DNA of 64,000 nucleotides from a virus (taxonomy: Duplodnaviria; Caudoviricetes). The position numbers were made by a program, and so were the translations under genes. Where the stretch lies: IMG/VR virus record IMGVR_UViG_3300027730_000005. One strand, written 5' to 3'. The notes below the pieces were generated by a model, which was not told where the DNA came from, ran no database searches, and was given only the letters and a program-made list of their open reading frames with translations. Positions 1 to 64,000 of this stretch are shown here, one piece after another (the first letter of the stretch is position 1; each line of letters opens with the position of its first letter).

Positions 1-239
1 ATGATTTTGGCAGCATTTTGTCCAATCACGTATTGGTCTAGATAATTCTTTAACGCAACAGGATCCATCTTGTCAGATGGTTGTGCCGGTGCCGCGGGCG
101 CTTCTTCATCAGTGAGTAGATCTTGACAAAAATCCACACACTCGTTGCAGATACCTGCGTATTCCCCAACAATTAGTTTTTTCACTGAATCTTTGTTTTT
201 GCCGCAAAAGCTGCAAGATGTATGTGTTTCTTTGGTCAT
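1..239 (-). CDS. clpX: ClpX ATPase, N-terminal part (runs off the window; not in the ORF track)
   Basis: Manual translation MTKETHTSCSFCGKNKDSVKKLIVGEYAGICNECVDF...LKNYLDQYVIGQNAAKI shows the ClpX C4 zinc-binding domain and YVIGQxxAK motif. The ATG overlaps the upstream TGA (ATGA). Confidence 0.9.
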   Translation of the reverse strand, partial: MTKETHTSCSFCGKNKDSVKKLIVGEYAGICNECVDFCQDLLTDEEAPAAPAQPSDKMDPVALKNYLDQYVIGQNAAKI

Positions 240-1675
240 TTGGTTTGTGTTATGCGTTGTTCAATTTGGTCACGTTCACTGTCACTGAGCTGATCGGGAT
301 CATATAGTCCTTGTTCAATTTGTTTAATCAGATGATCAATGTAAGCTGTATCGTAAGTGTAGTTATTTTGCTGAGTGGTGTCAATTCCGATCCACGCAGA
401 TCCATTATGTTTATATAGCCTATGTGGAATGCCAGAGGTGGATATAAATGTATCACCTTTGTTTCCTTTATCAGGCAATACTGAACCAAAACCTGACTCA
501 GGAACTTTGGGCAAATATTTCATCCAAGGCAGTTGATCTATTACGCCGACTTCTAGCAAACGTCGATGGCGTTTTAATGTGTCATTGGGATTATCCGCTT
601 TCCATTGTTCCTTGGCATTTTTAAGGTCAACGCTGTCGTTTTCATCATGGTCTTCATCAACTTGTGTTGTGGGCAGAATAACTTTGATCTGCACGGGTTC
701 TTGATCATCCAAAAACGGACCGTCAAGTACATCACACGCTCGGTTGGGGCAGAATGGCCCAATACCTGGGGCATGTACCATTGGCGTACCACATTTATAA
801 CAAGGGTCTAGTGTTGGATCACTAGCTTGGTGTTTTTGGATATCAACTGGTGATGTATCAGCAACTGTGGTGGGCCAAGATGTTTTGGGTATTTCTTCAT
901 CAATTTCTGTTGCTGTTGGTTTGCGAGCCCACTTGAGACTTTCTGTAGCAGCCAACAACATCATAATGGCCAATGGATCAAACACACAAACTAGTAGTAT
1001 GATCACCCAACGCACAGAACGTTCTAGTACATTGGTATCTGTATTGTCCCCATAGATCAATGCTGCAATGTATTTGATTGGGCCAACTTCGGCTTCGATC
1101 TTGCGTACTTCAGCCGATATGGGTGCTCGTTCTTGTCTAAGAGCACTAATTGTTTTCTGTTCGGCTGCAATTTCAGCCAGTAGTCTAGATCTTTCTTTCG
1201 CTTGCGACTTACGGATGGCCACCGCTTTGTCAGCACCCGTTTCTGTTGTCGAGCGTGCCATGCTTTGGTCCACCGCCTCATCGAGTTGTTTAAGTGCTTT
1301 GCGATTAACATCAATGTTGTCCTGTGATACTTTTATTTTTTCGTCGTAGACTGCAATCTTGGCCTGCACGTCTCCCGATACCATGCTTTGATCACTGTGT
1401 GCCTTGCTCAAGAAACCAAAAATGCCCATGCTGGTGATCAGCATTAACATACACACAGCTGGTACTAGATACAATTTCATCAACCAACGGCAGCGTGACC
1501 AATATTCGTGTAGCCACAATGTGACCACAACCTTGGCCAGTTCTAGTACAGAACCCATGATCATAATAGGCACCAGGGCCGCGGCAAATATGGTAGCAAG
1601 ACCTGCAATGCTATAATATGCAGCAATGGCGCTGAGGCCTAATGCCACAGCTAAAGTAATAAGACTAAGAAACAT
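236..1675 (-). CDS. Membrane-anchored coiled-coil protein with an internal zinc-ribbon-like motif
   Basis: N-terminal hydrophobic helices, a coiled coil, a further TM segment, then CYKC...CPNRAC. TAAATA lies 5 nt upstream of the ATG. Confidence 0.6.
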   Translation of the reverse strand: MFLSLITLAVALGLSAIAAYYSIAGLATIFAAALVPIMIMGSVLELAKVVVTLWLHEYWSRCRWLMKLYLVPAVCMLMLITSMGIFGFLSKAHSDQSMVSGDVQAKIAVYDEKIKVSQDNIDVNRKALKQLDEAVDQSMARSTTETGADKAVAIRKSQAKERSRLLAEIAAEQKTISALRQERAPISAEVRKIEAEVGPIKYIAALIYGDNTDTNVLERSVRWVIILLVCVFDPLAIMMLLAATESLKWARKPTATEIDEEIPKTSWPTTVADTSPVDIQKHQASDPTLDPCYKCGTPMVHAPGIGPFCPNRACDVLDGPFLDDQEPVQIKVILPTTQVDEDHDENDSVDLKNAKEQWKADNPNDTLKRHRRLLEVGVIDQLPWMKYLPKVPESGFGSVLPDKGNKGDTFISTSGIPHRLYKHNGSAWIGIDTTQQNNYTYDTAYIDHLIKQIEQGLYDPDQLSDSERDQIEQRITQTK

Positions 1676-1679
1676 AAGA

Positions 1680-2009
1680 TTATTTACCGGGTGGTGCTAG
1701 CACAGTTACCGCATACTTTATAGCTATCCAAGTGGCAAACTTTTCGTCAGGTACATCGAACCACACACGTTGGGGTGTGTTAGATTCGGTGGGCCATCTC
1801 ATACCCTGGCGATCTAGCCGACGTTTAGCACCTGATTGGCCACGCCAGCCACGAATACCAAATTCACGATTGGCTTCTGCAATGATTTTGTACCAAACTT
1901 CGGTACTGCCAATCTCTACCCAAATACGGTGCATGGGTTGGGGCGTTACTTTAAGCGAATTGAATGATTCAGACATGCTCGACGCAGAGATCTCAACTTC
2001 AACAGACAT
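1680..2009 (-). CDS. Hypothetical protein
   Basis: 109-aa ORF preceded by an AAGGA RBS-like sequence; abuts the next gene. Confidence 0.7.
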   Translation of the reverse strand: MSVEVEISASSMSESFNSLKVTPQPMHRIWVEIGSTEVWYKIIAEANREFGIRGWRGQSGAKRRLDRQGMRWPTESNTPQRVWFDVPDEKFATWIAIKYAVTVLAPPGK

Positions 2010-2019
2010 TTACATATCC

Positions 2020-2195
2020 TTTCCAGATTATTCCTCTTGGCATACTCCCAGGGTACCAGCCTGGTTTTGATCGTTCGATCGAGGTCTTAGTCGCATCCTC
2101 AGAGACTTACATCTATTTGCCACGGATATCTACAGGCCCGGGTTATTGAATTACCCTGCAGACACCAATAGAAAGCTCCACCTCCCTACCCATGC
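2020..2195 (-). ncRNA. Putative structured RNA or long structured 5' leader
   Basis: No credible ORF on the minus strand. A 12-bp stem with G-U pairs (2155-2166 with 2125-2136) plus further hairpins, directly behind a consensus promoter. Confidence 0.5.
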
Positions 2196-2201
2196 ATAGT
2201 A

Positions 2202-2230
2202 ATTATAGCAAGAACTACGAGTGTTGTCAA
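2202..2230 (-). promoter_or_regulatory. Sigma70-type promoter
   Basis: TTGACA-17nt-TATAAT, an exact consensus match. Confidence 0.85.
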
Positions 2231-2301
2231 TTTTAACTTGGGTCGCCTTGACCTAAAACGTTGTCGTCTTCATCTTCCAATTGTAATGGTCCATGGAACC
2301 A

Positions 2302-2580
2302 TCACTCTTGTTCATATGCTACCCAACATTTATTTCTGTGATCCCAATGTCGATTATCGTGTACGCCAATATGGAATTCCCAACCTAGCAATCCCAATTC
2401 AAGTCCTATGCCAGCATGATCTTGCATAACAGTATATTGAAACTCAAACCTAAACAAGTTTTCAGTTTTGAGTATTTCAATTTCCCATGATTTGTTTTTG
2501 GTAATTGAGCCTGCATTGTTCCATACATTTTCAAAACGGTCAAACCAAGGACTGCGGAGATTGAAATTCAAATAGATCAT
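2302..2580 (-). CDS. Hypothetical protein
   Basis: 92-aa ORF with an ATGA overlap with the upstream gene. Confidence 0.7.
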   Translation of the reverse strand: MIYLNFNLRSPWFDRFENVWNNAGSITKNKSWEIEILKTENLFRFEFQYTVMQDHAGIGLELGLLGWEFHIGVHDNRHWDHRNKCWVAYEQE

Positions 2581-2795
2581 ACTACGTGACCAAGCACTTG
2601 ATAAATCAACTGATCTAATTCTTCTTGATAGTTATTGTTGCCCTGTCTCCGCTTTAACCAAATTGCAGTTAACAATTCTTTGGCATCAAAACTAGCGTCA
2701 GCTGGCAGTTTCCCGCGAGACTCTAGTTCGTCAAGTAAGTCATCTGTGTCGAATTCCGAGATATCAATATCAACATCAACTGTTATGTATGTCAT
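2577..2795 (-). CDS. Hypothetical acidic protein
   Basis: 72-aa ORF coupled to the ligase stop. Confidence 0.7.
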   Translation of the reverse strand: MTYITVDVDIDISEFDTDDLLDELESRGKLPADASFDAKELLTAIWLKRRQGNNNYQEELDQLIYQVLGHVV

Positions 2796-4180
2796 AGTTT
2801 CTCTCCAGGTTCAAATCCACGGAATCGTTTGTGACGAGGAAATCTCAAGCTGTATGATCCGTCTTGGTTTTGCGTAACTGCGTCAGCTTCGACTTCGCCA
2901 ATGACACCAAGTAGACGATCTCGGGCAGTCCAAAAATCATCACGATCTTTATCGCTATAGCCAGTACCAACATTAACACGAATATTTCGCTCATTATCAA
3001 CTCCTTCGTAAATTATAGCACCAAGTCGGCCAGCATTGCGACCAGTCCCTTCCTCAAAGCCCACAATATTAAGATCCACTGTAATTGTGGGCTTCCATTT
3101 CATCCAAAAGCTGGATCGTTTGCATTCGTAAGGCGCAGACAGATCTTTGATCATGATGCCTTCAAATCCATCCTTTACTGCATCCTGAGCATAACGATTC
3201 ATAATGTCATGGCCCTCGGCAGTGTCCAGATCTACATCAATGCCCGACATAATGCGCAAACAGTCTGTGGCCATTAGTCGATCTCGACTGCTTTCCAACC
3301 ATTCAAGACGCCGTGCTTGTCTGGCATTACAATGCCCTTCCATAAACTCATCCAGCGGCATGGCATCAAAGATGTGATATACCATGTCTGAAGTTTCTGC
3401 ATTGCTCTTGCGATGTGCTTGGCGCATGAGCTTTTGGAAACTCTCGCCTACTACTTCACCATCAAGAATAAAACTACCTTTGATTGGAGAGTGTGCCAGT
3501 AGTGCGGCTCGAGATTCCATCACAGCATCGGCAATCTGTGGAAAATTTGCAAACTCTTTACCGTTACGGCTGTACAATGTGCAACCATTTGCATTGACCA
3601 CAGCAATGACTCGTACACCATCCAGCTTGACTTCCAGGCGTTTGATGCCTTTCATCTTGGCTGGACGATCTGTAGAGTCTTGTGCCAGTTGGCAGGAGAA
3701 CACAGGAATACGATATTGTGTTCTACCCAGTACCTTGTTTAGTGTTTTTTCACTGATACCACACCGTAGATCTTTGCGAATTACTGGAGCACAGATTGTG
3801 TTCCATTCTTCACTATCAAATTCTTCACTCACACGAAGCATGAAGTCACGAGCTGCATGTCCGGTGCTAGAGCGTGTGCGTAGACTTTCAAGCAAGGCCC
3901 AAAACATTGGCCAAGGGTTGTCACGTCCAACAAGTCCTTGGGTTTCGGGCACTTGTTTGACATGAAAAGTATAAAAAGGATTGTATGCTTGATAGCAATT
4001 GAACAAAAAAGACTGAGCGTCGGCACTGCCCAATTTTGCAGCCATCAAGGCTTTTTCAATCACTTTTTCTTTGTGAATGCGACTGTCCGAACTGTTGAGA
4101 TCTTTTATCCAACCCGAGGACATATATCCTTTGAAACGATCATTGTCAATGGTATATGGTGCAAGTGGTTCATACGTCAT
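2792..4180 (-). CDS. lig: ATP-dependent DNA ligase
   Basis: Motif I EVKLDGVR, III LDGEV, IV EGIMIK, V WMKWK, and OB-domain SLRFPR. Confidence 0.93.
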   Translation of the reverse strand: MTYEPLAPYTIDNDRFKGYMSSGWIKDLNSSDSRIHKEKVIEKALMAAKLGSADAQSFLFNCYQAYNPFYTFHVKQVPETQGLVGRDNPWPMFWALLESLRTRSSTGHAARDFMLRVSEEFDSEEWNTICAPVIRKDLRCGISEKTLNKVLGRTQYRIPVFSCQLAQDSTDRPAKMKGIKRLEVKLDGVRVIAVVNANGCTLYSRNGKEFANFPQIADAVMESRAALLAHSPIKGSFILDGEVVGESFQKLMRQAHRKSNAETSDMVYHIFDAMPLDEFMEGHCNARQARRLEWLESSRDRLMATDCLRIMSGIDVDLDTAEGHDIMNRYAQDAVKDGFEGIMIKDLSAPYECKRSSFWMKWKPTITVDLNIVGFEEGTGRNAGRLGAIIYEGVDNERNIRVNVGTGYSDKDRDDFWTARDRLLGVIGEVEADAVTQNQDGSYSLRFPRHKRFRGFEPGEKL

Positions 4181-4183
4181 TAT

Positions 4184-4645
4184 TTACTCTGCTTTCTGTT
4201 TGGTTAATGCACACACGAATAAGAACTTTTCGTAAGCATCACGCACTGCTGGATTAGAGTATAACACATCTGCTTCTTGTTGTAAAGCATTCATTCCTGC
4301 CTCGGCAACATCGTGTGCGCTAGGTCCTTGTAAAGTGCAGAGTTCATTACCAAACTCTTTTGCTAATTTTTTCCAGGCTCGTTCTTGTCTCGGTGTTATT
4401 GGCTTTTGTATTGGTCGAAGCTCACTGGCCATAAGCATGGCTCTAATCATGACATCTTTTGCCACCCGCCCAGCGGCAATTAGCGCGGCATAATTAGGTT
4501 CCACGTCATACCTACAGGATTTACCCCCGGGGTATACGCAGATAAGGTGACTACCTTTATGGAAACTATCCAAAAGATCGCTATCATACTCAGCCACAGG
4601 CCGATACCGCCGTCCAATTTTTTCATAATATATTTTCTTTACCAT
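4184..4645 (-). CDS. Hypothetical protein
   Basis: 153-aa ORF within the operon-like run. Confidence 0.7.
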   Translation of the reverse strand: MVKKIYYEKIGRRYRPVAEYDSDLLDSFHKGSHLICVYPGGKSCRYDVEPNYAALIAAGRVAKDVMIRAMLMASELRPIQKPITPRQERAWKKLAKEFGNELCTLQGPSAHDVAEAGMNALQQEADVLYSNPAVRDAYEKFLFVCALTKQKAE

Positions 4646-5016
4646 GAGCTATTGTAAAACACTTTTAGTCCCAGAAACAATTCGGCCTTGGCGTTACGAA
4701 CAAATGCAAGATCCTGCTCTTGATAATGGTTGTCACTATTATCACCAAAGAAGAATCCTCTAGTAGCAGGTAACCGCTTATTTACAATATCCTGCTCAAG
4801 TTCTTCAAGATCATCCCAGGTGAGTTCTAGTTCGGTGCCATTAAATTGATCTCCAGGATGGCCGTTTGGACGGCCTTTGTTTTCCCATAACTGTTGCATC
4901 CAACCATGCAGATTAGGATGCTTGCGCCAGTATGCAATTTCACGCTGTACCAATTTACCTGCGTTGGCGCTGGCATTTGACTGAGTGGCTGCATAAGCAT
5001 ACATATCTAATCCCAT
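4639..5016 (-). CDS. Conserved phage hypothetical protein (MGLDMY...YWRKH type)
   Basis: MGLDMY start, EIAYWRKHPNLHGWM, FFFG, and YNSSW end. Confidence 0.75.
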   Translation of the reverse strand: MGLDMYAYAATQSNASANAGKLVQREIAYWRKHPNLHGWMQQLWENKGRPNGHPGDQFNGTELELTWDDLEELEQDIVNKRLPATRGFFFGDNSDNHYQEQDLAFVRNAKAELFLGLKVFYNSSW

Positions 5017-5023
5017 ATTTTCC

Positions 5024-5377
5024 TTATGTGTTGACTAAGTTTGGCACTTTGCCATCTTTGAGTGTGCGTAGTAGAATACGATTACGCTCATCTTGCTCTT
5101 TGCGTTCACGCTTTTTGTCATTGTTCCGATCAATGGTCATACGGTCGTATTCTCGTGCCCATAACACACCTTGCATAAACCTGTCGGCATGTTCCAATGA
5201 TCCAGCAAATAATATAGCATCACGGCTGTAGATAGGCAATGCGTCTTTATCTTTTGGCACTAATGCCACACGCTCGCCATACACGTCATCATGCTTGTAA
5301 GCAGTAAACCGCATGCCAAGCCCATCCGCTCGTTCTTCTAACTTACGAATTTGTGTAATTGTATTCCAGCCTGCCAT
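5024..5377 (-). CDS. Hypothetical protein
   Basis: 117-aa ORF with an AGGA RBS. Confidence 0.7.
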   Translation of the reverse strand: MAGWNTITQIRKLEERADGLGMRFTAYKHDDVYGERVALVPKDKDALPIYSRDAILFAGSLEHADRFMQGVLWAREYDRMTIDRNNDKKRERKEQDERNRILLRTLKDGKVPNLVNT

Positions 5378-5408
5378 GACAATTCCTATGTTAGCAAATA
5401 ATCATTGA

Positions 5409-5828
5409 TTATTTGGTGCCATACACCGCCATCATCAGGCTGTCAACTTCGGCTTCTGTCACTACCACTTGAGCGGCTGCGGCACGAGCCTTGGCTGCTT
5501 TGACACGGATAGAATCCATAGTAGGAGCAGTTTTGGCACTCTTCACTACCTTGGCCATTTTGGTCACACGCACCTTTACAGTACGAGCAGGTTTGGCTTT
5601 GGGAGCCACTTCTGCTTGTAGTGCTTCACGAACTGCATCTGAGGTAGCAAAGCCGCTGGCCAAAAGATGTGCAACCGCACTGGCCTTGTCCATAGTAGAC
5701 GGCAGCGGAACAATGTTCACATCAGTATCTCCCAGCTTGGCCAGCTGTTTGGCACGAGCCTCAGAGTTAGCAAAACGAACTTTGAGAACACCTTTGAGAA
5801 CGGAGGTACCAGCGAAAGTGTAAGACAT
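5409..5828 (-). CDS. Basic Ala/Lys-rich protein, possibly DNA-binding
   Basis: AGGAG RBS, its own promoter, and a K/A-rich C-terminal half. Confidence 0.65.
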   Translation of the reverse strand: MSYTFAGTSVLKGVLKVRFANSEARAKQLAKLGDTDVNIVPLPSTMDKASAVAHLLASGFATSDAVREALQAEVAPKAKPARTVKVRVTKMAKVVKSAKTAPTMDSIRVKAAKARAAAAQVVVTEAEVDSLMMAVYGTK

Positions 5829-5856
5829 AAAAACTCCTGAGTTAAATTAAAAATGT

Positions 5857-5885
5857 ATTATAACTGAAAACACAATACCGGTCAA
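5857..5885 (-). promoter_or_regulatory. Early sigma70-type promoter
   Basis: TTGACC-17nt-TATAAT. Confidence 0.8.
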
Positions 5886-6517
5886 CCCCAGGCCAGCCCA
5901 AAGTTGCGGGCACATACCGGACCATACCCAACTTGCACAGAACGATCATCTTTCAGACCATGATTGCAGAAACTGCAACCACCAGTGAGACGTCCATAGC
6001 GTCCTGCGGTAGCAGATGGGTCATCTGCAAACTCTTTTACCAGCTCACACACTTCCTGAGTGGCACTGCGGGTAGCAAAGAACTCGCCGGTAACATCCAC
6101 GCGGCCAAAGAACTTGTTGTTGCCAAACGGGCCGCCGTCAGTGATCAGGACCTGACCTGCATATTTGCTGTTGGTACCTGCACGAAAGAATGCCACTGGC
6201 TGCCCTTGTGTGGTTTGCAATTTAACTTTGACACGGCGCAACTTTTTGGCGGCCACATCAAACAGATCTTGAATCTTTTGAAAGTTCACTTGGATCTGCG
6301 CAACAGGTGCAGGTTGTGTGGCACGTTGCTGCAAAGTATCAACCCAGGTCAGCTGTTTAGGAGACAAGCTACCATAACGATAAAAGTTTTGGATCAAACT
6401 TGAAGCAAAATTGCCATCGTTTTTACTCAGCTTATCCAGAACAGAACTCAGTGTTTCAACCTGAGTTTGTTGTACTGCATTCAGTTGCACAGTCTTGCGA
6501 GTTTGATTTGCGAACAT
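5882..6517 (-). CDS. Hypothetical protein with C-terminal DUF6011-like Cys motif
   Basis: GGCSFCNHGLKDDRSVQVGYGPVCA. Start set at the ATG after an AAGGAG RBS. Confidence 0.7.
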   Translation of the reverse strand: MFANQTRKTVQLNAVQQTQVETLSSVLDKLSKNDGNFASSLIQNFYRYGSLSPKQLTWVDTLQQRATQPAPVAQIQVNFQKIQDLFDVAAKKLRRVKVKLQTTQGQPVAFFRAGTNSKYAGQVLITDGGPFGNNKFFGRVDVTGEFFATRSATQEVCELVKEFADDPSATAGRYGRLTGGCSFCNHGLKDDRSVQVGYGPVCARNFGLAWG

Positions 6518-6547
6518 AAACACTCCTTTTTGTTGCTCTATGTGTAT

Positions 6548-6576
6548 ATTATAGCAAATTGGGCAATTCTGGTCAA
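6548..6576 (-). promoter_or_regulatory. Early sigma70-type promoter
   Basis: GGTTGACC-17nt-TATAAT, one of a repeated set. Confidence 0.85.
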
Positions 6577-6618
6577 CCAAAATCTGCTGTAAAAAAGTTA
6601 ACACTTTGGTATTACTTT

Positions 6619-7068
6619 TTAGTTTACTAGTTTTTTCCTGAACAGTGCGTTGCTCAAGGGCACAAGACCGCCGGCTACTAATCCATCAACATCATACACA
6701 GAGCCCACATACCACACACCATCTCGCATGATGTAGTAATATTCGGCACCGCTGTCGCTCACACGTTGCATGAAATCTTCAAATGTGTGATCCACTGAAA
6801 ACTCGCAACCATTTTCCTTACGATCGCGACCGTAGAAAATAGTGATACCTTCTGCAGGACTCTCAAACGAATGCTCAACACCTTCGGGGATTTCAATGTT
6901 TTGACACAGGCTTGACACATCTCCTAGGGCCACCAAATGATTGGCCTTGGCACTGTCATAGTGTTCAAGCAGAGTGGCGCCAACCCTGCTGAGATAGCCA
7001 TCCCAGTGAATGTAAATGCTCTTGCACTTGTCACCGTGCATGACACCAACGCGACTACGAGTTCCCAT
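6619..7068 (-). CDS. Conserved phage hypothetical protein (MGTRSxIG...YxHWDGY type)
   Basis: MGTRSRVG, SIYIHWDGY, FYGRDR, AEYYY. Start reassigned to 7068. Confidence 0.75.
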   Translation of the reverse strand: MGTRSRVGVMHGDKCKSIYIHWDGYLSRVGATLLEHYDSAKANHLVALGDVSSLCQNIEIPEGVEHSFESPAEGITIFYGRDRKENGCEFSVDHTFEDFMQRVSDSGAEYYYIMRDGVWYVGSVYDVDGLVAGGLVPLSNALFRKKLVN

Positions 7069-7070
7069 GA

Positions 7071-7370
7071 TTATTGACCTTTCATAACGTAGGTTGAAAG
7101 AACCCATTTAGCACGATTCAGCAGTTGGCGCTGGTCTTCCATTATGTTGGCCAGTTGGTCAGAATCGTAAGGGCCAAAAAAGACCATTTCTTGTGCATCA
7201 CTCATCAAGCTCATAGCATACATTGCCGGGCCTGAAAAACGATAGGTCAAACTTTCTTCTACGCACTCACGCATCTGGTCCACGGTAGTACCATACATGC
7301 GAATTTCACGACGGTCTGATTCAGTCATGTCGCGCATGTAGCGGCCTTGGAGGTCAAGCAGTACACTCAT
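7071..7370 (-). CDS. Hypothetical protein
   Basis: AAGGAG RBS and its own promoter. Confidence 0.75.
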   Translation of the reverse strand: MSVLLDLQGRYMRDMTESDRREIRMYGTTVDQMRECVEESLTYRFSGPAMYAMSLMSDAQEMVFFGPYDSDQLANIMEDQRQLLNRAKWVLSTYVMKGQ

Positions 7371-7399
7371 TCGGGCTCCTTTTTGTTAAACTATGCTAT

Positions 7400-7428
7400 A
7401 TTATAGCAAAATGGGAATTTTGGGTCAA
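7400..7428 (-). promoter_or_regulatory. Early sigma70-type promoter
   Basis: GGTTGACC-17nt-TATAAT. Confidence 0.85.
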
Positions 7429-7658
7429 CCAAAAGCTCGGATCATACCCGAAATACCAATGGCTATGCTTACAAGATTAACGGTGATCTGTGGCTTATTT
7501 CCCACACGCCATGCCCAGAGAAAAAACATCACAGTGCCCAGCAGGAATGTAATGATGTTGTAAGGATACGCCGCAGGGCCCACAGCGTTGAGACTGTGAC
7601 CTGCAATGATTAGGACAGCGCCCGACCATTGCAAAATTTCGTTGATGTCTAGTTTCAT
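7425..7658 (-). CDS. Small membrane protein (about 3 TM)
   Basis: Hydrophobic 77-aa ORF whose ATG is 6 nt below a -10 box (leaderless). Confidence 0.7.
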   Translation of the reverse strand: MKLDINEILQWSGAVLIIAGHSLNAVGPAAYPYNIITFLLGTVMFFLWAWRVGNKPQITVNLVSIAIGISGMIRAFG

Positions 7659-7664
7659 GTGTAT

Positions 7665-7693
7665 ATTATAGCCGATCTTGCAATTCTGGTCAA
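7665..7693 (-). promoter_or_regulatory. Early sigma70-type promoter
   Basis: GGTTGACC-17nt-TATAAT. Confidence 0.85.
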
Positions 7694-7701
7694 CCAAAAT
7701 T

Positions 7702-7932
7702 TTAAAGGAATTGAACAGTTTGACGGATAGTGCGATTCAACCGGATTATCTTGCTCATGATTTCCTGAAGTTGCTTCTGCAAAATGGGTTCAGCTTCGCG
7801 GGGTACAGCGTTCATGACTGATTGTAAACGCATAGCGTTAGCAACCAACTCTTGCTTCTTAGTCATTTTCTTGACCATGTCAGCATCTACTAGAGCTTGG
7901 CGCCCACCTACTAACATCTGTACTTTTTGCAT
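7702..7932 (-). CDS. Hypothetical protein
   Basis: AAGGAG RBS and its own promoter. Confidence 0.75.
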   Translation of the reverse strand: MQKVQMLVGGRQALVDADMVKKMTKKQELVANAMRLQSVMNAVPREAEPILQKQLQEIMSKIIRLNRTIRQTVQFL

Positions 7933-7961
7933 GTCAACTCCTTGTTGCTGTTTATGTGTAT

Positions 7962-7990
7962 ATTATAGCCGATTAAACGATTCCGGTCAA
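7962..7990 (-). promoter_or_regulatory. Early sigma70-type promoter
   Basis: GGTTGACC-17nt-TATAAT. Confidence 0.85.
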
Positions 7991-8014
7991 CCAAAATTTC
8001 TGTGAGATTTCACA

Positions 8015-8045
8015 ACAAAAAACCCTGCGCAGGGCAGGGTTTTTG
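8015..8045 (-). terminator. Intrinsic terminator after the porin gene (possibly bidirectional)
   Basis: AAAACCCTGC/GCAGGGTTTT 10-bp inverted repeat flanked by A/T runs. Confidence 0.8.
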
Positions 8046-8088
8046 TGGTTATTTTACAACAATTTGTTGTAAATTTAAGTTGACACAA

Positions 8089-8997
8089 TTAGAAATTGTA
8101 TTCCATTCCAACACCATATTGTTTAACATCGGCCACTGAGTTTACATTATCAATGTTAGCCCAACGACCATGCAGAATCAATGATTTGCTCATCGAGTAC
8201 GCCACACCAAGTGCCTTGGCAGTTACGCCAGTGCTGGTTTCACCGTAGCTGCCCAACAATGCAACTTGTGAATTAAGTGCTTGACGAACACCCACGCTCT
8301 TACCTGTGCTGCCAACACCAGACACTTTGTCATCGCTGTACATGCCAAACACTGTGGTACCTGTTTTGGCCACAGTATATTTGGCACCAAGGATGGTGCT
8401 TGAGCTGTTTACACGGTTGCTGTAACTTGCCACAGTAACAGATACTGGACCTACTGCGTAATCAATGCCGGCAGCATGTGCATTGGCCACACCAGCTGTT
8501 TCGCTGTTGGACACTGCGTAGTTACCTTTGAATCCAGCCACAGTTGGGGTGCTAACAAATACTGCGTTTTGCAAACGGCTACCTTGTGCATTGTGAATTG
8601 TGGCTGCGGATGTACCATACGCATTTTCCATCACATCAAAGTTATCCAACACACGAGTCACACTGTGCTTGTCGCGGCCTAGACCAATGGAACCAAACTT
8701 GCTGTCCAAACTGAACAGAGCAGTGCGATCACCTAGTGTGGTAGCTCCTGGTGCGTCCATTAAAATTCCAGTTTCAACCACTGCACTAGCAGTGATCCCG
8801 CTGCCAACATTGGTTGTGGCCTTAAATCCCAGGCGACTGGAATCATTGGTCAATCGTGTCAATGCACTAGCAGTGCCCAAGGTATAAGATTCTTGATACT
8901 GACGGACTTTGCCATAGATGCTGACTTGAGGGGTGGTTTGTGCCTGAGCAAAACCTGCGGCCAATGCCAGGGCCAATAGTAAAGCATATTTCTTCAT
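8089..8997 (-). CDS. Gram-negative outer-membrane porin
   Basis: Signal peptide MKKYALLLALALAAGFAQA, VSIYG, SRLGFK, LGRD, alternating beta-strands, and C-terminal MEYNF. Confidence 0.88.
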   Translation of the reverse strand: MKKYALLLALALAAGFAQAQTTPQVSIYGKVRQYQESYTLGTASALTRLTNDSSRLGFKATTNVGSGITASAVVETGILMDAPGATTLGDRTALFSLDSKFGSIGLGRDKHSVTRVLDNFDVMENAYGTSAATIHNAQGSRLQNAVFVSTPTVAGFKGNYAVSNSETAGVANAHAAGIDYAVGPVSVTVASYSNRVNSSSTILGAKYTVAKTGTTVFGMYSDDKVSGVGSTGKSVGVRQALNSQVALLGSYGETSTGVTAKALGVAYSMSKSLILHGRWANIDNVNSVADVKQYGVGMEYNF

Positions 8998-9073
8998 GAA
9001 GTTTTCCTTTTAAAAAATTGTTGTTATGTACCCGAAGGCACATTCTTACTTAGCTAGTATAGCAATCTAAGTG

Positions 9074-11002
9074 CTATTTTACGACTAAATTGGCTGCTTC
9101 TGCCTCGGTATATGTGCTCGGAATCAAGTTTCCCTGAGTAGGAATTGAATTGGGTGTGCTAGGAATCACTGTGTCTTGTCCAGCCCCAGCAGCATCCAGA
9201 ACAAATATATTTTTACCTTCTCTCAAACAAGCCACTATGGCTTGCCCACCTTGTGTGCTGAGATTGGCAATGGTTTCAAGAAACTGTGCAGGTCCATCTT
9301 GTTCTGTATTGACTCCATAATCAGGCAAACTCTGTACCAAACTCATAATTGGACCGCGGCTGGTTGGATCTAAATTGGCCACGTCTATGCTGGCTAAAGA
9401 AAGATTAGTATTCTCTAAATTGAGATTAGCAGCCATGGAAATAAAATTATTGTTTAATACCAAAGATTGTGTAGGATACAAACTTTCAATACCAGCAACT
9501 TCAGCAGCGGCCACAGTGATCAATGCATTCAGTGCCGCATCAGGATTGGTATAAGTTCCTGCGCCTGGGCCCGGGGGGATGACCACTGTGTCGTCTATAC
9601 CTGTATTATAAACTCCATCCACGGTATTTTGCATTCGAGTGTAGATGATAATTAATGTGTTCAGGATTCCATCTGATGTCATGCTATTGAGTGTGGTGGT
9701 AACATTGGTAAGATCACTAGTGAACGGTACCCCGACTGCTGCACCCAACAAATCAGTTATGACCAATGTCCCATTGGGACCTGTTCCAGTTGCATACGTG
9801 TTGGCATAGAATTCTGCCACAGATGGCGGAACTGCTGTGGTCAATGAACTTATGAGATCAAGGTCTCGAGTGGTCTCCATGTTAGCAAATGCTAACGCCA
9901 ACTGTATCAAACTCATGTTGTTGATATTTTTAATTTGTTGCAAACTCACCTGCATGGCCTTGCAAGCCAATGCCTGATCTGGTGGGATGATCAAACTCAA
10001 TCTTTGATATGTGATCATATTACTACCGCCCAAGATCAACACATATCGTGGCAAGTAAATCAACAACTTTGAATTCACAGCGCCTTGATTGTTGTCGTAG
10101 ATGGCGCGAAGCACAGTCGATGTCTCTTGATTGTAAGTTCTCACTGTGAGACTGGGATAGCTGTTAGGGAATATCTTGACTGGGTTTAACAAGTCAGCCA
10201 TGTTATTGATATTTGGTGTGCTTACTCCAAACACAGCCAGCACCTGTTCTAGTTCTGTGCCGGTCACAGTCAACATGCCCTGATATGCTAGTCGTTGCAA
10301 ATTGTCACTAACTGTGACATTTGGATTTGCAATGTCGTTGATATCGGTTTGGTCAATTCCTGCCTGAATCAATGCATTGCTTACCCCTGGGATGAGATTG
10401 GTCAATGAAGCCAATCGTCTCAACAACGAAGCTGGTGATCCAAAATTACCAAGGTCAGAAAGATCAATCAGTTGTCCCAGCGCAGCTAGATCAGCACCAA
10501 ATGTCGGCATGGCCAAATTCACATCACTAAGATTCCCAGTGATCAAACTGTTCATTGTAGTAAAAGTTGACCCTAGATAAGTCTGACTGTTGATACTGGT
10601 ATTGATATAGTTGTTAGTTGCACTCACATAGCCTTGTGCTGCTGGAAACACCTGTGCAAACACAGTCACGTTGCCATTGCCAAGATAACTGTTGCCTTGT
10701 TCAGTGATTACCCCGGTGAATCCTGAATTCACATTGATTCCCAGATCAAGATAACCCGCAGGCGTATTGTCAGCCAGTGCCGGTACTGTGGTCGAGCAAA
10801 ACGATGCCATATTGGCCAATGTGTTGGCAGTGATGCCAGCTGGTCCTGAGTTGGCTATTGCAGCAAAGAAAGGAGTAAGCAAAGTGGTACCAGTGTAAGA
10901 AGTTACAGCAGCAGTCCAAGTGTTGGCAATTCTGATGCCACCGTTGTTGCTCAGTGTAGCACCAGCAATCATTTGTAAAGGAGTTAGAATACCAATGGTC
11001 AT
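9074..11002 (-). CDS. Putative virion structural protein (baseplate/tail-associated)
   Basis: 642-aa T/N/G/A-rich ORF immediately downstream of PAAR. The function is inferred from context only. Confidence 0.5.
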   Translation of the reverse strand: MTIGILTPLQMIAGATLSNNGGIRIANTWTAAVTSYTGTTLLTPFFAAIANSGPAGITANTLANMASFCSTTVPALADNTPAGYLDLGINVNSGFTGVITEQGNSYLGNGNVTVFAQVFPAAQGYVSATNNYINTSINSQTYLGSTFTTMNSLITGNLSDVNLAMPTFGADLAALGQLIDLSDLGNFGSPASLLRRLASLTNLIPGVSNALIQAGIDQTDINDIANPNVTVSDNLQRLAYQGMLTVTGTELEQVLAVFGVSTPNINNMADLLNPVKIFPNSYPSLTVRTYNQETSTVLRAIYDNNQGAVNSKLLIYLPRYVLILGGSNMITYQRLSLIIPPDQALACKAMQVSLQQIKNINNMSLIQLALAFANMETTRDLDLISSLTTAVPPSVAEFYANTYATGTGPNGTLVITDLLGAAVGVPFTSDLTNVTTTLNSMTSDGILNTLIIIYTRMQNTVDGVYNTGIDDTVVIPPGPGAGTYTNPDAALNALITVAAAEVAGIESLYPTQSLVLNNNFISMAANLNLENTNLSLASIDVANLDPTSRGPIMSLVQSLPDYGVNTEQDGPAQFLETIANLSTQGGQAIVACLREGKNIFVLDAAGAGQDTVIPSTPNSIPTQGNLIPSTYTEAEAANLVVK

Positions 11003-11005
11003 TGT

Positions 11006-11296
11006 TTATCCTGCAAACACAGTTGCACTACCACTAGCTACAAACGTACAACCAGCAAGGCCATCACCAACTCTTGCCAACGGCTTGCCGCCGACAAATA
11101 CTGTAGAACTTCCACTTGAAATTGGTGCCACGTGCGGCGGACATTTCGTGCCTGCTGGACGCAAATGAGGCGTACTGAGATCGCCAAGTCTAGCAGCAGG
11201 TTTTGAATTGACAAATACTGTGGCACTGCCTTGAGCAATGCTAAATCCGCTGCAATGTGGAACTCCTTGATCACCCAATCTCGCTACTGGTCGCAT
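11006..11296 (-). CDS. PAAR spike-tip protein (gp5.4-like)
   Basis: PVARLGD, PAARLGD and PLARVGD repeats, and SGSSTVFVGG. Start reassigned. Confidence 0.92.
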   Translation of the reverse strand: MRPVARLGDQGVPHCSGFSIAQGSATVFVNSKPAARLGDLSTPHLRPAGTKCPPHVAPISSGSSTVFVGGKPLARVGDGLAGCTFVASGSATVFAG

Positions 11297-11486
11297 ACGC
11301 TTTCTCCATAAGTCTATTAAACAGACCCAGCCAGGCGTCAATTTCTTTGTGCTGCTGTTGAGTATGCGGCTCCGGAGGGATTTCCGGAAGAAATTCTATC
11401 ACATGGTCCAGGTCGTCAGGGATATCGTCATAGCAATCGTATACTTCAATTATATCGCGCCTCATGATTACAAATCTGTGTCCCAT
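11271..11486 (-). CDS. Hypothetical protein
   Basis: ATG 4 nt below TATAAATA (11491-11498); start reassigned. Confidence 0.65.
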   Translation of the reverse strand: MGHRFVIMRRDIIEVYDCYDDIPDDLDHVIEFLPEIPPEPHTQQQHKEIDAWLGLFNRLMEKAYATSSEIG

Positions 11487-11490
11487 ATTG

Positions 11491-11498
11491 TATTTATA
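11491..11498 (-). promoter_or_regulatory. T4-type late promoter
   Basis: TATAAATA upstream of the PAAR-containing structural run. Confidence 0.75.
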
Positions 11499-11514
11499 GG
11501 AGCAAAAACTCGTA

Positions 11515-11805
11515 TCAGCCCAAATGTATACTGGTGGTGCTTTGCATGTATTGGTCAGCAAATGATTTGTCACTGGCCACCGCAACAGTTACTGTGAGTT
11601 TACTCAAGTTGATATCTTTGTCTGGTGCCACAGTGAACAGGTATGGCATCAACCCTGGTCCCTTGGCACCCATGGCAATTACCATGGGCTTTGACAGTTT
11701 GTAATGTGTAGCAGTTTCTTCATTGAGTCTTGCCACTAATTCTTCACCTGATGTGAGTTTGAGTGTGACTACTTCGCCTGCGCTAACGCCTTTGTCTATT
11801 AACAT
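11515..11805 (-). CDS. Small beta-rich protein (Sm-like fold suspected)
   Basis: VTLKLTSGEELVARL...LSKPM motif. Confidence 0.55.
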   Translation of the reverse strand: MLIDKGVSAGEVVTLKLTSGEELVARLNEETATHYKLSKPMVIAMGAKGPGLMPYLFTVAPDKDINLSKLTVTVAVASDKSFADQYMQSTTSIHLG

Positions 11806-11840
11806 AATTTTAAACTTTCTTTTGAATTGACATTTGTAAT

Positions 11841-12086
11841 TTACTCCCCATATCCGCCAGCAGTTTCTTCAATGTATTTTTTTAATTCTTGAAACCCCCC
11901 AATGTGGTTGTTATGTACAAAAATTTGTGGTACTGTTCTTGCTGTGGGCACTGCTTCTAACAAGTCTTCTCGGGTGTATCCGTGCCCAATTTTCTTTTCT
12001 TCATATGCAATATTGCGTTGCTTTAACAAAGCTTTGGCTTGGTCGCAGAATGTGCAATTGTCTTTTGACCAGACGATGGCTGTCAT
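11841..12086 (-). CDS. Glutaredoxin
   Basis: CTFC active site and TVPQIF...IGGF; adjacent to nrdB. Confidence 0.92.
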   Translation of the reverse strand: MTAIVWSKDNCTFCDQAKALLKQRNIAYEEKKIGHGYTREDLLEAVPTARTVPQIFVHNNHIGGFQELKKYIEETAGGYGE

Positions 12087-12095
12087 ATTTTTCCT

Positions 12096-13196
12096 TTATA
12101 AATTTGGTAGTTGATCATAATCAAGTTCAGACGACATAATACCAATTACGTAGTTAGTTGACTCATTTTCTTGCAAGGCCGTCTGTTTGCTGGATGTTGA
12201 GACATGTTTGTTGAACCATGGAATAGGTGTGCTGCGTGGTGCTGCGGTTTGATATTTGATACCAATGTCTTTGAGAGCACCAACTGCTGTGTAGTCCACA
12301 AAATCTTTGAGAATGTTTGCATTGAGACCAATTACTGGACCCATCTTGAACAAATGCTCAGCCCAGGCTTTTTCTTCACGGATCACATCCTGATACAAGG
12401 CATACACTTCTGCTTCGCAAGCGTCTTTGACCGCAGCAAATCGGTTGTCTTCTTTGATAACTTGGTTGATAAGATATGCAGTCCATCCTTTGTGCAGCAA
12501 TTCGTCTTGCAGAATCAATCCAATAATGTTGCCATTGCCAATGAAGATTTTGTTCTCTACCATGGCCAAGCTAGTGGCAAACGATACCATGAATCGGAAT
12601 GCTTCCAGTGCATAACTGGCATGCAATGCCATCCAAATTGTTCGAACATGTTCACGTTCTTCCACCGGTTGCCCTAGTTCTTTTGCACAGTTGATTCTGT
12701 GTAAGTCATCATAATATCGTCCTACACTTGATGCCATGTCTACAATTTCTGTGGTGTCATGAATGGTATTGAAAACATCTTTAGGCACGTTATAGATATT
12801 ACGAATGATATGGCTGTAACTCTTTGAATGGATATTTGTTTCAAAGAATCCCCAGTTATACATCAATGCTTCTACTTCGGGCAAGCTGCATACCGGCGTG
12901 AATACCTGTGTAGGTCCACGTCCTTGCAAACTGTCCAATGCAGTCTGCCGCAGTAAATTGCTAGTAAAGATATGTTTGACTGCATCACTGGCATCTTTAA
13001 AGTCATTGGCATCTTTGCTGAGACTGATCTCTTCAGGTTGCCAGAAGAAGCCACGTGCAGTGGCTTCAAAGTCTGCAATCTTTTTATACTTGACTTCTTC
13101 AAAGCGTTGAATAGTAACTGGACCTGCTGGGTCCAGAAACATCTTGCGATTCAAATAATCTGTCTTTGTGTTTAGGTTATATTGTGCTTGGCTCAT
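12096..13196 (-). CDS. nrdB: Ribonucleotide reductase class Ia beta subunit
   Basis: FFWQPEEI, ETNIHSKSY (metal ligands plus radical Tyr), LEAFRF, DELLH, ALQENE. Confidence 0.95.
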   Translation of the reverse strand: MSQAQYNLNTKTDYLNRKMFLDPAGPVTIQRFEEVKYKKIADFEATARGFFWQPEEISLSKDANDFKDASDAVKHIFTSNLLRQTALDSLQGRGPTQVFTPVCSLPEVEALMYNWGFFETNIHSKSYSHIIRNIYNVPKDVFNTIHDTTEIVDMASSVGRYYDDLHRINCAKELGQPVEEREHVRTIWMALHASYALEAFRFMVSFATSLAMVENKIFIGNGNIIGLILQDELLHKGWTAYLINQVIKEDNRFAAVKDACEAEVYALYQDVIREEKAWAEHLFKMGPVIGLNANILKDFVDYTAVGALKDIGIKYQTAAPRSTPIPWFNKHVSTSSKQTALQENESTNYVIGIMSSELDYDQLPNL

Positions 13197-15025
13197 AATT
13201 TACAACTTTCGCAATCTTCTTCTTCATCAAAATCTATATGTTCTAACATCGGCGGTGCGATTTCAGCATCAGCTTTGCTACCCTGTTTATTCACGAGGCT
13301 ATAATAGAAGGTCTTGAGGCCCCACATATGTGCTTGCATCAAGTTCTTTGCTATCAATGTAGTTGGAACTTTACGGTCAGCGTAGTGTGCAGGGTTATAG
13401 AATGTGTTAGTACTGATACTTTGATCTACATAAGCCGCTAATACTGCTGCGGTTTTTAAGTAACCATCACAGTCTTTTTGTTCCCACATCAATTGATACT
13501 TGTTCTTTAGTTTGTGATATTCTGGAACAACTTGTGTAAAGCTACCTGCTTTACTTTCTTTAACACTAATCAAACTCATGGGCATCTCAATGCCATTTGT
13601 ACTGTTAATAACTACACTACTTGATTCTACTGGAGCAATAGCCATTTGTGTAGCATTACGTACACCGTGTTCTTTCATGTTAACACGTAATGTTTCCCAA
13701 TCTAGTTCTGGAGCAAAGTCAGTTAATTGATTAACACCTTTGGCTCTTAGTTCCCAGGGGAATACTCCTTGACCATATCTTGTCTTGTCGCTACCTTCAC
13801 ACTTGCCTCTTTCTTTGGCAAGTTCTACACTTGCTTCTGTTAGATAGAATGCTAGATGTTCTGCCCAAATTTTAACTTCAGCTAATGCATCTTTCTCACC
13901 GTACTTGAGACTACGCTTTGCATGCCAATATGCTAAGTTAGTTACACCAATGCCCAATGGACGAATCTCATCGTTGCTCAGTTTAGACTGAATGGAGAGA
14001 AAGTCTTGATAGTCAAGAATGTTATTGAGGCTACGATGCAATATGCGACAAGCACGGCGCATATCTTCGGGATTTCTAAACGCACCCCAATTTATACTTC
14101 CAAGTGTACAGAGGGCTATCCTGCCGGTATCGTCATCTAATCGCTTAAAACTTTTTGTCGGAAGTAGGATCTCACAACAGAGGTTGCTTTGATAGATGGT
14201 ATGATACTCTGGATCAAACGGTCCTTGTTTCATTACATTATCTATGAACACAAGATAGATACGTCCAGTGTCAGTGCGCTCTTTCAGTATGCCTGACTTG
14301 AATACTTCTTCTGCACTCATAGTCTTAGTACGCAGGTCTTTGCGCTTTTCATATTTAACATAAAGTTCTTCAAATCTTTCTGTATTTTGATAGAACGCTT
14401 CGTACAAATCAGGAACTTCATTTGGATCAAAGAATGTTATTTGTTCTTTGTTTTTGAATCTTCTCCAGAAGAAAGCACTAAGCACAACCCCATAATCCAT
14501 ATGACGGACTCGGGTTTCTTCTGTTCCTTGGTTGTTCTTAAGGACAATAAGATCATCAAACTGATGATGCCAAATGGGATAAAAAACTGTAGCACTTGCA
14601 TTACGAATACCTCCTTGCGAATTGTGTGTCAATACCATTGGACCATTGCTACTAGAGGAAGCAAAAAAGGTATGAGTATCTTCTACTGTAATATCAATAT
14701 AGCCAGTATCGTTTTGCTGTTCAAAATCAGAAACTAGCAAACGAGTAAATCCTGTTTCAGTGAGAACAAGATGATCGTTAGTAAGTTCCTTAGGTTTTTT
14801 CTGTAAGAACGATCCCGAGTCGCTCCATACCATTATGGGGTGATTTACGGAGCAGTTTAACACAACACCGTTTTCAAACTGCAAACGAACTTGATCTTCT
14901 GTTTTTACAATAGTATCCCACTTGTTAGTTACTGCTTTAAACAATATATCTCCTTGCTCATTTTTTGTTTTAACTTTCATCCCTATCACAAGGTCTTTAA
15001 TCTGAATCTTTTTAGTTTTTACCAT
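13193..15025 (-). CDS. nrdA: Ribonucleotide reductase alpha, C-terminal part, preceded by a split-intein C-fragment
   Basis: After residue 135: SQGGIRNASAT, QSNLCCEI, IALCTL, KTFYYS, and C-terminal CESC. Confidence 0.93.
   Translation of the reverse strand: MVKTKKIQIKDLVIGMKVKTKNEQGDILFKAVTNKWDTIVKTEDQVRLQFENGVVLNCSVNHPIMVWSDSGSFLQKKPKELTNDHLVLTETGFTRLLVSDFEQQNDTGYIDITVEDTHTFFASSSSNGPMVLTHNSQGGIRNASATVFYPIWHHQFDDLIVLKNNQGTEETRVRHMDYGVVLSAFFWRRFKNKEQITFFDPNEVPDLYEAFYQNTERFEELYVKYEKRKDLRTKTMSAEEVFKSGILKERTDTGRIYLVFIDNVMKQGPFDPEYHTIYQSNLCCEILLPTKSFKRLDDDTGRIALCTLGSINWGAFRNPEDMRRACRILHRSLNNILDYQDFLSIQSKLSNDEIRPLGIGVTNLAYWHAKRSLKYGEKDALAEVKIWAEHLAFYLTEASVELAKERGKCEGSDKTRYGQGVFPWELRAKGVNQLTDFAPELDWETLRVNMKEHGVRNATQMAIAPVESSSVVINSTNGIEMPMSLISVKESKAGSFTQVVPEYHKLKNKYQLMWEQKDCDGYLKTAAVLAAYVDQSISTNTFYNPAHYADRKVPTTLIAKNLMQAHMWGLKTFYYSLVNKQGSKADAEIAPPMLEHIDFDEEEDCESCKL
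14621..15025 (-). mobile_element. Split intein C-fragment (IntC, 135 aa)
   Basis: Block B CSVNHP, block F YIDITVEDTHTFFA, block G THN followed by extein Ser+1. Confidence 0.9.
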
Positions 15026-16121
15026 TTTCGTGCTCTTTTCTTGTTATTGTTTCAATATCATTAAATTTTGCAGACATGTCATATTGTTTGACTTTCAGTA
15101 CTGTTTTTCCTCTAGTTGCTCTATAATATTGATCTAATAATTCTTTTGATTTAAAGAATTTACTGTCTACCTTATAGAAAACTTTAGTGGTCTGATTAGC
15201 ATAATCGTTAATATTAATTTGATATTCTTCTTTGTCTATTATAACAGTTTTTCTTTTAGAAATTGAATAAACTACCACATTTCCGGTGTTATGATGTTTA
15301 TATAAATCCCTATCATAATTTTCTTTTTTTACTAATTTCTTCTCTCCTGTTACCCTGTCTGTAACTGGAATTAAACCAAATGTATTTCCAATGTACCGAC
15401 CATTTGAATTGTTGAAATCTTCTTGTGTTATAGTTACTCTAGTGTTAGTGGTTGTGTCGTGTGCAACCACTTTCCCTTTAGTAAGTCCCACATATCTACT
15501 GTCCGCTTGAAATACTGATTTTGGAATCCTACATGATTGTCCAGTCACTGTATCCAATGCTAAGACATAATTCTTAAATTCAGTAGAATGAATGCTAGGA
15601 TCAAAATCTGAAGTATATATCTTTTTAATTCCGGTTTCTGTTCTTATATTCATCATACCTTTTGAAATATGTAGATGTTTTCCAGTAGCAAATTCTTCCA
15701 CACTTACCCGATACGTATTTCCACTAGAATCTTTGCATAATACAGACCCTGCTCCGCAGTTTGAGCCACCTGCAGTTAGAGAGTTTATAAAAATAGAGTT
15801 CTTACCAACTTGATGCTTTTGATGGAATATTTTTTCTGCCGTAAACGCATCACTCCTGGTAGTGAAGTATTCAATTCTATACTCAAATAAGTATGGCATC
15901 TTTTTTAGTTTTTCTTTAAAATCAACTACGGTTGAACTAGTAAAGTATTTTACCAACAAATCGTGCTTATTACAGCCTTCAACCCCACGAGAACCGGAAT
16001 AAAACTTTCCAGTCTCTGTATCTTTAATAGTATAGCAGTAGTAAGCCGAATTTGATAGCATATTAGTTTGTGCTCCGTTGTATGATTCTAGTAAATAATT
16101 TAGCATTTCGTATACCCCCAT
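15012..16121 (-). CDS. Free-standing GIY-YIG-like (Seg-type) homing endonuclease
   Basis: YYCYTIKDTETGKFYSGSR, FTAEK, FINS, then about six ~30-aa repeats. Visibly AT-rich and lies between the nrdA halves. Confidence 0.75.
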   Translation of the reverse strand: MGVYEMLNYLLESYNGAQTNMLSNSAYYCYTIKDTETGKFYSGSRGVEGCNKHDLLVKYFTSSTVVDFKEKLKKMPYLFEYRIEYFTTRSDAFTAEKIFHQKHQVGKNSIFINSLTAGGSNCGAGSVLCKDSSGNTYRVSVEEFATGKHLHISKGMMNIRTETGIKKIYTSDFDPSIHSTEFKNYVLALDTVTGQSCRIPKSVFQADSRYVGLTKGKVVAHDTTTNTRVTITQEDFNNSNGRYIGNTFGLIPVTDRVTGEKKLVKKENYDRDLYKHHNTGNVVVYSISKRKTVIIDKEEYQININDYANQTTKVFYKVDSKFFKSKELLDQYYRATRGKTVLKVKQYDMSAKFNDIETITRKEHENGKN

Positions 16122-16124
16122 TAT

Positions 16125-16130
16125 TATTTA
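16125..16130 (-). promoter_or_regulatory. Late promoter core for the endonuclease
   Basis: TAAATA 3 nt upstream of the first ATG (16121); a second copy lies at 16152-16157. Confidence 0.6.
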
Positions 16131-16150
16131 TGCTTGTGTGCGAAAAACTA

Positions 16151-17104
16151 TTATTTAGCAATAGAATCATCCTCATCTAGTACTTCTATCCAAGTATCCG
16201 GAGTTACACAGCAAGACCTTAAATCTCCAAACCACTTCTTTAAAAATGGTATCATGCCGGTATGCATGATCTCACCACCGCGGATGGGTGAGCCTAGTGG
16301 TCGTAGTCGTCCAATCTCTAACCCAATGCCAGCACGTTTGCTGGCATACTTGGCCATCATTTCCCCACTAGCGAATATACTATCGAGATCATCATCGCTG
16401 CGAATAAGAACGCAGCTAGAGAATTGTTTAGTAGGAGTTCCAAGACCAGCGAGAACAGGAGTAGCAAGAGTAAATAAGCCATCACTTGCAGCATTGTAAT
16501 ATTCCTTTATATAGCGCATTCTTGCTGAGTTTGGTTCTTCCGAGTGAAAAACTGTAGCCGCTGCAACCATGTAACGAACTTGGGGAGTTTCATAAGTTTC
16601 CTTTGTGGCACGATTCTTCACAAGATATTTTTCAATCAATTGCTCGATAGCGGCATAGCCATATTGTTCGTCCTTGGAATGATCTATCATGTCCTGCATA
16701 CGGTTCCAATCAGATTCGTCGTACCATTCCAATAGTTCAGGAGTGTACAAGCCCGTGGCTACGTTTTTCTTTACAATCTCATACAAGTGGGGAGGCTCAT
16801 AAGAGCCATATACATCTTTTCTCAACATGCTAAGACGTTGCTTACCTGCCACATATTGATAGTTAGTGTGCCCAACATCTGGATTATGTTCTATATCGAT
16901 CAAGTCCACAATGGCTCGTAGTGTGATACCATCAATTTCTTTGGTAGTGATGCCATCATAAAAGTGCATCTGGGCTTTGATTTCTACCATGCTTTGACTT
17001 ACATCTGCAATGCCTGCACATACTTTGGCAATTTGGGTTTGCCACTTTTCTAGGCTTAATTGTTCTTTTCTTCCGTTACGTTTAATAACTGTGATTTGTG
17101 TCAT
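16151..17104 (-). CDS. nrdA: Ribonucleotide reductase alpha, N-terminal part, ending in a split-intein N-fragment
   Basis: ATP-cone (VIKRNG), ETPQ, TPVLAGLG, QFSSCVLI, GIG...R, KKWFGDLRSC, then a non-RNR tail. Confidence 0.93.
   Translation of the reverse strand: MTQITVIKRNGRKEQLSLEKWQTQIAKVCAGIADVSQSMVEIKAQMHFYDGITTKEIDGITLRAIVDLIDIEHNPDVGHTNYQYVAGKQRLSMLRKDVYGSYEPPHLYEIVKKNVATGLYTPELLEWYDESDWNRMQDMIDHSKDEQYGYAAIEQLIEKYLVKNRATKETYETPQVRYMVAAATVFHSEEPNSARMRYIKEYYNAASDGLFTLATPVLAGLGTPTKQFSSCVLIRSDDDLDSIFASGEMMAKYASKRAGIGLEIGRLRPLGSPIRGGEIMHTGMIPFLKKWFGDLRSCCVTPDTWIEVLDEDDSIAK
16154..16210 (-). mobile_element. Split intein N-fragment (IntN, 19 aa)
   Basis: CVTPDTWIEVLDEDDSIAK fits intein block A (C-x-x-x-x-T-x-I/V) and sits exactly where SQGG should follow RSC. 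Confidence 0.88.
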
Positions 17105-17108
17105 ATAC

Positions 17109-17531
17109 TCAATATAGTTGTTGTTTTACATCGCTCTGCGTGATGTGATGTCTATTCTGCTGTAGGTTGATATTTAACCCTGGAGACTGGTCCCAATTCA
17201 ATATATATTTCCCATTCTCTACTAGGACTAAATTGCCCCGATCTGATTCGATCAGCATAGCGTCTTGAAGATCGTAACGATCCAGCACAGTAATAGTATA
17301 CAGGATTCCTAGCCCGCGAGCAAGATCACAATAGATGTTGTCGCTCAAAAGTTGCCAGGGATCTGGCCAATCCGCTTGATCGTCCCAGTGTAAATGATAA
17401 GCTCGCCAGGGAGTTTGTTGCCACCAGGAATTGATCTCCTCTAGGGCATCCGGCTTAGGCAGTGTGCAAACGCGATTTCGTAAAACGTTCCACGCTGCCA
17501 AACGTTGTTCAAAGGTTGAACACCACATCAA
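17109..17531 (-). CDS. Hypothetical protein
   Basis: 140-aa Trp-rich ORF coupled to the upstream gene. Confidence 0.7.
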   Translation of the reverse strand: MMWCSTFEQRLAAWNVLRNRVCTLPKPDALEEINSWWQQTPWRAYHLHWDDQADWPDPWQLLSDNIYCDLARGLGILYTITVLDRYDLQDAMLIESDRGNLVLVENGKYILNWDQSPGLNINLQQNRHHITQSDVKQQLY

Positions 17532-19114
17532 GCAAGTTTGGTTACCGAATAGTTAATAGTGGCTCCAATACCAGTGTTAGTGGTAGTGGCTTTCCAAGTT
17601 ACAATACCAGCAGTTTCACTCACAGCAAACGCAACACCAGTGGATGCATTTTGCACACCTGCATCGGATCCTTGTATATTTGTACCAGCATTGTCTGTTC
17701 CAGCCACAATGGTATACACACCAGTTCTGGTATTAACATCTCGAACAATAGTATAGTCAATCTGTACTGCTCTGATTGCTGTGGAATTAAATGTCAAAAT
17801 GGTTTGATCGGCTGTGTTGTTAAGCAATGATCCAGTAGCACCAGTTTGTCGCAAATACGTACCTTGTTGTAGTTGACTGGCTGAATCAAATGCTATGTTG
17901 ATACCGTTATTGACGTCGATGCGAGGATAAGTGCCAGCATAAACTGTGGTACGTTGAAACATGTCTCCGACGCTGACATTGTTTTGTCCTATGAAATTAA
18001 TAACTGATGTTGCCGGCGATGTGGTTCCATTAAAGTGATTGCCCACATCATAAAACGTGTTATAACCACTGGCATTCATTCCAGTACCAGCAGCAATTAT
18101 AATACCTTCAGCATAGATGTTATCGAATACATTGCCTAAGAAACGGAATCCAGTAGGGCCGCCATTTACTGGAGAAGGATTGCCTAACGACACACCTTGA
18201 TAGTGTGTATCAAATGTACTTTCTGTAACCAATACACCTTGCACTTGATTGGGGGTCTCAAATGCCCAGGTGGTACCACCAAATGTACATCGACGGAAAG
18301 TGATGTTATTACAGACTAAACTTGCAGTGGAACTAAAATGTACACATGCTGTGCTATCAATTGCAGTTGTTAGATCAGGTTGGCCAAGTGATCCTGAAAA
18401 ACTCACATCTGTGAATGTACACTGTTCGGCATCTTCAACCAGGAATATATCTGCTAGGCCATCGGCTTCAAATCCCATATTGGATATTGAAATATCAACT
18501 GGAGGTGTGGCGCCATTGTTACCAATATTTACTCCAGTTTGCTGCAAGCTGTCACTGTACACAGCCACAAACTGACTGGCACTGCTTGCATCTAATACAA
18601 TAACACTGGAGTTGATCCCTTCACCGCACAACAATGCATAAGGTGGAATTTCAATTGAGCTAGTGACCAAGTAGCGACCAGCTGGGAAAAATAACGATCT
18701 ACGTATTTGTGGATTTGATTCTCTACAATACAGTTGAAACAATGCACGATTGATAGCGTCAGTGTCATCAGTTACGCCATCGCCCACAGCACCAAAATTC
18801 AGTACACTGGCAAATTGGTCTAGCCAGCTTTGCAGTGGAATACTAATTGGACTACCTGACGACGATCCTGTTTGTACTGTATATCCAGCTGCTGTACCTT
18901 GGTAAGTGTATGCTCCGCCTACTAGCAATATGTCACTGTATTCAGTGAGAATTTCTGTATTGCCTATTACAGGTGCACCATCTTGCAAGGTTCCATTGCC
19001 GATGTATAATCGACGTTCGTCGATTGCCCAGCCTAATTCTGCGCCAGCTAGTTGTGGCAGATTTTCTGCTAGACCTTTACGATTTGTTATTCGTGATACT
19101 TGAACTATTGCCAT
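17528..19114 (-). CDS. Tail-fibre/tailspike-like protein with a pectate-lyase-type beta-helix
   Basis: LAGAELGWAIDERRLYIGNG head, SVLNFGAVGDGVTDDTDAINRA, LFFPAGRYLV, and beta-helix repeats. Confidence 0.75.
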   Translation of the reverse strand: MAIVQVSRITNRKGLAENLPQLAGAELGWAIDERRLYIGNGTLQDGAPVIGNTEILTEYSDILLVGGAYTYQGTAAGYTVQTGSSSGSPISIPLQSWLDQFASVLNFGAVGDGVTDDTDAINRALFQLYCRESNPQIRRSLFFPAGRYLVTSSIEIPPYALLCGEGINSSVIVLDASSASQFVAVYSDSLQQTGVNIGNNGATPPVDISISNMGFEADGLADIFLVEDAEQCTFTDVSFSGSLGQPDLTTAIDSTACVHFSSTASLVCNNITFRRCTFGGTTWAFETPNQVQGVLVTESTFDTHYQGVSLGNPSPVNGGPTGFRFLGNVFDNIYAEGIIIAAGTGMNASGYNTFYDVGNHFNGTTSPATSVINFIGQNNVSVGDMFQRTTVYAGTYPRIDVNNGINIAFDSASQLQQGTYLRQTGATGSLLNNTADQTILTFNSTAIRAVQIDYTIVRDVNTRTGVYTIVAGTDNAGTNIQGSDAGVQNASTGVAFAVSETAGIVTWKATTTNTGIGATINYSVTKLA

Positions 19115-19160
19115 GTGAGTCCTGATTCTGTGCTGTATTTAGCCAGAATCCGTCGAGCAA

Positions 19161-19877
19161 CTAAATGTGTTTGGTATAGTATTCTTCTACCTTGCGCCAC
19201 CATAAGTTACAATAACGATCGTATTCAGCACCTTCCAATACAAATTCTTGATATTGAGGTGGGCTTATAATATTGTGATTGGCGTCAAGATCAGGTTTCA
19301 CACACATGAGAATCACTCCCTTGCGTATTTTTGTACCATGCAATTCATTGTGAGCTTCTGCATAAGCACATAATTGAACAAAGTAATCATCAATCCATTC
19401 ACGCTTTTTTGGCTTGTTGGATTGTTTGTAATCCAAAATACTTTCTTCATTCAAGTGCAACCCTGCACCATCAGTGGTACCTGCATATATCTTAGGGAAA
19501 TATAATGGTACTTCAATACCCCAGAATTCATTTACATTTTTCAATCCATCACGTATTACAGTCTTGGCCATTTCGTGACTGCTCCAGGAAAATGGATTTG
19601 TGCCACGTTCTTTAATTGAGCCTTTTTTCACATAGTCTTCAAGGTACGTGTGCATACGTGTGCCGCGATTGGCGGCTTCAGTGGTAATCTGTTGTGCCTT
19701 TTCTGCACCTACTGCACGCCGCCAATTGTGCAATGCAGCCTTGCTTTCTTCGCTTTTGGTCTTGTCAAGAATGGTAGTCACCGATGGCAACTTGTTTCCA
19801 TCTGGTGTGGCATAAAAACGTTTGCCTTCTATTGTGACTCTAGGAATCTCTTGGTAATCAAATTTTGGATTGTACAA
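19161..19877 (-). CDS. PD-(D/E)XK exonuclease
   Basis: PSVTTIL, RGTRMH, IEVPLY, AGTTD, ILDYKQS, QLCAYA. A TTG start at 19877 is likely (ORF track gives 19916). Confidence 0.85.
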   Translation of the reverse strand: MYNPKFDYQEIPRVTIEGKRFYATPDGNKLPSVTTILDKTKSEESKAALHNWRRAVGAEKAQQITTEAANRGTRMHTYLEDYVKKGSIKERGTNPFSWSSHEMAKTVIRDGLKNVNEFWGIEVPLYFPKIYAGTTDGAGLHLNEESILDYKQSNKPKKREWIDDYFVQLCAYAEAHNELHGTKIRKGVILMCVKPDLDANHNIISPPQYQEFVLEGAEYDRYCNLWWRKVEEYYTKHI

Positions 19878-19878
19878 A

Positions 19879-20199
19879 TTAAACTCTAAAACTTTCTCCA
19901 CATCCGCAGCGGTCACGTTCGTTAGGATTGCTGAACTGAAATCCTTCGTTGAGCCCTTGTCTAGTGTAGTCTACTTCAAGACCTTGCAGATATGCACCGC
20001 TTTTGGGATCAACAAATAATTTACATTTGTTGGAATCAATACATATATCGTCCGGTTGCACAGTGTCTACATATTCTAACACATAAGCAAGCCCAGAGCA
20101 ACCTGTTGTTTTGACTCCCACACGAATACCAATTCCGTGTCCTCGACGTTGAATGGTTTGAGTTATTTTTCGAGCAGCAGTTTCAGTTATTGTTATCAT
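19879..20199 (-). CDS. iscA: Fe-S cluster assembly A-type carrier
   Basis: TTGCSGLAY, FSNPN, CGCGESF. Confidence 0.95.
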   Translation of the reverse strand: MITITETAARKITQTIQRRGHGIGIRVGVKTTGCSGLAYVLEYVDTVQPDDICIDSNKCKLFVDPKSGAYLQGLEVDYTRQGLNEGFQFSNPNERDRCGCGESFRV

Positions 20200-21446
20200 T
20201 TGATATGTTGATAGTAAGAGTTTTTATCTTCGTCTGACAGCAGATCCCATAATTTTTTATTGTTAAAACTCAGATCAGTCTTGGTTAGATTATCCCATTT
20301 TGCAGTAGTTGATATGTAAGTATCCCAATCGATCTCTGAAAAAGTATCACTAGTTAATTGATCTAAGAGAGATTGTATGCTTTTTTTAAAAACTTGATTC
20401 CTATTGAATAACGAATGCCCTTGTAATAATATCTCCTGAATCTGTACTGCTAATTTTTTCCGCAGATACAATGGCAGGGCTAACAATGACAAATGATCAC
20501 ATTCTGACAGCGAGTTGTCAAATATTTTAATATCACGCCCGGAGATATTAAACTTCCCAAAATAATCTAAAAATTCTTTAAGATAGGCTATATTGTTAAT
20601 ATAAAAAGTTGGAGTGATGTGCAAATTAACATTCGAATATGTTTCCGCTAACAATTTAAATTTTTGCAAATTATTGTGTATCTTTTCAAATTTCACTGGA
20701 TATCTTACATATACAAAGTTATCATCATCAGTTGAATCAACACTTATAGCAAACGATAAACTTTTAAAATTATTAGGCCATTTGTTAAAAATTTCTTCAA
20801 GAAACACTGATCCATTTGTGCCTATTTGCAAATTAATCTTGTTGCTGAGCTTTTCTTCTTGTAACCAGTCGGTTAGCATGTACAGGTCTGATTGGATAGT
20901 TCCTTCACCGCCCATAATGATTAATTTAAAATCTTCGTGCTGGTTGCTTATTTCTCTTATGTTAGTTTTTAATGTTTCAAAATACATTGGATCATTACCA
21001 ATGGATTTAGGTACCGTTTGGTTGGTGTTCCATATTGAATCATATAAGCTACTGGTATTAGCATTACATATTCTACAGGCCATATTGCATTTGTTACTAA
21101 ATGTAACAAACATAAGAAAGTTATCAATTTTTTTAGTTGTTAAAAATTTATTCAACTCTCGAGGACTTAAAGAAGCTAACGCCCGTTGTCTACCGCTAAA
21201 CTGATTGTTAGTTTCTTTTTTATGACATAAATGACAATTTTTATCAATCTTCCTTGATTCAATATGTTGTTTGACTTCGGCGATAGGGTTATCACCAGCG
21301 GATCGATACCAGCAACAAGGATCTTGTTTAATCGAACTAAAGTGAACACCTAAATTAGAATATGGTATTACACATATATGTTGATTGTCCATTGACCATT
21401 GATTAAACTCCACGCTGTAGTCAAATGTTGTACTATGCGGAATCAT
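20196..21446 (-). CDS. Radical SAM protein with N-terminal Cys cluster (SPASM/twitch-like)
   Basis: CNMACRIC, MGGE, ISVDS, and N-terminal CVIPY..CC..CHLC. Confidence 0.88.
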   Translation of the reverse strand: MIPHSTTFDYSVEFNQWSMDNQHICVIPYSNLGVHFSSIKQDPCCWYRSAGDNPIAEVKQHIESRKIDKNCHLCHKKETNNQFSGRQRALASLSPRELNKFLTTKKIDNFLMFVTFSNKCNMACRICNANTSSLYDSIWNTNQTVPKSIGNDPMYFETLKTNIREISNQHEDFKLIIMGGEGTIQSDLYMLTDWLQEEKLSNKINLQIGTNGSVFLEEIFNKWPNNFKSLSFAISVDSTDDDNFVYVRYPVKFEKIHNNLQKFKLLAETYSNVNLHITPTFYINNIAYLKEFLDYFGKFNISGRDIKIFDNSLSECDHLSLLALPLYLRKKLAVQIQEILLQGHSLFNRNQVFKKSIQSLLDQLTSDTFSEIDWDTYISTTAKWDNLTKTDLSFNNKKLWDLLSDEDKNSYYQHIK

Positions 21447-21821
21447 TTAATGCTTGCTCTTGTAATCAATTATTGCTGCTTTGATCGCATCTTCTGCAAG
21501 TATTGAACAATGAATTTTAACTGGGGGGAGGGCAAGCTCGCCAGCAATCTCGCTATTCGTAATCTCTGCCGCTTGGGCAAGTGTCCGTCCTTTGACCCAT
21601 TCAGTAACCAGCGAACTCGACGCAATCGCGCTTCCGCAACCATACGTTTTAAATCTTGCATCTGTGATAATTCCATCAGTTACTTTTATGCTCAATTGCA
21701 AAACATCACCGCAACTTGGTGCTCCAACGAGTCCTATCCCGACTCCCTCTTCGTCTTTTTTATAAGATCCAACATTTCTTGGATTATTATAATGATCGAG
21801 AACAGCTTCACTATACGCCAT
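21447..21821 (-). CDS. iscU: Fe-S scaffold protein
   Basis: DHYNNPRNVG, APSCGDV, YGCGSAIASSS, LPPVKIHCSILAEDA. Confidence 0.96.
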   Translation of the reverse strand: MAYSEAVLDHYNNPRNVGSYKKDEEGVGIGLVGAPSCGDVLQLSIKVTDGIITDARFKTYGCGSAIASSSLVTEWVKGRTLAQAAEITNSEIAGELALPPVKIHCSILAEDAIKAAIIDYKSKH

Positions 21822-22407
21822 ACTTATCTCCTATTATAGATTTTACTACATCGTCTGATTGAAAATAATCCCATTTGGATCTATTCTCTTCTCCTAGTAT
21901 ATACCTTAAATTTTTCCTTCCTCCAATTACGGTAGGATCTATACCTAATGTGTATCCTTGCCTGTAAGGAATGATATGATCAAGTTGATAATCAGTTTTC
22001 CTTTTTCCAGTTATTTTAGCTGTTCCTTCTTTTTTCATAGCATACACAGTTCTATAAGTTGCTTTCTGGCATTCTCTTTTGTATGCAGTGAAATTATCAT
22101 CTACATAGTTTTTAGGTCTGAGATTATTCAGTTTACCATTTTTGTTAGGATTATCAATTAACCACTTTTCTCGTTGTCTTTCATTTGGAATACCTTTGTT
22201 CCACCCATGTCCTTTAGCAAGCCCCGATGTGTTTTGTTTTGCTTTTTGGTCATCATTGAGTTTAACACCCTTATTCCATGGAATGTGGCCTGGTCTGTTA
22301 TGTGGATTTTTACACGGTTGAGAACAATATTCAAGTAACCGCGGCTTAGTAATAAATTTGTTACCGCAGAATAAACATATTTTTTGTATACCATACTTGT
22401 TTTTCAT
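21811..22407 (-). CDS. HNH homing endonuclease
   Basis: CxxC..CxxxC, repeated P/GWNKG (NUMOD3-like), LDHIIP...NLRYI...ENRSK. AT-rich. Confidence 0.8.
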   Translation of the reverse strand: MKNKYGIQKICLFCGNKFITKPRLLEYCSQPCKNPHNRPGHIPWNKGVKLNDDQKAKQNTSGLAKGHGWNKGIPNERQREKWLIDNPNKNGKLNNLRPKNYVDDNFTAYKRECQKATYRTVYAMKKEGTAKITGKRKTDYQLDHIIPYRQGYTLGIDPTVIGGRKNLRYILGEENRSKWDYFQSDDVVKSIIGDKYGV

Positions 22408-22412
22408 ACAAG

Positions 22413-22418
22413 TATTTA
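22413..22418 (-). promoter_or_regulatory. Late promoter core
   Basis: TAAATA 5 nt above the HNH ATG. Confidence 0.65.
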
Positions 22419-22444
22419 TGATAGGCGCACCAGTCTGTGCAGGG

Positions 22445-22792
22445 TTAAACGCTGCGATCTTTTTTCATTGCGGATTGTGCGGCTTGTGCTACAATATCTT
22501 GTGCTTGATTAACTGGCATGGTGACTGGTCCAGGCTTATCGCCACCTTTGAATATTAGTTCTGTAGCGTCGGGACTCATTGGCTCAATCAAACCACTCAA
22601 TGGAGGTTGTCCAATTAAGGTTTGCAAAGTGTCGGGAGTGATATCTACGCCCATACTTTGTGCTCGATTGATAAATGCCTGCACTGGCATTTGCATCTTG
22701 GCAGAAGTGTCTTGTGCTCTACCCACAGCAAACTTGGCCAAGGCCATGAGTTTGTCTGCGGTAGCATCTGCTTCTACTTCGTTGATTCGCAT
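22445..22792 (-). CDS. Hypothetical protein, possible internal head protein
   Basis: MRINE start, resembling an I/L-x-E prohead-protease site. Confidence 0.6.
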   Translation of the reverse strand: MRINEVEADATADKLMALAKFAVGRAQDTSAKMQMPVQAFINRAQSMGVDITPDTLQTLIGQPPLSGLIEPMSPDATELIFKGGDKPGPVTMPVNQAQDIVAQAAQSAMKKDRSV

Positions 22793-23691
22793 TATCTGCG
22801 CTCGCGTCCTAGTGCTGCGGCCGGTGCGGCTGCACCTGGTTCAACGGCTGCTATTTCAATTTCTTCTTCGCCTGGCGCAGGACCTGCTAGTCCCATATCT
22901 CCTTCTGGAGGGGACATACCTGCATCGGCTCCTGGCATTTCTACAGGACCTTGCCCAGTTACAACACCCAATGCTTGTTCTAGCTGTTGCTTGCTGCTTT
23001 GCAAATTCTGCACTAGACCACTCAATGCCGCTTGTGCATCACTGTTAAACTGTGCAGCTTGGTTAGCCCCAATTTGATTCTTGATCGAATCCACTAATGC
23101 TGGCAATTCTTTGAATTGCATCTCGGTGCTGTCTTCAATCATGTCTTGCAGTTTGTCAACCATATCTTGTGCGGCCAATACAACTTGAGCTTGTTGCACT
23201 TCACTTTCGCTGAGATAGTAACCGTAGCCTTGCGCACGTAATCGAAGTTTGGTTTCTTGTACCGAAGTAGTGGTGTTAATACTGTTGAGTTCGTTCTGCT
23301 TATCAGTTACTTGTTTTTTCAAATCGTCAAGTTCTTGTTGCACCTGCTTTTTTTGATCCATCTTTTGCTTCACAGCCATAGCAGCGGCCTGTTGAGGATT
23401 TACACCAGGAGCTGCTCCTGGTGCAGTAGTTGCGACCATTTCGGCTTCGTAGATCTTTTCAGCTAATGCTTGTTCCATCATCATGAGCTTGAGATAAGCT
23501 GGATTCTTTTGGCTGGTATGACGAGCAGAACTGCTGCGCACTTCACTTAACACACCTCGTACCTGGCGATACATGTTATGCAGTTGTTTGCGATTCAAAG
23601 TATCAAAGTTGACCGATTGATCAAAATGACTTTCAAATACTTTAGAGATTTGTCGTGTAGGGCGTGTTACGGCCAATTCGTTTAGTTTCAT
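22792..23691 (-). CDS. Putative head scaffold/internal protein
   Basis: MKLNE start, several I/L/V-x-E sites, coiled coils, and late promoter TAAATA at 23715-23720 with an RBS. Confidence 0.55.
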   Translation of the reverse strand: MKLNELAVTRPTRQISKVFESHFDQSVNFDTLNRKQLHNMYRQVRGVLSEVRSSSARHTSQKNPAYLKLMMMEQALAEKIYEAEMVATTAPGAAPGVNPQQAAAMAVKQKMDQKKQVQQELDDLKKQVTDKQNELNSINTTTSVQETKLRLRAQGYGYYLSESEVQQAQVVLAAQDMVDKLQDMIEDSTEMQFKELPALVDSIKNQIGANQAAQFNSDAQAALSGLVQNLQSSKQQLEQALGVVTGQGPVEMPGADAGMSPPEGDMGLAGPAPGEEEIEIAAVEPGAAAPAAALGRERR

Positions 23692-24133
23692 TTGAGTTTC
23701 CTCGTAGTTGCCAGTATTTAGCCAAATTTATACATTTTGCTAGTTCTTTTTCTAGGACCTGAGTATATTCTTGCCTAGCACTTGTTTTATTAATCAAGTT
23801 TTCCCATGTGTTTCCGGCTGTGCGATCAGCCAATGCACGACGTACATATATGTCATTGCGCAATCTAACGACAGATTGATCTAATTCTTTTATTTGTCTA
23901 GCCAAGTTGAAATGATGTAGATTATCTGCTATGCACCAAGCCAATGCAGATTTGGTAGCAGAAAATGTGCCAATCTCATCATCACGCTGACAAACTTGAA
24001 ATCCTGCAGGTACAGGGTATATGGTGTATTTGCCAAATACTCGATACTTCTTGCCATCTTCTATAATTACTTTGTTTAAAAGCAGCGGCAACTCTTGTTC
24101 TGCTAATGCAGCCAATTTACGACTGGCTTTCAT
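23642..24133 (-). CDS. Hypothetical protein
   Basis: Start reassigned to the ATGA overlap at 24133. Confidence 0.7.
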   Translation of the reverse strand: MKASRKLAALAEQELPLLLNKVIIEDGKKYRVFGKYTIYPVPAGFQVCQRDDEIGTFSATKSALAWCIADNLHHFNLARQIKELDQSVVRLRNDIYVRRALADRTAGNTWENLINKTSARQEYTQVLEKELAKCINLAKYWQLRGNSNETKRIGRNTPYTTNL

Positions 24134-24390
24134 TTGAATACGTAGTTTGTTAGCATCCAACCCACAGTGGCCACAAGGAATCCAATTATAGCTATTCCCC
24201 ACCCAACGAGTTGATCATTACGTTTGGCTGACATGGTATGCACCATTTCATGCACTGACTCTACCATGACTTTTACCGATTCGATTCCTGATTCAACAGT
24301 TTGAATTTTGAGTTCTAGCATGCGATAACGTTCGGCACAAAGCTCAACGTGCGCCTCTAAACTTTTCTTCTCGATGTCTGTGGTGTCCAT
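24130..24390 (-). CDS. Coiled-coil protein with C-terminal TM helix
   Basis: HVELCAERY coiled coil, then a hydrophobic C-terminus. TAAATA is 4 nt upstream. Confidence 0.65.
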   Translation of the reverse strand: MDTTDIEKKSLEAHVELCAERYRMLELKIQTVESGIESVKVMVESVHEMVHTMSAKRNDQLVGWGIAIIGFLVATVGWMLTNYVFK

Positions 24391-24393
24391 GAG

Positions 24394-24804
24394 TTATTTA
24401 TGGTTCAACGGTTCAAACCAGATGTTAACATCTGGACGTAGTAATGTAGTCAATTGTTGCTCAACATAGTTAATGATAGGTACACCATCGCAGGCTTGTC
24501 GTAATCTTCCCACAGGATCATTTTCCACTGCAAACACATCATCAAATTCTGTATCAAACTCAAATTGCCAACGTTGGTCTTTGATTCTCACACGAGACAC
24601 TCGTACTGGTTGTGTGTAAAGACCAATCAACTGCATGATAGTTTCCCAGTTGCGTTGTTGGTTACGACTGCGAACCCATGTGGATACGTCAGTTACTTGC
24701 TGCCCCAGCTGATCCGTAAACGGCAGCAAATTTTCTCTTAGATGTCCGGTAACTCCAGTGGGTCTGCAATCAAAGTCAGTGGTTATTTGTATACTCAATG
24801 TCAT
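24394..24804 (-). CDS. Hypothetical protein
   Basis: TAAATA (24809-24814) is 4 nt upstream of the ATG. Confidence 0.7.
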   Translation of the reverse strand: MTLSIQITTDFDCRPTGVTGHLRENLLPFTDQLGQQVTDVSTWVRSRNQQRNWETIMQLIGLYTQPVRVSRVRIKDQRWQFEFDTEFDDVFAVENDPVGRLRQACDGVPIINYVEQQLTTLLRPDVNIWFEPLNHK

Positions 24805-24819
24805 ATGGTATTTACGACC

Positions 24820-24850
24820 AAAAAAAAGCCCTGGAAATAAACCAGGGCCT
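24820..24850 (-). terminator. Intrinsic terminator
   Basis: GCCCTGG/CCAGGGC stem followed by a U-run on the minus strand. Confidence 0.8.
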
Positions 24851-24872
24851 TGATTTTTGCTACCGCTTAGAA

Positions 24873-25304
24873 TTAAGTCGGAGCAAAGTTGGTTGCGCTT
24901 GTGACAAACACAGCATTACCTGCGCATGAGCTCAATTCCAGGTTCTGACCACCTGAAGCCACAGTAGCACTGGTATTAGCAGTAGCTAGCAATGTGACGT
25001 TGGTGTAAGCACCTGTGGGATACACAGCCAAGTTCAACACTGTAGGTGCTGCTGGGCTAACTTGATACATGGCCACTGTGGCTTTGGTCTGAATAGCTTG
25101 CATCAGGTTGTTGATGTAGCCATTGACGTTACCGGATGTGGTCAATGAACCATTGGCTACCAAGCTGAAAAAGTCCAGCTTAGGGCCTTGGAAGTTAACT
25201 GAGCCTGTGGCTGCAATGTTAGCTGTACCTTGAATGTTACCATTCGCAGTGTCCATGTGGAATACTGGTTGTGTAGTTCCGTTTACTCTTGTAAATACTG
25301 CCAT
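24873..25304 (-). CDS. Putative abundant virion structural protein
   Basis: Stand-alone late unit (TAAATA 25343-25348, AGGAGA RBS, own terminator); T/A/N/G-rich. Confidence 0.55.
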   Translation of the reverse strand: MAVFTRVNGTTQPVFHMDTANGNIQGTANIAATGSVNFQGPKLDFFSLVANGSLTTSGNVNGYINNLMQAIQTKATVAMYQVSPAAPTVLNLAVYPTGAYTNVTLLATANTSATVASGGQNLELSSCAGNAVFVTSATNFAPT

Positions 25305-25364
25305 TTTAAAATCTCCTAGTTAGTGGGTTTTTGCCCTACACTTATTTATGAATTTGGCAAAAAA

Positions 25365-27341
25365 TTAGGCAGTTGGCGGATTGTTTCTGGCTTTATTTCG
25401 AGCAGTAAAATCAAACCTATTCACTGCTTTGCCATAGCCTGCAGGGGTAGCAAATACCCATCCTTCGTTGCCGGGCACTTGCGTATCCAGCTGCGACAAC
25501 AGATCTAGTTTTAAATCATGCAATAGTTCAAACAACAAGAATGCAGCAGCCAAGGCCTGTTCATTTGAAGTAGGGCTACGCAGGTATTGTGCAATGTTGT
25601 TTACTTTCTGCGGAGTTTGAGTTTGTTGTAACCATGATAAAAATCCTGGAACTAGATCACTGAAATCACCAGTATACGCAGCATGATTTGGATCCACACG
25701 TTTGTTAATATAATCCACTGCCAATTTGGCCAAGTCGGTTATTTTCATAGCACGTAGTTCAGTGGGATTAAACAACGTATCCAATACTGCACGATTCTGA
25801 CGTAACAGTGTTTTGATCTGTTTGACTATGGCATCGTTCTTTGGTACAGGTTTGGCGTAGATAGGTTCAATCAGCAACAATCCTGGCACAGGATTAAACT
25901 TGACTCTACTGAGTGGTTGTTTGGACGCACCTGCATCTTCATACATGGTATGTACTGCCACACCCACATCGCTGTTGGCAATTTGCTGTCCTAGCTTGCT
26001 ACCAGCAGGAATACGATACTGTACTGTGTTAGGTTGGAATACTAAATTTCCAGCCTCCACAGGCGGGGTTTGTGTGTATAACAGATCACCTTTGACAAAA
26101 CCACGAAAGTTGGTAGGGGTAGCTGCTTCAAGATATGGCCAAATAGTTTGATATACTGGTAGTAATGTGTTTACTCTAGTGGCTGCATTACCTTTGGCTG
26201 CTGCATTGGCATCTCTGCGAGCCATATCGTCAGCGATGGCATCCGGACTGGTAAACAATCCGTCATATCCGGCGGCAGTGAATCCTGCATCATCTGTAAG
26301 CACAAACTCGCCGGTCTCGGGCTTTCTACCAAATACCACAGCAGGTTTACCGTCCCATTTTACTGATCCAGTTTTGGAATTTTCATAGAATGAATCTGCA
26401 ATAGCCAATGCTCGATCCACACCCGCAGTGCCCTGGCGGAACACATAGTCTTCTAGGTGTTCAATACCCTTGGCTTTGCCGCCGATTGCAGCAGGTTCTT
26501 GCTCGTACAGTTGATATATTTTCTTGGTTTCAATCAACGGCATCATGCCTTGATTTACAATTCTATCACGTAGTCTTGCCAAAAAGTTAACATCATTTTC
26601 CTTGACTGTGGTAGTAGGCTCCTGAAGTTCTTCACGTGCCAGATATTCGCGGAAGTCTGCTAGCTTGGTATCTCGTGAAGGGTCTTGTGCCAATGCAGCA
26701 TAAATGGATTCTACATTCTTTAGATTCTCACGGTCGGCACCTTGCCCTAGCAGCACACTTGCCACGTAGTCAGGATCCATACCACCATCCACTAGCTGAT
26801 TTGTGGTGCGAGAGAACATACCATTGGCACCCACTTTGAGTCCCAGTTGCTTGGCTATGCTGCTCATTAGCACATTGCGGTTCATTCCTTTGTATGCAGA
26901 ATCTGTGCCGCCAGCATAAAAGAATTGGCCCCAATCCAAATTAGGGAAAAACATAAAATCTGTTTGTACAAAGCCTTTGTTGGAATCGCCTGCAATAGGT
27001 GTTCGCAAGTGTACTTCGCCGCCCTTTTTGACCCACTCTCTAGGATCAAGTTCTTGACTCTGCACAAACTGTGTGAGAATAGCAGCCAATTGTTCTTTGC
27101 TGATCTCATTGAGATCCACAGCTAGATCCAAATCGCCTGATGTGGGCTTTTTACCTGTGCTGCCCAACCAACGTAGTGGTATGCCATCTGACCCTTTTTC
27201 TGTAGTAAAGTCTATACCGGTGACTTGTTCGATCCAATCAATTGTGGCTGGCACATCTTGCAGATTGATACGTTGGGTTAATGACTCACCCGATTTGGTT
27301 TTGAATACGTTGCCACCTTCAAGTAGCTGTTTAATTTGCAT
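25365..27341 (-). CDS. Two-domain protein: Pol-beta-like nucleotidyltransferase plus KxDG ligase-like domain
   Basis: GSTGKKPTSGDLDLAVD...VQTDF, and IEHLED...VKWDGKPAV...GDLLY...EGWV...KAV. Confidence 0.6.
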   Translation of the reverse strand: MQIKQLLEGGNVFKTKSGESLTQRINLQDVPATIDWIEQVTGIDFTTEKGSDGIPLRWLGSTGKKPTSGDLDLAVDLNEISKEQLAAILTQFVQSQELDPREWVKKGGEVHLRTPIAGDSNKGFVQTDFMFFPNLDWGQFFYAGGTDSAYKGMNRNVLMSSIAKQLGLKVGANGMFSRTTNQLVDGGMDPDYVASVLLGQGADRENLKNVESIYAALAQDPSRDTKLADFREYLAREELQEPTTTVKENDVNFLARLRDRIVNQGMMPLIETKKIYQLYEQEPAAIGGKAKGIEHLEDYVFRQGTAGVDRALAIADSFYENSKTGSVKWDGKPAVVFGRKPETGEFVLTDDAGFTAAGYDGLFTSPDAIADDMARRDANAAAKGNAATRVNTLLPVYQTIWPYLEAATPTNFRGFVKGDLLYTQTPPVEAGNLVFQPNTVQYRIPAGSKLGQQIANSDVGVAVHTMYEDAGASKQPLSRVKFNPVPGLLLIEPIYAKPVPKNDAIVKQIKTLLRQNRAVLDTLFNPTELRAMKITDLAKLAVDYINKRVDPNHAAYTGDFSDLVPGFLSWLQQTQTPQKVNNIAQYLRSPTSNEQALAAAFLLFELLHDLKLDLLSQLDTQVPGNEGWVFATPAGYGKAVNRFDFTARNKARNNPPTA

Positions 27342-27576
27342 TGCTGCGCCTCACTGTTCTTGCAAACTTACTTGTATCACGAGTACGGATAGCATTGAGT
27401 AATTTGCGTGTTAAATTTTCTGCTTGTTCCTGTGTGTACGAAGCATCAATCTGTTCTAATAGATTGATTGCACCGGCAATGATATTTGCAGCACGACTCT
27501 CTATCACTAGGTCGCGTTCACGCTCAATGTACATAGAATCTAATTCTTCTAATAGACTACGAGTTCGTTTCTGCAT
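27331..27576 (-). CDS. Hypothetical protein
   Basis: 81-aa helical ORF below tandem TAAATA (27597-27606). Confidence 0.7.
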   Translation of the reverse strand: MQKRTRSLLEELDSMYIERERDLVIESRAANIIAGAINLLEQIDASYTQEQAENLTRKLLNAIRTRDTSKFARTVRRSNAN

Positions 27577-27640
27577 ATGGATAAAGGCCTTTGGATTATT
27601 TATTTAAATTTGCACATACAACTTATTAATTAAATACCTG

Positions 27641-28684
27641 ATGAACAACTACTTTTGCGTTTTACCTTGGTACAGTCAAGAACTAGGATCTCAAAATAGT
27701 CCATGTTGCCTATTGCCGGACAAATACAATATTAATCAAATAAAACAAGATTTGCTCAATAACATTCCATCTGTAGATTGTAAAAAATGTTGGGATATAG
27801 AATCCACTGGAAACAAAAGTCGCCGTCAATTTGAGAATGAATTTTTAGACTATAAATTGGATAGAGATTTAGATAAGATTCAACAAGATTGTGCAGACTT
27901 AAAACATCAAACTTTACTTTATCAAATAACCACTAGTAATCTGTGTAATCAGGCATGTGTGAGCTGTGATAGCAGCTTATCAACTAAATGGGCGCAGATT
28001 GAAAAACGCATGGACATAATTCCTAAATCTCAATATCAAATTGAATTAGATCCAACAATTATCAATTACAGTTCAGCAAAACGAATTTCTTTGCTGGGCG
28101 GCGAACCGTTATTTGACCCTAAGACTTTTAAAATATTACAAAACTTAATTGACCACAATAACACTAATTGTTTTATATCATTGATCACCAATGGCAGTAT
28201 ACATCTAAACATACAACAAATTGACTTACTGAAGCAGTTTAATGATTTGAATATTTGTATCAGCATTGATGGCATTGGTACTGTATTTGAATACATGAGA
28301 TGGCCCGGAAAGTGGAATAACCTACTAGAAAATATTAAACAGTACAAAAACATAGCAAAAAATATCAGTGTAAGCTACACAATTAGTTCATTGAATGCTA
28401 TGTACTATAACGAAACTGTTGAGTGGTTTCAACAGAATAATCTAACATACAATCACAATGTTGTTTCATCTCCAGAATGGCTATCACTAGCAAACATGCC
28501 AACCATACTAAAACAACACTTAACTCAACAAGATAATTTTATCAAAATGTATTGTAAGCCCAATGGATGTGAGATAGATTTAAAAATCCTAACACAAAAT
28601 ATTGTTAAACAAGACCATGCAAAAAAAATAAACATCAAAGACTATATGCCTGAACTAGCTGCTGTTATTTTTGATACTGTATAA
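27641..28684 (+). CDS. Radical SAM protein with N-terminal Cys cluster
   Basis: CNQACVSC, LGGEP, ITNGS, ISIDG, N-terminal CVLPW..CC..CKKC. TAAATA is 4 nt upstream. Confidence 0.88.
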   Translation: MNNYFCVLPWYSQELGSQNSPCCLLPDKYNINQIKQDLLNNIPSVDCKKCWDIESTGNKSRRQFENEFLDYKLDRDLDKIQQDCADLKHQTLLYQITTSNLCNQACVSCDSSLSTKWAQIEKRMDIIPKSQYQIELDPTIINYSSAKRISLLGGEPLFDPKTFKILQNLIDHNNTNCFISLITNGSIHLNIQQIDLLKQFNDLNICISIDGIGTVFEYMRWPGKWNNLLENIKQYKNIAKNISVSYTISSLNAMYYNETVEWFQQNNLTYNHNVVSSPEWLSLANMPTILKQHLTQQDNFIKMYCKPNGCEIDLKILTQNIVKQDHAKKINIKDYMPELAAVIFDTV

Positions 28685-29783
28685 ATTCAGCAACTTCAGG
28701 GAATACTGCTGTCATGTTTAAGTTTCTGCGATGATCATTTTTTTGTAACTCTTCCAGTACTCTTGTTAAATTGTATTGTTGTGATCCTAGAATTTTCAAT
28801 TGTTGTATCCAAGGTTGGCAGTAATTGGATTGAGATTTAAAATACTCAATCATTGCATTGGGCATGGACTCTAGTCCGATGGACTCTAGTCCGTAAATTC
28901 CAAATGCTTGATGTGTGTATATTTCTATATCGTCACCAAATACAGATTTTGAAAAGTTTTGTTCATGCCAGTTGTACACATTATTAAGACTTAAAACATT
29001 TAAAATGCTAGCAGTCACAGTCAATGACAACATGCTGTTGTGAGGTAAATTTTTCTGCCACCACAATAAATTTTCTTCAACTTTATCCCATTTAGCTGGA
29101 TATCGCAAATACTCAAATTGATTACCAATCTCGTCGATACTGAAACTTATTCGAGCAAACTTAAATTTTTCAATAAGTTCTTTTGTTGATTGATCTATGC
29201 GTTGGGTACCATTAGTGTTGTACATTAATTTGATTTGGCTAACATCTGTATGATCAACTAGGTGTTGTAATATTTGTTTATGAGTTAATGTTAAAAATGG
29301 CTCGCCTCCCCACATACGAAGTTCTCGCAAATTTGAAAGATCGAGAGCCTGCAATTTTGTTTTTATAAAATTGTCAATGTTAGGCCTAACATTGAGGCCT
29401 TTTATCCCAAGTTCTTTTCTCCAGGTGGTACTTAGCTCCGGGCCGCATGTTACACAAGCCAAATTACAAGTATAGTCAATATTAACGTCAAGGTATTGAA
29501 TGCCTGGATCATGTGTTTCTGCACCATGGGTTTCAAGGTAACCTACCCGCATGCTTTTTTTATTTGTCTCTTCTTGAGCAATACATTTAGAACAAAAAGA
29601 TTTTGGCAAAATATTTTGTTGATTTTTAACACGCAGTTGGATTAGATCTGGGTGAAAAAAATCAACATGATCCGAAGTTTGAATTAACTGGTTTGCCCAA
29701 CAACATGCCGAGTATGATACTGATTGTTTGTCAATTTTGGCTAGCATAAGCCCATGATGTATCCTAGGGCAGTATTTGCTCAT
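28665..29783 (-). CDS. Radical SAM protein with N-terminal Cys cluster
   Basis: CNLACVTC, WGGEP, YNTNGT, FSIDE, N-terminal CPRI..CC..CSKC. Confidence 0.88.
   Translation of the reverse strand: MSKYCPRIHHGLMLAKIDKQSVSYSACCWANQLIQTSDHVDFFHPDLIQLRVKNQQNILPKSFCSKCIAQEETNKKSMRVGYLETHGAETHDPGIQYLDVNIDYTCNLACVTCGPELSTTWRKELGIKGLNVRPNIDNFIKTKLQALDLSNLRELRMWGGEPFLTLTHKQILQHLVDHTDVSQIKLMYNTNGTQRIDQSTKELIEKFKFARISFSIDEIGNQFEYLRYPAKWDKVEENLLWWQKNLPHNSMLSLTVTASILNVLSLNNVYNWHEQNFSKSVFGDDIEIYTHQAFGIYGLESIGLESMPNAMIEYFKSQSNYCQPWIQQLKILGSQQYNLTRVLEELQKNDHRRNLNMTAVFPEVAEFIQYQK
28864..28893. repeat. 15-bp tandem duplication
   Basis: ATGGACTCTAGTCCG x2, in frame (GLESI-GLESM). Confidence 0.9.
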
Positions 29784-31216
29784 GATGTTTTGATCTTTCC
29801 TAACAACTGCTTGAGTTTGGTACTTTGCACATCTGCTGAGATTTTTGGATCTGACGAGTCATTACTATCTTTAGGAGTCGGACGGTCCCACCTGCTGCCT
29901 GAATTGATAGATTCTGCTGGAGTGACTGACGCTTTTGCTTTGATAGAATCCATCAAGCTGGGTTTGCGGAACGAATTTTCACCGCCTTCGTCTCCAGCAT
30001 CTGTAATACGCATAGTGTCAATATCATATTCAAGATCAATTTTTTGTCCTACTCCTGTTGAACTGCGCGACTTCATACATTGAATTTGATACTTGCCACG
30101 CTCTTTCATTTGTCTGCTGGTAAGGATACCAAACACATTATCTGCTGTGTTGATCTTGCTAATACCACCTGAAATATGACTGTGGTCAAACTCTACTTCT
30201 TCTACAGCTGATCGATTCAACTGACTTGCAGTGACCATGAGTATTTGTAATTCTTTGGCCAAATTACGTAGTTCTTCACTCACATATTTGTCTTTAACAA
30301 ACAAATCATTAGGACTTACTTTTGCGCTCACTGGCATCAACAAATCCAAATAGTCAATCATCACAAAGTCCACACGCTTGCCTGTTTGAATTTGATATTC
30401 TTTCAAGTATGCTCGTATATCATTGATGTTGCTCTGTGCCGGTAATCCTTTCACTTGATAGTTTCCAGATTTCTTACCCACTAGTTTGACTTTGAGCTCA
30501 GTGGTATCAATATCTTTACGAATATCCTTGGTGCTCATGTTGGTCAGCATAGCATCAGTTCTTAGACTTGTGAGTTCTTCACTCAACTCCAATGTGATGT
30601 ACACCCCGCTCAATCCTGTTTGTACCCAATTCAATGCTATGTTCATCATGACCAAACTCTTGCCCGAACCCGACCCACCAGCAAAGATGTTTAATTCACC
30701 GCGACTGAATCCACCATACAACAGTCGATCCATCTGCGGCCATCCTGTGCTGACTTGTCCGCCAGAGTTGAAATACTTTTCAATTCTACCCTTGGGATCA
30801 GCAAAGTAATCAGTGCCCATGTCTTTAGTCAAGCTGATTTGCACAGCATCTTTGATCAGTTTCTCCACTGGATCATAATCGCCTTTTTCCAACAAGTCTG
30901 CTGCTTTGAGAATTGCACGTTCCAGTTCTTGACGGCGAGTGAATGCTTCAAACTCTGTCATGAACCATTCAAAGTGTCCTTCGTTCAGCTCCGGCACTGG
31001 TTGTAGTTTCACTCCTGTTGTGGCTGATATCTGTGCTCTATCAGGAAGTGTTTTGTATTTGTCTCCGTGTTCTTTAAGAAACTCAGCAGCTGGTCTCAAA
31101 CTTCGATCAAAGTTTTCTGGATTATAGATGTTCTGTACACGTACATAGCCTTGTGCGTCTTCCAACATCATTTCCAAAAATAACTTTTGTACTTCAATAG
31201 AATAATCTTTAAGCAT
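29780..31216 (-). CDS. gp41: Replicative DnaB-like helicase (gp41-like)
   Basis: AGGSGSGKS, ITLEL, MIDYLDL, ASQLNRS, SGGISKINTAD, MKSR. Confidence 0.92.
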   Translation of the reverse strand: MLKDYSIEVQKLFLEMMLEDAQGYVRVQNIYNPENFDRSLRPAAEFLKEHGDKYKTLPDRAQISATTGVKLQPVPELNEGHFEWFMTEFEAFTRRQELERAILKAADLLEKGDYDPVEKLIKDAVQISLTKDMGTDYFADPKGRIEKYFNSGGQVSTGWPQMDRLLYGGFSRGELNIFAGGSGSGKSLVMMNIALNWVQTGLSGVYITLELSEELTSLRTDAMLTNMSTKDIRKDIDTTELKVKLVGKKSGNYQVKGLPAQSNINDIRAYLKEYQIQTGKRVDFVMIDYLDLLMPVSAKVSPNDLFVKDKYVSEELRNLAKELQILMVTASQLNRSAVEEVEFDHSHISGGISKINTADNVFGILTSRQMKERGKYQIQCMKSRSSTGVGQKIDLEYDIDTMRITDAGDEGGENSFRKPSLMDSIKAKASVTPAESINSGSRWDRPTPKDSNDSSDPKISADVQSTKLKQLLGKIKTS

Positions 31217-31221
31217 GATTA

Positions 31222-32208
31222 TTAAGAACTCCGTATTCTTTTAACAAGATTTTTCTTTCTCATTTCAATTTTGATTCGACTGGTTTCACGATTTTCAAAT
31301 ATAGTTAGCAGAGTTGTCAACCTACCATAGCGAACCACGCTGTCATTCACATCCTTGATATCTGCGGGCCACGGTGGCATGCTTACTGCCCATCCTAGTT
31401 CCACAGCACGATCCACAAGTTCCATACCTGCTGAATCTTGATCTGGCACCACAGTAATCTCTCGGCCAAGTCCGCGAATTAGTCTAGCTTGTTCATCTGA
31501 TATAGTGTTGTGCATTACTGCTAGGCCACCAATACTGAGTGCATCAAATATACCCTCTACTACAATTGCATTGGTCCAATCCGCATGTTGCAAATCTGTG
31601 CCAAACACATATCCCTGTTGGCTATCACTGATGTATTTGGGTGTTTTATTATCCAGAAATCTGCGAGTATATCCCACAATGCGATTATCATGAGTAAATG
31701 GTATGATTACATTAGGTCGTGTTAGGAAGGAACGTTCTCTGTGCAATTCTATCATCAATGGATAATCATCTGGCACATGTCTGTTTTGTACATAAGTTCT
31801 ATACGGTTCTTGATCGACCAGCAATTCGCTAAAATCTGGTAGTTCACGTTCTTCAAAATTAATACCTGCTAATGTAGAATACAGTCGCTGCCGGTCATCA
31901 ACGATACCGTATATGCCTCGATGTCTTAGACTTTCTAAGTTTAGCATATCAATTTCGGTGATAGGCACACCCATCCAGCTCAAGAGCCTACGGGCCTTAT
32001 AACTCAGTGTTCGGCCAAGGATAAAGCTGGCGGTGTAGTTGCAGTTGAAGCAATGATAGCTCCACCCTTGTTCCGTAGGCTTAATTCCACCACGATTGCG
32101 TTGATCTTTTGTACTGCCATTGTGTTGACAACATACTGCATTGAAACTGGTCCAGCCTGACGGTGTGGTCTTTCGTTTTGCTGGCAAGTATTCAAGGATA
32201 TCTAGCAT
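31222..32208 (-). CDS. gp61: DNA primase (gp61-like)
   Basis: Zinc motifs CC..H..CFNC, and TOPRIM VVEGIFDA, VPDQD, KDVND. Confidence 0.9.
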   Translation of the reverse strand: MLDILEYLPAKRKTTPSGWTSFNAVCCQHNGSTKDQRNRGGIKPTEQGWSYHCFNCNYTASFILGRTLSYKARRLLSWMGVPITEIDMLNLESLRHRGIYGIVDDRQRLYSTLAGINFEERELPDFSELLVDQEPYRTYVQNRHVPDDYPLMIELHRERSFLTRPNVIIPFTHDNRIVGYTRRFLDNKTPKYISDSQQGYVFGTDLQHADWTNAIVVEGIFDALSIGGLAVMHNTISDEQARLIRGLGREITVVPDQDSAGMELVDRAVELGWAVSMPPWPADIKDVNDSVVRYGRLTTLLTIFENRETSRIKIEMRKKNLVKRIRSS

Positions 32209-32210
32209 CC

Positions 32211-32945
32211 TTACATTGTAGCAGAGTCTATGGTAGAAATCAACTTTTCAGTAATCATTACGTGGCCAATTTCATTGGGGTGGCCTCCGGGCATGACAAG
32301 TTCGCGATTTCGATTTCCAGGATGGTCTCGAAACCAAAGTGTAGTTGCAAAGTTGGGCCAAATTATAGTAGGGGTGTTTTTCATTTCACATTCAGCTGGC
32401 ATGATGTGAAACTGCATTATAGGTATGTTGTGTCTAGCAGATACTCCGTCAAAGAACATCACAGTCTGTTGATAGTTTAATCGTGTGAGTTCAGCACAGT
32501 TGGTCAATACCAGTTGTTGCTTGATCATGGTACGGAATTCTTCAGGTACTACACTGCTTCCAAATTCCACCCAGGTAGAATGTATGAACTTGTTCCAAGG
32601 TGGATCGTTGGAGTAACTACGATGATTAGGATTGTAAAAGCTAAGTCTGTCAGAATCAGTGTGTCCTACCAATACCAAACATTGTTCTGGATTGGGTTCA
32701 TGCTCTAACCACCATTGAAATGTCCAAATTGAACTTTGCATGGATCCACCTGGGATGCCAAAATTTTCAACAGGTACATTGTAATGTTTACCAAGCAACC
32801 CTAAAAAGTTATGATTGGTTCGATATGTAGTATTCTGTACCCAACACGAGTGTGCATCAGAGTGTTTTTGTGCTAGTGCTGGATCCAGTAACTCGTCACC
32901 ATACATCCATGAGTCACCAAATCCTACAATTTTTTTATATTTCAT
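32211..32945 (-). CDS. SGNH/GDSL-hydrolase-like protein
   Basis: GFGDSW, NFGIPG, GHPNEIGH. Confidence 0.65.
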   Translation of the reverse strand: MKYKKIVGFGDSWMYGDELLDPALAQKHSDAHSCWVQNTTYRTNHNFLGLLGKHYNVPVENFGIPGGSMQSSIWTFQWWLEHEPNPEQCLVLVGHTDSDRLSFYNPNHRSYSNDPPWNKFIHSTWVEFGSSVVPEEFRTMIKQQLVLTNCAELTRLNYQQTVMFFDGVSARHNIPIMQFHIMPAECEMKNTPTIIWPNFATTLWFRDHPGNRNRELVMPGGHPNEIGHVMITEKLISTIDSATM

Positions 32946-34030
32946 CTAACTAGTATGCTTACAATGGCTCCACGATTGATACTGATCGCAGCAATCTGAT
33001 TGCTGCGTTGCGGATTGGCTACATATCCCTGACCACCATTAATAACATTTATGGCACTTACTGAGTTGCCTTCAATTTCTGCTTCGGCCACAGCACCAGC
33101 ACCTAGACCAATGATATTCACACGTGGTGGTGCTAGATACCCGTATCCAGACTGATTCACAGTGATACCAGTAATCACTCCATTGGCTCCGTAAGCTGTA
33201 GCAGTGGCCAATTGTACCTGTTCTGTACCCGGCCATTGATCTGACACAAGTCTCAACAAAGGATGATATCCTAATACATTGATATAGGCTGTACCAGTTT
33301 TATTGTAATAGCTTTGCTGTTCAGTAACATCTACCCAAACTGATTCATAATTTTGAGCACCTTGTGCTTTGACATTTCCAGTAAAGTGATCCATTTCCAT
33401 CTGGAACGTGGTCAAGCTGCTGCCATTACTGTCCACATGACTGCTAAATCGTTGCGGATCATTGAAAACATTTCCAAATGCACCTGGTGGATTTAATGCC
33501 CAGTCTGGATAATTGGAATTGAATACAGGATCTATATATGCTTCTGGACCGTAAATGGTAGGAATAGTTACCAAATGGCTGGGTACAAAAGCAGGTTTTA
33601 CACTGTCTACAATATCCACGTCGCCACGAGCTTGGGCTTGTGCATCTACAAACACAGCTTCTACTAGATTACCGCTGGCACGTTCTATACTGTAGCTGCT
33701 GGGGTCAGGTGGGAATTCAGAAGTTTCTGCAGAAGTTAATGTGACTTTGGCTCGCCCGTATTGTGCATTGATAATGACCATGTCTTTTTCAATCAACTGT
33801 GCAGTACCTGCTAGATTGATCAATTTGAATCGTAATTCAGACCCTGTGATATTCACAGGCTTTTGGTCTTGGTTGACAAACTCAAACAAGATCACGTTGT
33901 CAACACCTTTGTTGATGGTTAATTTTTTAGCGTACACAGGGTCCCACCTCCGGTCAAAATAAGCACCGCTGGAATCTAAGACCAACACTCGTTGGATTTG
34001 TTGATAGATATAGATCTGAGTTGAATACAT
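32942..34030 (-). CDS. Putative virion structural (baseplate-associated) protein
   Basis: TINKGVDNVILFEFVNQDQKPVNIT, and GSGY/GQGY-type fibre repeats at the C-terminus. Late promoter at 34046-34051. Confidence 0.55.
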   Translation of the reverse strand: MYSTQIYIYQQIQRVLVLDSSGAYFDRRWDPVYAKKLTINKGVDNVILFEFVNQDQKPVNITGSELRFKLINLAGTAQLIEKDMVIINAQYGRAKVTLTSAETSEFPPDPSSYSIERASGNLVEAVFVDAQAQARGDVDIVDSVKPAFVPSHLVTIPTIYGPEAYIDPVFNSNYPDWALNPPGAFGNVFNDPQRFSSHVDSNGSSLTTFQMEMDHFTGNVKAQGAQNYESVWVDVTEQQSYYNKTGTAYINVLGYHPLLRLVSDQWPGTEQVQLATATAYGANGVITGITVNQSGYGYLAPPRVNIIGLGAGAVAEAEIEGNSVSAINVINGGQGYVANPQRSNQIAAISINRGAIVSILVR

Positions 34031-34066
34031 ATGGTGCTCCAATGATATTTACCTAGAGTCTCCGGG

Positions 34067-34074
34067 TATAAATA
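34067..34074 (+). promoter_or_regulatory. T4-type late promoter
   Basis: TATAAATA, divergent from TAAATA at 34046-34051. Confidence 0.7.
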
Positions 34075-34090
34075 TCCAAACTAATACAAT

Positions 34091-34468
34091 ATGGGCAGAG
34101 ACTTATTTCAAAAACTTGCAGACAAATATCCGTTTATAACGCTGTGTGTGTACGCCACCAACGAATATGTAGGTATCGTGCAGAATAGAGATGATATAAT
34201 CACCACTATCTATGACTTTGGAAACGTAAAAGATCTAGAACAAAAACGTCGATACCTGGAATTGGCCAACACCTGGTGGTGGGAATCAAATCGTAGTATA
34301 CCTATTAACATATTCCTACGTGGCGAATGGGACGAATTCCGCGGATGTTTAAGAACTTTTGTAAACAAGGACTTGGAAATACTGCATGGTCCTGTATGCA
34401 GCTTAAACGATATTGCCCGTAGAAAAGGCAAACGCAAATCAATTACCTTGGTCAGGCGTATGGAGTAA
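34091..34468 (+). CDS. Hypothetical protein
   Basis: 125-aa ORF with WWWESNRSIPINIFL, below a late promoter. Confidence 0.75.
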   Translation: MGRDLFQKLADKYPFITLCVYATNEYVGIVQNRDDIITTIYDFGNVKDLEQKRRYLELANTWWWESNRSIPINIFLRGEWDEFRGCLRTFVNKDLEILHGPVCSLNDIARRKGKRKSITLVRRME

Positions 34469-35008
34469 ATTCATATGTAGCGCAACTAATGCTGCATATC
34501 CCACAGCATGAGCTTTTTTGAATACATATCCTCGGCTGTCATCGCCATCCCATACTGATTCAAATACTTGAGACCAAGGCTGATTCTGCAAGTGTGCTTT
34601 GCCCGGACGTATCACACTGATAAATGCTGCCATTCTGGGAATAGAGTCAGGCCGCATACTTTTTAACAACTGAGTGTAGTTGCCAATATGAATCAACTGG
34701 TTGGCCCATTCTGAATCTTGCCACAATCTATCCCACGGCGGTGTGGCTGTTAACATTTGTTCATAATGTGCAGGATCTGTTACCAAGCTATAAACACTCA
34801 TGTTCAACAAGTCAATCTTGAAATAGCCTCTTGTTTCTGCGGTTTCGTAATCCAAGGCTGCACATCCTAGTATTGGATCACGTGGAATATCTGTAACGTA
34901 GATTCCTGAGTTGTGCTTTTTTCCATTGCTTTGCCGTGCAGCGGTGTGCTGTATCAATGCCAACACAGCATCTCTATTGGGCATGTCAATGTCAATATCT
35001 GCACTCAT
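34439..35008 (-). CDS. dnaE: Miniature DNA polymerase III alpha-like (family C) core fragment
   Basis: ADIDID, YFKIDLLN, VIRPG and YVFKKAHAVGYA match DnaE PDxDxD, KxDxLG, RPG and FNKSHA motifs. Confidence 0.8.
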   Translation of the reverse strand: MSADIDIDMPNRDAVLALIQHTAARQSNGKKHNSGIYVTDIPRDPILGCAALDYETAETRGYFKIDLLNMSVYSLVTDPAHYEQMLTATPPWDRLWQDSEWANQLIHIGNYTQLLKSMRPDSIPRMAAFISVIRPGKAHLQNQPWSQVFESVWDGDDSRGYVFKKAHAVGYAALVALHMNLLHTPDQGN

Positions 35009-35012
35009 AATT

Positions 35013-35705
35013 TTACCATCCTGCTTGTGTTAAGATTTCTTTTGCGTAGGCCTGGTCTGCCGGATAATCCACAAACTTCTTTTGCCATACGTCTGAATCA
35101 ATATACGGCCATATTATTGCCACTTGTTCTGCATTGAGTTCATTCAAGAACTTCTGTCCTGATTCACTATTATAAATTACCCAAGCACTTATCCTGCCAG
35201 TGGTGATTGCATAGCATGTGGCATTGATACTGCCATATCTCAAACAATCGTGTGCCGATGCATGTTGCTTTTCACTCCACCCTATACCGTGTTCAATGGC
35301 TCGAGCCAATGCATCATCCACTGATTCGCGACGCACATATTCCACTAGATATTCTGTGTATAGTTTGTCGCTGCACCAGTTGTCTATCTTCTTGTTGTTC
35401 TTCAACAACCATTCTATGAAACGCACGGGATTGATCACCTTGACATCTACACAATATCTACCCCACTTGACAAATGCACGGTAATAAGGAGATGTGGCAA
35501 AGTCGTTCCACGTCTTGACTTTGGCGGATCCTTGGGTGTATTCGTAGAACTTTAGATACCCTTGTAGTCCTAATTGCACGCCACGTTCTGCAGATTCCTG
35601 ATATCGTTTCTTCTGTTCACAAACATGCACACTCAGACTAGATTCCTTGCTGAATGATCGATTGCAATACTTGCATGTGAAATTACTTGTCGTTGCCATG
35701 GTCAC
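35013..35705 (-). CDS. Hypothetical protein with N-terminal zinc finger
   Basis: CKYC...HVC. Confidence 0.7.
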   Translation of the reverse strand: MTMATTSNFTCKYCNRSFSKESSLSVHVCEQKKRYQESAERGVQLGLQGYLKFYEYTQGSAKVKTWNDFATSPYYRAFVKWGRYCVDVKVINPVRFIEWLLKNNKKIDNWCSDKLYTEYLVEYVRRESVDDALARAIEHGIGWSEKQHASAHDCLRYGSINATCYAITTGRISAWVIYNSESGQKFLNELNAEQVAIIWPYIDSDVWQKKFVDYPADQAYAKEILTQAGW

Positions 35706-36126
35706 GTATGAGTTGTGTGACTTCTTTTTTAGTGGTCATTGTGGCCATCAAATCAATTTCATCTTCTTTGAAATGCGGATACAATTCTCTCAATTGCTTC
35801 TTCATGGCTGAATCACCAGCTTCTTTCTTTTTAAGTGAGATCCAACTATGCCGCCTGGCACCCATACCCGGACTGGCTGCTGTGGCCATGAGCCATTGCA
35901 GTTTGGGATGCCGATGCATAGTAAAGAAGTGCTTGTTGAGATAGTGATTCACACTCTGCACATAGTATTCCTGTAGTTCCTGGGCACCGTCTACTGTGCT
36001 GCCCCAACGAACCATAAGGAACGTGCTGAATTTCTTACGTTCTTCAGGAGTAAGCTCATCGTAGAACGCTCGATTCTTTGCGTCCATTTGCCGCATTTCG
36101 TTGCTGATGTTTAGTTTATCGCTCAT
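35683..36126 (-). CDS. Putative clamp-loader small subunit (gp62-like)
   Basis: EERKKFSTFLMVRW, HPKLQW, WISLKKK and LYPH resemble T4-like gp62. Confidence 0.6.
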   Translation of the reverse strand: MSDKLNISNEMRQMDAKNRAFYDELTPEERKKFSTFLMVRWGSTVDGAQELQEYYVQSVNHYLNKHFFTMHRHPKLQWLMATAASPGMGARRHSWISLKKKEAGDSAMKKQLRELYPHFKEDEIDLMATMTTKKEVTQLIRDHGNDK

Positions 36127-36362
36127 TTTGTCTTGGTAAGATGATAGATCATTATAGCACGTTCTAGTGCATCTTGTAAAGTGGGATTGGTATCAGCTGC
36201 TCGACGTATGTTGCCCCAGAGCTTGTCTTCCTGGATGTGTTCGTACAAGGGTCTACCGTCTGATGTTCTGCTGTCATATGATTCTACCAACTCACGGTCT
36301 GTACAGCCCGAGTCTCGACGATACACAGTATTACCACCATCAGGACTTTCAAACACTGGCAT
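36123..36362 (-). CDS. Hypothetical protein
   Basis: FESPDGGNTVYRR motif. Confidence 0.7.
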   Translation of the reverse strand: MPVFESPDGGNTVYRRDSGCTDRELVESYDSRTSDGRPLYEHIQEDKLWGNIRRAADTNPTLQDALERAIMIYHLTKTK

Positions 36363-36365
36363 AAT

Positions 36366-37178
36366 TTACTCGTTTAATGTCATGGCATCTTTAAAATTCA
36401 AAGTTGCTCCATTGGTACGCCATTGTTCAGCAACCAGACGATGCGACCAGTACTGTGAGTCGTTGGCTGTGTCTACTCCTAATGTGATTTTGTTCTTGTT
36501 CTTAAAGGTGGTATCAAATGATGCGTCTTCAAACAACATTGGAAAATTAAACACACCGCCCAATTGCAGATACAGTAAATTTTCTATGATAGGCCCGTAA
36601 GGAACTCCATTAAGATAAATGAAATCCAGTTGATAACTGTTGTACCCTTGGCACACTCTATCTAATAAAAGTTTAACATAGGATCTTCTGAACAACGAAT
36701 GTGCTCCCCACCAACGTCCACGTGTTATCTTTAATGATAATTTGGGATCACCAGCAGGATTACAGTAAGGCATCATGACTTTGGTCAGTTGCACGCCATT
36801 CCAGTGCATGGGTAGATTTTGTACAAACTCGTCCCAGGTAAAATTCCAATGCTTTATGCTTTCAAAGCTAACGTCATCTTCACAAAAAATAGCATATTCT
36901 TCATCAGTGGAAACATACCAATTTCTCAAAAGATTTATGTGAGATATTATAGTGCCCATCTGTGTGCGAACTTCGGGCATACCCAATCCTGTGCCTGTTA
37001 CTTGAACATAATCAGATATTTTTTCAAATCTTTCAGTTAGGTATACATTTGTTTTTGTAATACCATAATGGTCAAATTGATTTTGCATGTATGCTCTACG
37101 GTCCGTACTTTCCCGCAAACTGGTATAGTTTACTGAAGGAAAATTTTTAAGTTTTTCACTGTAGGATAACTCTGCCAT
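36366..37178 (-). CDS. Glycosyltransferase, GT25-like
   Basis: SLRESTDRR, IISHINL, AIFCEDDV. Confidence 0.7.
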   Translation of the reverse strand: MAELSYSEKLKNFPSVNYTSLRESTDRRAYMQNQFDHYGITKTNVYLTERFEKISDYVQVTGTGLGMPEVRTQMGTIISHINLLRNWYVSTDEEYAIFCEDDVSFESIKHWNFTWDEFVQNLPMHWNGVQLTKVMMPYCNPAGDPKLSLKITRGRWWGAHSLFRRSYVKLLLDRVCQGYNSYQLDFIYLNGVPYGPIIENLLYLQLGGVFNFPMLFEDASFDTTFKNKNKITLGVDTANDSQYWSHRLVAEQWRTNGATLNFKDAMTLNE

Positions 37179-37181
37179 GAC

Positions 37182-37682
37182 CTACCACGCTTTATTGTAA
37201 TCAACAATCTCACAGTTACGACTGATATCTTTAACAAAATACACACAGTCCGGTTGTGGGTCGTCATTAATAGGAACGCATAACATCTGCCCATTTTTTA
37301 GTTTGGGTGCATACCATGACACTTCTTGATATACATCCACAATTTCTATAGGAGGAAAACTTGGGCGGAAACTGGAGAGAGGATTAAACTGAAAAAGTTT
37401 GAATCCACGGTCATTAATACTGGTGAGTGGTAACGTTTCCAGGTCGCCTACATCAGGTTCACCAATCAACACTTGCCAATCCATGGGCATTTTGATTCGA
37501 GCATCACCTATCTGCAAAACCAATGCAGGTGCATTAAAACTTTCCAGGAAAATTAAAGGGATGTAATGGTAGTCAGGATTGGCTGGATCAGAATTATCTA
37601 ATATAGCAAATCTCATGTCATCTACTTCTTCGGGTAAATGTGTGAGATCATATGGTCGGTTGTCTAATGTAAGGATACGCAT
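37182..37682 (-). CDS. Hypothetical protein
   Basis: 166-aa ORF whose ATG is 6 nt below a -10 box. Confidence 0.75.
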   Translation of the reverse strand: MRILTLDNRPYDLTHLPEEVDDMRFAILDNSDPANPDYHYIPLIFLESFNAPALVLQIGDARIKMPMDWQVLIGEPDVGDLETLPLTSINDRGFKLFQFNPLSSFRPSFPPIEIVDVYQEVSWYAPKLKNGQMLCVPINDDPQPDCVYFVKDISRNCEIVDYNKAW

Positions 37683-37688
37683 GAGTTT

Positions 37689-37717
37689 ATTGTACTGTAT
37701 TTTTTATAAAAATGCAA
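37689..37717 (-). promoter_or_regulatory. Sigma70-type promoter
   Basis: TTGCAT-17nt-TACAAT. Confidence 0.65.
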
Positions 37718-37719
37718 CC

Positions 37720-39180
37720 TCATTGCCAGTTTAATTTTTCCTGAGTATAAGGATATTCAGCATCATTATAGTAGGCCTTGCGCTTGGCCAGGTGGCGTTT
37801 GCTGAATCTGCAGGTTGATGTGATATCCCAAATCTGCACATGATCTTTGTCTTCGGCTTTTCTGATGCCACGACCAATTGATTGAATTACTCTGGTGAAA
37901 CTTTTTCCCGACTCGATCATGACCAAATTAAAGATTCTTGGTATGTTAATACCCACTGCTGCTACACCATATGTGGCCACAATAATTTTGCCAGTGGCTG
38001 TGGCCACTTCGTCGTATTCTTCCTGCCGCGCAGCACCTTTGGTTGCACCCGAAACAAACACTGCTCGATCACCCAGCCTTGCAACTAATTCATGCCCGGG
38101 TGCCACTCGATCTACCAACACTAGAGTGTTACCAGTTTCATTAACTTGCAATACCAACTTAGCAATGGCATCCAAGCGCCCTGATTCTTCTAATAGATAT
38201 TTTAGTTCTTGCTGATAAGTCTTGTGTTCTACTGTGTCTACCATTTGCACTACATTCACGTGACATTGTGCCAACACACCTCGATCTTGAAGTTCACTGG
38301 CAGCCAGTTTTGAAATCACTGGACCAAGACTTACTAGCAATGCCTGACTTTCAAACGTTTCTTTGGGTATAGTTCCTGTCAATCCCCATCGAATCGGCAC
38401 TTGCGCCATCACCGTGGTCAACAAGGTTTTTAATGCATCTGCTTTGGCCATGTGTACTTCGTCTACTATTACACAAACAACATCTTCAATGAATTCTTGT
38501 ATGGTGCAATCACCTATGCCGTTCTTAGTATTCTTCATGAGATTGTTTAGACTTTGCCAGGTGCATATGGTGTGACTCCGGCCATATTCTTTTCTATCTC
38601 CAAAATAAACACCCACATCTAGTTCCATGTTGATGTAGTCTTTTTCTGTTTGTGTCACAAGACTTTTGTTGGGTACAATCACAATGCTGCGACCATACTT
38701 GCTCACAGCATCACTCAGTGCAGCAGTCATAATGGTCTTGCCTGCACCAGTGGCCACTTCTTGTAGGCATTGCGGGTTGGCTAGAAAATTATTGATAATT
38801 TCCACCTGATAGTCACGTAGCTCAATGGGTTTGCCTGCCATTGGGTGCTTGTCTGGCCAAGCTTTGTGGGCATAGGTCTGTTCGTGTACTTGATCAAACT
38901 CAAATGTGGTTGTGTAGGTGCGTTGGTCATCTAGCTCAACATCATAATTGTGTTTATCTAGAATGGGTAAAATTTCAGGCAACAAGTTTACATAAGTGCT
39001 GCCACCAAGTTGGAAGTAGGCCACTTTACCATCCCAGCGTCCCAGTCTCACTGCTGGTAGATACCGTGCGTAAGGTACATCGTATTTGAATTTCTTTACT
39101 AGATCTCTGCGAGTGTCGAGATCCAGACCTTCAATTTTGATGTTGACTTCGTCTCGGATTATTATGGTTGCTTTTTTCAT
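37720..39180 (-). CDS. uvsW: SF2 helicase (UvsW-like)
   Basis: LRDYQ, ATGAGKT, VDEVH, GLTGT, QSIGRGIR. Confidence 0.9.
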   Translation of the reverse strand: MKKATIIIRDEVNIKIEGLDLDTRRDLVKKFKYDVPYARYLPAVRLGRWDGKVAYFQLGGSTYVNLLPEILPILDKHNYDVELDDQRTYTTTFEFDQVHEQTYAHKAWPDKHPMAGKPIELRDYQVEIINNFLANPQCLQEVATGAGKTIMTAALSDAVSKYGRSIVIVPNKSLVTQTEKDYINMELDVGVYFGDRKEYGRSHTICTWQSLNNLMKNTKNGIGDCTIQEFIEDVVCVIVDEVHMAKADALKTLLTTVMAQVPIRWGLTGTIPKETFESQALLVSLGPVISKLAASELQDRGVLAQCHVNVVQMVDTVEHKTYQQELKYLLEESGRLDAIAKLVLQVNETGNTLVLVDRVAPGHELVARLGDRAVFVSGATKGAARQEEYDEVATATGKIIVATYGVAAVGINIPRIFNLVMIESGKSFTRVIQSIGRGIRKAEDKDHVQIWDITSTCRFSKRHLAKRKAYYNDAEYPYTQEKLNWQ

Positions 39181-40040
39181 TCAATAGATACTCGGGTGAT
39201 ATGTTGTCGTGATGCAATGAGATTGATTATCTCTTCTTGTGTTCTGTTGTCTTGTAAATCTGCTACTGGATATCTTAATGGTAATGCATATACATTGTAC
39301 ACATTTGCGATGCCGCGAGCAACAAAAAACTCTCGATGTTGTTGAATATATTTTTCTATAGAATCCAATTTTGAAGAATTATCAATATTATAAAACGGAA
39401 TAAAAAAATCTGCAGAGTATCGTTGCCAGGGTTGGAATGCATCGTTACTAATGTATTGATCGTTATCGTATGTGAGATCTTCAAGAGTCTTTCCTATCTC
39501 CACATAGTTCAAACACACAGTACCAAACGGCACTTTCAACGAACCATATTCGACGGCTGTGTCAAGATCCAGTTTGTATAGTTTAGGCATACCGAACCAA
39601 GTGCAGACCAGTCTGGGGCGATTATATCGTAAACTCTCGCATCTATGCACAGCTATGTTAAGATTAGCCAATGCTGCACGAACAGTGTGCGGAGCCTGCA
39701 GCCAGAACTCATGATTTTGTTGATCTAACAATCCATGATAAGTTTCAAATACATGATGCAGATAATTAAGATAATCCTGATCAGTAACTGAAGTAAAAGG
39801 CCTATCAATGATTGTCTGATAGGAGTTGATTACATTCACACACTCAAGTATGTAACTTTCTGCTTGATGTGACTGGTGTTCTAGTGAGTTGAACCCATAA
39901 AATCTTTTAGGGTCGTCTAATGACCAACTATTGCGTATGCTCATACGTTCCAACCAGGCCGCCGCAATAGGAGTATCTCTCAGTTTAAAACGTAAACTTA
40001 TAGGATCGTGATTGCCCAGTTCTAACACAAGATGAGTCAT
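39177..40040 (-). CDS. Hypothetical protein, paralog of 55964-56872
   Basis: Shared motifs DQxxLNxxH, NxAVHRxES and YxxxGR/K. Confidence 0.7.
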   Translation of the reverse strand: MTHLVLELGNHDPISLRFKLRDTPIAAAWLERMSIRNSWSLDDPKRFYGFNSLEHQSHQAESYILECVNVINSYQTIIDRPFTSVTDQDYLNYLHHVFETYHGLLDQQNHEFWLQAPHTVRAALANLNIAVHRCESLRYNRPRLVCTWFGMPKLYKLDLDTAVEYGSLKVPFGTVCLNYVEIGKTLEDLTYDNDQYISNDAFQPWQRYSADFFIPFYNIDNSSKLDSIEKYIQQHREFFVARGIANVYNVYALPLRYPVADLQDNRTQEEIINLIASRQHITRVSIE

Positions 40041-40071
40041 AGTACAATATATAGTAGATATAAATAAAAGT

Positions 40072-40098
40072 CAAAAAAACAGGCACCGAAGTGCCTGT
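40072..40098 (-). terminator. Intrinsic terminator
   Basis: ACAGGCAC-TTCG-GTGCCTGT followed by a U-run. Confidence 0.88.
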
Positions 40099-40158
40099 AT
40101 AAAAGAGTCGCCGGGCTAGAAAAACTTTAGCGACTCTATTTGGGATAAACCCAAAATC

Positions 40159-40266
40159 TTACTTGGCATTGATCTGAATTTGAAAGCCAGCTTCTGCAGC
40201 CTCATCGGCTTCATACTCTGTATTCACAGCATACAAAAACATATCACCATCCCAAATCTCGTACAT
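40159..40266 (-). CDS. 35-aa acidic microprotein (not in the ORF track)
   Basis: MYEIWDGDMFLYAVNTEYEADEAAEAGFQIQINAK, with an AAGGA RBS. Confidence 0.65.
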   Translation of the reverse strand: MYEIWDGDMFLYAVNTEYEADEAAEAGFQIQINAK

Positions 40267-40274
40267 ATCGTTCC

Positions 40275-40427
40275 TTAAAAAATTGCATTGGCCGCAGCAG
40301 CAACGTTCCATGCACTGAAAAAAATGTTTACCCAGCCTAGCGTGTTGTTTCCGTTTTCAAAGTCACGTTTGGCCCATTTGAGCATGAGCCATGTAAGAAA
40401 AATATTTAAAATGACCCAGCCACTCAT
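40275..40427 (-). CDS. 50-aa two-helix membrane microprotein (not in the ORF track)
   Basis: MSGWVILNIFLTWLMLKWAKRDFENGNNTLGWVNIFFSAWNVAAAANAIF, with a TAATG overlap. Confidence 0.6.
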   Translation of the reverse strand: MSGWVILNIFLTWLMLKWAKRDFENGNNTLGWVNIFFSAWNVAAAANAIF

Positions 40428-40531
40428 TATATCACCGCAATCAAAAAAATCAACAAAGCTACCACAGGATGTCCAAACAACAAGGCCATCATGGCTAGTA
40501 TGGTGCCAAAGAAGGCCTTGTCGCTGTCCAT
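40427..40531 (-). CDS. 34-aa membrane microprotein
   Basis: MDSDKAFFGTILAMMALLFGHPVVALLIFLIAVI; starts just after the ATPase stop. Confidence 0.6.
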   Translation of the reverse strand: MDSDKAFFGTILAMMALLFGHPVVALLIFLIAVI

Positions 40532-40532
40532 C

Positions 40533-41555
40533 TTAGTCCCCAACACGCATACATGTAGTCTCTGCCAGTCGCTTCCAGTTGCCTTCGCTGAGTTTGCGCA
40601 GATCGGCAATCTTCAATGCCATACGCAAACTCATCTCACGCAAACGAGTCTGATTCTTTTCCATGAACTCAAAGATTGCATCTTGAGTTTCAGTCTCAAA
40701 CTCATAATCCTTAAACAACACACCATCTTTGGCAATCTGCTTGATGCGCAAAATCTTGTCACGCATGGTGTCTAGAGTCAAGTCCAAGTAGTGGCAGCGA
40801 CTTTGCAGTGCATCCAAGTGATCCCGCAGCTTCTGCGATTTCATAGTCTCAAACTTCAAGTTAGTGATAAAGATCACACTGCCTTTGAACTCAAAACTGT
40901 CTGGGATGCCTTCACGACGCAGTGTAGAACTCTCGCTCAACCAAGAAATTTTACGTTTCTTGCCAGAGTCCAATGCACCTTTCAGCAAGTTCAGTGCAAC
41001 GTCATCTACAAGAATGCTGTCGCAGTCATCAAACACCAGCACACAGTTTTCGTCTGAATACTTGTAAAGAGTTTGATACAAGCCAATAGGAGTAGCACTG
41101 CCTTTGACAACTTCTGCACGAATACGCTTGCCTGCAATGCGATCAAACAATGTGGCTTTGTCAATTTCTTGTTCAACACCAAAGCTCTTGCCTACGCCTG
41201 GAGGGCCACTTACGATCATGGCACGGATACCGCCGTCGATCGCAGCACGGGTCATTTCTGTGAGAATTTCAAAACGCTCGCGGATACGATCCATTGCAGC
41301 TTGTTCAGTTTCTGCCACAAAAGACGTCACAGGTACCGCGGGCGTATGCACTGTATCACCATTTATCATTTCATAGTCAGTGATAGCATCAACGCGAATG
41401 CGAACAGCAGCAGGGCAGTTGGGAAAGTTCCCGTCATTTTGCACTGTCACAAAGCCGCCTTTGGCACCTGTTTGAAACCCGTTAATCAGCGTGAAGCTTT
41501 GATTTTTAACAGACTTGCCGCGGTACTCGCCGCGAATAATACGAATTGCACTCAT
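40533..41555 (-). CDS. P-loop (AAA-like) ATPase
   Basis: Walker A GPPGVGKS, Walker B VLVFDDCD, IFITN, LQSR. Confidence 0.85.
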   Translation of the reverse strand: MSAIRIIRGEYRGKSVKNQSFTLINGFQTGAKGGFVTVQNDGNFPNCPAAVRIRVDAITDYEMINGDTVHTPAVPVTSFVAETEQAAMDRIRERFEILTEMTRAAIDGGIRAMIVSGPPGVGKSFGVEQEIDKATLFDRIAGKRIRAEVVKGSATPIGLYQTLYKYSDENCVLVFDDCDSILVDDVALNLLKGALDSGKKRKISWLSESSTLRREGIPDSFEFKGSVIFITNLKFETMKSQKLRDHLDALQSRCHYLDLTLDTMRDKILRIKQIAKDGVLFKDYEFETETQDAIFEFMEKNQTRLREMSLRMALKIADLRKLSEGNWKRLAETTCMRVGD

Positions 41556-41587
41556 GGTTTCTAGCCCCGTTTTGTTAATATGTTACT

Positions 41588-41616
41588 ATTGTAGCAGTGG
41601 TTGAATTACCAGTCAA
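41588..41616 (-). promoter_or_regulatory. Sigma70-type promoter
   Basis: TTGACT-17nt-TACAAT. Confidence 0.75.
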
Positions 41617-41717
41617 CTCCTTTTTACAGGATTTTTCCAACTTTTTTGCAAAAACTGTGGGTTTTTTGCCACACTGTTTAGCAGTGTTTTTGTTGGTATC
41701 TTTGTTGACATGCAGAT

Positions 41718-41746
41718 ATTATAACGCAGATTGCATTAGTGGTCAA
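41718..41746 (-). promoter_or_regulatory. Sigma70-type promoter (tandem upstream copy)
   Basis: TTGACC-17nt-TATAAT. Confidence 0.75.
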
Positions 41747-41753
41747 TGATCAT

Positions 41754-41779
41754 AAAAAAACCCTACAATCTGTAGGGTT
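41754..41779 (-). terminator. Intrinsic terminator
   Basis: AACCCTACA/TGTAGGGTT stem with a U-run on the minus strand. Confidence 0.8.
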
Positions 41780-41797
41780 GTTGTGTGGTGTATTAAC

Positions 41798-42358
41798 TTA
41801 TACGGGTGTGCTATTCCCTACAGGAACTGTGTCGTTGAATTTTTGAATATAAGCACCAAATGATACTATTTCACCTCTGTAAATAAACATGCAACCTGGG
41901 CCAGTTTTACCAAAATTATCATCAATGTTATATCTGTCAGATATAACATTGCCGTTAACTAATGGTTGAGTATCTATATTGTAAAGTACGAATGTATTTG
42001 CATTTCCCGGAATAGCAATGTACTTAGTAGGATCAGTGGGATCTATTTCAAAACTAATACAGTAATTTGAATAAATGCCTTGCAAGCATATATCTCCACC
42101 AGCACAAGTGAATTCCATCGGAACATTAATTGAATCATCTGTAGTGCCAGGAGCCCAATCGGCAATATCAAGATCAAACACAGCTTCCGAGTACGGTGTT
42201 AATGTACTCAAAACCTGAGCCGGAAATGAATCCAAAGTTTCAGCCAAATAACCTGAAAATACTTCGTTACCATTGGCCATAATGGTCACTAACGCTTGCC
42301 CAAGACTGCCATCACAGTTACTAACTTGAAATCTTGCTTTTAATGTTTTAATACTCAT
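41798..42358 (-). CDS. Hypothetical late protein
   Basis: TAAATA at 42379-42384 and an AGGAGA RBS. Confidence 0.7.
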   Translation of the reverse strand: MSIKTLKARFQVSNCDGSLGQALVTIMANGNEVFSGYLAETLDSFPAQVLSTLTPYSEAVFDLDIADWAPGTTDDSINVPMEFTCAGGDICLQGIYSNYCISFEIDPTDPTKYIAIPGNANTFVLYNIDTQPLVNGNVISDRYNIDDNFGKTGPGCMFIYRGEIVSFGAYIQKFNDTVPVGNSTPV

Positions 42359-42386
42359 TCTGATATCTCCTGATAATGTATTTATC

Positions 42387-43223
42387 TCAACACCAGTGTT
42401 TTTTTATTACAATATCGTCGGCTTCGTGCGGTTTAGGATCTCCATGAAATACTAACACACTGTTGCCGGGTGCAAGTATAGTACCACGCCCAGGGCGATT
42501 ATAAGTTCTATTTTTAAAATTCATTCCGCCATCTAATGCAGTCCATCTCCAACTTACAATTCGGTCTGAATCCATAAATTGGCGTTTTTCTGGAGCAATT
42601 ACTGATGTAAGATATTCCTGATCACCACCGTGTTGATATCTGCTGATTATTTTGTTAGCACCATTTTGTTCAAAGTTTGACCACACATGAGACCATTTGG
42701 TAGTGTCCCAATACATCACAGATGAGTTCATATTTTGTATATCTGATTTCCATAGCATTCTGAAATCTCGTATGGTCCAAAAATAAAATGGGCTGAGATC
42801 CACAATCCAATCTATATTGTCAACAATTACAGTATCTAGATCAAAGTACAACAATTGTCCTTGATGGTGTACTGGATTGAACATTTGCATTTTGTACCAC
42901 CAGCTGCGTTTGCGACCACTTATGCCTGTCCATTCTGTCAAATCATGTTTGACCATATGCGGTGGCACTGGTCGGCTGGGTTCTGTATACACATGCAATC
43001 TCACGCCACGTGTCAAATGGCGACTCAACATGCTGTGTAATTTTTCTACGTAAACCCAATCGTATCCATTACCATGTATAACACAGGCACAATCAACAGG
43101 TCCAGTTGTGTCAGACACAGTAGGAGCAATATATCCAGGTAGTTTTTTTGCTCGATGTGCTGCTCTTTCAGCACGGTGCCTTTCTTTTTCTTGTTTTTTA
43201 GATAGTTCCTGGTGATATGACAT
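42387..43223 (-). CDS. GT-A fold glycosyltransferase
   Basis: LYFDLD (DxD), NSSVM, GDQEY, VFHGDPKPH. Confidence 0.8.
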   Translation of the reverse strand: MSYHQELSKKQEKERHRAERAAHRAKKLPGYIAPTVSDTTGPVDCACVIHGNGYDWVYVEKLHSMLSRHLTRGVRLHVYTEPSRPVPPHMVKHDLTEWTGISGRKRSWWYKMQMFNPVHHQGQLLYFDLDTVIVDNIDWIVDLSPFYFWTIRDFRMLWKSDIQNMNSSVMYWDTTKWSHVWSNFEQNGANKIISRYQHGGDQEYLTSVIAPEKRQFMDSDRIVSWRWTALDGGMNFKNRTYNRPGRGTILAPGNSVLVFHGDPKPHEADDIVIKKHWC

Positions 43224-43265
43224 ATGTAATAATTATCTGTTGGCCCCGAGACATAAATATCTTTA

Positions 43266-43952
43266 ATGATACCTAAAATTATACACCATGTGTGGCCCGG
43301 TGCTGACCCATTTAGAAAAAAGTTTCACTCATGGCGTAATAGTTGGATGAAGGAACATCCCGATTGGACATTTCATTTCTGGCGGTTGGACAATTTACCC
43401 AACCATATTAATCCTGACGTAAAACAAGCTGTAAACGATCCTGGGTTTGCATTGTGCCCAAAATCAGACATGATAAGATTTGAAATAGTGAGATTGTTTG
43501 GTGGCATTTATGTAGATACTGACATGGAATGTCTTAAATCATTTGAGCCATTTCTCAAGCACTCGTTCTTCACCGGGCACGAAGATGATCAGCGCAGGAT
43601 ATGCCCTAGTGTGTTTGGAGCAGAACCCAACCATCCTATATTAACTCAAATGTCATTGACCAGTGTTGCCAACTCCCAACGTTACGGGTATGAATTGTGT
43701 AACACACAACCACACAAATATACTAGTGTAAAACCCTTTACTAAAATAGTACGAGCACACATAGCACAACTTACCGAGCCTGTTGATGCTGCCGGGGTTG
43801 AATTGATCAAGGTATACGATCGAAATTACTTTTATCCTGTTTATTACAATGAAAAACATCGATTAACAGAAGAGACTCCCGAATCTTATGCCAAGCATCA
43901 CTGGACTGGTAATGACCCTGACGGCTGGACCAACGGGCCAAAGTTTGCTTGA
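43266..43952 (+). CDS. Glycosyltransferase, GT32/Och1-like
   Basis: IPKIIHHVW, SDMIRF, GGIYVDTD. TAAATA is 6 nt upstream. Confidence 0.88.
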   Translation: MIPKIIHHVWPGADPFRKKFHSWRNSWMKEHPDWTFHFWRLDNLPNHINPDVKQAVNDPGFALCPKSDMIRFEIVRLFGGIYVDTDMECLKSFEPFLKHSFFTGHEDDQRRICPSVFGAEPNHPILTQMSLTSVANSQRYGYELCNTQPHKYTSVKPFTKIVRAHIAQLTEPVDAAGVELIKVYDRNYFYPVYYNEKHRLTEETPESYAKHHWTGNDPDGWTNGPKFA

Positions 43953-44722
43953 TCTGACCACCATTGGTAGTGTTTGATCACTGCCATTACATTGTTGGGA
44001 TATGGGTAATCAACATAATCAGTCTTGCATTTATGATTGATAGCTTGGTCGGGATTTCCAGTTTTAAATGATGCCAACACTTGGTCAGGATCTCTGTATT
44101 GACTTTCAATATTGCTGATCACTTTGCTTTGTATCCGCGTGTCATTTCCCATCCAAGTCCAATGCCATCCTGCAATGCCTGGAAATTTTGCACAATGAGC
44201 TCGATTTTTTCTTTTGTGCTGATCACCTTTGTACAGTTGTTGAGGGTTTTGAATCATGTGTTTTTTTGCTATCACATGTCCTTGCCAAGTCCTATAGGCT
44301 TTTTGGTCAAGACGATAAATGAACATATCCAAGGTGCAGCACACAGGTTGATTGGTTTTGTTGATTAACTCAACAATGTCAGCCAACACATTAGGATCAA
44401 GTATCTCGTCGAGATCACTGTGTATTACGATATCGTCGAGGTCTAGTAGATCTATACCTTGTTGTAGACTGGCTCTGCTAAAATTTTCACATTGCCAATC
44501 TCTATAGTCGCTGGGTATGTCAAGACAGATCACATGGAATTTGTCGCCATATTTTTGTTTATATGCGCTGAGCCGTTGTGAGAAATAATAAGGTTTAAGT
44601 TTCCCACTCCAGGTCCTATTGCCTTCAAGTATGATCCAACGATCAACATAGTTCTTTGAAAGATCTAATCTTAGATCTAACATATCAAACTCATCGTTAA
44701 ACATAAAAGAATCTGCTATCAT
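43898..44722 (-). CDS. Glycosyltransferase, GT17-like
   Basis: DSFMFNDEFDMLDLRL, ILEGNRTWSGKLKP, SDLDEI, GWHWTW. Confidence 0.8.
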   Translation of the reverse strand: MIADSFMFNDEFDMLDLRLDLSKNYVDRWIILEGNRTWSGKLKPYYFSQRLSAYKQKYGDKFHVICLDIPSDYRDWQCENFSRASLQQGIDLLDLDDIVIHSDLDEILDPNVLADIVELINKTNQPVCCTLDMFIYRLDQKAYRTWQGHVIAKKHMIQNPQQLYKGDQHKRKNRAHCAKFPGIAGWHWTWMGNDTRIQSKVISNIESQYRDPDQVLASFKTGNPDQAINHKCKTDYVDYPYPNNVMAVIKHYQWWSDQANFGPLVQPSGSLPVQ

Positions 44723-45354
44723 AATTTGTAAATTATCTGATAATCATCGTGAATAGGATATATTCTTTTTTGCTCAAGATATTCAAATATTTTACGACCT
44801 TTACCTGCTCGTTGATTGGTTTCAATTAATCTTGAATTATCATCTATGGCCACTATTACACCTGGCTTTAAAAAAGGTTCTATAACAAGAAATTCTTGAA
44901 GATGATGTTCAGCACTAGGATTATCATCGTGCCATGTAACATCATAGCTGTCTAGATAAAACAAGTCTACTTGATCAAGATCAGGCTGTTGTTTTAGCCA
45001 GGCCACACTGTCTGAACATTCTGCTCGATGATAAACAGGATCAATGAATGCATTAGCGGCATCTACTGCGTTTTGATTTATATCCACGCTGCGAACTGAT
45101 CCACCGTGATGTTTGACAAAGTCTGCAAACAACACCCCGCTGTTCCCGTCTTTCCAGTTATTAGGTTGGCGTGTGCTACCTGTTTCGATGATTTTAAAAT
45201 TATTGTTTTTGATTTTTAATAGCTCATGTAACATGATCTCAAATCCGGCAGCTCGCTGATACAGACCAGTGACCAGGCCGCGTTTTTTAGCACTGACATT
45301 GATATTTAAAAAAGGTTTGTATTGATGTTCAAATCTCTCAGACCATGGTTTCAT
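44719..45354 (-). CDS. Class I SAM-dependent methyltransferase
   Basis: IIETGS, RSVDI, LFYLDS, AIDDN. Confidence 0.75.
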   Translation of the reverse strand: MKPWSERFEHQYKPFLNINVSAKKRGLVTGLYQRAAGFEIMLHELLKIKNNNFKIIETGSTRQPNNWKDGNSGVLFADFVKHHGGSVRSVDINQNAVDAANAFIDPVYHRAECSDSVAWLKQQPDLDQVDLFYLDSYDVTWHDDNPSAEHHLQEFLVIEPFLKPGVIVAIDDNSRLIETNQRAGKGRKIFEYLEQKRIYPIHDDYQIIYKL

Positions 45355-45366
45355 AATAAGTCTTTC

Positions 45367-46098
45367 TTACACAAAGTTAATAGTATCAGCATACAACTGC
45401 CGTGGATCATTTTTGACCAATTCCGCCCATTCAATCATGGAATCTATACTGAGGGTTTTTCCTTTGTTCAATGCATAGGAATTGCTAAACAAGCGGAAAA
45501 AATCATCAAGGTAATGCATGTCAAAATTGTTTTCTGCCAACAGCACAGGACAAAACTCTAAAATCACCAAACAGTCTTTGGGTAGATTTTTCATAGTGTT
45601 TGCAGCACCATCTAATACATATGGTTCCCAGCCCTGCACATCCATTTTTATAGCACGTATTTCGCTGGCCCGATCACCAACTATGGTGTCTAATGTGATC
45701 TGAGGTACAGCAATAGATCCAGCAGATGACACTCTAGTGTCTCCAAAATTGTCTGGATTATAGTTGATAGTTACCGTGGATTCTGAATCTCCTAGTGCTG
45801 CTTCAAACAAATGTGCAGAGGGGCAGTTTTGTTTCAGTACCTGGAAGTTCCTGGGATCGGGTTCAAACGCAAACACTTCAGCTTGTTTAAGTTCAGCCAT
45901 TTTGCTATACCATCCGATGTTGGCACCTATATCAATCACAACATCTCCAGGGCGGATATGATCCATCCATATTTTTGTTATGTCACTTTCCCAGCCATTG
46001 TGCTTTAGTATTTTTCTGCTGACCATTCGATCTTCTTTAGGATCATGTATATAAAAATCAAAATTTAAGTCGTGACAGTTGAGATTAAGTTTGTGCAT
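45367..46098 (-). CDS. FkbM-family methyltransferase
   Basis: VIDIGANIGWY, AFEPD, IKMDVQGWE. Confidence 0.88.
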   Translation of the reverse strand: MHKLNLNCHDLNFDFYIHDPKEDRMVSRKILKHNGWESDITKIWMDHIRPGDVVIDIGANIGWYSKMAELKQAEVFAFEPDPRNFQVLKQNCPSAHLFEAALGDSESTVTINYNPDNFGDTRVSSAGSIAVPQITLDTIVGDRASEIRAIKMDVQGWEPYVLDGAANTMKNLPKDCLVILEFCPVLLAENNFDMHYLDDFFRLFSNSYALNKGKTLSIDSMIEWAELVKNDPRQLYADTINFV

Positions 46099-46816
46099 AT
46101 GGGATATTTTCAAATAACAGTCTCTGATCAAACTCTATTAAAGAAAGATTCAGAGTTGGTCGACGGCCCACATATCTTGGATATTCTCTCCAGGAATGAC
46201 GTGGAAGATTGTGTAAATCATTGACATTATCCATTCTGTCGGGCAGATAGAAAAACCCATTTACTCCGCAAGTGTCCACAGTGAAAAATTCATAACCAAA
46301 TTGTTTGGTCAGTTGTTGATATGCACTTAAACTGGCTCCGCAGGTTGCAATTTTGTATTTGTGCAAATTGGGATGCACAGTGCATATCCAGTCAGCTCCG
46401 TAATAGCTCAAGTATTCCAAGCACATCACTGCCGGGCGGAAATTGTAATTGTATAAGAGATCTTTTAATACCCAAAAATCAAAACTGTCAATGTCTAAAC
46501 TAAAAAAGTCCGGAGTGCGTGTGGGCCAATTTCCTACCAACTGGTCTAATTGCCCCAATGTCACATTACACACTCTATGATCATAGTCAGAGTGAACCCA
46601 TCTTGGTTGATTCATGTCATGCCCGATACCATTGTAACCGCGATTCTCAACAAGGTTACGAATCATGTTTTGTTCACCTGTTCCTGATCCAATTTCTATA
46701 GCCCAATGATTGGGATTCTTAACATGTGAGCATAACAGATCAATTATTCCATCTTCTCGGTGTTGTGAACTAAACTGTGATTCGTATGGGAGGAAATCTT
46801 CGTCGGGATAATGCAT
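46085..46816 (-). CDS. FkbM-like methyltransferase
   Basis: SQHREDGII, IEIGSG, SLDIDSFD, GASL, GVNGFF. Confidence 0.7.
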   Translation of the reverse strand: MHYPDEDFLPYESQFSSQHREDGIIDLLCSHVKNPNHWAIEIGSGTGEQNMIRNLVENRGYNGIGHDMNQPRWVHSDYDHRVCNVTLGQLDQLVGNWPTRTPDFFSLDIDSFDFWVLKDLLYNYNFRPAVMCLEYLSYYGADWICTVHPNLHKYKIATCGASLSAYQQLTKQFGYEFFTVDTCGVNGFFYLPDRMDNVNDLHNLPRHSWREYPRYVGRRPTLNLSLIEFDQRLLFENIPYAQT

Positions 46817-46823
46817 GATATTT

Positions 46824-46851
46824 TATTTACCGTTATGTGTGCCGATAAATA
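46824..46851. promoter_or_regulatory. Back-to-back divergent late promoters
   Basis: TAAATA on the minus strand (46824-46829) and plus strand (46846-46851), 7 and 5 nt from their ATGs. Confidence 0.65.
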
Positions 46852-46856
46852 TTTCT

Positions 46857-47630
46857 ATGGACACTATGAAAATTGTAATCGTTACAGGTGGATTTGACCC
46901 CTGTCATTCCGGACACCTTGCCTACTTCAAAGCAGCCCGCACCCTGGGCAATTGGCTAATTGTAGGTGTTAACTCTGACGCATGGCTTACTCGTAAAAAA
47001 GGTAGGCCATTCATGCCTTTGAGCGAACGTGTTGCACTGGTAAGCAATCTTGCCATGGTAGATGAAGTTGTTACCTACGATGACTCAGATGGTTCAAGTT
47101 CAGATGCTATCCGGGTAGTTCGTGCCAGATATCCCAATTCTGATATTGTGTTTGCCAATGGCGGTGATAGAACACAAGAAAACATTCCCGAAATGAGTGT
47201 GCAAGATTCCCGCTTGGAGTTTGCATTTGGTGTAGGTGGTGAAGACAAAAAGAATAGCAGCAGTTGGATCTTGGAAGAATGGAAAAAACCCAAAACAGAT
47301 CGTGCGTGGGGATATTATCGTGTTCTGCACGAAGTTGGACCACATGTCAAACTCAAAGAACTAACGGTGATGCCCGGGCAACGACTCAGTATGCAACGTC
47401 ATGAAAAACGTGCTGAGTTTTGGTTTGTAGCCGAAGGTGAAGCTACTGTATACACAGTAGATCCATACAGCACAGACTATGATTTACTGGCCAGACCTGC
47501 TCGGCATCAACATACCTGGATTCGACTAGGAGAATGGCATCAGCTATGCAACGAAACTGATCAATTGCTTAAACTAATTGAAATCCAATATGGTGAAGAT
47601 TGCATAGAAGAAGATATTCATCGCAAATGA
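46857..47630 (+). CDS. Cytidylyltransferase-like domain fused to a mannose-6-phosphate-isomerase-type cupin
   Basis: TGGFDPCHSGH, GVNSD, FANGGDR, RAWGYY, LSMQRH..RAEFW, IEIQYG. Confidence 0.85.
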   Translation: MDTMKIVIVTGGFDPCHSGHLAYFKAARTLGNWLIVGVNSDAWLTRKKGRPFMPLSERVALVSNLAMVDEVVTYDDSDGSSSDAIRVVRARYPNSDIVFANGGDRTQENIPEMSVQDSRLEFAFGVGGEDKKNSSSWILEEWKKPKTDRAWGYYRVLHEVGPHVKLKELTVMPGQRLSMQRHEKRAEFWFVAEGEATVYTVDPYSTDYDLLARPARHQHTWIRLGEWHQLCNETDQLLKLIEIQYGEDCIEEDIHRK

Positions 47631-48319
47631 AAAACATCATACCAGTGTTTGTAGGGTACGATCCTAGAGAAGCTATTGCATATCACACCTGTGTGAATTC
47701 AATCATACGCAACAGTAGCAAACCTGTGGCCATTATACCATTAGCATTGAATCTTTTTAAAGATTATTCTGAAACACACACTGATGGATCTAATCATTTT
47801 ATATACACACGTTTCCTAGTACCGCATTTGATGCAATATCGTGGCCATGCTATCTTTATAGATGGTGATATGATTGTGCGTGGAGATATTGCCGAGTTAT
47901 GGGAATTGCAAAACAGTTACATGGATGTGCAAGTTGTCAAACACAATTACGAAACACGCATGACTGAAAAGTACCTTGGCAGCAAAAACGAAAACTATCC
48001 ACGCAAAAACTGGAGCAGTGTGATGTTGTGGAACTGCAATAGTTTTCCCAATCGTAAACTAACTCCAGAATTCATTGAAAAATCTACTGGTGCCGAACTG
48101 CATAGATTTACCTGGCTTGATGATGACCGCATAGGGGAATTACCTGCTGAATGGAATTGGTTGGATGTAGAATACGAATATAATCCATCGGCAAAATTAG
48201 TTCACTTCACACTAGGAACTCCTTGTTTTCATGAATTTGCCAATCAAGGCAATTTCTCAAATGAATGGCATCGAGAACGTATCTTCACTGAACACTGTCA
48301 ACAGAGAGATATTGCATGA
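47627..48319 (+). CDS. GT-A fold glycosyltransferase (GT8-like)
   Basis: VGYDPRE, TRFLVP, FIDGDM, NWSSVM, EWNWL, HFTLG. Confidence 0.8.
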   Translation: MKNIIPVFVGYDPREAIAYHTCVNSIIRNSSKPVAIIPLALNLFKDYSETHTDGSNHFIYTRFLVPHLMQYRGHAIFIDGDMIVRGDIAELWELQNSYMDVQVVKHNYETRMTEKYLGSKNENYPRKNWSSVMLWNCNSFPNRKLTPEFIEKSTGAELHRFTWLDDDRIGELPAEWNWLDVEYEYNPSAKLVHFTLGTPCFHEFANQGNFSNEWHRERIFTEHCQQRDIA

Positions 48320-48987
48320 CTATTGATAGTAAAAACTTTGATATAGATTGTTTACATTCGGCTCAAGTCATTGACTGTAATAACAAAAGCAAACGTCCCC
48401 AGCGGCACAGTCATTTAAATCATGCACTACAAAAAGTCAAACTAGCTGGTCATGTGATGGAATTTGGAGTATATCAAGGCACCACACTGAAAATTATCTC
48501 AGATTATTTTTGCAATCAAACTGTGTGGGGATTTGATAGTTTTGAAGGATTACCTGAACCTTGGTTTATGAAAAGTTCGCAATCAGGGCCTCGACACCCA
48601 ACTGGAAAATTTGCATTGGACAAAGAAGAACTGCTATTTGTTGCAAACCAGTTTGCGAAAAGAAACGTAAAATTAATACCTGGATGGTTTAATCAGTCTA
48701 TAGTTCCTTGGATGAACACCAATCCCGGAGCAGTATCATTCTTACATATAGATTGTGATCTATACAGTAGTACACTAGACATATTAACTTTGTTGAATGA
48801 TCGTATTGTTCCTGGTACTGTGATAGTGTTTGATGAGATGTATCCTTGGAATAATTTTGATCAATACGATCTCTGGGAACAAGGTGAATTTCGAGCATTA
48901 AGCGAATGGATTAGTAATCATCAACGTACTTTTCGCACATTGTATCGCAGCCAACATCAACAATGCAGCATTGAGGTAATATCATGA
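48316..48987 (+). CDS. TylF/MycF-like O-methyltransferase
   Basis: EFGVYQG, GFDSFEGLP, HIDCDLYSS, VFDE. Confidence 0.85.
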   Translation: MTIDSKNFDIDCLHSAQVIDCNNKSKRPQRHSHLNHALQKVKLAGHVMEFGVYQGTTLKIISDYFCNQTVWGFDSFEGLPEPWFMKSSQSGPRHPTGKFALDKEELLFVANQFAKRNVKLIPGWFNQSIVPWMNTNPGAVSFLHIDCDLYSSTLDILTLLNDRIVPGTVIVFDEMYPWNNFDQYDLWEQGEFRALSEWISNHQRTFRTLYRSQHQQCSIEVIS

Positions 48988-49796
48988 GCAGTTGGGTTTT
49001 TCTCAGCAAAGGCGGCCAGGACGAGTATGTAAACATGCTGGCCCACAGTGCAAAAATGAAATCAACAGATAGCGATTACTTTGATTATCATTATGATGTA
49101 GCAATAGACCGTAATCAGCTGGTTCTGCGTGGCATTCTCAAACACAAGATAATGAAACAATGCCTAGCCGATGGCAACAATTTTTACTATATGGATTCAG
49201 GATATGTCGGAAACAATCTAAGTAGAAAAAACATTCAAGGCATCAAGCAATATCATAGGATTGTGCTCAATGACTTGCAGCATCGGACTATTCGTCAACG
49301 TCCTAGCGATAGATGGGATTTACTGGGTATTACCCCAGATGCTCGACGATCAGGATATAAAATTATAGTAGCAGCACCAGATGAAAAACCTTGCAGGTAT
49401 TATGGCATTGATCAGCAACAATGGATTCAAGATACTGTGGCTGAAATCAAAAAGCATACAGATCGTCCAGTGGAAGTTCGTGAACGTGCAGCATTGCGCA
49501 TAGATAGAGTAATGAATCAACCGTTGAGTCAGGTTTTGACACAAGATGTGCATGCGTTGGTAACATTTAACAGTGTTGCAGCAGTAGAAAGCATATTGTC
49601 CGGTGTTCCTGCATTTGTCATGGCACCCAGTCATGTGGCAGAACCAGTGGCCAATCGAGAGTTATCTAAGATAGAAAATCCTTTTTATCCAGATCAAGAC
49701 TTGTTGATGGCGTGGTGCCACAGCATGGCATATGGACAATATCATGTGCGCGAATTAAAAAATGGTATAGCATTTAGAATGATGCAAGAAATATGA
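48984..49796 (+). CDS. Capsule-polysaccharide (KpsS/KpsC-like) GT-B protein
   Basis: YMDSGY, VEVRER, VTFNSVAAVESILSGVPAF. Confidence 0.6.
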   Translation: MSSWVFLSKGGQDEYVNMLAHSAKMKSTDSDYFDYHYDVAIDRNQLVLRGILKHKIMKQCLADGNNFYYMDSGYVGNNLSRKNIQGIKQYHRIVLNDLQHRTIRQRPSDRWDLLGITPDARRSGYKIIVAAPDEKPCRYYGIDQQQWIQDTVAEIKKHTDRPVEVRERAALRIDRVMNQPLSQVLTQDVHALVTFNSVAAVESILSGVPAFVMAPSHVAEPVANRELSKIENPFYPDQDLLMAWCHSMAYGQYHVRELKNGIAFRMMQEI

Positions 49797-50758
49797 GAGT
49801 TATAAGTTACACAGCAACCTTGCCCAGAAAAGAGCAGTACACTGCCGAGGGTCTAAAAAATGCCACTGACAAAGTCAACACATTAACGTATTTTGCTCAA
49901 GGAGTAAATGCGCAAGGTGACCAAGGTATTGTTGAATCTAACATGGTTTATCAACCCAGTGAAGTAGCAGTTATATTAGGATGGGTACACGAGCACGGCA
50001 AGACTGCTGCACATTTGCAATTTCGTCAAGAAATTCTTGATGGGCAACGTGAATCTGGTGGTAGGACTATTATAGCAGACAGCAATCTATTCCTGTATAA
50101 AAACAAACAAAATCCCGGATATTGGTTACGTTACAGCTACGATGGTATATTTGCCAACACTGGTGAATACTGTAATCAAACTCCTAATCCTTTTAGATGG
50201 GATCAAATTCAACAACATTCAGGATTAGATTTAAAGCCCTGGAGAACCAATGGAAATCATATCTTGTTGTGTTTGCAACGTGATGGTGGATGGAGCATGG
50301 GCGGGTGGGATGTAATAGATTGGGCTATCAAGACCATAGTTGAAATACGCAAGTACAGTGATCGACCCATACGCATTCGTCCACATCCAGGAGACAAACG
50401 TGCATCAAAGTATTGTGATCGATTATTAAAATTATGTCAAGGACGTCGTTTAATCAACATTGAAATAAGTCAATCAACATCATCGTTAATGCAGGATTTT
50501 GTTAATTGTTGGGCAGTTGTAAATCATAACTCCAGCCCAGGTGTGGCAGCAGTAATAGAAGGTATTCCTGTGATACTAACAGATGCAGAACGTAGCCAAG
50601 CACGTGATGTGGCCACAGTAGGTCTACATTTTATAGAGAATCCAGCAATGCCTGATCGTCAGACCTGGATAGAACGCATCAGTCAGTTTCATTGGAGCCA
50701 TGCAGAACTACAGTCAGGTGCGTGTTGGCAACACATGAAGAAATGGGCAAAAAAATGA
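49793..50758 (+). CDS. Capsule-polysaccharide (KpsS/KpsC-like) GT-B protein
   Basis: IRIRPHP, VVNHNSSPGVAAVIEGIPV, QFHWS. Confidence 0.6.
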   Translation: MRVISYTATLPRKEQYTAEGLKNATDKVNTLTYFAQGVNAQGDQGIVESNMVYQPSEVAVILGWVHEHGKTAAHLQFRQEILDGQRESGGRTIIADSNLFLYKNKQNPGYWLRYSYDGIFANTGEYCNQTPNPFRWDQIQQHSGLDLKPWRTNGNHILLCLQRDGGWSMGGWDVIDWAIKTIVEIRKYSDRPIRIRPHPGDKRASKYCDRLLKLCQGRRLINIEISQSTSSLMQDFVNCWAVVNHNSSPGVAAVIEGIPVILTDAERSQARDVATVGLHFIENPAMPDRQTWIERISQFHWSHAELQSGACWQHMKKWAKK

Positions 50759-51504
50759 TACAAGTAATAACCAGTTTTAATCAACTTTACCACGATCTAA
50801 TTGGTAAAGATTCGGTCAGCAGTTTTCTAGAACATTGGCCTGCCAATCTCAAATTGACCTGTTATGTAGAAGGATTTCAATTGCCCAATAATGATCGTGT
50901 TGTTCAGATTGAATTTTCTAAATTAGATCCAGACTATGATCAATATCAACTGGATACTTCGTTGAATCAAAGCATGAAAAAGTTTGCCAAGAAAGCCTAC
51001 AGTTTCATGCATGCCATGCATCACAGTACTGCTGAATGGATTGTGTGGTTAGATGCTGATGTAATCACTGTGAAATCATTGCCAATTGAACTATTACAAA
51101 GAGTATTATGTCCAGATCATCTAGCCATGTACATGGGTGTAACATACTTCACCGACAAGAGTGGAAATCCAGGCCAATGGTTAGTTCCTGAGACTGGAGT
51201 GTTTGCAGTGAATACTCGACACAAAGATTTTGCTGCGTTTAGAGCAGAGTATTGTAGACGTTATCACGATCGTGATTATGCAGATCTACGTAGATACTAT
51301 GACAATGATGTGTTTGGTGCTGCCTTGTTGGCAGTGCCTAATGCTGCTGTATTAGATCTATGCGCAGGATTTACAAAAAGTTACAAAACTCCATTACGTC
51401 ACACTGTGCTAGGTGATCATCTCATACATTACAAGGCCAAACATTCAAAGGCCGAATACGTGCAAGGTGACGTAGATGGTATCTGTGTGGCCGACAACGA
51501 CTGA
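50755..51504 (+). CDS. GT-A fold nucleotide-diphospho-sugar transferase
   Basis: VITSFN, KKAYS, VWLDAD, ETGVF, YDNDVF, HYK. Confidence 0.7.
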   Translation: MIQVITSFNQLYHDLIGKDSVSSFLEHWPANLKLTCYVEGFQLPNNDRVVQIEFSKLDPDYDQYQLDTSLNQSMKKFAKKAYSFMHAMHHSTAEWIVWLDADVITVKSLPIELLQRVLCPDHLAMYMGVTYFTDKSGNPGQWLVPETGVFAVNTRHKDFAAFRAEYCRRYHDRDYADLRRYYDNDVFGAALLAVPNAAVLDLCAGFTKSYKTPLRHTVLGDHLIHYKAKHSKAEYVQGDVDGICVADND

Positions 51505-52323
51505 TTAGCTAGTCCAATACTTTTCGCTTCTAGGACGTATGAGATCTTTGGAATTACTGCGTCCAGTGGTTTTTCTATTGCCTTTGAGGTGGTCTAAATG
51601 TGCTCCCCAAACTGTGTTGATCAGTGGATGACCTTCACCTTGGATCAATCCTTCACTCCAGTTTAATACTTGCCATTCAGGATGTGCAGCTTTGACTTCT
51701 TTACGAGTCTCGTCAAACACCCAGCAATCATTCCATTCAGCCATGGTCATAAGGCGTCCTGAATCATATGCTAATTGAAACTCAGCAAGCCATTTGCGAG
51801 TGATTGGGTTTCGCAGATTCATTCCGTACAACCCACATTCTGAGAACTTCTTTTCTCGTCCTAAGTATGCTAGACCCACATCAGATGGCATTTGCAGCAA
51901 CAAAAATGCTTCATTAAGTCCAGTATGACATATCATATCAGCATCCATCCAAAATAGCACATCAGTTTTGCAGTTGGCAGCAGCATGAAATACAGAATAG
52001 GCTTTGTGGCTGAATCGAATGGCATCCCAGCGGAATCCAAGTCCGGGTGCTTTGCCTTTTTTATCTGTAGGACCAGTTGCTACTTCACCACGAGCTCTGG
52101 GATCCGAACCCCATCGTTGCTTGAACGCAACAATTTCCGGACTTGATGCATGTAGATCTCTCACATGCAAATTACAATCCGATTGTGTGATTGTGCAATT
52201 TTCCGTATACACATACAGATTAACTGCTTTTGGCCAATTTTGTAAAAAAGTATCAATCATTCGGCTGGCGTACTTGTCGTAACCTTCTTGATTGAATGTA
52301 GTAACTACTGCATATTTTGTCAT
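51505..52323 (-). CDS. GT-A fold nucleotide-diphospho-sugar transferase, paralog of 50755-51504
   Basis: VVTTFN, HKAYS, FWMDAD, ECGLY, NDCWVF, HLKG. Confidence 0.72.
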   Translation of the reverse strand: MTKYAVVTTFNQEGYDKYASRMIDTFLQNWPKAVNLYVYTENCTITQSDCNLHVRDLHASSPEIVAFKQRWGSDPRARGEVATGPTDKKGKAPGLGFRWDAIRFSHKAYSVFHAAANCKTDVLFWMDADMICHTGLNEAFLLLQMPSDVGLAYLGREKKFSECGLYGMNLRNPITRKWLAEFQLAYDSGRLMTMAEWNDCWVFDETRKEVKAAHPEWQVLNWSEGLIQGEGHPLINTVWGAHLDHLKGNRKTTGRSNSKDLIRPRSEKYWTS

Positions 52324-52360
52324 GGGAGTCCAGTTTTGAATAACTATTTAACACAATATC

Positions 52361-53203
52361 ATGAACATCAGTATTTTTACTAAATTTGGTGCCCTTAATT
52401 CAGGGCCAGTATTTGAAGCATTTCGCAACGGTTGCAAAAAACATCGTATACGTGTGACTGAGCACAACACATCAGCAGATGTAGCAGTGATCTGGAGTCA
52501 ACTATGGACAGGACGTATGGCTCCTAACAGGGCAATATGGGACGAGTTCTCTGCGTCTGGCCGTCCAGTGATTGTGTTAGAAGTAGGACAATTGAATCGT
52601 GGCGTGACTTGGAAAATGGGTATCAATGGTGTAAATGCTCGTGCCTGGTTCGGCGAAGGGATTGAACCTGGTCGAGCAAAAAAACTAGCAATGCGATTAC
52701 AACCCTGGCATCAAGGCGATCATATCTTGATAGCCATGCAACGCACTGACAGTGAACAATGGGCTGGACTGCCTCCTGCACAACAATGGTTGGATCAGAC
52801 CATTGCCAAGCTGCGTGAACATACTGATCGTGCTATTGTAGTAAGACCTCATCCTAGGCAAAAACTACAACCAAAGATGGGCGTGAAGTTTCAAACACCA
52901 CTGTCGTTGCGTGGAACTTATGATGAATTTGATTTCAGATCAAATTTAAACAATGCCTGGGCGGTGGTTAATGAAAATTCAGGTCCTGGTAGTCAAGCTA
53001 TTATAGATGGTGTGCCGGCATTTGTAGGTGCATACTCAATGGCGGCCCCTGTGGCCAACTTAGACTATGCTCAAATAGAAAAACCACACATGCCTGATAG
53101 AGCAGCGTGGTTAGATGATTTATGTCACACAGAGTGGACTCTGGGAGAGATTGCTACCGGTGCACCAATTGGAAGATTGCTAGGTAGATTGCAGTCTAGC
53201 TAA
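52361..53203 (+). CDS. Capsule-polysaccharide (KpsS/KpsC-like) GT-B protein
   Basis: LEVGQL, VVRPHP, VVNENSGPGSQAIIDGVPAF, HTEWT. Confidence 0.6.
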   Translation: MNISIFTKFGALNSGPVFEAFRNGCKKHRIRVTEHNTSADVAVIWSQLWTGRMAPNRAIWDEFSASGRPVIVLEVGQLNRGVTWKMGINGVNARAWFGEGIEPGRAKKLAMRLQPWHQGDHILIAMQRTDSEQWAGLPPAQQWLDQTIAKLREHTDRAIVVRPHPRQKLQPKMGVKFQTPLSLRGTYDEFDFRSNLNNAWAVVNENSGPGSQAIIDGVPAFVGAYSMAAPVANLDYAQIEKPHMPDRAAWLDDLCHTEWTLGEIATGAPIGRLLGRLQSS

Positions 53204-54157
53204 ATCAGCATCCACCATGCTGCGTATCATAGTGGCAAAATCAGTACGCGGTTTCCATCCTAGTAAATCTCTAGCCGAAGTTGAATCACCACATAGGCTA
53301 TGAAGTTCAGCAGGACGTTTGAATCTAGGATCTGATTTGATCATGGATTGCCAATCATCAATGCCCACATGACCAAATGCAATGTCACATAGTTCTCTGA
53401 TGCTATGCTGTTCACCTGTGGAAATAACGTAGTCTCTGGCTTCTGGTTGTTGCAGCATCAGCCACATGGCTTCTACAAAGTCGCCGGCAAACCCCCAATC
53501 TCGACGTGAATCAAGATTGCCCAATGTAATAGATTTTTCTAATCCTAGTTTGATACGTGCAACCCCGTCAGTTACTTTGCGGGTAACAAACTCACGACCG
53601 CGTAATGGGCTTTCGTGATTGAACAAGATACCTGAGCAAGCATAGAGACTATAACTTTCACGAAAGTTTATGGTCATCCAATGACTATACAGTTTGCTGA
53701 CTCCATACGGGCTGCGGGGGCGGAAAGGTGTAGTTTCTCCTTGCTGCCCAGCTTCTGTGGCGTTACCAAACATTTCACTTGTGCTGGCTTGATAAAACCG
53801 TGCATTGGGGTTGTGAGTACGAATAGAATTGAGCAAATTCAGTACTCCAATTGAGTTCACTTCTGTTGTGAGTTTGTTGAGATCCCAACTTGAACCTACA
53901 AAACTCTGTGCTGCAAGATTATACACTTCAGCAGGTTTAAGAGTTTGCATGAGATGATTCATGTTGTTCTCGTCAGTGATATCTCCAGTGACTAACTCAA
54001 TATCGTTTTCTATCCCTAACCACTTGATATTGTCTAGGTTTGGGTTTGAGTATCGTTTCACAAGGCCATGCACATGATAGCCTTTTTCAACCAATAGCTT
54101 GGCAAGATATGGACCGTCTTGGCCGGTCATGCCTGTTATAAATGCAGTACGTTTCAT
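53180..54157 (-). CDS. gmd: GDP-mannose 4,6-dehydratase
   Basis: ITGMTGQDG, NLAAQSFV, YQASTSE, SPYGVSK, FNHESPLRG, RDWG. Confidence 0.95.
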   Translation of the reverse strand: MKRTAFITGMTGQDGPYLAKLLVEKGYHVHGLVKRYSNPNLDNIKWLGIENDIELVTGDITDENNMNHLMQTLKPAEVYNLAAQSFVGSSWDLNKLTTEVNSIGVLNLLNSIRTHNPNARFYQASTSEMFGNATEAGQQGETTPFRPRSPYGVSKLYSHWMTINFRESYSLYACSGILFNHESPLRGREFVTRKVTDGVARIKLGLEKSITLGNLDSRRDWGFAGDFVEAMWLMLQQPEARDYVISTGEQHSIRELCDIAFGHVGIDDWQSMIKSDPRFKRPAELHSLCGDSTSARDLLGWKPRTDFATMIRSMVDADLARLQST

Positions 54158-54181
54158 AATATTATGTATCACAAACGTCAG

Positions 54182-54634
54182 TCATACTGTAATATCTTCC
54201 ATGCCTGCGGTACGAAGTTTAACCACGTGGCCCATTTGCCATTGTTTGCTGTCTAGACCTTTGAGAATACCCAGCCAACGATTGCGCAAGTATGCCACTT
54301 CGTTAATTATGGTTTCATAATCAATTACTTCATCTTCACCTTCGGCATACTTTTCAGCATCTCTACTGGTAAGTGCGCGAGCATATCCTTCAAGATATTT
54401 CTTGTAATGTTTTCTACGTATCTTGCGCAGTTGTATGTTGAGATAGTTCAACACTGCCTCGACTTCCTGTAGCTGATTAAATCGTTGTTCTGTAATGCCC
54501 GGAAGAGCGGTGATGTTTTTTTCTAAAACACCACGTATCCTACAATCATTTTGAGCTGCTGCTAGTTCGGTTTCGTAGTATGTGATAAAATCTGGAATGG
54601 CTGAAAGATCAGCTACCACACGACTATACCACAT
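54182..54634 (-). CDS. uvsY: Recombination mediator UvsY-like
   Basis: YLEGYARALTSRDAEKYAEGE, KGLDSKQW; located near uvsX. Confidence 0.75.
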   Translation of the reverse strand: MWYSRVVADLSAIPDFITYYETELAAAQNDCRIRGVLEKNITALPGITEQRFNQLQEVEAVLNYLNIQLRKIRRKHYKKYLEGYARALTSRDAEKYAEGEDEVIDYETIINEVAYLRNRWLGILKGLDSKQWQMGHVVKLRTAGMEDITV

Positions 54635-54900
54635 TAGTTTTCCCAGTCGTCGGCGTGATAATCTTCTTCTTCAGCTTCATCATCCTCGTCCTCATAGCTC
54701 TTGTCATTGTCAAGGTATGCTGTTAGAGCACGTTTAATGTCTGAATCACCTTTGAATGCATTTTTGATGTCATCAACATCACAATCATTATCAACCAAGA
54801 TTGCAACTATAGTTTCGGCTGCCTCATTTCGATCGACAGTATTTACATATCTCTTGAGTTCGGACCAGACTTCGCTAGCCACTGCTACTGCTTCATTCAT
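54634..54900 (-). CDS. Hypothetical acidic protein
   Basis: 88-aa ORF coupled on both sides. Confidence 0.7.
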   Translation of the reverse strand: MNEAVAVASEVWSELKRYVNTVDRNEAAETIVAILVDNDCDVDDIKNAFKGDSDIKRALTAYLDNDKSYEDEDDEAEEEDYHADDWEN

Positions 54901-55952
54901 TCTACTGTATCCTCCAGGGTACTTACCTCTTCTTTATGATTTCCAAAGTCTGCCATAGCACGATCCAAGCAGCCGTCCTCATTGGCCTCCCACTTCTTGC
55001 GGAACTTCTTGATGATCTCACCGTCGGTAGTAACAAACACTAAACTATTGCCTTCTTTCTTTAGCAGATTGCGTTTCTCCATGAGATCCACCATACCCGA
55101 ATATGGGCTCATACCTGTTTCATACGGAATCTTGATCTGCACACCTTCAAAGGGCTTGGCATAGCGTGTTTTCATTACCTTGCAGGCAGCACGAATACCC
55201 ATGACATCTGTGATCTTATTGCCGTCTTCATCTTCTTTGAGCTTGAGTTTTTTCATGGCCACAACAATTGAGCTGGCATAGATGAATCCTTGCCCGCCGG
55301 ATATCTTATCATCTGGATCAAACATGTCTTGACTTGCATAAGTGTGATTGGTACAAACCAGTCCCACATTGTATGAACCAAACATGTTCACACAGTTACG
55401 CACCAAACTAGTAAGTGCTTTGGGCTTGCGACCAAGATCACCTTTCATCTCGCCTGCTTCAAACTGATTTACATCAGTGGGTGTAAGCAACATTCCTAGT
55501 GAATCAATTACAAACATAACTTTAGGACGATCAGCATCAGGTAGTGTCTTGTAGTCGCCCATAAATGTGGAGATTGTTTTGGCCACATCGTCAATCATTG
55601 CCATGCTTAGTTTAAGCAATTTTGAATCGCTGGTATCCACACCTAGTGCTTTAAGCCAATCTTCATCCAAAGCATTTTCGCTATCCACTAGCACTACATA
55701 GATGCCCTGTTCTTGTGCGTTCTTGATGATGTTACCAGAACAGATGTAACTTTTACCTGCGCCGGATTCACCAGCAAATACAGTGACCTTGCCCAATGGA
55801 ATACCTCTATTGAAGTCTCCAGAGATCAAATAGTTCAATGCGTAGTTACCTGTGGATACCCAGTCTGTGGGATCGTTAAAACCAATACTCAATCCTTCGA
55901 TTGATTTGGTAATTTCCTTTCGGAACTTGCTTACGTCAAATGGTTTTCCCAT
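54897..55952 (-). CDS. uvsX: RecA-like recombinase UvsX
   Basis: STGNYALN, AGESGAGKS, DSENA, VIDSLG, TNH, SGG. Confidence 0.93.
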   Translation of the reverse strand: MGKPFDVSKFRKEITKSIEGLSIGFNDPTDWVSTGNYALNYLISGDFNRGIPLGKVTVFAGESGAGKSYICSGNIIKNAQEQGIYVVLVDSENALDEDWLKALGVDTSDSKLLKLSMAMIDDVAKTISTFMGDYKTLPDADRPKVMFVIDSLGMLLTPTDVNQFEAGEMKGDLGRKPKALTSLVRNCVNMFGSYNVGLVCTNHTYASQDMFDPDDKISGGQGFIYASSIVVAMKKLKLKEDEDGNKITDVMGIRAACKVMKTRYAKPFEGVQIKIPYETGMSPYSGMVDLMEKRNLLKKEGNSLVFVTTDGEIIKKFRKKWEANEDGCLDRAMADFGNHKEEVSTLEDTVE

Positions 55953-55963
55953 GATAGTTTCTT

Positions 55964-56872
55964 TCAATGTAAAATAATGCTGGCAAAGTTGTTTGCCCGT
56001 GAGTTATTATAAAGTATTTTGCGATACTCTGTCAAGTGTTTGTCTAGACCAATCACATTGGCGATAGGAACTTGTTTGGCCATAGGCCGGCGATTATGCT
56101 GATTGCACCATGCTAGAAATTCTGGACTAAACGCCACAGTCTCAGGCTGTTGTAGATTGAGATTGAAAGAGTATTCTAATGTCTCGTAGTTGTAATGATC
56201 TTGGCAATCAAGATTCATGTCAAAATATTCAAACTTGTTGTAAAGTTGTCGTCCCACATAGGTATATCCAAACGTAAAATTCATCTTGTTTTGATTGGAT
56301 ACCATAGATGTTTGTTGAAATGGATTATCAAACACTTCCCACTTGTCACCAGCATCAAAATTGATATTGTTAGTAAAAATTGATTCCAGTCTATGAACTG
56401 CCATGTTTACATCTTCGTATGGAAAAATGCGTCCAATGTGTTTCATGGCCACTGCTAATCTTGTTTCTACTATTTCGTCAGGAAACTGATCATGCAGTTG
56501 TTCTCCTAGTTTGGCAGCATTTGAGTTTTGACTAAATCTCAAATGATGTACCTGCACTTTATAATTTTGTGAAAATACCCATTCAGCATGTATACGATTA
56601 AGAAAACTTTGATCTAAGTATGTTTCTAAATTATCAGATTGTGGAAAATTGATACCAACAAGGTTATGAAGAACTTCGTTGGTATTTGATAGTGCCCAGT
56701 GAATGTCTGTTAACCCTTTGCTGACTTGTTGTGCTATTTTTTGCTGGTCAGAAAATCTATTTTGATTTTGACTAATTGATTTTTTTACAAAAAATTCAAA
56801 CAACTCATGATTGTACGCAACCTCAAAAGGTATACTGTCACCAGTATTCTCAAATACTAAAGAAAATTTCAT
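55964..56872 (-). CDS. Hypothetical protein, paralog of 39177-40040
   Basis: DQSFLNRIH, VNMAVHRLES, YTYVGRQL. Confidence 0.7.
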   Translation of the reverse strand: MKFSLVFENTGDSIPFEVAYNHELFEFFVKKSISQNQNRFSDQQKIAQQVSKGLTDIHWALSNTNEVLHNLVGINFPQSDNLETYLDQSFLNRIHAEWVFSQNYKVQVHHLRFSQNSNAAKLGEQLHDQFPDEIVETRLAVAMKHIGRIFPYEDVNMAVHRLESIFTNNINFDAGDKWEVFDNPFQQTSMVSNQNKMNFTFGYTYVGRQLYNKFEYFDMNLDCQDHYNYETLEYSFNLNLQQPETVAFSPEFLAWCNQHNRRPMAKQVPIANVIGLDKHLTEYRKILYNNSRANNFASIILH

Positions 56873-56883
56873 AATAGATAGAC

Positions 56884-56908
56884 GCAAGCACTCGACCCGA
56901 GTGCTTGC
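56884..56908 (-). other. 11-bp perfect hairpin after gp32
   Basis: GCAAGCACTCG/CGAGTGCTTGC with no clear U-tract. Confidence 0.7.
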
Positions 56909-56920
56909 AATACTGGTCAG

Positions 56921-57913
56921 TTACTTGGCGGTGCGTGAGCGTATCATGGCCAGGATGTCTTCGGCCTTTTTGCTGCCTTCTGCTGGCTTAGACACAGGTG
57001 CCGATACCACTGCTGGCTCGTCATCAAAGTCATTTGCCACCGGTGCGTTGGCTGCTGGCTTGAACGCTGGCTTAGCTACTGGTGTATCTTCATCCACATC
57101 TGCCGCGGCTGCTGTTCCAACTGGCGCACTCATTCCGGCTGGGCGGTAGTATTGGCCCCAACGTTCCGTATCAAATGGTTGGCCGTCCACGCTGGCTTCA
57201 AACATCTCTTTGATCACGTTGAGTTCCACCGATGTAGGCTTCTTGGGCAAGAAGGTGCTGAGATCAAACAAACCATATTTTTCAACTGCTGCTTGTTCAA
57301 CTTCAGTAAGTGCAGACTCTTTACGTGCCCACTTGCTGGTGTTGTAATCAGCATAGCCGCCCTTTTGAGTTTTTGCAATACGGAAGTCTAGACCAGCTGT
57401 GTAATCAGTTGGCAAGTTTTCCAATTCTGGATCCATCAATGCACCTTTGATGATTGCAAAGATCTGAGGCCCAATCACAAACTTACGGATGGGATTGTCT
57501 GGAGTTTTGTCGTCAGCGAGCGGATTGTCGCGCACAAAACCTTGATAGATATAACTGCGTTTTTTCCAATACTTACGACCCATCTCTTCAAGACTCTTGT
57601 CTTTGAACCAAGGACGTACTTCAGTAAGAATTGGACAAGTTTCTCCCCACATTTCCATGCAAGGAACTTGTATCATAACTTGTTTGGATTCCATTTCTCC
57701 TTTGATGCCGTTGAAGGGCAGTCGAATCATGGCCCGTTCGGCCCAGAAGAATGTGTTTTTGTTGTTGCCATCCGGTAAGAATCGGAAGGTTGCGGCTTGT
57801 CCTTCATCCATGTTCCAGTGTGGATAAATTGAATTATCGCCTCCACCTGTGGATGTTTTGCCTTTGTTTTCTGCTGCCTGTAGTCTTGCTCGAATTTCTG
57901 ATAAAGTTGCCAT
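56921..57913 (-). CDS. gp32: Single-stranded DNA-binding protein (gp32-like)
   Basis: RFLPD, CPIL, YWKKRSY, FVIGPQIF, DYTAGLDF, DYNTSKW, and an acidic tail. Confidence 0.9.
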   Translation of the reverse strand: MATLSEIRARLQAAENKGKTSTGGGDNSIYPHWNMDEGQAATFRFLPDGNNKNTFFWAERAMIRLPFNGIKGEMESKQVMIQVPCMEMWGETCPILTEVRPWFKDKSLEEMGRKYWKKRSYIYQGFVRDNPLADDKTPDNPIRKFVIGPQIFAIIKGALMDPELENLPTDYTAGLDFRIAKTQKGGYADYNTSKWARKESALTEVEQAAVEKYGLFDLSTFLPKKPTSVELNVIKEMFEASVDGQPFDTERWGQYYRPAGMSAPVGTAAAADVDEDTPVAKPAFKPAANAPVANDFDDEPAVVSAPVSKPAEGSKKAEDILAMIRSRTAK

Positions 57914-58007
57914 AGTTTTTTCTCCTGTAAATGCCTATGTAAAATGCCTATCTAATGATTTAGATTGTGTTGCCTGTGCCACAAATGAAAAAGCGCAAAC
58001 ACAGTGT

Positions 58008-58036
58008 AGTATATGCGCTTTCTGTCTCTGTGTCAA
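58008..58036 (-). promoter_or_regulatory. Sigma70-type promoter for gp32, with a late TAAATA just upstream (58040-58045)
   Basis: TTGACA-17nt-TATACT. Confidence 0.8.
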
Positions 58037-58047
58037 TGTTATTTATG

Positions 58048-59616
58048 TCATTTGAGCAAACTCAATGATTTTATTCTTGCCAATTGTGTTTCGTAGATGC
58101 TGTCGGAGCATTCTGCCAGGCTGTGTACTGGACAGTAATGATTCTCCATAGTGTAATTGCATTCTTTCACAGGTTGTTGTGTTTCAAATGTAGATGGATC
58201 ATCACCTTCTGCTACCGGTGCTACCGGTGCTACTGGTGCAACCTGATCTGGAGGAGGTGCTTCTACTGGCTCAGGTTGTACTGCTGGTTCCTGCACCGGC
58301 ACTGGCTCAGCCACTGGCTCTGCTGGTTGTTTTAACGCACTTGACAGTTCAGCAAGTTCAGGTAGGCGGTCTTCGTTACGGTCAACCCAGGCTTGCACTA
58401 GTGGTACTGCATCTGCTGTAGGATCTTCTTGAGCCATTGCTGACAGTTGATCAAACAATACATCATCGCCGATCAAGTTGAACAATACATCTGTTACATC
58501 TTCTGCATCTGGTCCTAGTGGGCGCGGTTGACTCATCCACATTTTGAGTTCATCAATTTGTTCAGGAGTTTCAGGCACAGCCCATGTTCCTTCAACTAAT
58601 TTACTTGCCCAAGATTCAAATATGTCAGCTTCTTTCATGGCTTGTGATTCTTTTTGTATACGTGCCAGCATAGGCAATGCTTGCTCTATTCTAGGATCAA
58701 TACGTGTTTCAATAAACATTTCACGTAGGTCTTCCACAACCATGTCTGATTCAGTAACCTCTGCGGGTTGCCAGGATTCAAAATACTTCTCGTATCCACG
58801 ACTGTTGGCCATGTATTTTAAATTTTGATTAAGCTGCTGGTAGTATTGATTGGTTTCTGTTACCAAGTTAGCCGCAGATCCTTCGTACACACGACCTTGT
58901 TGTGCTCTGCGGAACTGGCTCAAAGTATTAAGTTGACTTACTGTTTCAGATATGTGTTGTCCACGCAGATCGTAAGGATTGCCACCTTGACGCACATGTT
59001 CTACCATGGCTCGACCACCGGCTAGTTTACGGAATGGCAAACGGAATCGTTCACCCTCGGCAGTTTCAATAAACAAACTTTCCACATAGCGATAACGCTT
59101 GTCACCTTCTACTATGGGTTTGGAATGCTTGATCATGAGTCTAGCATCCGTTGGCTCACCAGAGTAACTGACCTTGCGTGTGCCGTAAAAACTTTCTGTC
59201 AGTGCTGCTTGACCAGCTATGGCATACTTGAGTCTGCTGATGTTATCCAAGCTGAATCCACCACGTACTTTACTGGTACGGATAGCAAAGTTTTTAAGTT
59301 GTTCCAAGAACCCTGTTTGCCCTGTTTCTGGATCACCATACCAGGCTTTTTTATCTTCTGGATCCATGGTACGACCTAGATTGTCACCAAAGTACACAGT
59401 CATGCCGCCATTTTGGTCCATCAGGATTACCATGGTTCCGTAGTTCTTACCAGTGGGTCCTACCCAATCAAAACTAAACATGTCTGCTTCGGAGACATCA
59501 GGAACTCCGCGATCGTTTACAGCGGGTTTGCCGGTCTTGGTACTGAGTGCGTCAACGTCAAAATCACGAGTGATTAAGAGATTGTTGAGTTCGCTTGCGA
59601 TTGAATTTTGTGCCAT
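58048..59616 (-). CDS. Hypothetical late protein, possible head/internal protein
   Basis: TAAATA 4 nt upstream, several L/V/I-x-E sites, and a Pro/Val/Ala-rich linker. Confidence 0.6.
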   Translation of the reverse strand: MAQNSIASELNNLLITRDFDVDALSTKTGKPAVNDRGVPDVSEADMFSFDWVGPTGKNYGTMVILMDQNGGMTVYFGDNLGRTMDPEDKKAWYGDPETGQTGFLEQLKNFAIRTSKVRGGFSLDNISRLKYAIAGQAALTESFYGTRKVSYSGEPTDARLMIKHSKPIVEGDKRYRYVESLFIETAEGERFRLPFRKLAGGRAMVEHVRQGGNPYDLRGQHISETVSQLNTLSQFRRAQQGRVYEGSAANLVTETNQYYQQLNQNLKYMANSRGYEKYFESWQPAEVTESDMVVEDLREMFIETRIDPRIEQALPMLARIQKESQAMKEADIFESWASKLVEGTWAVPETPEQIDELKMWMSQPRPLGPDAEDVTDVLFNLIGDDVLFDQLSAMAQEDPTADAVPLVQAWVDRNEDRLPELAELSSALKQPAEPVAEPVPVQEPAVQPEPVEAPPPDQVAPVAPVAPVAEGDDPSTFETQQPVKECNYTMENHYCPVHSLAECSDSIYETQLARIKSLSLLK

Positions 59617-59623
59617 ATAGTAT

Positions 59624-61195
59624 TTACCTCACCATTACAGAGATAAAGGGCATGGGTTCAATCACTTCTTCTCCATGATCTCGCATCTGTGTGCTTAATT
59701 CAGCATAGAAACTTTGCAGTATAGTAAGCATACGAACAGCTAATATAGTGGCCATTATAAGGTCGTCTGTTTCACCAATTTTGGCGGCATAACTTGTGCC
59801 ATGTGCCACAAAGTTCTTAAGCTCGCTGATCAAGCTCTTGCTGTTAATGGTCATTCTCCCCGATTCTATCAGATTTTTCAATTTACTACAAGCAGCCAAC
59901 TTGGTTTTGTTTGTGGTGTTAAATCCTTTGCGGAATCTACGTGTACCTGGGCCAGTGGTATCACTAAGAAAATATCCTTTGATGTTCTCTTCACCCCATT
60001 CAGCAATAGAAATCAATGCTGCTTCGCCAATGGTATTGTTTTCTACTGAATAGTAAATGCTTTTCTCATCGCCCACAGTATCATATATGTGTTTGATAAT
60101 ATCCTTTAAGATACGTATCTGCTCTGGAATAGGTGTTTTGTTATGTCGCCATTCACCAACTTGACGTGTGGTGTTGGCTTCAAATATCTGTATAGCGGCG
60201 GGGTCTCCACCTGTTCCCAAGCTGGGATCTAATGCCACAACGTACACTTGATCTCGGCGTATGGGTTCATACCAACGCACTTGCCCAGTCTTGTGTATAG
60301 GATCAATCCCAGTGAGATCTAACAATTTGGCAGGTGCTATTAAAGTCTCATCATTGATAATGAATTCACAATTCATCTCACGACGGAATCGATCATCGCC
60401 CAACTGCGCTCGCATATTATCGCCCCAGGCTTGATCACGATCTGGATGTTCTTCCCAATAGCTGCGATAGGCTTTGAATCCATTCATACCCAGCTCAGTG
60501 GGATTGCCATATTCATCTTCACATTTGTTGGCCCCTTTCCACAAGTAAGCAAACTGGTCCTCGTCTGAATTGGGGGTTGATGTGATAATAGCTTTACCAC
60601 CTGTGGCCAGTGTGGGCGATATACTTGTCCAAAACTCTTTGGCAATAGTAGGACGCACATAAGCAAACTCGTCGGCGTACAGCAAGGTAATACTCATACC
60701 ACGACCAGTTGTTTCAGTTGTGGTAGCTGAAACTATTCGGCTACCGTTTTCAAAGTCTATGGATCCTTTGTTGTAGTTTGTGGCACCTGCTCGTATGTGA
60801 TCAGGGCACAACTCATAAGCAAATCTTATTCGTTGCATGATCTCTTGAGCGCCGGTGTATTTGTGTGCTGCTATCAAGATAGTGGAATCAGGTACAAACA
60901 TAGCGTACCAAAGTATGTAACCTGCTGCTGATGTTGATTTGCCGGTCTGTCGCGGCATCATGGAGATTGAATATCTGTTGTGATGATATGTATCAATCAG
61001 GTTCTTTTGATATTCAAAAGGATGATACAGCATCTTGCCCTGTGTGGGGTGCTGGATATAGAAGAAGTTGTCCATGAAGTAGTGTGGCCCTGTATCAGGG
61101 TCAGCACATTTCAAAAATTCGTCTAGTTCTTCTTCGGTAAATTTCTGACGACGATGTGGTGCCTTGATCAGCACCCCTTCAATTGGTTTTGCCAT
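59624..61195 (-). CDS. terL: Terminase large subunit (gp17-like)
   Basis: PRQTGKS, YADEFA, ITSTPN, VALDPSLG, DDLIMA. Confidence 0.95.
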   Translation of the reverse strand: MAKPIEGVLIKAPHRRQKFTEEELDEFLKCADPDTGPHYFMDNFFYIQHPTQGKMLYHPFEYQKNLIDTYHHNRYSISMMPRQTGKSTSAAGYILWYAMFVPDSTILIAAHKYTGAQEIMQRIRFAYELCPDHIRAGATNYNKGSIDFENGSRIVSATTTETTGRGMSITLLYADEFAYVRPTIAKEFWTSISPTLATGGKAIITSTPNSDEDQFAYLWKGANKCEDEYGNPTELGMNGFKAYRSYWEEHPDRDQAWGDNMRAQLGDDRFRREMNCEFIINDETLIAPAKLLDLTGIDPIHKTGQVRWYEPIRRDQVYVVALDPSLGTGGDPAAIQIFEANTTRQVGEWRHNKTPIPEQIRILKDIIKHIYDTVGDEKSIYYSVENNTIGEAALISIAEWGEENIKGYFLSDTTGPGTRRFRKGFNTTNKTKLAACSKLKNLIESGRMTINSKSLISELKNFVAHGTSYAAKIGETDDLIMATILAVRMLTILQSFYAELSTQMRDHGEEVIEPMPFISVMVR

Positions 61196-61240
61196 AGTCA
61201 GTTAGTTATGCCGAATTTATTCAGATCGGCCTTATTCGGT

Positions 61241-61678
61241 CTAATTACACCAGCTTTGCTTTGCTTCGCCATAATACTCACGTGCAAATCCATTGGCTAT
61301 CAACATACTGCGTAGGCTTTGTCCGTTTAGGATCACATCCCCCAACACACGCCCGCCATACTTGTCCCAATCAATCAATGCAATTTGTCTTGTAGTAGAT
61401 GTAGAAATTACATTCTTGGTAAATGCAGACGCAGCTTCGCCGCGAGCAGCTTCTGAGGGGCATTCTGCACGGAATCCTTTTTCAGGTGTATCAACTCCAT
61501 ACACACGGATACTAAGTTCTTTTTTGAGTGGTGCAGGCAAAAAGTCTGCTTGGAATGCCACCGTGTCACCGTCAATCACTCGGGTGATCACAGCATCGTA
61601 AATCACGCTAGGACGTTGTTTGGGTTGTGCTATAACTAGTGCAGGCACGATCAGAAAGAGTAGGAATAGTTTTTTCAT
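61241..61678 (-). CDS. Thermonuclease (SNase) family nuclease with signal peptide
   Basis: RVIDGDT, IRVYGVDTPE, DKYGGRVL, GFAREY, and an N-terminal hydrophobic leader. Confidence 0.9.
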   Translation of the reverse strand: MKKLFLLFLIVPALVIAQPKQRPSVIYDAVITRVIDGDTVAFQADFLPAPLKKELSIRVYGVDTPEKGFRAECPSEAARGEAASAFTKNVISTSTTRQIALIDWDKYGGRVLGDVILNGQSLRSMLIANGFAREYYGEAKQSWCN

Positions 61679-61679
61679 G

Positions 61680-62288
61680 TCATGCTATTTGATATGTGCC
61701 CGAGATATCAAAGTGTGCGCCTGCTTGCCAGGCGCCTGTGGCTGGAGTGTTGAATTTCCAAACTAGATCAGAGACGCTACCAGAATAATACAGTTTCATC
61801 ACTGTAGGGCTGTCGCTGATGTCTGTGATGCCAGCAATATGGTATAAGGCAGGAGAACCAGCACCTGCTGTTTGATGCAGGCTGCCGCCGGCCAGTCTAA
61901 ATGTGTTTATTGCTGGCGTGGGCAATGTTATCTGATATCCTGTGCTGCCAAAGTTGGTAACTCCTGTAAAATCAATATATACATGTATAAACATCAAAGG
62001 ACCCATGCGCACATAGGATGCTGTGACAGTACCTCCAGCAAATGTACCCGATCCGTCAGTAAATTGCGGGTTGAATGTTGTGCTGCTGGTAACGCCAGAT
62101 CCGTATGCGACCAAATTTAGATTTCCATTGACGTTGCCCACATAGATATCTTGTGTGAGTTGGTTGACTACTAATTCACTTGGGCGAGCAACGCCATTGT
62201 AGTCAGCAATGGTCTCTTGAGCATTGTCTTTCATTACTGCACGGCTTATGCCGGTGATATCATCATAGGGTGGTGGTGGATTTGCCAT
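61680..62288 (-). CDS. Putative tail-fibre-type structural protein
   Basis: G/T/S-rich, with YVRMGPLMFIH...TLP and ISGTYQ resembling fibre C-terminal domains. TAAATA is 7 nt upstream. Confidence 0.5.
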   Translation of the reverse strand: MANPPPPYDDITGISRAVMKDNAQETIADYNGVARPSELVVNQLTQDIYVGNVNGNLNLVAYGSGVTSSTTFNPQFTDGSGTFAGGTVTASYVRMGPLMFIHVYIDFTGVTNFGSTGYQITLPTPAINTFRLAGGSLHQTAGAGSPALYHIAGITDISDSPTVMKLYYSGSVSDLVWKFNTPATGAWQAGAHFDISGTYQIA

Positions 62289-62326
62289 AGTCGTTTATTT
62301 AGCAAACATTGTTTAATGCTAGAATC

Positions 62327-63238
62327 CTAAAAGAACGCAAAGAAGTTTCCAGCATATCCGCCCACAGGCGCTGGCGGTGCAGTAAATATCCAGCCAAGAT
62401 TGTTGCTGACATTGGTTGATGTTGTGCCTGCATACCACGCTGCACCGCCAGTGGCATTGGAATCTCGGATACTTAAAAAACCAACACTCACCGTGCCCGA
62501 TGATTTGCTCAATGTGGCCCGAGTGGCTGCGATACTGCTGTTGATCGTGACCAAACTGCCCAATACCCCTGACAAAGTAAAATCAGCGAATGTCTGTGTA
62601 GAACTTGCTGTAAAAGTAATCGTGCTGGGTCTTGTGGTTGCTGTTAGATCAGCAAATGAATTATTGCCCGATATGGTCAATGCACCAGCACCGCCTTGAT
62701 TCAGCGTTGAGAACGAACCGCTGCCGCCGGCAAATGTTTTTGCTGTGGCCGCTGTCATACTGATAATCAATCCACCGGGGTCAAACACTGCCACATTGTT
62801 GGTACCGTCAACCCCCACAGTGACATTGCCGTTTGCACTCACTATGGACACATTGCTTGTGCCATTGCTGATGTTGGACACATTGCCGCCGCTGCCACCT
62901 GAAATGGTAATAGTTACCGTATTACCCACGTTAGAAGCAACAACACCTGCACCTACAAAATTAAAACTGCTGACATTAGAGGTCAATAAAGACCCTTGAT
63001 TAGACACAGAAATATTAGCAGTTGAATTGGCACCGCCACCGACCATTATACCGCCAGGTGTGTTACCGTTGCTGTAGTAGAACGCATTGGAAACAGGGTT
63101 CCACCAGATGCGTCCCTCTTGACCTACATAAGCAGCAGCATTGGCTTCAGCTTCTTGAACATTTCCCTGTGTGAAGTTATCACGACTGGTAAAAAGTTTT
63201 TGTATGTATACTGAATCGTTAGTATTGCCGGTACTCAT
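62327..63238 (-). CDS. Putative tail-fibre/structural protein
   Basis: G/S/N/T-rich repeats (NFVGAGV, NGTSNV) and ATGGAAWYAG...NNLGWIF. Confidence 0.55.
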   Translation of the reverse strand: MSTGNTNDSVYIQKLFTSRDNFTQGNVQEAEANAAAYVGQEGRIWWNPVSNAFYYSNGNTPGGIMVGGGANSTANISVSNQGSLLTSNVSSFNFVGAGVVASNVGNTVTITISGGSGGNVSNISNGTSNVSIVSANGNVTVGVDGTNNVAVFDPGGLIISMTAATAKTFAGGSGSFSTLNQGGAGALTISGNNSFADLTATTRPSTITFTASSTQTFADFTLSGVLGSLVTINSSIAATRATLSKSSGTVSVGFLSIRDSNATGGAAWYAGTTSTNVSNNLGWIFTAPPAPVGGYAGNFFAFF

Positions 63239-63247
63239 TGTGGCTCT

Positions 63248-63616
63248 TTAGTCGTCTACGGAACCGTCTCCGCCAGCATCAACTTGTAAAAGAGACGCTA
63301 TTCTGCGGCGCAGTTGATTCATATCATCCTCGCTGTGAATTTGCGTTGTAGAGTATTCCTGTTGTGTTTCTGCATTGTTGTTACTTTGGCTAAGACTCAA
63401 ATGATGTGCAGGAACACAACCGTCTTGATCAGGAACATTTGGCGAGTAGATGTTGTTTACATCCACTGCTTTTTTTAATAGTTCTAATTTGAGTTGCAAT
63501 GGTGGAACAAATCGTTGAGGTGCTAGATCACCTTCATTGCTGCCACTTTCCGCTGATGATTGTCGTTCCAGATCAATCACATCGGCCAAGTTTCTTAAAA
63601 GTTCAGCAATTTTCAT
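63248..63616 (-). CDS. Hypothetical protein, possible internal head protein
   Basis: MKIAELL start and FVPPLQLKLELLKK. Confidence 0.6.
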   Translation of the reverse strand: MKIAELLRNLADVIDLERQSSAESGSNEGDLAPQRFVPPLQLKLELLKKAVDVNNIYSPNVPDQDGCVPAHHLSLSQSNNNAETQQEYSTTQIHSEDDMNQLRRRIASLLQVDAGGDGSVDD

Positions 63617-63623
63617 AATATGA

Positions 63624-64000
63624 TTACCTTGGATAACCGTTGAAGGCTTTTACAGGACTTTGATGATTTACCAATGAAGGCTCTAAGCTGTTTGGCGTGC
63701 TTACTTGTATTTTTTTACTAGGTAGTCCTGCCATTTTTAACGCTTGATCAATTACTGGTTCAACGGAATTATCAAACCCAGCCACAACTGCATGCTCGCC
63801 AAATGCTGTCTCTGCTGTCCAGACTGGCATGTTGGGGATTTTGTCTGTGCCAGCATCGCTTCTAGCACGGGCCATAGCTACACCAAATCTATATATCTGA
63901 TACGGATCGGAGGAATTTACACCAGGCAACACAAACACATGATTCATAGGATCTGCTTGCTCTGACGGTAAATTTTTTTCTTCAGTAATAAACTCTCGGG
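63624..64000 (-). CDS. Hypothetical protein, 5' end outside the window
   Basis: The frame stays open to the window edge (..REFITEEKNLPSEQADPMNH..) and contains an FITE motif. Confidence 0.7.
   Translation of the reverse strand, partial: REFITEEKNLPSEQADPMNHVFVLPGVNSSDPYQIYRFGVAMARARSDAGTDKIPNMPVWTAETAFGEHAVVAGFDNSVEPVIDQALKMAGLPSKKIQVSTPNSLEPSLVNHQSPVKAFNGYPR

Follow-up and report, generated by a model that had tools for sequence, protein, structure and literature searches.

In an uncultured freshwater (lake-water) phage of the jumbo, or "giant", type, the class Ia nrdA gene is very likely interrupted at E. coli position C292/S293 by a class 1 intein, split in nature and at an atypical point, that would trans-splice two gene products into a NrdA of 773 residues. 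The gene lies in a window of 64,000 nucleotides, by which we mean the whole stretch of DNA that was analysed (IMG/VR record IMGVR_UViG_3300027730_000005). The arrangement is real and probably works by trans-splicing, and it adds a new case to the small group of natural, atypically split inteins, for which a 2026 paper still gives only AceL-TerL, GOS-TerL, VidaL and PolB16 as natural examples.

Layout of the nrdA locus

The array of nrdA-N, endonuclease, IntC-nrdA-C and nrdB lies entirely on the minus strand, with the ORFs noted earlier confirmed to the base, and takes the form of a fractured gene in which two ORFs of the same orientation, each composed of an extein and an intein part, flank a free-standing endonuclease ORF. 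Gene 1 (16151..17104) encodes 317 residues, made up of 298 extein residues and a 19-residue IntN, and ends ...KKWFGDLRSC|CVTPDTWIEVLDEDDSIAK*. Its nrdA-N extein (16211..17104; 298 codons), delimited by ORF reading, Pfam, PHROG and alignment to E. coli R1, contains the ATP-cone, the all-alpha domain and the start of the barrel with the QFSSC cysteine equivalent to E. coli C225, and terminates in ...GDLRSC at the equivalent of E. coli C292. IntN (16151..16210) consists of 19 codons and a TAA stop, and a 29-nt spacer (16122..16150) separates this stop from the first ATG of the endonuclease ORF. The spacer contains CATAAATA, a 7/8 match to the T4-type late promoter box TATAAATA; the count of such motifs within the window is not above chance, and a hairpin around this one is not significant (z -1.67). 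The free-standing gene of the predicted endonuclease (15012..16121) encodes 369 residues counted from its first ATG, has alternative starts at 16106 and 16061, and stops 11 nt beyond the IntC ATG, which results in a 14-nt overlap with gene 2.

Gene 2 (13193..15025) encodes 610 residues, opens with MVKTKKIQIKDL and reads ...MVLTHN|SQGGIRNASAT at residues 130-146. Its first 135 codons constitute IntC (14621..15025), in which the Lys-rich head formed by the opening residues is followed by block B (NCSVNHP), block F (YIDITVEDTHTFFA) and block G (MVLTHN). The codon boundary AAT|TCG, read directly, leads into the nrdA-C extein (13193..14620; 475 codons and a stop), whose first residue is Ser+1 of loop 2 (SQGGIRNASAT) and which carries the equivalents of C439/E441, C462 and Y730/Y731 together with the C-terminal CxxC. 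The nrdA-C stop overlaps the small-subunit gene nrdB (12096..13196) by 4 nt, and a glutaredoxin gene (11841..12086) lies downstream of nrdB.

Do the two exteins make up a single NrdA? In Pfam and PHROG profile searches, residues 1-298 of gene 1 correspond to positions 60-347 of phrog_84 and residues 134-609 of gene 2 to positions 346-795. In alignments with E. coli R1 structures, residues 4-299 of gene 1 correspond to R1 5-293 and residues 135-592 of gene 2 to R1 292-748, the latter with E 1e-120 (Pfam Ribonuc_red_lgC, 1e-94). Because the R1 alignments abut there, the exteins join at E. coli C292/S293, at the start of specificity loop 2. The preliminary description had proposed two fragments of 298 and 475 residues rejoined as RSC-SQGG at loop 2 to give 773 residues; reading of the ORFs confirms the fragments and their sum, and the exteins abut on phrog_84 and at R1 292/293. 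The division of catalytic residues that it had pointed out also holds, with QFSSC on gene 1 and NLCCEI, IALCTL, FYYS and the C-terminal CESCKL on gene 2, and a complete active site requires both NrdA halves.

The intein halves

Judged by its motifs and alignments, the element between the exteins reads as a class 1 intein that has the A, B, F and G blocks and is broken just after block A and strand beta2. The block A nucleophile, Cys1, stands directly behind the N-extein (RSC|C-V-T-P-D) and is kept in 118/118 homologous N-fragments. IntN begins with a conserved 13-residue core (CVTPDTWVEVLDE) made up of block A and strand beta2 and ends in an acidic tail that varies, and its length among homologues ranges from 14 to 33 residues with a mode of 19. 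On the C-terminal side, all 120 IntC proteins listed have L[TS]HN|S. Over 21 alignment rows there is no variation in C-S-x-N-H-P (block B), in D-I-T and H-T-F-F (block F) or in L-T-H-N-S-Q-G-G, and the same block B, F and G columns are at least 98% conserved among 117 IntC homologues. Mean pairwise identity is 77% for IntC versus 70% over the next 200 extein residues, a comparison that is biased because the IntC region was the query with which the homologues were retrieved. The 135 non-RNR residues match Pfam Intein_splicing (E 2e-5) and PT-HINT (E 0.006), both under the curated gathering scores.

Contiguous inteins at the same site allow the break to be located. The comparison set comprised Thanatos-2 (144 residues), SUMAE (146 residues) and eight close metagenomic relatives (147-191 residues), and IntN plus IntC are colinear end to end with these mini-inteins, no block being missing. 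The break falls between ...W-V-E-V-L-(D-E) and K-K-I-Q-I-K, and this alignment upholds the initial reading of four blocks with a split after block A. As a stand-in for the split pair, a contiguous relative 81% identical to the window's IntC (P0048:293-449) was modelled with AF2. The model is moderate: pLDDT averages 65.6 and drops under 50 from residue 134 to residue 157, a segment that takes in all of block G and the greater part of block F. The 50 best PDB matches that Foldseek gave for it, at TM ~0.5, are all Hint-fold autoprocessing domains and nearly all inteins, with E-values down to 1.6e-5 and every probability between 0.99 and 1.00; they include VidaL (6vgv), NrdJ-1 and gp41-1, and also BIL2 and hedgehog domains. 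In this model the split point lies in the turn that connects strands 12-18 and 20-25. The break comes in the turn right behind strand beta2, which for VidaL and PolB16 is called the "S1" position (PMC13014065).

The two halves are also complementary in charge, as had been proposed from the sequence. Net charge in the window is -5 for IntN and +6 for the first 22 residues of IntC, and the corresponding means among homologues are -5.6 (n=118) and +5.7 (n=105). The intein pair of Acinetobacter phage KARL-1 is without such complementarity (-1/-1), and electrostatics are therefore not the whole story of half association.

Endonuclease, allele states and alternative readings

The intervening free-standing endonuclease gene of the preliminary description is borne out as a 369-residue ORF, which on its structural model is predicted to encode a GIY-YIG-type homing endonuclease. 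The ORF has no Pfam or PHROG match even at E 10 and no PDB sequence match. The AF2 model (pLDDT 87.8) consists of an N-terminal domain of probable GIY-YIG fold at residues ~26-116 and C-terminal repeated beta-hairpin/helix modules. When residues 26-116 were compared by VIA-align with 48,161 chains, the best match was the I-TevI catalytic domain at a modest Z of 6.3 (83/92 residues), and further matches of the endonuclease were the UvrC GIY-YIG domain (Z 5.0, likewise modest), PD-T4-3 and T4 EndoII. Homologues fall into 97 clusters, nearly all of 364-369 residues. Y41-S42-G43, E96 and N113 do not vary, C29-Y30-T31 hardly varies, and the N-terminal domain shares 28% identity with the intervening ORF of KARL-1 (E 9e-7).

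The split nrdA intein is not a singleton and is abundant in freshwater metagenomes. At 90% identity the N-fragments form 671 protein clusters and the IntC-bearing fragments 228, and a 50%-identity library holds ~30 representatives with an N-terminal IntC and ~5 contiguous ones. ORF lengths are tight across relatives, at 314-319 residues for the N piece and 608-617 for the C piece. ENA and JGI together have 22 contigs, up to 256 kb long, that encode the exact gene 2 protein, at least 96% of the stretch is present in at least 12 lake metagenome runs, and contigs of three of the four runs examined span both junctions with zero mismatches. Read depth shows spikes at conserved extein segments.

Allele states of a homing cycle coexist. 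A co-occurring intein-less allele reads TTA AGA AGT TGT TCG CAA, that is LRSC|SQ (RSC|SQGG; joint 14621/16218). Contiguous inteins retain the IntC ATG, as in L007 (...VLK|MVKTKK), and another contiguous intein (L008/P0066) holds a 40-residue in-frame remnant of the window's endonuclease. This fusion was created by a 1-nt deletion in an A-run, and the endonuclease and intein frames are therefore otherwise separate.

How would such a locus arise and function? The alleles suggest that a free-standing GIY-YIG-type endonuclease gene was placed in the S1 turn after beta2, and with the gene at this position three proteins would therefore be made, namely NrdA(1-298)-IntN(19 aa), the endonuclease and IntC(135 aa)-NrdA(299-773). 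The acidic IntN and the Lys-rich IntC head would associate and complete the Hint fold; Cys1 would form a thioester, Ser+1 would attack it, and cyclisation of the terminal Asn would accompany release of a 773-residue NrdA with an RSC-SQGG junction. The splicing step is suggested by residue conservation and by homology to the contiguous inteins. Spliced NrdA could then pair with the NrdB encoded just downstream, and the endonuclease would most likely spread the element, or itself along with the intein, during co-infection into nrdA alleles that lack the intein or the endonuclease.

An alternative hypothesis is that the pieces are not spliced at all, and that they form a noncovalent, active (alpha-a/alpha-b)2 subunit in which the intein halves are merely interaction tails. 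The model for this is the mobE-split nrdA of Aeromonas phage Aeh1 (Friedrich 2007; Crona 2010, PMC3045599), which shares with the window a split by a free-standing homing endonuclease, a divided active site and charged tails. Aeh1 NrdA works without splicing, its tails are unprocessed, persist in the mature enzyme, and are essential and oppositely charged, and its authors speculated that they derive from a degenerate intein (PMC3045599); the window's intein halves are likewise oppositely charged. However, the Aeh1 endonuclease is of the HNH type, the break falls elsewhere in NrdA, between C439/E441 and C462, and the tails have no intein motifs (PMC3045599). An intein-less split of this type was rejected for the window, which has intein blocks, a break at C292/S293 and a GIY-YIG-like endonuclease. 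Moreover, Cys1, the block B His, block F, the His-Asn pair and Ser+1 are invariant or nearly so in more than 100 diverged sequences, whereas tails need none of these, and from what is known of E. coli R1 a retained 135-residue Hint domain at the start of loop 2 would come to lie at the dimer and effector interface. Noncovalent assembly is thus an improbable account of a locus that we read as a trans-splicing one.

Still less probable is a decaying gene, in which endonuclease invasion inactivated nrdA, the pieces are pseudogene remnants and the phage uses the host RNR. Degeneration has been proposed for the intein-riddled nrdA genes of Campylobacter phages (PMC3653736), and many relatives of the window have genes fractured two or three times. 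However, both halves are intact full-length ORFs with every catalytic residue present, the exteins, intein and nrdB are conserved over hundreds of clusters with ORF lengths tightly fixed, and nrdB and glutaredoxin are retained directly downstream. A similarly slim chance attaches to repair at the level of RNA or translation, in which the 1.15-kb insert would be a group I intron with an ORF, or would be bypassed by the ribosome, and a contiguous mini-intein would splice in cis. Group I introns with endonuclease ORFs are frequent in phage RNR genes (PMC3653736) and contiguous relatives of the intein exist, but no Rfam family, Intron_gpI included, matched 14800..16400 at E <= 1 under permissive filters. 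The stretch from the IntN stop to the IntC ATG measures 1125 nt, of which the ORF takes up 1110, the non-ORF sequence amounts to only 29 nt, and there is therefore no space for an intron core outside the ORF; a group I intron was rejected on this evidence. The IntC ATG and MVKTKK head, conserved at more than 100 loci, and the origin of the in-frame remnant fusion by deletion also argue against such repair. Finally, an assembly artefact or chimera, for which the metagenomic origin of the window and the depth spikes might speak, is effectively refuted, because the identical layout recurs on the 22 contigs from different assemblies and sources and in the lake runs, three other runs yield single contigs that run across both junctions, and the cultured phage KARL-1 shows the same layout.

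Relation to known fractured genes and split inteins

The trans-splicing reading places the locus beside the fractured genes of Dassa et al. 2009 (NrdA-1 to NrdA-7, NrdJ-1, gp41-1 and IMPDH-1; PMC2677866), with which it shares a phage DNA-metabolism gene in two ORFs, intein halves at the breaks, a free-standing endonuclease gene between them, of the GIY-YIG type that is predicted for the window, and a stop of this gene that overlaps the start of IntC. Opposite charges, negative on the N half and positive on the C half, are found in the window as in NrdA-2 and NrdJ-1 (PMC2677866). In contrast, the published NrdA inteins sit directly N-terminal to the thiyl-radical Cys (the C439 site) and not in loop 2 at C292/S293, and the inteins of that study are canonically split, with IntN of ~100 and IntC of ~35-40 residues (PMC2677866), whereas the window has 19 and 135 residues with the break after beta2.

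This very short IntN, the long IntC and the phage or metagenomic setting are features of the atypical splits, among which VidaL (IntN 16 residues) and PolB16 OarG (15 residues) are broken at S1, as in the window, and AceL-TerL (25 residues) and GOS-TerL (37 residues) at S2. The host gene differs, being NrdA in the window and helicase, UvsX, PolB or TerL in the known cases, and the nucleophile pair Cys1/Ser+1 is a further difference. There is no detectable sequence relationship to these inteins; VidaL (6vgv) shares 16% identity in the structural alignment and is absent from the profile search. The kind of arrangement is known, and a full-text literature search that had few subscription journals and no curated intein database in its range found no account of an atypically split NrdA intein and no published case in nrdA at C292/S293; a prior database listing may exist. 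The proposal that this may be a new natural trans-splicing pair thus stands as regards published descriptions, but not as regards uniqueness, given its abundance in fresh water and the KARL-1 homologue.

Members of the same intein family, 41-46% identical to the window's IntC, are present in Shewanella phages Thanatos-1/-2, Vibrio phages SUMAE/VPALA and KARL-1. They have the same blocks at the same site or one residue off, and their GenBank records are without intein annotation. The Thanatos and SUMAE inteins are uninterrupted whereas the window's is split, and Thanatos and KARL-1 have Cys+1 with the intein inserted between S and C (KS|C...HN|CSQGG) where the window has C|S. The three genes of KARL-1 are arranged as in the window, and the N-domain of the middle ORF is GIY-YIG-like; the record annotates them only as two NrdA pieces and a hypothetical protein. 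The KARL-1 endonuclease differs in the C-terminal part (DUF7487), and the KARL-1 IntN, which has no acidic tail, is only 12 residues long and thus shorter than the record of 15 residues given in PMC10189870.

Extein junction and intein homology

NrdA is encoded in two pieces on the minus strand, where an nrdA-N ORF (16151..17104, 317 aa) and an nrdA-C ORF (13193..15025, 610 aa) flank a 369-aa ORF without annotation (15012..16121, minus strand). The minus-strand nrdB (12096..13196) adjoins nrdA-C and is followed by a glutaredoxin gene. Gene 1 ends in ...KKWFGDLRSC/CVTPDTWIEVLDEDDSIAK and a stop codon, and gene 2 starts with MVKTKKIQIKDL... and reads ...GPMVLTHN/SQGGIRNASAT at residues 128-146. 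Pfam places the ATP-cone, the all-alpha domain and barrel positions 1-61 in gene 1, and the part of gene 2 that begins at residue 135 matches barrel positions 70-522; the PHROG RNR profile is covered at 60-347 by gene 1 and at 346-795 by gene 2. Aligned to the E. coli R1 structures, gene 1 covers R1 5-293 with its residues 4-299, and gene 2 covers R1 292-748 with its residues 135-592. Because of these match ranges the exteins abut at C292/S293, where specificity loop 2 of E. coli R1 starts. Without the 19 residues of the N-terminal intein half (IntN) and the 135 of the C-terminal half (IntC), NrdA has 773 aa. The preliminary description had read the locus as an nrdA fractured and rejoined by an atypically split intein with a 19-aa N-fragment, and this reading is correct in all details: Pfam, PHROG and the R1 alignment confirm the ORFs and the junction, the catalytic cysteines are divided between the genes as claimed, and the opposite charges ascribed to the two halves are borne out (-5 for IntN, +6 for the head of IntC).

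The 135 extra residues of gene 2 match Pfam Intein_splicing and PT-HINT, both below threshold. A tblastn search of gene 2 against 50,697 phage records retrieved three informative groups. Shewanella phages Thanatos-1/-2 encode NrdA in one 895-aa protein with a 144-aa insert at the place of the window's intein, Vibrio phages SUMAE/VPALA carry a 146-aa insert at the same place and a second intein at the NLC site, and Acinetobacter phage KARL-1 shares the window's three-gene layout. Near-identical DNA was found in none of the cultured phages, and among them the split is shared with KARL-1 alone, where the annotation names two genes for the 'aerobic NDP reductase large subunit' and one for a hypothetical protein. 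When joined, IntN and IntC are colinear with the inteins of these phages, and the alignment gives block A as C-[VL]-T-P-D-T, block B as C-S-x-N-H-P-I-M, block F as Y-I-D-I-T-V-x-D-T-H-x-F-F and block G as V-L-T-H-N. Closer relatives from metagenomes (IntC 70-82% identity) include eight contiguous versions of 147-191 aa. This homology to uninterrupted inteins is the decisive evidence for the predicted intein.

The fold was modeled with AlphaFold2 from a contiguous metagenomic relative (P0048:293-449) in place of the window's own halves, using a shallow alignment of 21 rows; this relative is in effect a natural fusion of both halves (...VEVLK/MVKTKK...). Model quality is moderate, with a mean pLDDT of 65.6 and values below 50 at residues 134-157, which hold block G and the greater part of block F. 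Without exception, the best 50 Foldseek matches of this moderate-quality model in the PDB are Hint-fold autoprocessing domains; almost all are inteins, among them VidaL, NrdJ-1, gp41-1 and Npu DnaE, and the BIL2 and hedgehog domains occur as well. By sequence, the family profile also finds the Pab PolII intein (E 1.4e-5). In the model, the split falls in the turn between strands 2 and 3, the 'S1' position, where the natural split inteins VidaL and PolB16 are reported to be broken (PMC13014065).

Conservation of the split intein and alternatives to the proposed trans-splicing

Clustering of the collection at 90% identity yields 671 clusters of N-fragments and 228 clusters of IntC-bearing proteins. 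Cys1 is present in 118/118 N-fragments examined, and a strict C-[VLI]-[THS]-P-[DENS] directly after [KR]-S-C in 113 of them. IntN has a modal length of 19 residues (range 14-33 among homologous N-fragments); its residues 1-13 (CVTPDTWVEVLDE) are almost invariant, and the remainder is variable in sequence and always acidic. In all 120 IntC proteins listed, Ser follows an L-[TS]-H-N motif, and the 21-row alignment shows no variation at the block B His or in blocks F and G. Mean pairwise identity is 77% for IntC and 70% for the adjacent extein, in a set that was retrieved with IntC as query. A library at 50% identity holds ~30 representatives with IntC at the very N-terminus and ~5 contiguous ones. 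From these counts and this conservation, the split state has therefore persisted down to ~40% identity. Retention of all catalytic residues over such divergence is what would be expected of a working trans-splicing intein, and it is on this basis that we infer splicing.

The only serious rival is an assembly of the Aeh1 type (PMC3045599), in which the NrdA pieces associate non-covalently. It is an unlikely one, since it leaves the invariant splicing residues unexplained, and their retention would not be expected of mere association tails. A second possibility, that a group I intron or ribosomal bypass restores NrdA, is very improbable: no Rfam match was found at E <= 1, the ORF takes up all of the insert except 29 nt, and IntC has its own conserved start. 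On the RNA side of the intron question, the sole RNA run shares 6% of the words. Pseudogenisation of nrdA deserves equally little credence, as the ORFs are intact and conserved in length in hundreds of clusters, and a dying gene would likewise not be expected to keep its catalytic residues. Finally, an assembly artefact, which the preliminary description had proposed to check by read mapping, is excluded by 22 contigs (up to 256 kb), by at least 12 runs, by bridging contigs and by KARL-1; when contigs of four other lake runs were aligned to the window, both junctions were crossed by single contigs with zero mismatch. The finding of a split intein is real and correctly interpreted: it represents a large, unrecognised family in a kind of arrangement known since 2009-2014.

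The middle gene and allele states of the locus

What does the gene between the two halves encode? The 369-aa ORF has no sequence match in Pfam, PHROG or the PDB. Its 97 homologous clusters are nearly all of 364 or 369 aa, according to the ATG that was called. The AlphaFold2 model is confident (pLDDT 87.8), and Foldseek returned no match for the whole elongated model. In an exhaustive VIA-align comparison of residues 26-116, GIY-YIG nucleases rank first, with Z scores that are modest but consistent and domain-wide: the I-TevI catalytic domain (Z 6.3, 83/92 residues), the UvrC N-domain (Z 5.0), PD-T4-3 (Z 4.8) and T4 EndoII (Z 4.1), with R.Eco29kI and Slx1 below T4 EndoII. Y41-S-G, E96 and N113 are invariant among the homologues of this putative endonuclease. 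The middle ORF of KARL-1 has recognisably the same N-domain (28% identity, E 9e-7), but its C-terminal part is DUF7487, a different module from that of the window's protein. The C-terminal two-thirds of the window's protein (residues ~125-369; 15012..15750) are modeled as ~6 similar modules of a beta-hairpin and a short helix without PDB counterpart, apart from a weak match of residues 308-360 to the I-TevI DNA-binding domain (Z 2.8), and this repeat part is presumably DNA-binding. Other nucleases lie 5' of IntC in relatives, one with DUF7487 (P0032) and one Cys-rich (P0080).

The endonuclease stop lies 11 nt past the IntC ATG (GAA AAT GGT AAA AAC TAA), an overlap of stop and start that was noted as typical of fractured genes by Dassa et al. 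(PMC2677866). A hairpin and a late promoter at the endonuclease start were looked for after the examples of Aeh1 and Dassa et al. 2009. A CATAAATA box and an inverted repeat (GAUGAUUCUA / UAGAAUCAU) that encloses the first two ATGs do lie 5' of the ORF. Neither is statistically distinguishable from chance: the fold of the repeat is no better than shuffles (z -1.67), and CATAAATA, which matches 7/8 of the T4 late box, is not enriched in the window (6 found, 4.5 expected). No RNA structure was found at the IntC start, and a scan for sigma-70 promoters and terminators gave nothing informative. Copies of the box at 22413-22420, 25343-25350, 58040-58047 and 16125-16132 (minus strand) were recorded, and most copies sit just upstream of minus-strand genes in the ORF list; it may be the late promoter core of this phage.

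Syntenic loci from other lakes, which share with the window an upstream tailspike-like gene and 140-aa ORF and a downstream nrdB, hold the intein in other states. Locus L009 has a plain contiguous intein (...LDEDDSDNKDKKIQ...), and in L007 IntN is fused directly to the kept IntC start codon (...VEVLK-MVKTKK...). The contiguous intein of L008 (3001-5232, P0066) consists of IntN, the last 40 endonuclease residues in frame (KELLDRYY...EEHENGK) and IntC; this fusion arose by a large internal deletion together with the shortening, by one A, of the A-run in which endonuclease stop and IntC start overlap. In run X11, one low-depth contig (word depth 3 vs 56) joins 16218 to 14621 via six other letters, and the joint reads TTA AGA AGT TGT TCG CAA on the coding strand (L-R-S-C/S-Q), where the codons for R, S and C differ synonymously. 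Judged from these codons, the contig carries an nrdA allele that lacks the intein and has precisely the splice junction predicted. Thus an empty site, a contiguous intein, an invaded split intein and a decayed endonuclease coexist, which fits a homing cycle, and the alleles document gain, decay and loss of the endonuclease gene. Besides the canonical position of the endonuclease domain, the S1 turn of a mini-intein is a recurrent landing site of free-standing genes for putative homing endonucleases. Separately, a segment of 567 nt within the endonuclease gene (15338..15906, one side being only 20 nt) is missing from contigs of two runs or is replaced there, which may reflect a variant or partly deleted endonuclease in co-occurring strains.

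Relation to known inteins and wider setting

Few natural split inteins have an IntN as short as a peptide. Those that do are in demand for labelling proteins by semisynthesis, since their short half is accessible to chemical synthesis and natural pairs outperform artificial splits. Recent papers describe AceL-TerL (IntN of 25 aa), GOS-TerL (37 aa), VidaL (16 aa) and PolB16 (15 aa, 'the shortest characterized'; PMC10189870), and a 2026 paper counts four such natural inteins with an IntN of 15-37 aa (PMC13014065). None of these sits in NrdA, unlike the window's intein, and no sequence relationship to them is detectable, so that the comparison called for in the preliminary description sets the intein apart in both gene and sequence. 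In its general layout the locus follows the fractured genes described by Dassa et al. 2009; the seven NrdA cases among those have a canonical split and are inserted at the thiyl-radical Cys site (PMC2677866). The earlier suggestion of a new natural trans-splicing pair stands in that no description of an atypically split NrdA intein was found in full-text searches of papers, mostly from outside the subscription journals; it does not stand as a single case, as the family has many members including KARL-1, whose 12-aa IntN is below the published record of 15 aa.

On balance, we lean slightly towards a wider reading in which a large family of natural S1-type split inteins, so far undescribed, exists in phage NrdA and has its type example in the window, with an IntN of 12-19 residues, efficient trans-splicing and a full homing cycle in one lake population. 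Within this reading, a family that stayed split to ~40% identity implies efficient trans-splicing of an essential enzyme, and reasonable speed and yield would be expected because that enzyme must be rebuilt within one infection cycle. If true, the family would supply new IntN tools of peptide size that are probably orthogonal, and would be a rare natural system with all stages of the homing cycle of intein and endonuclease in one lake population. It is the IntN of 12-19 residues that gives it practical interest: the family offers hundreds of natural variants, a conserved 13-residue IntN core, built-in charge steering and, in the culturable phage KARL-1, a relative of 12 residues.

Many of the close relatives (P0016-P0124; loci L007, L008 and L009) have nrdA broken again downstream. 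'Middle' NrdA fragments of 344 aa and 389 aa start with an IntC of the window's type and end with the N-terminal half of another intein whose split looks canonical (...VRELTDDDDIKDLLI or ...TKNRGYVRADELVETDELCVEI), and since a separate C-terminal RNR ORF follows, nrdA there is in three pieces with two split inteins. Separate from this, another intein insertion site lies only ~7-9 residues downstream in loop 2 (SQGGIRNA/C... and ...HN/SATxxFPIWH; P0114, P0122, P0340, P0349, P0057). In Campylobacter phage IBB_35 (L010:1378-1884), this sister site holds a contiguous annotated intein (GRGG/CHSPD...CSHN/SSNL). Three representatives (P0389, P0392, P0398) begin with an IntC-like head and end ...HN/S[AS]T, so S1-type splits may occur at the sister site too. 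Loop 2 is a hot spot for inteins.

The window also encodes a terminase (59624..61195; 53% identity to that of the Pseudomonas jumbo phage PA5oct group), helicases, a ligase and a UvsX-like recombinase. Contigs of up to 256 kb encode the same NrdA-C. The runs that contain the window stretch are lake and freshwater metagenomes. A gene for a PAAR-motif protein (11006..11341 and neighbours) lies 2-3 genes downstream of nrdB and glutaredoxin. Three islands of low GC are present (14001-16000, 20001-22000 and 28001-30000; 0.35 vs ~0.42-0.45); the first is the insert of intein and endonuclease, and the other two fall on radical-SAM genes, pointing to additional DNA of recent acquisition.
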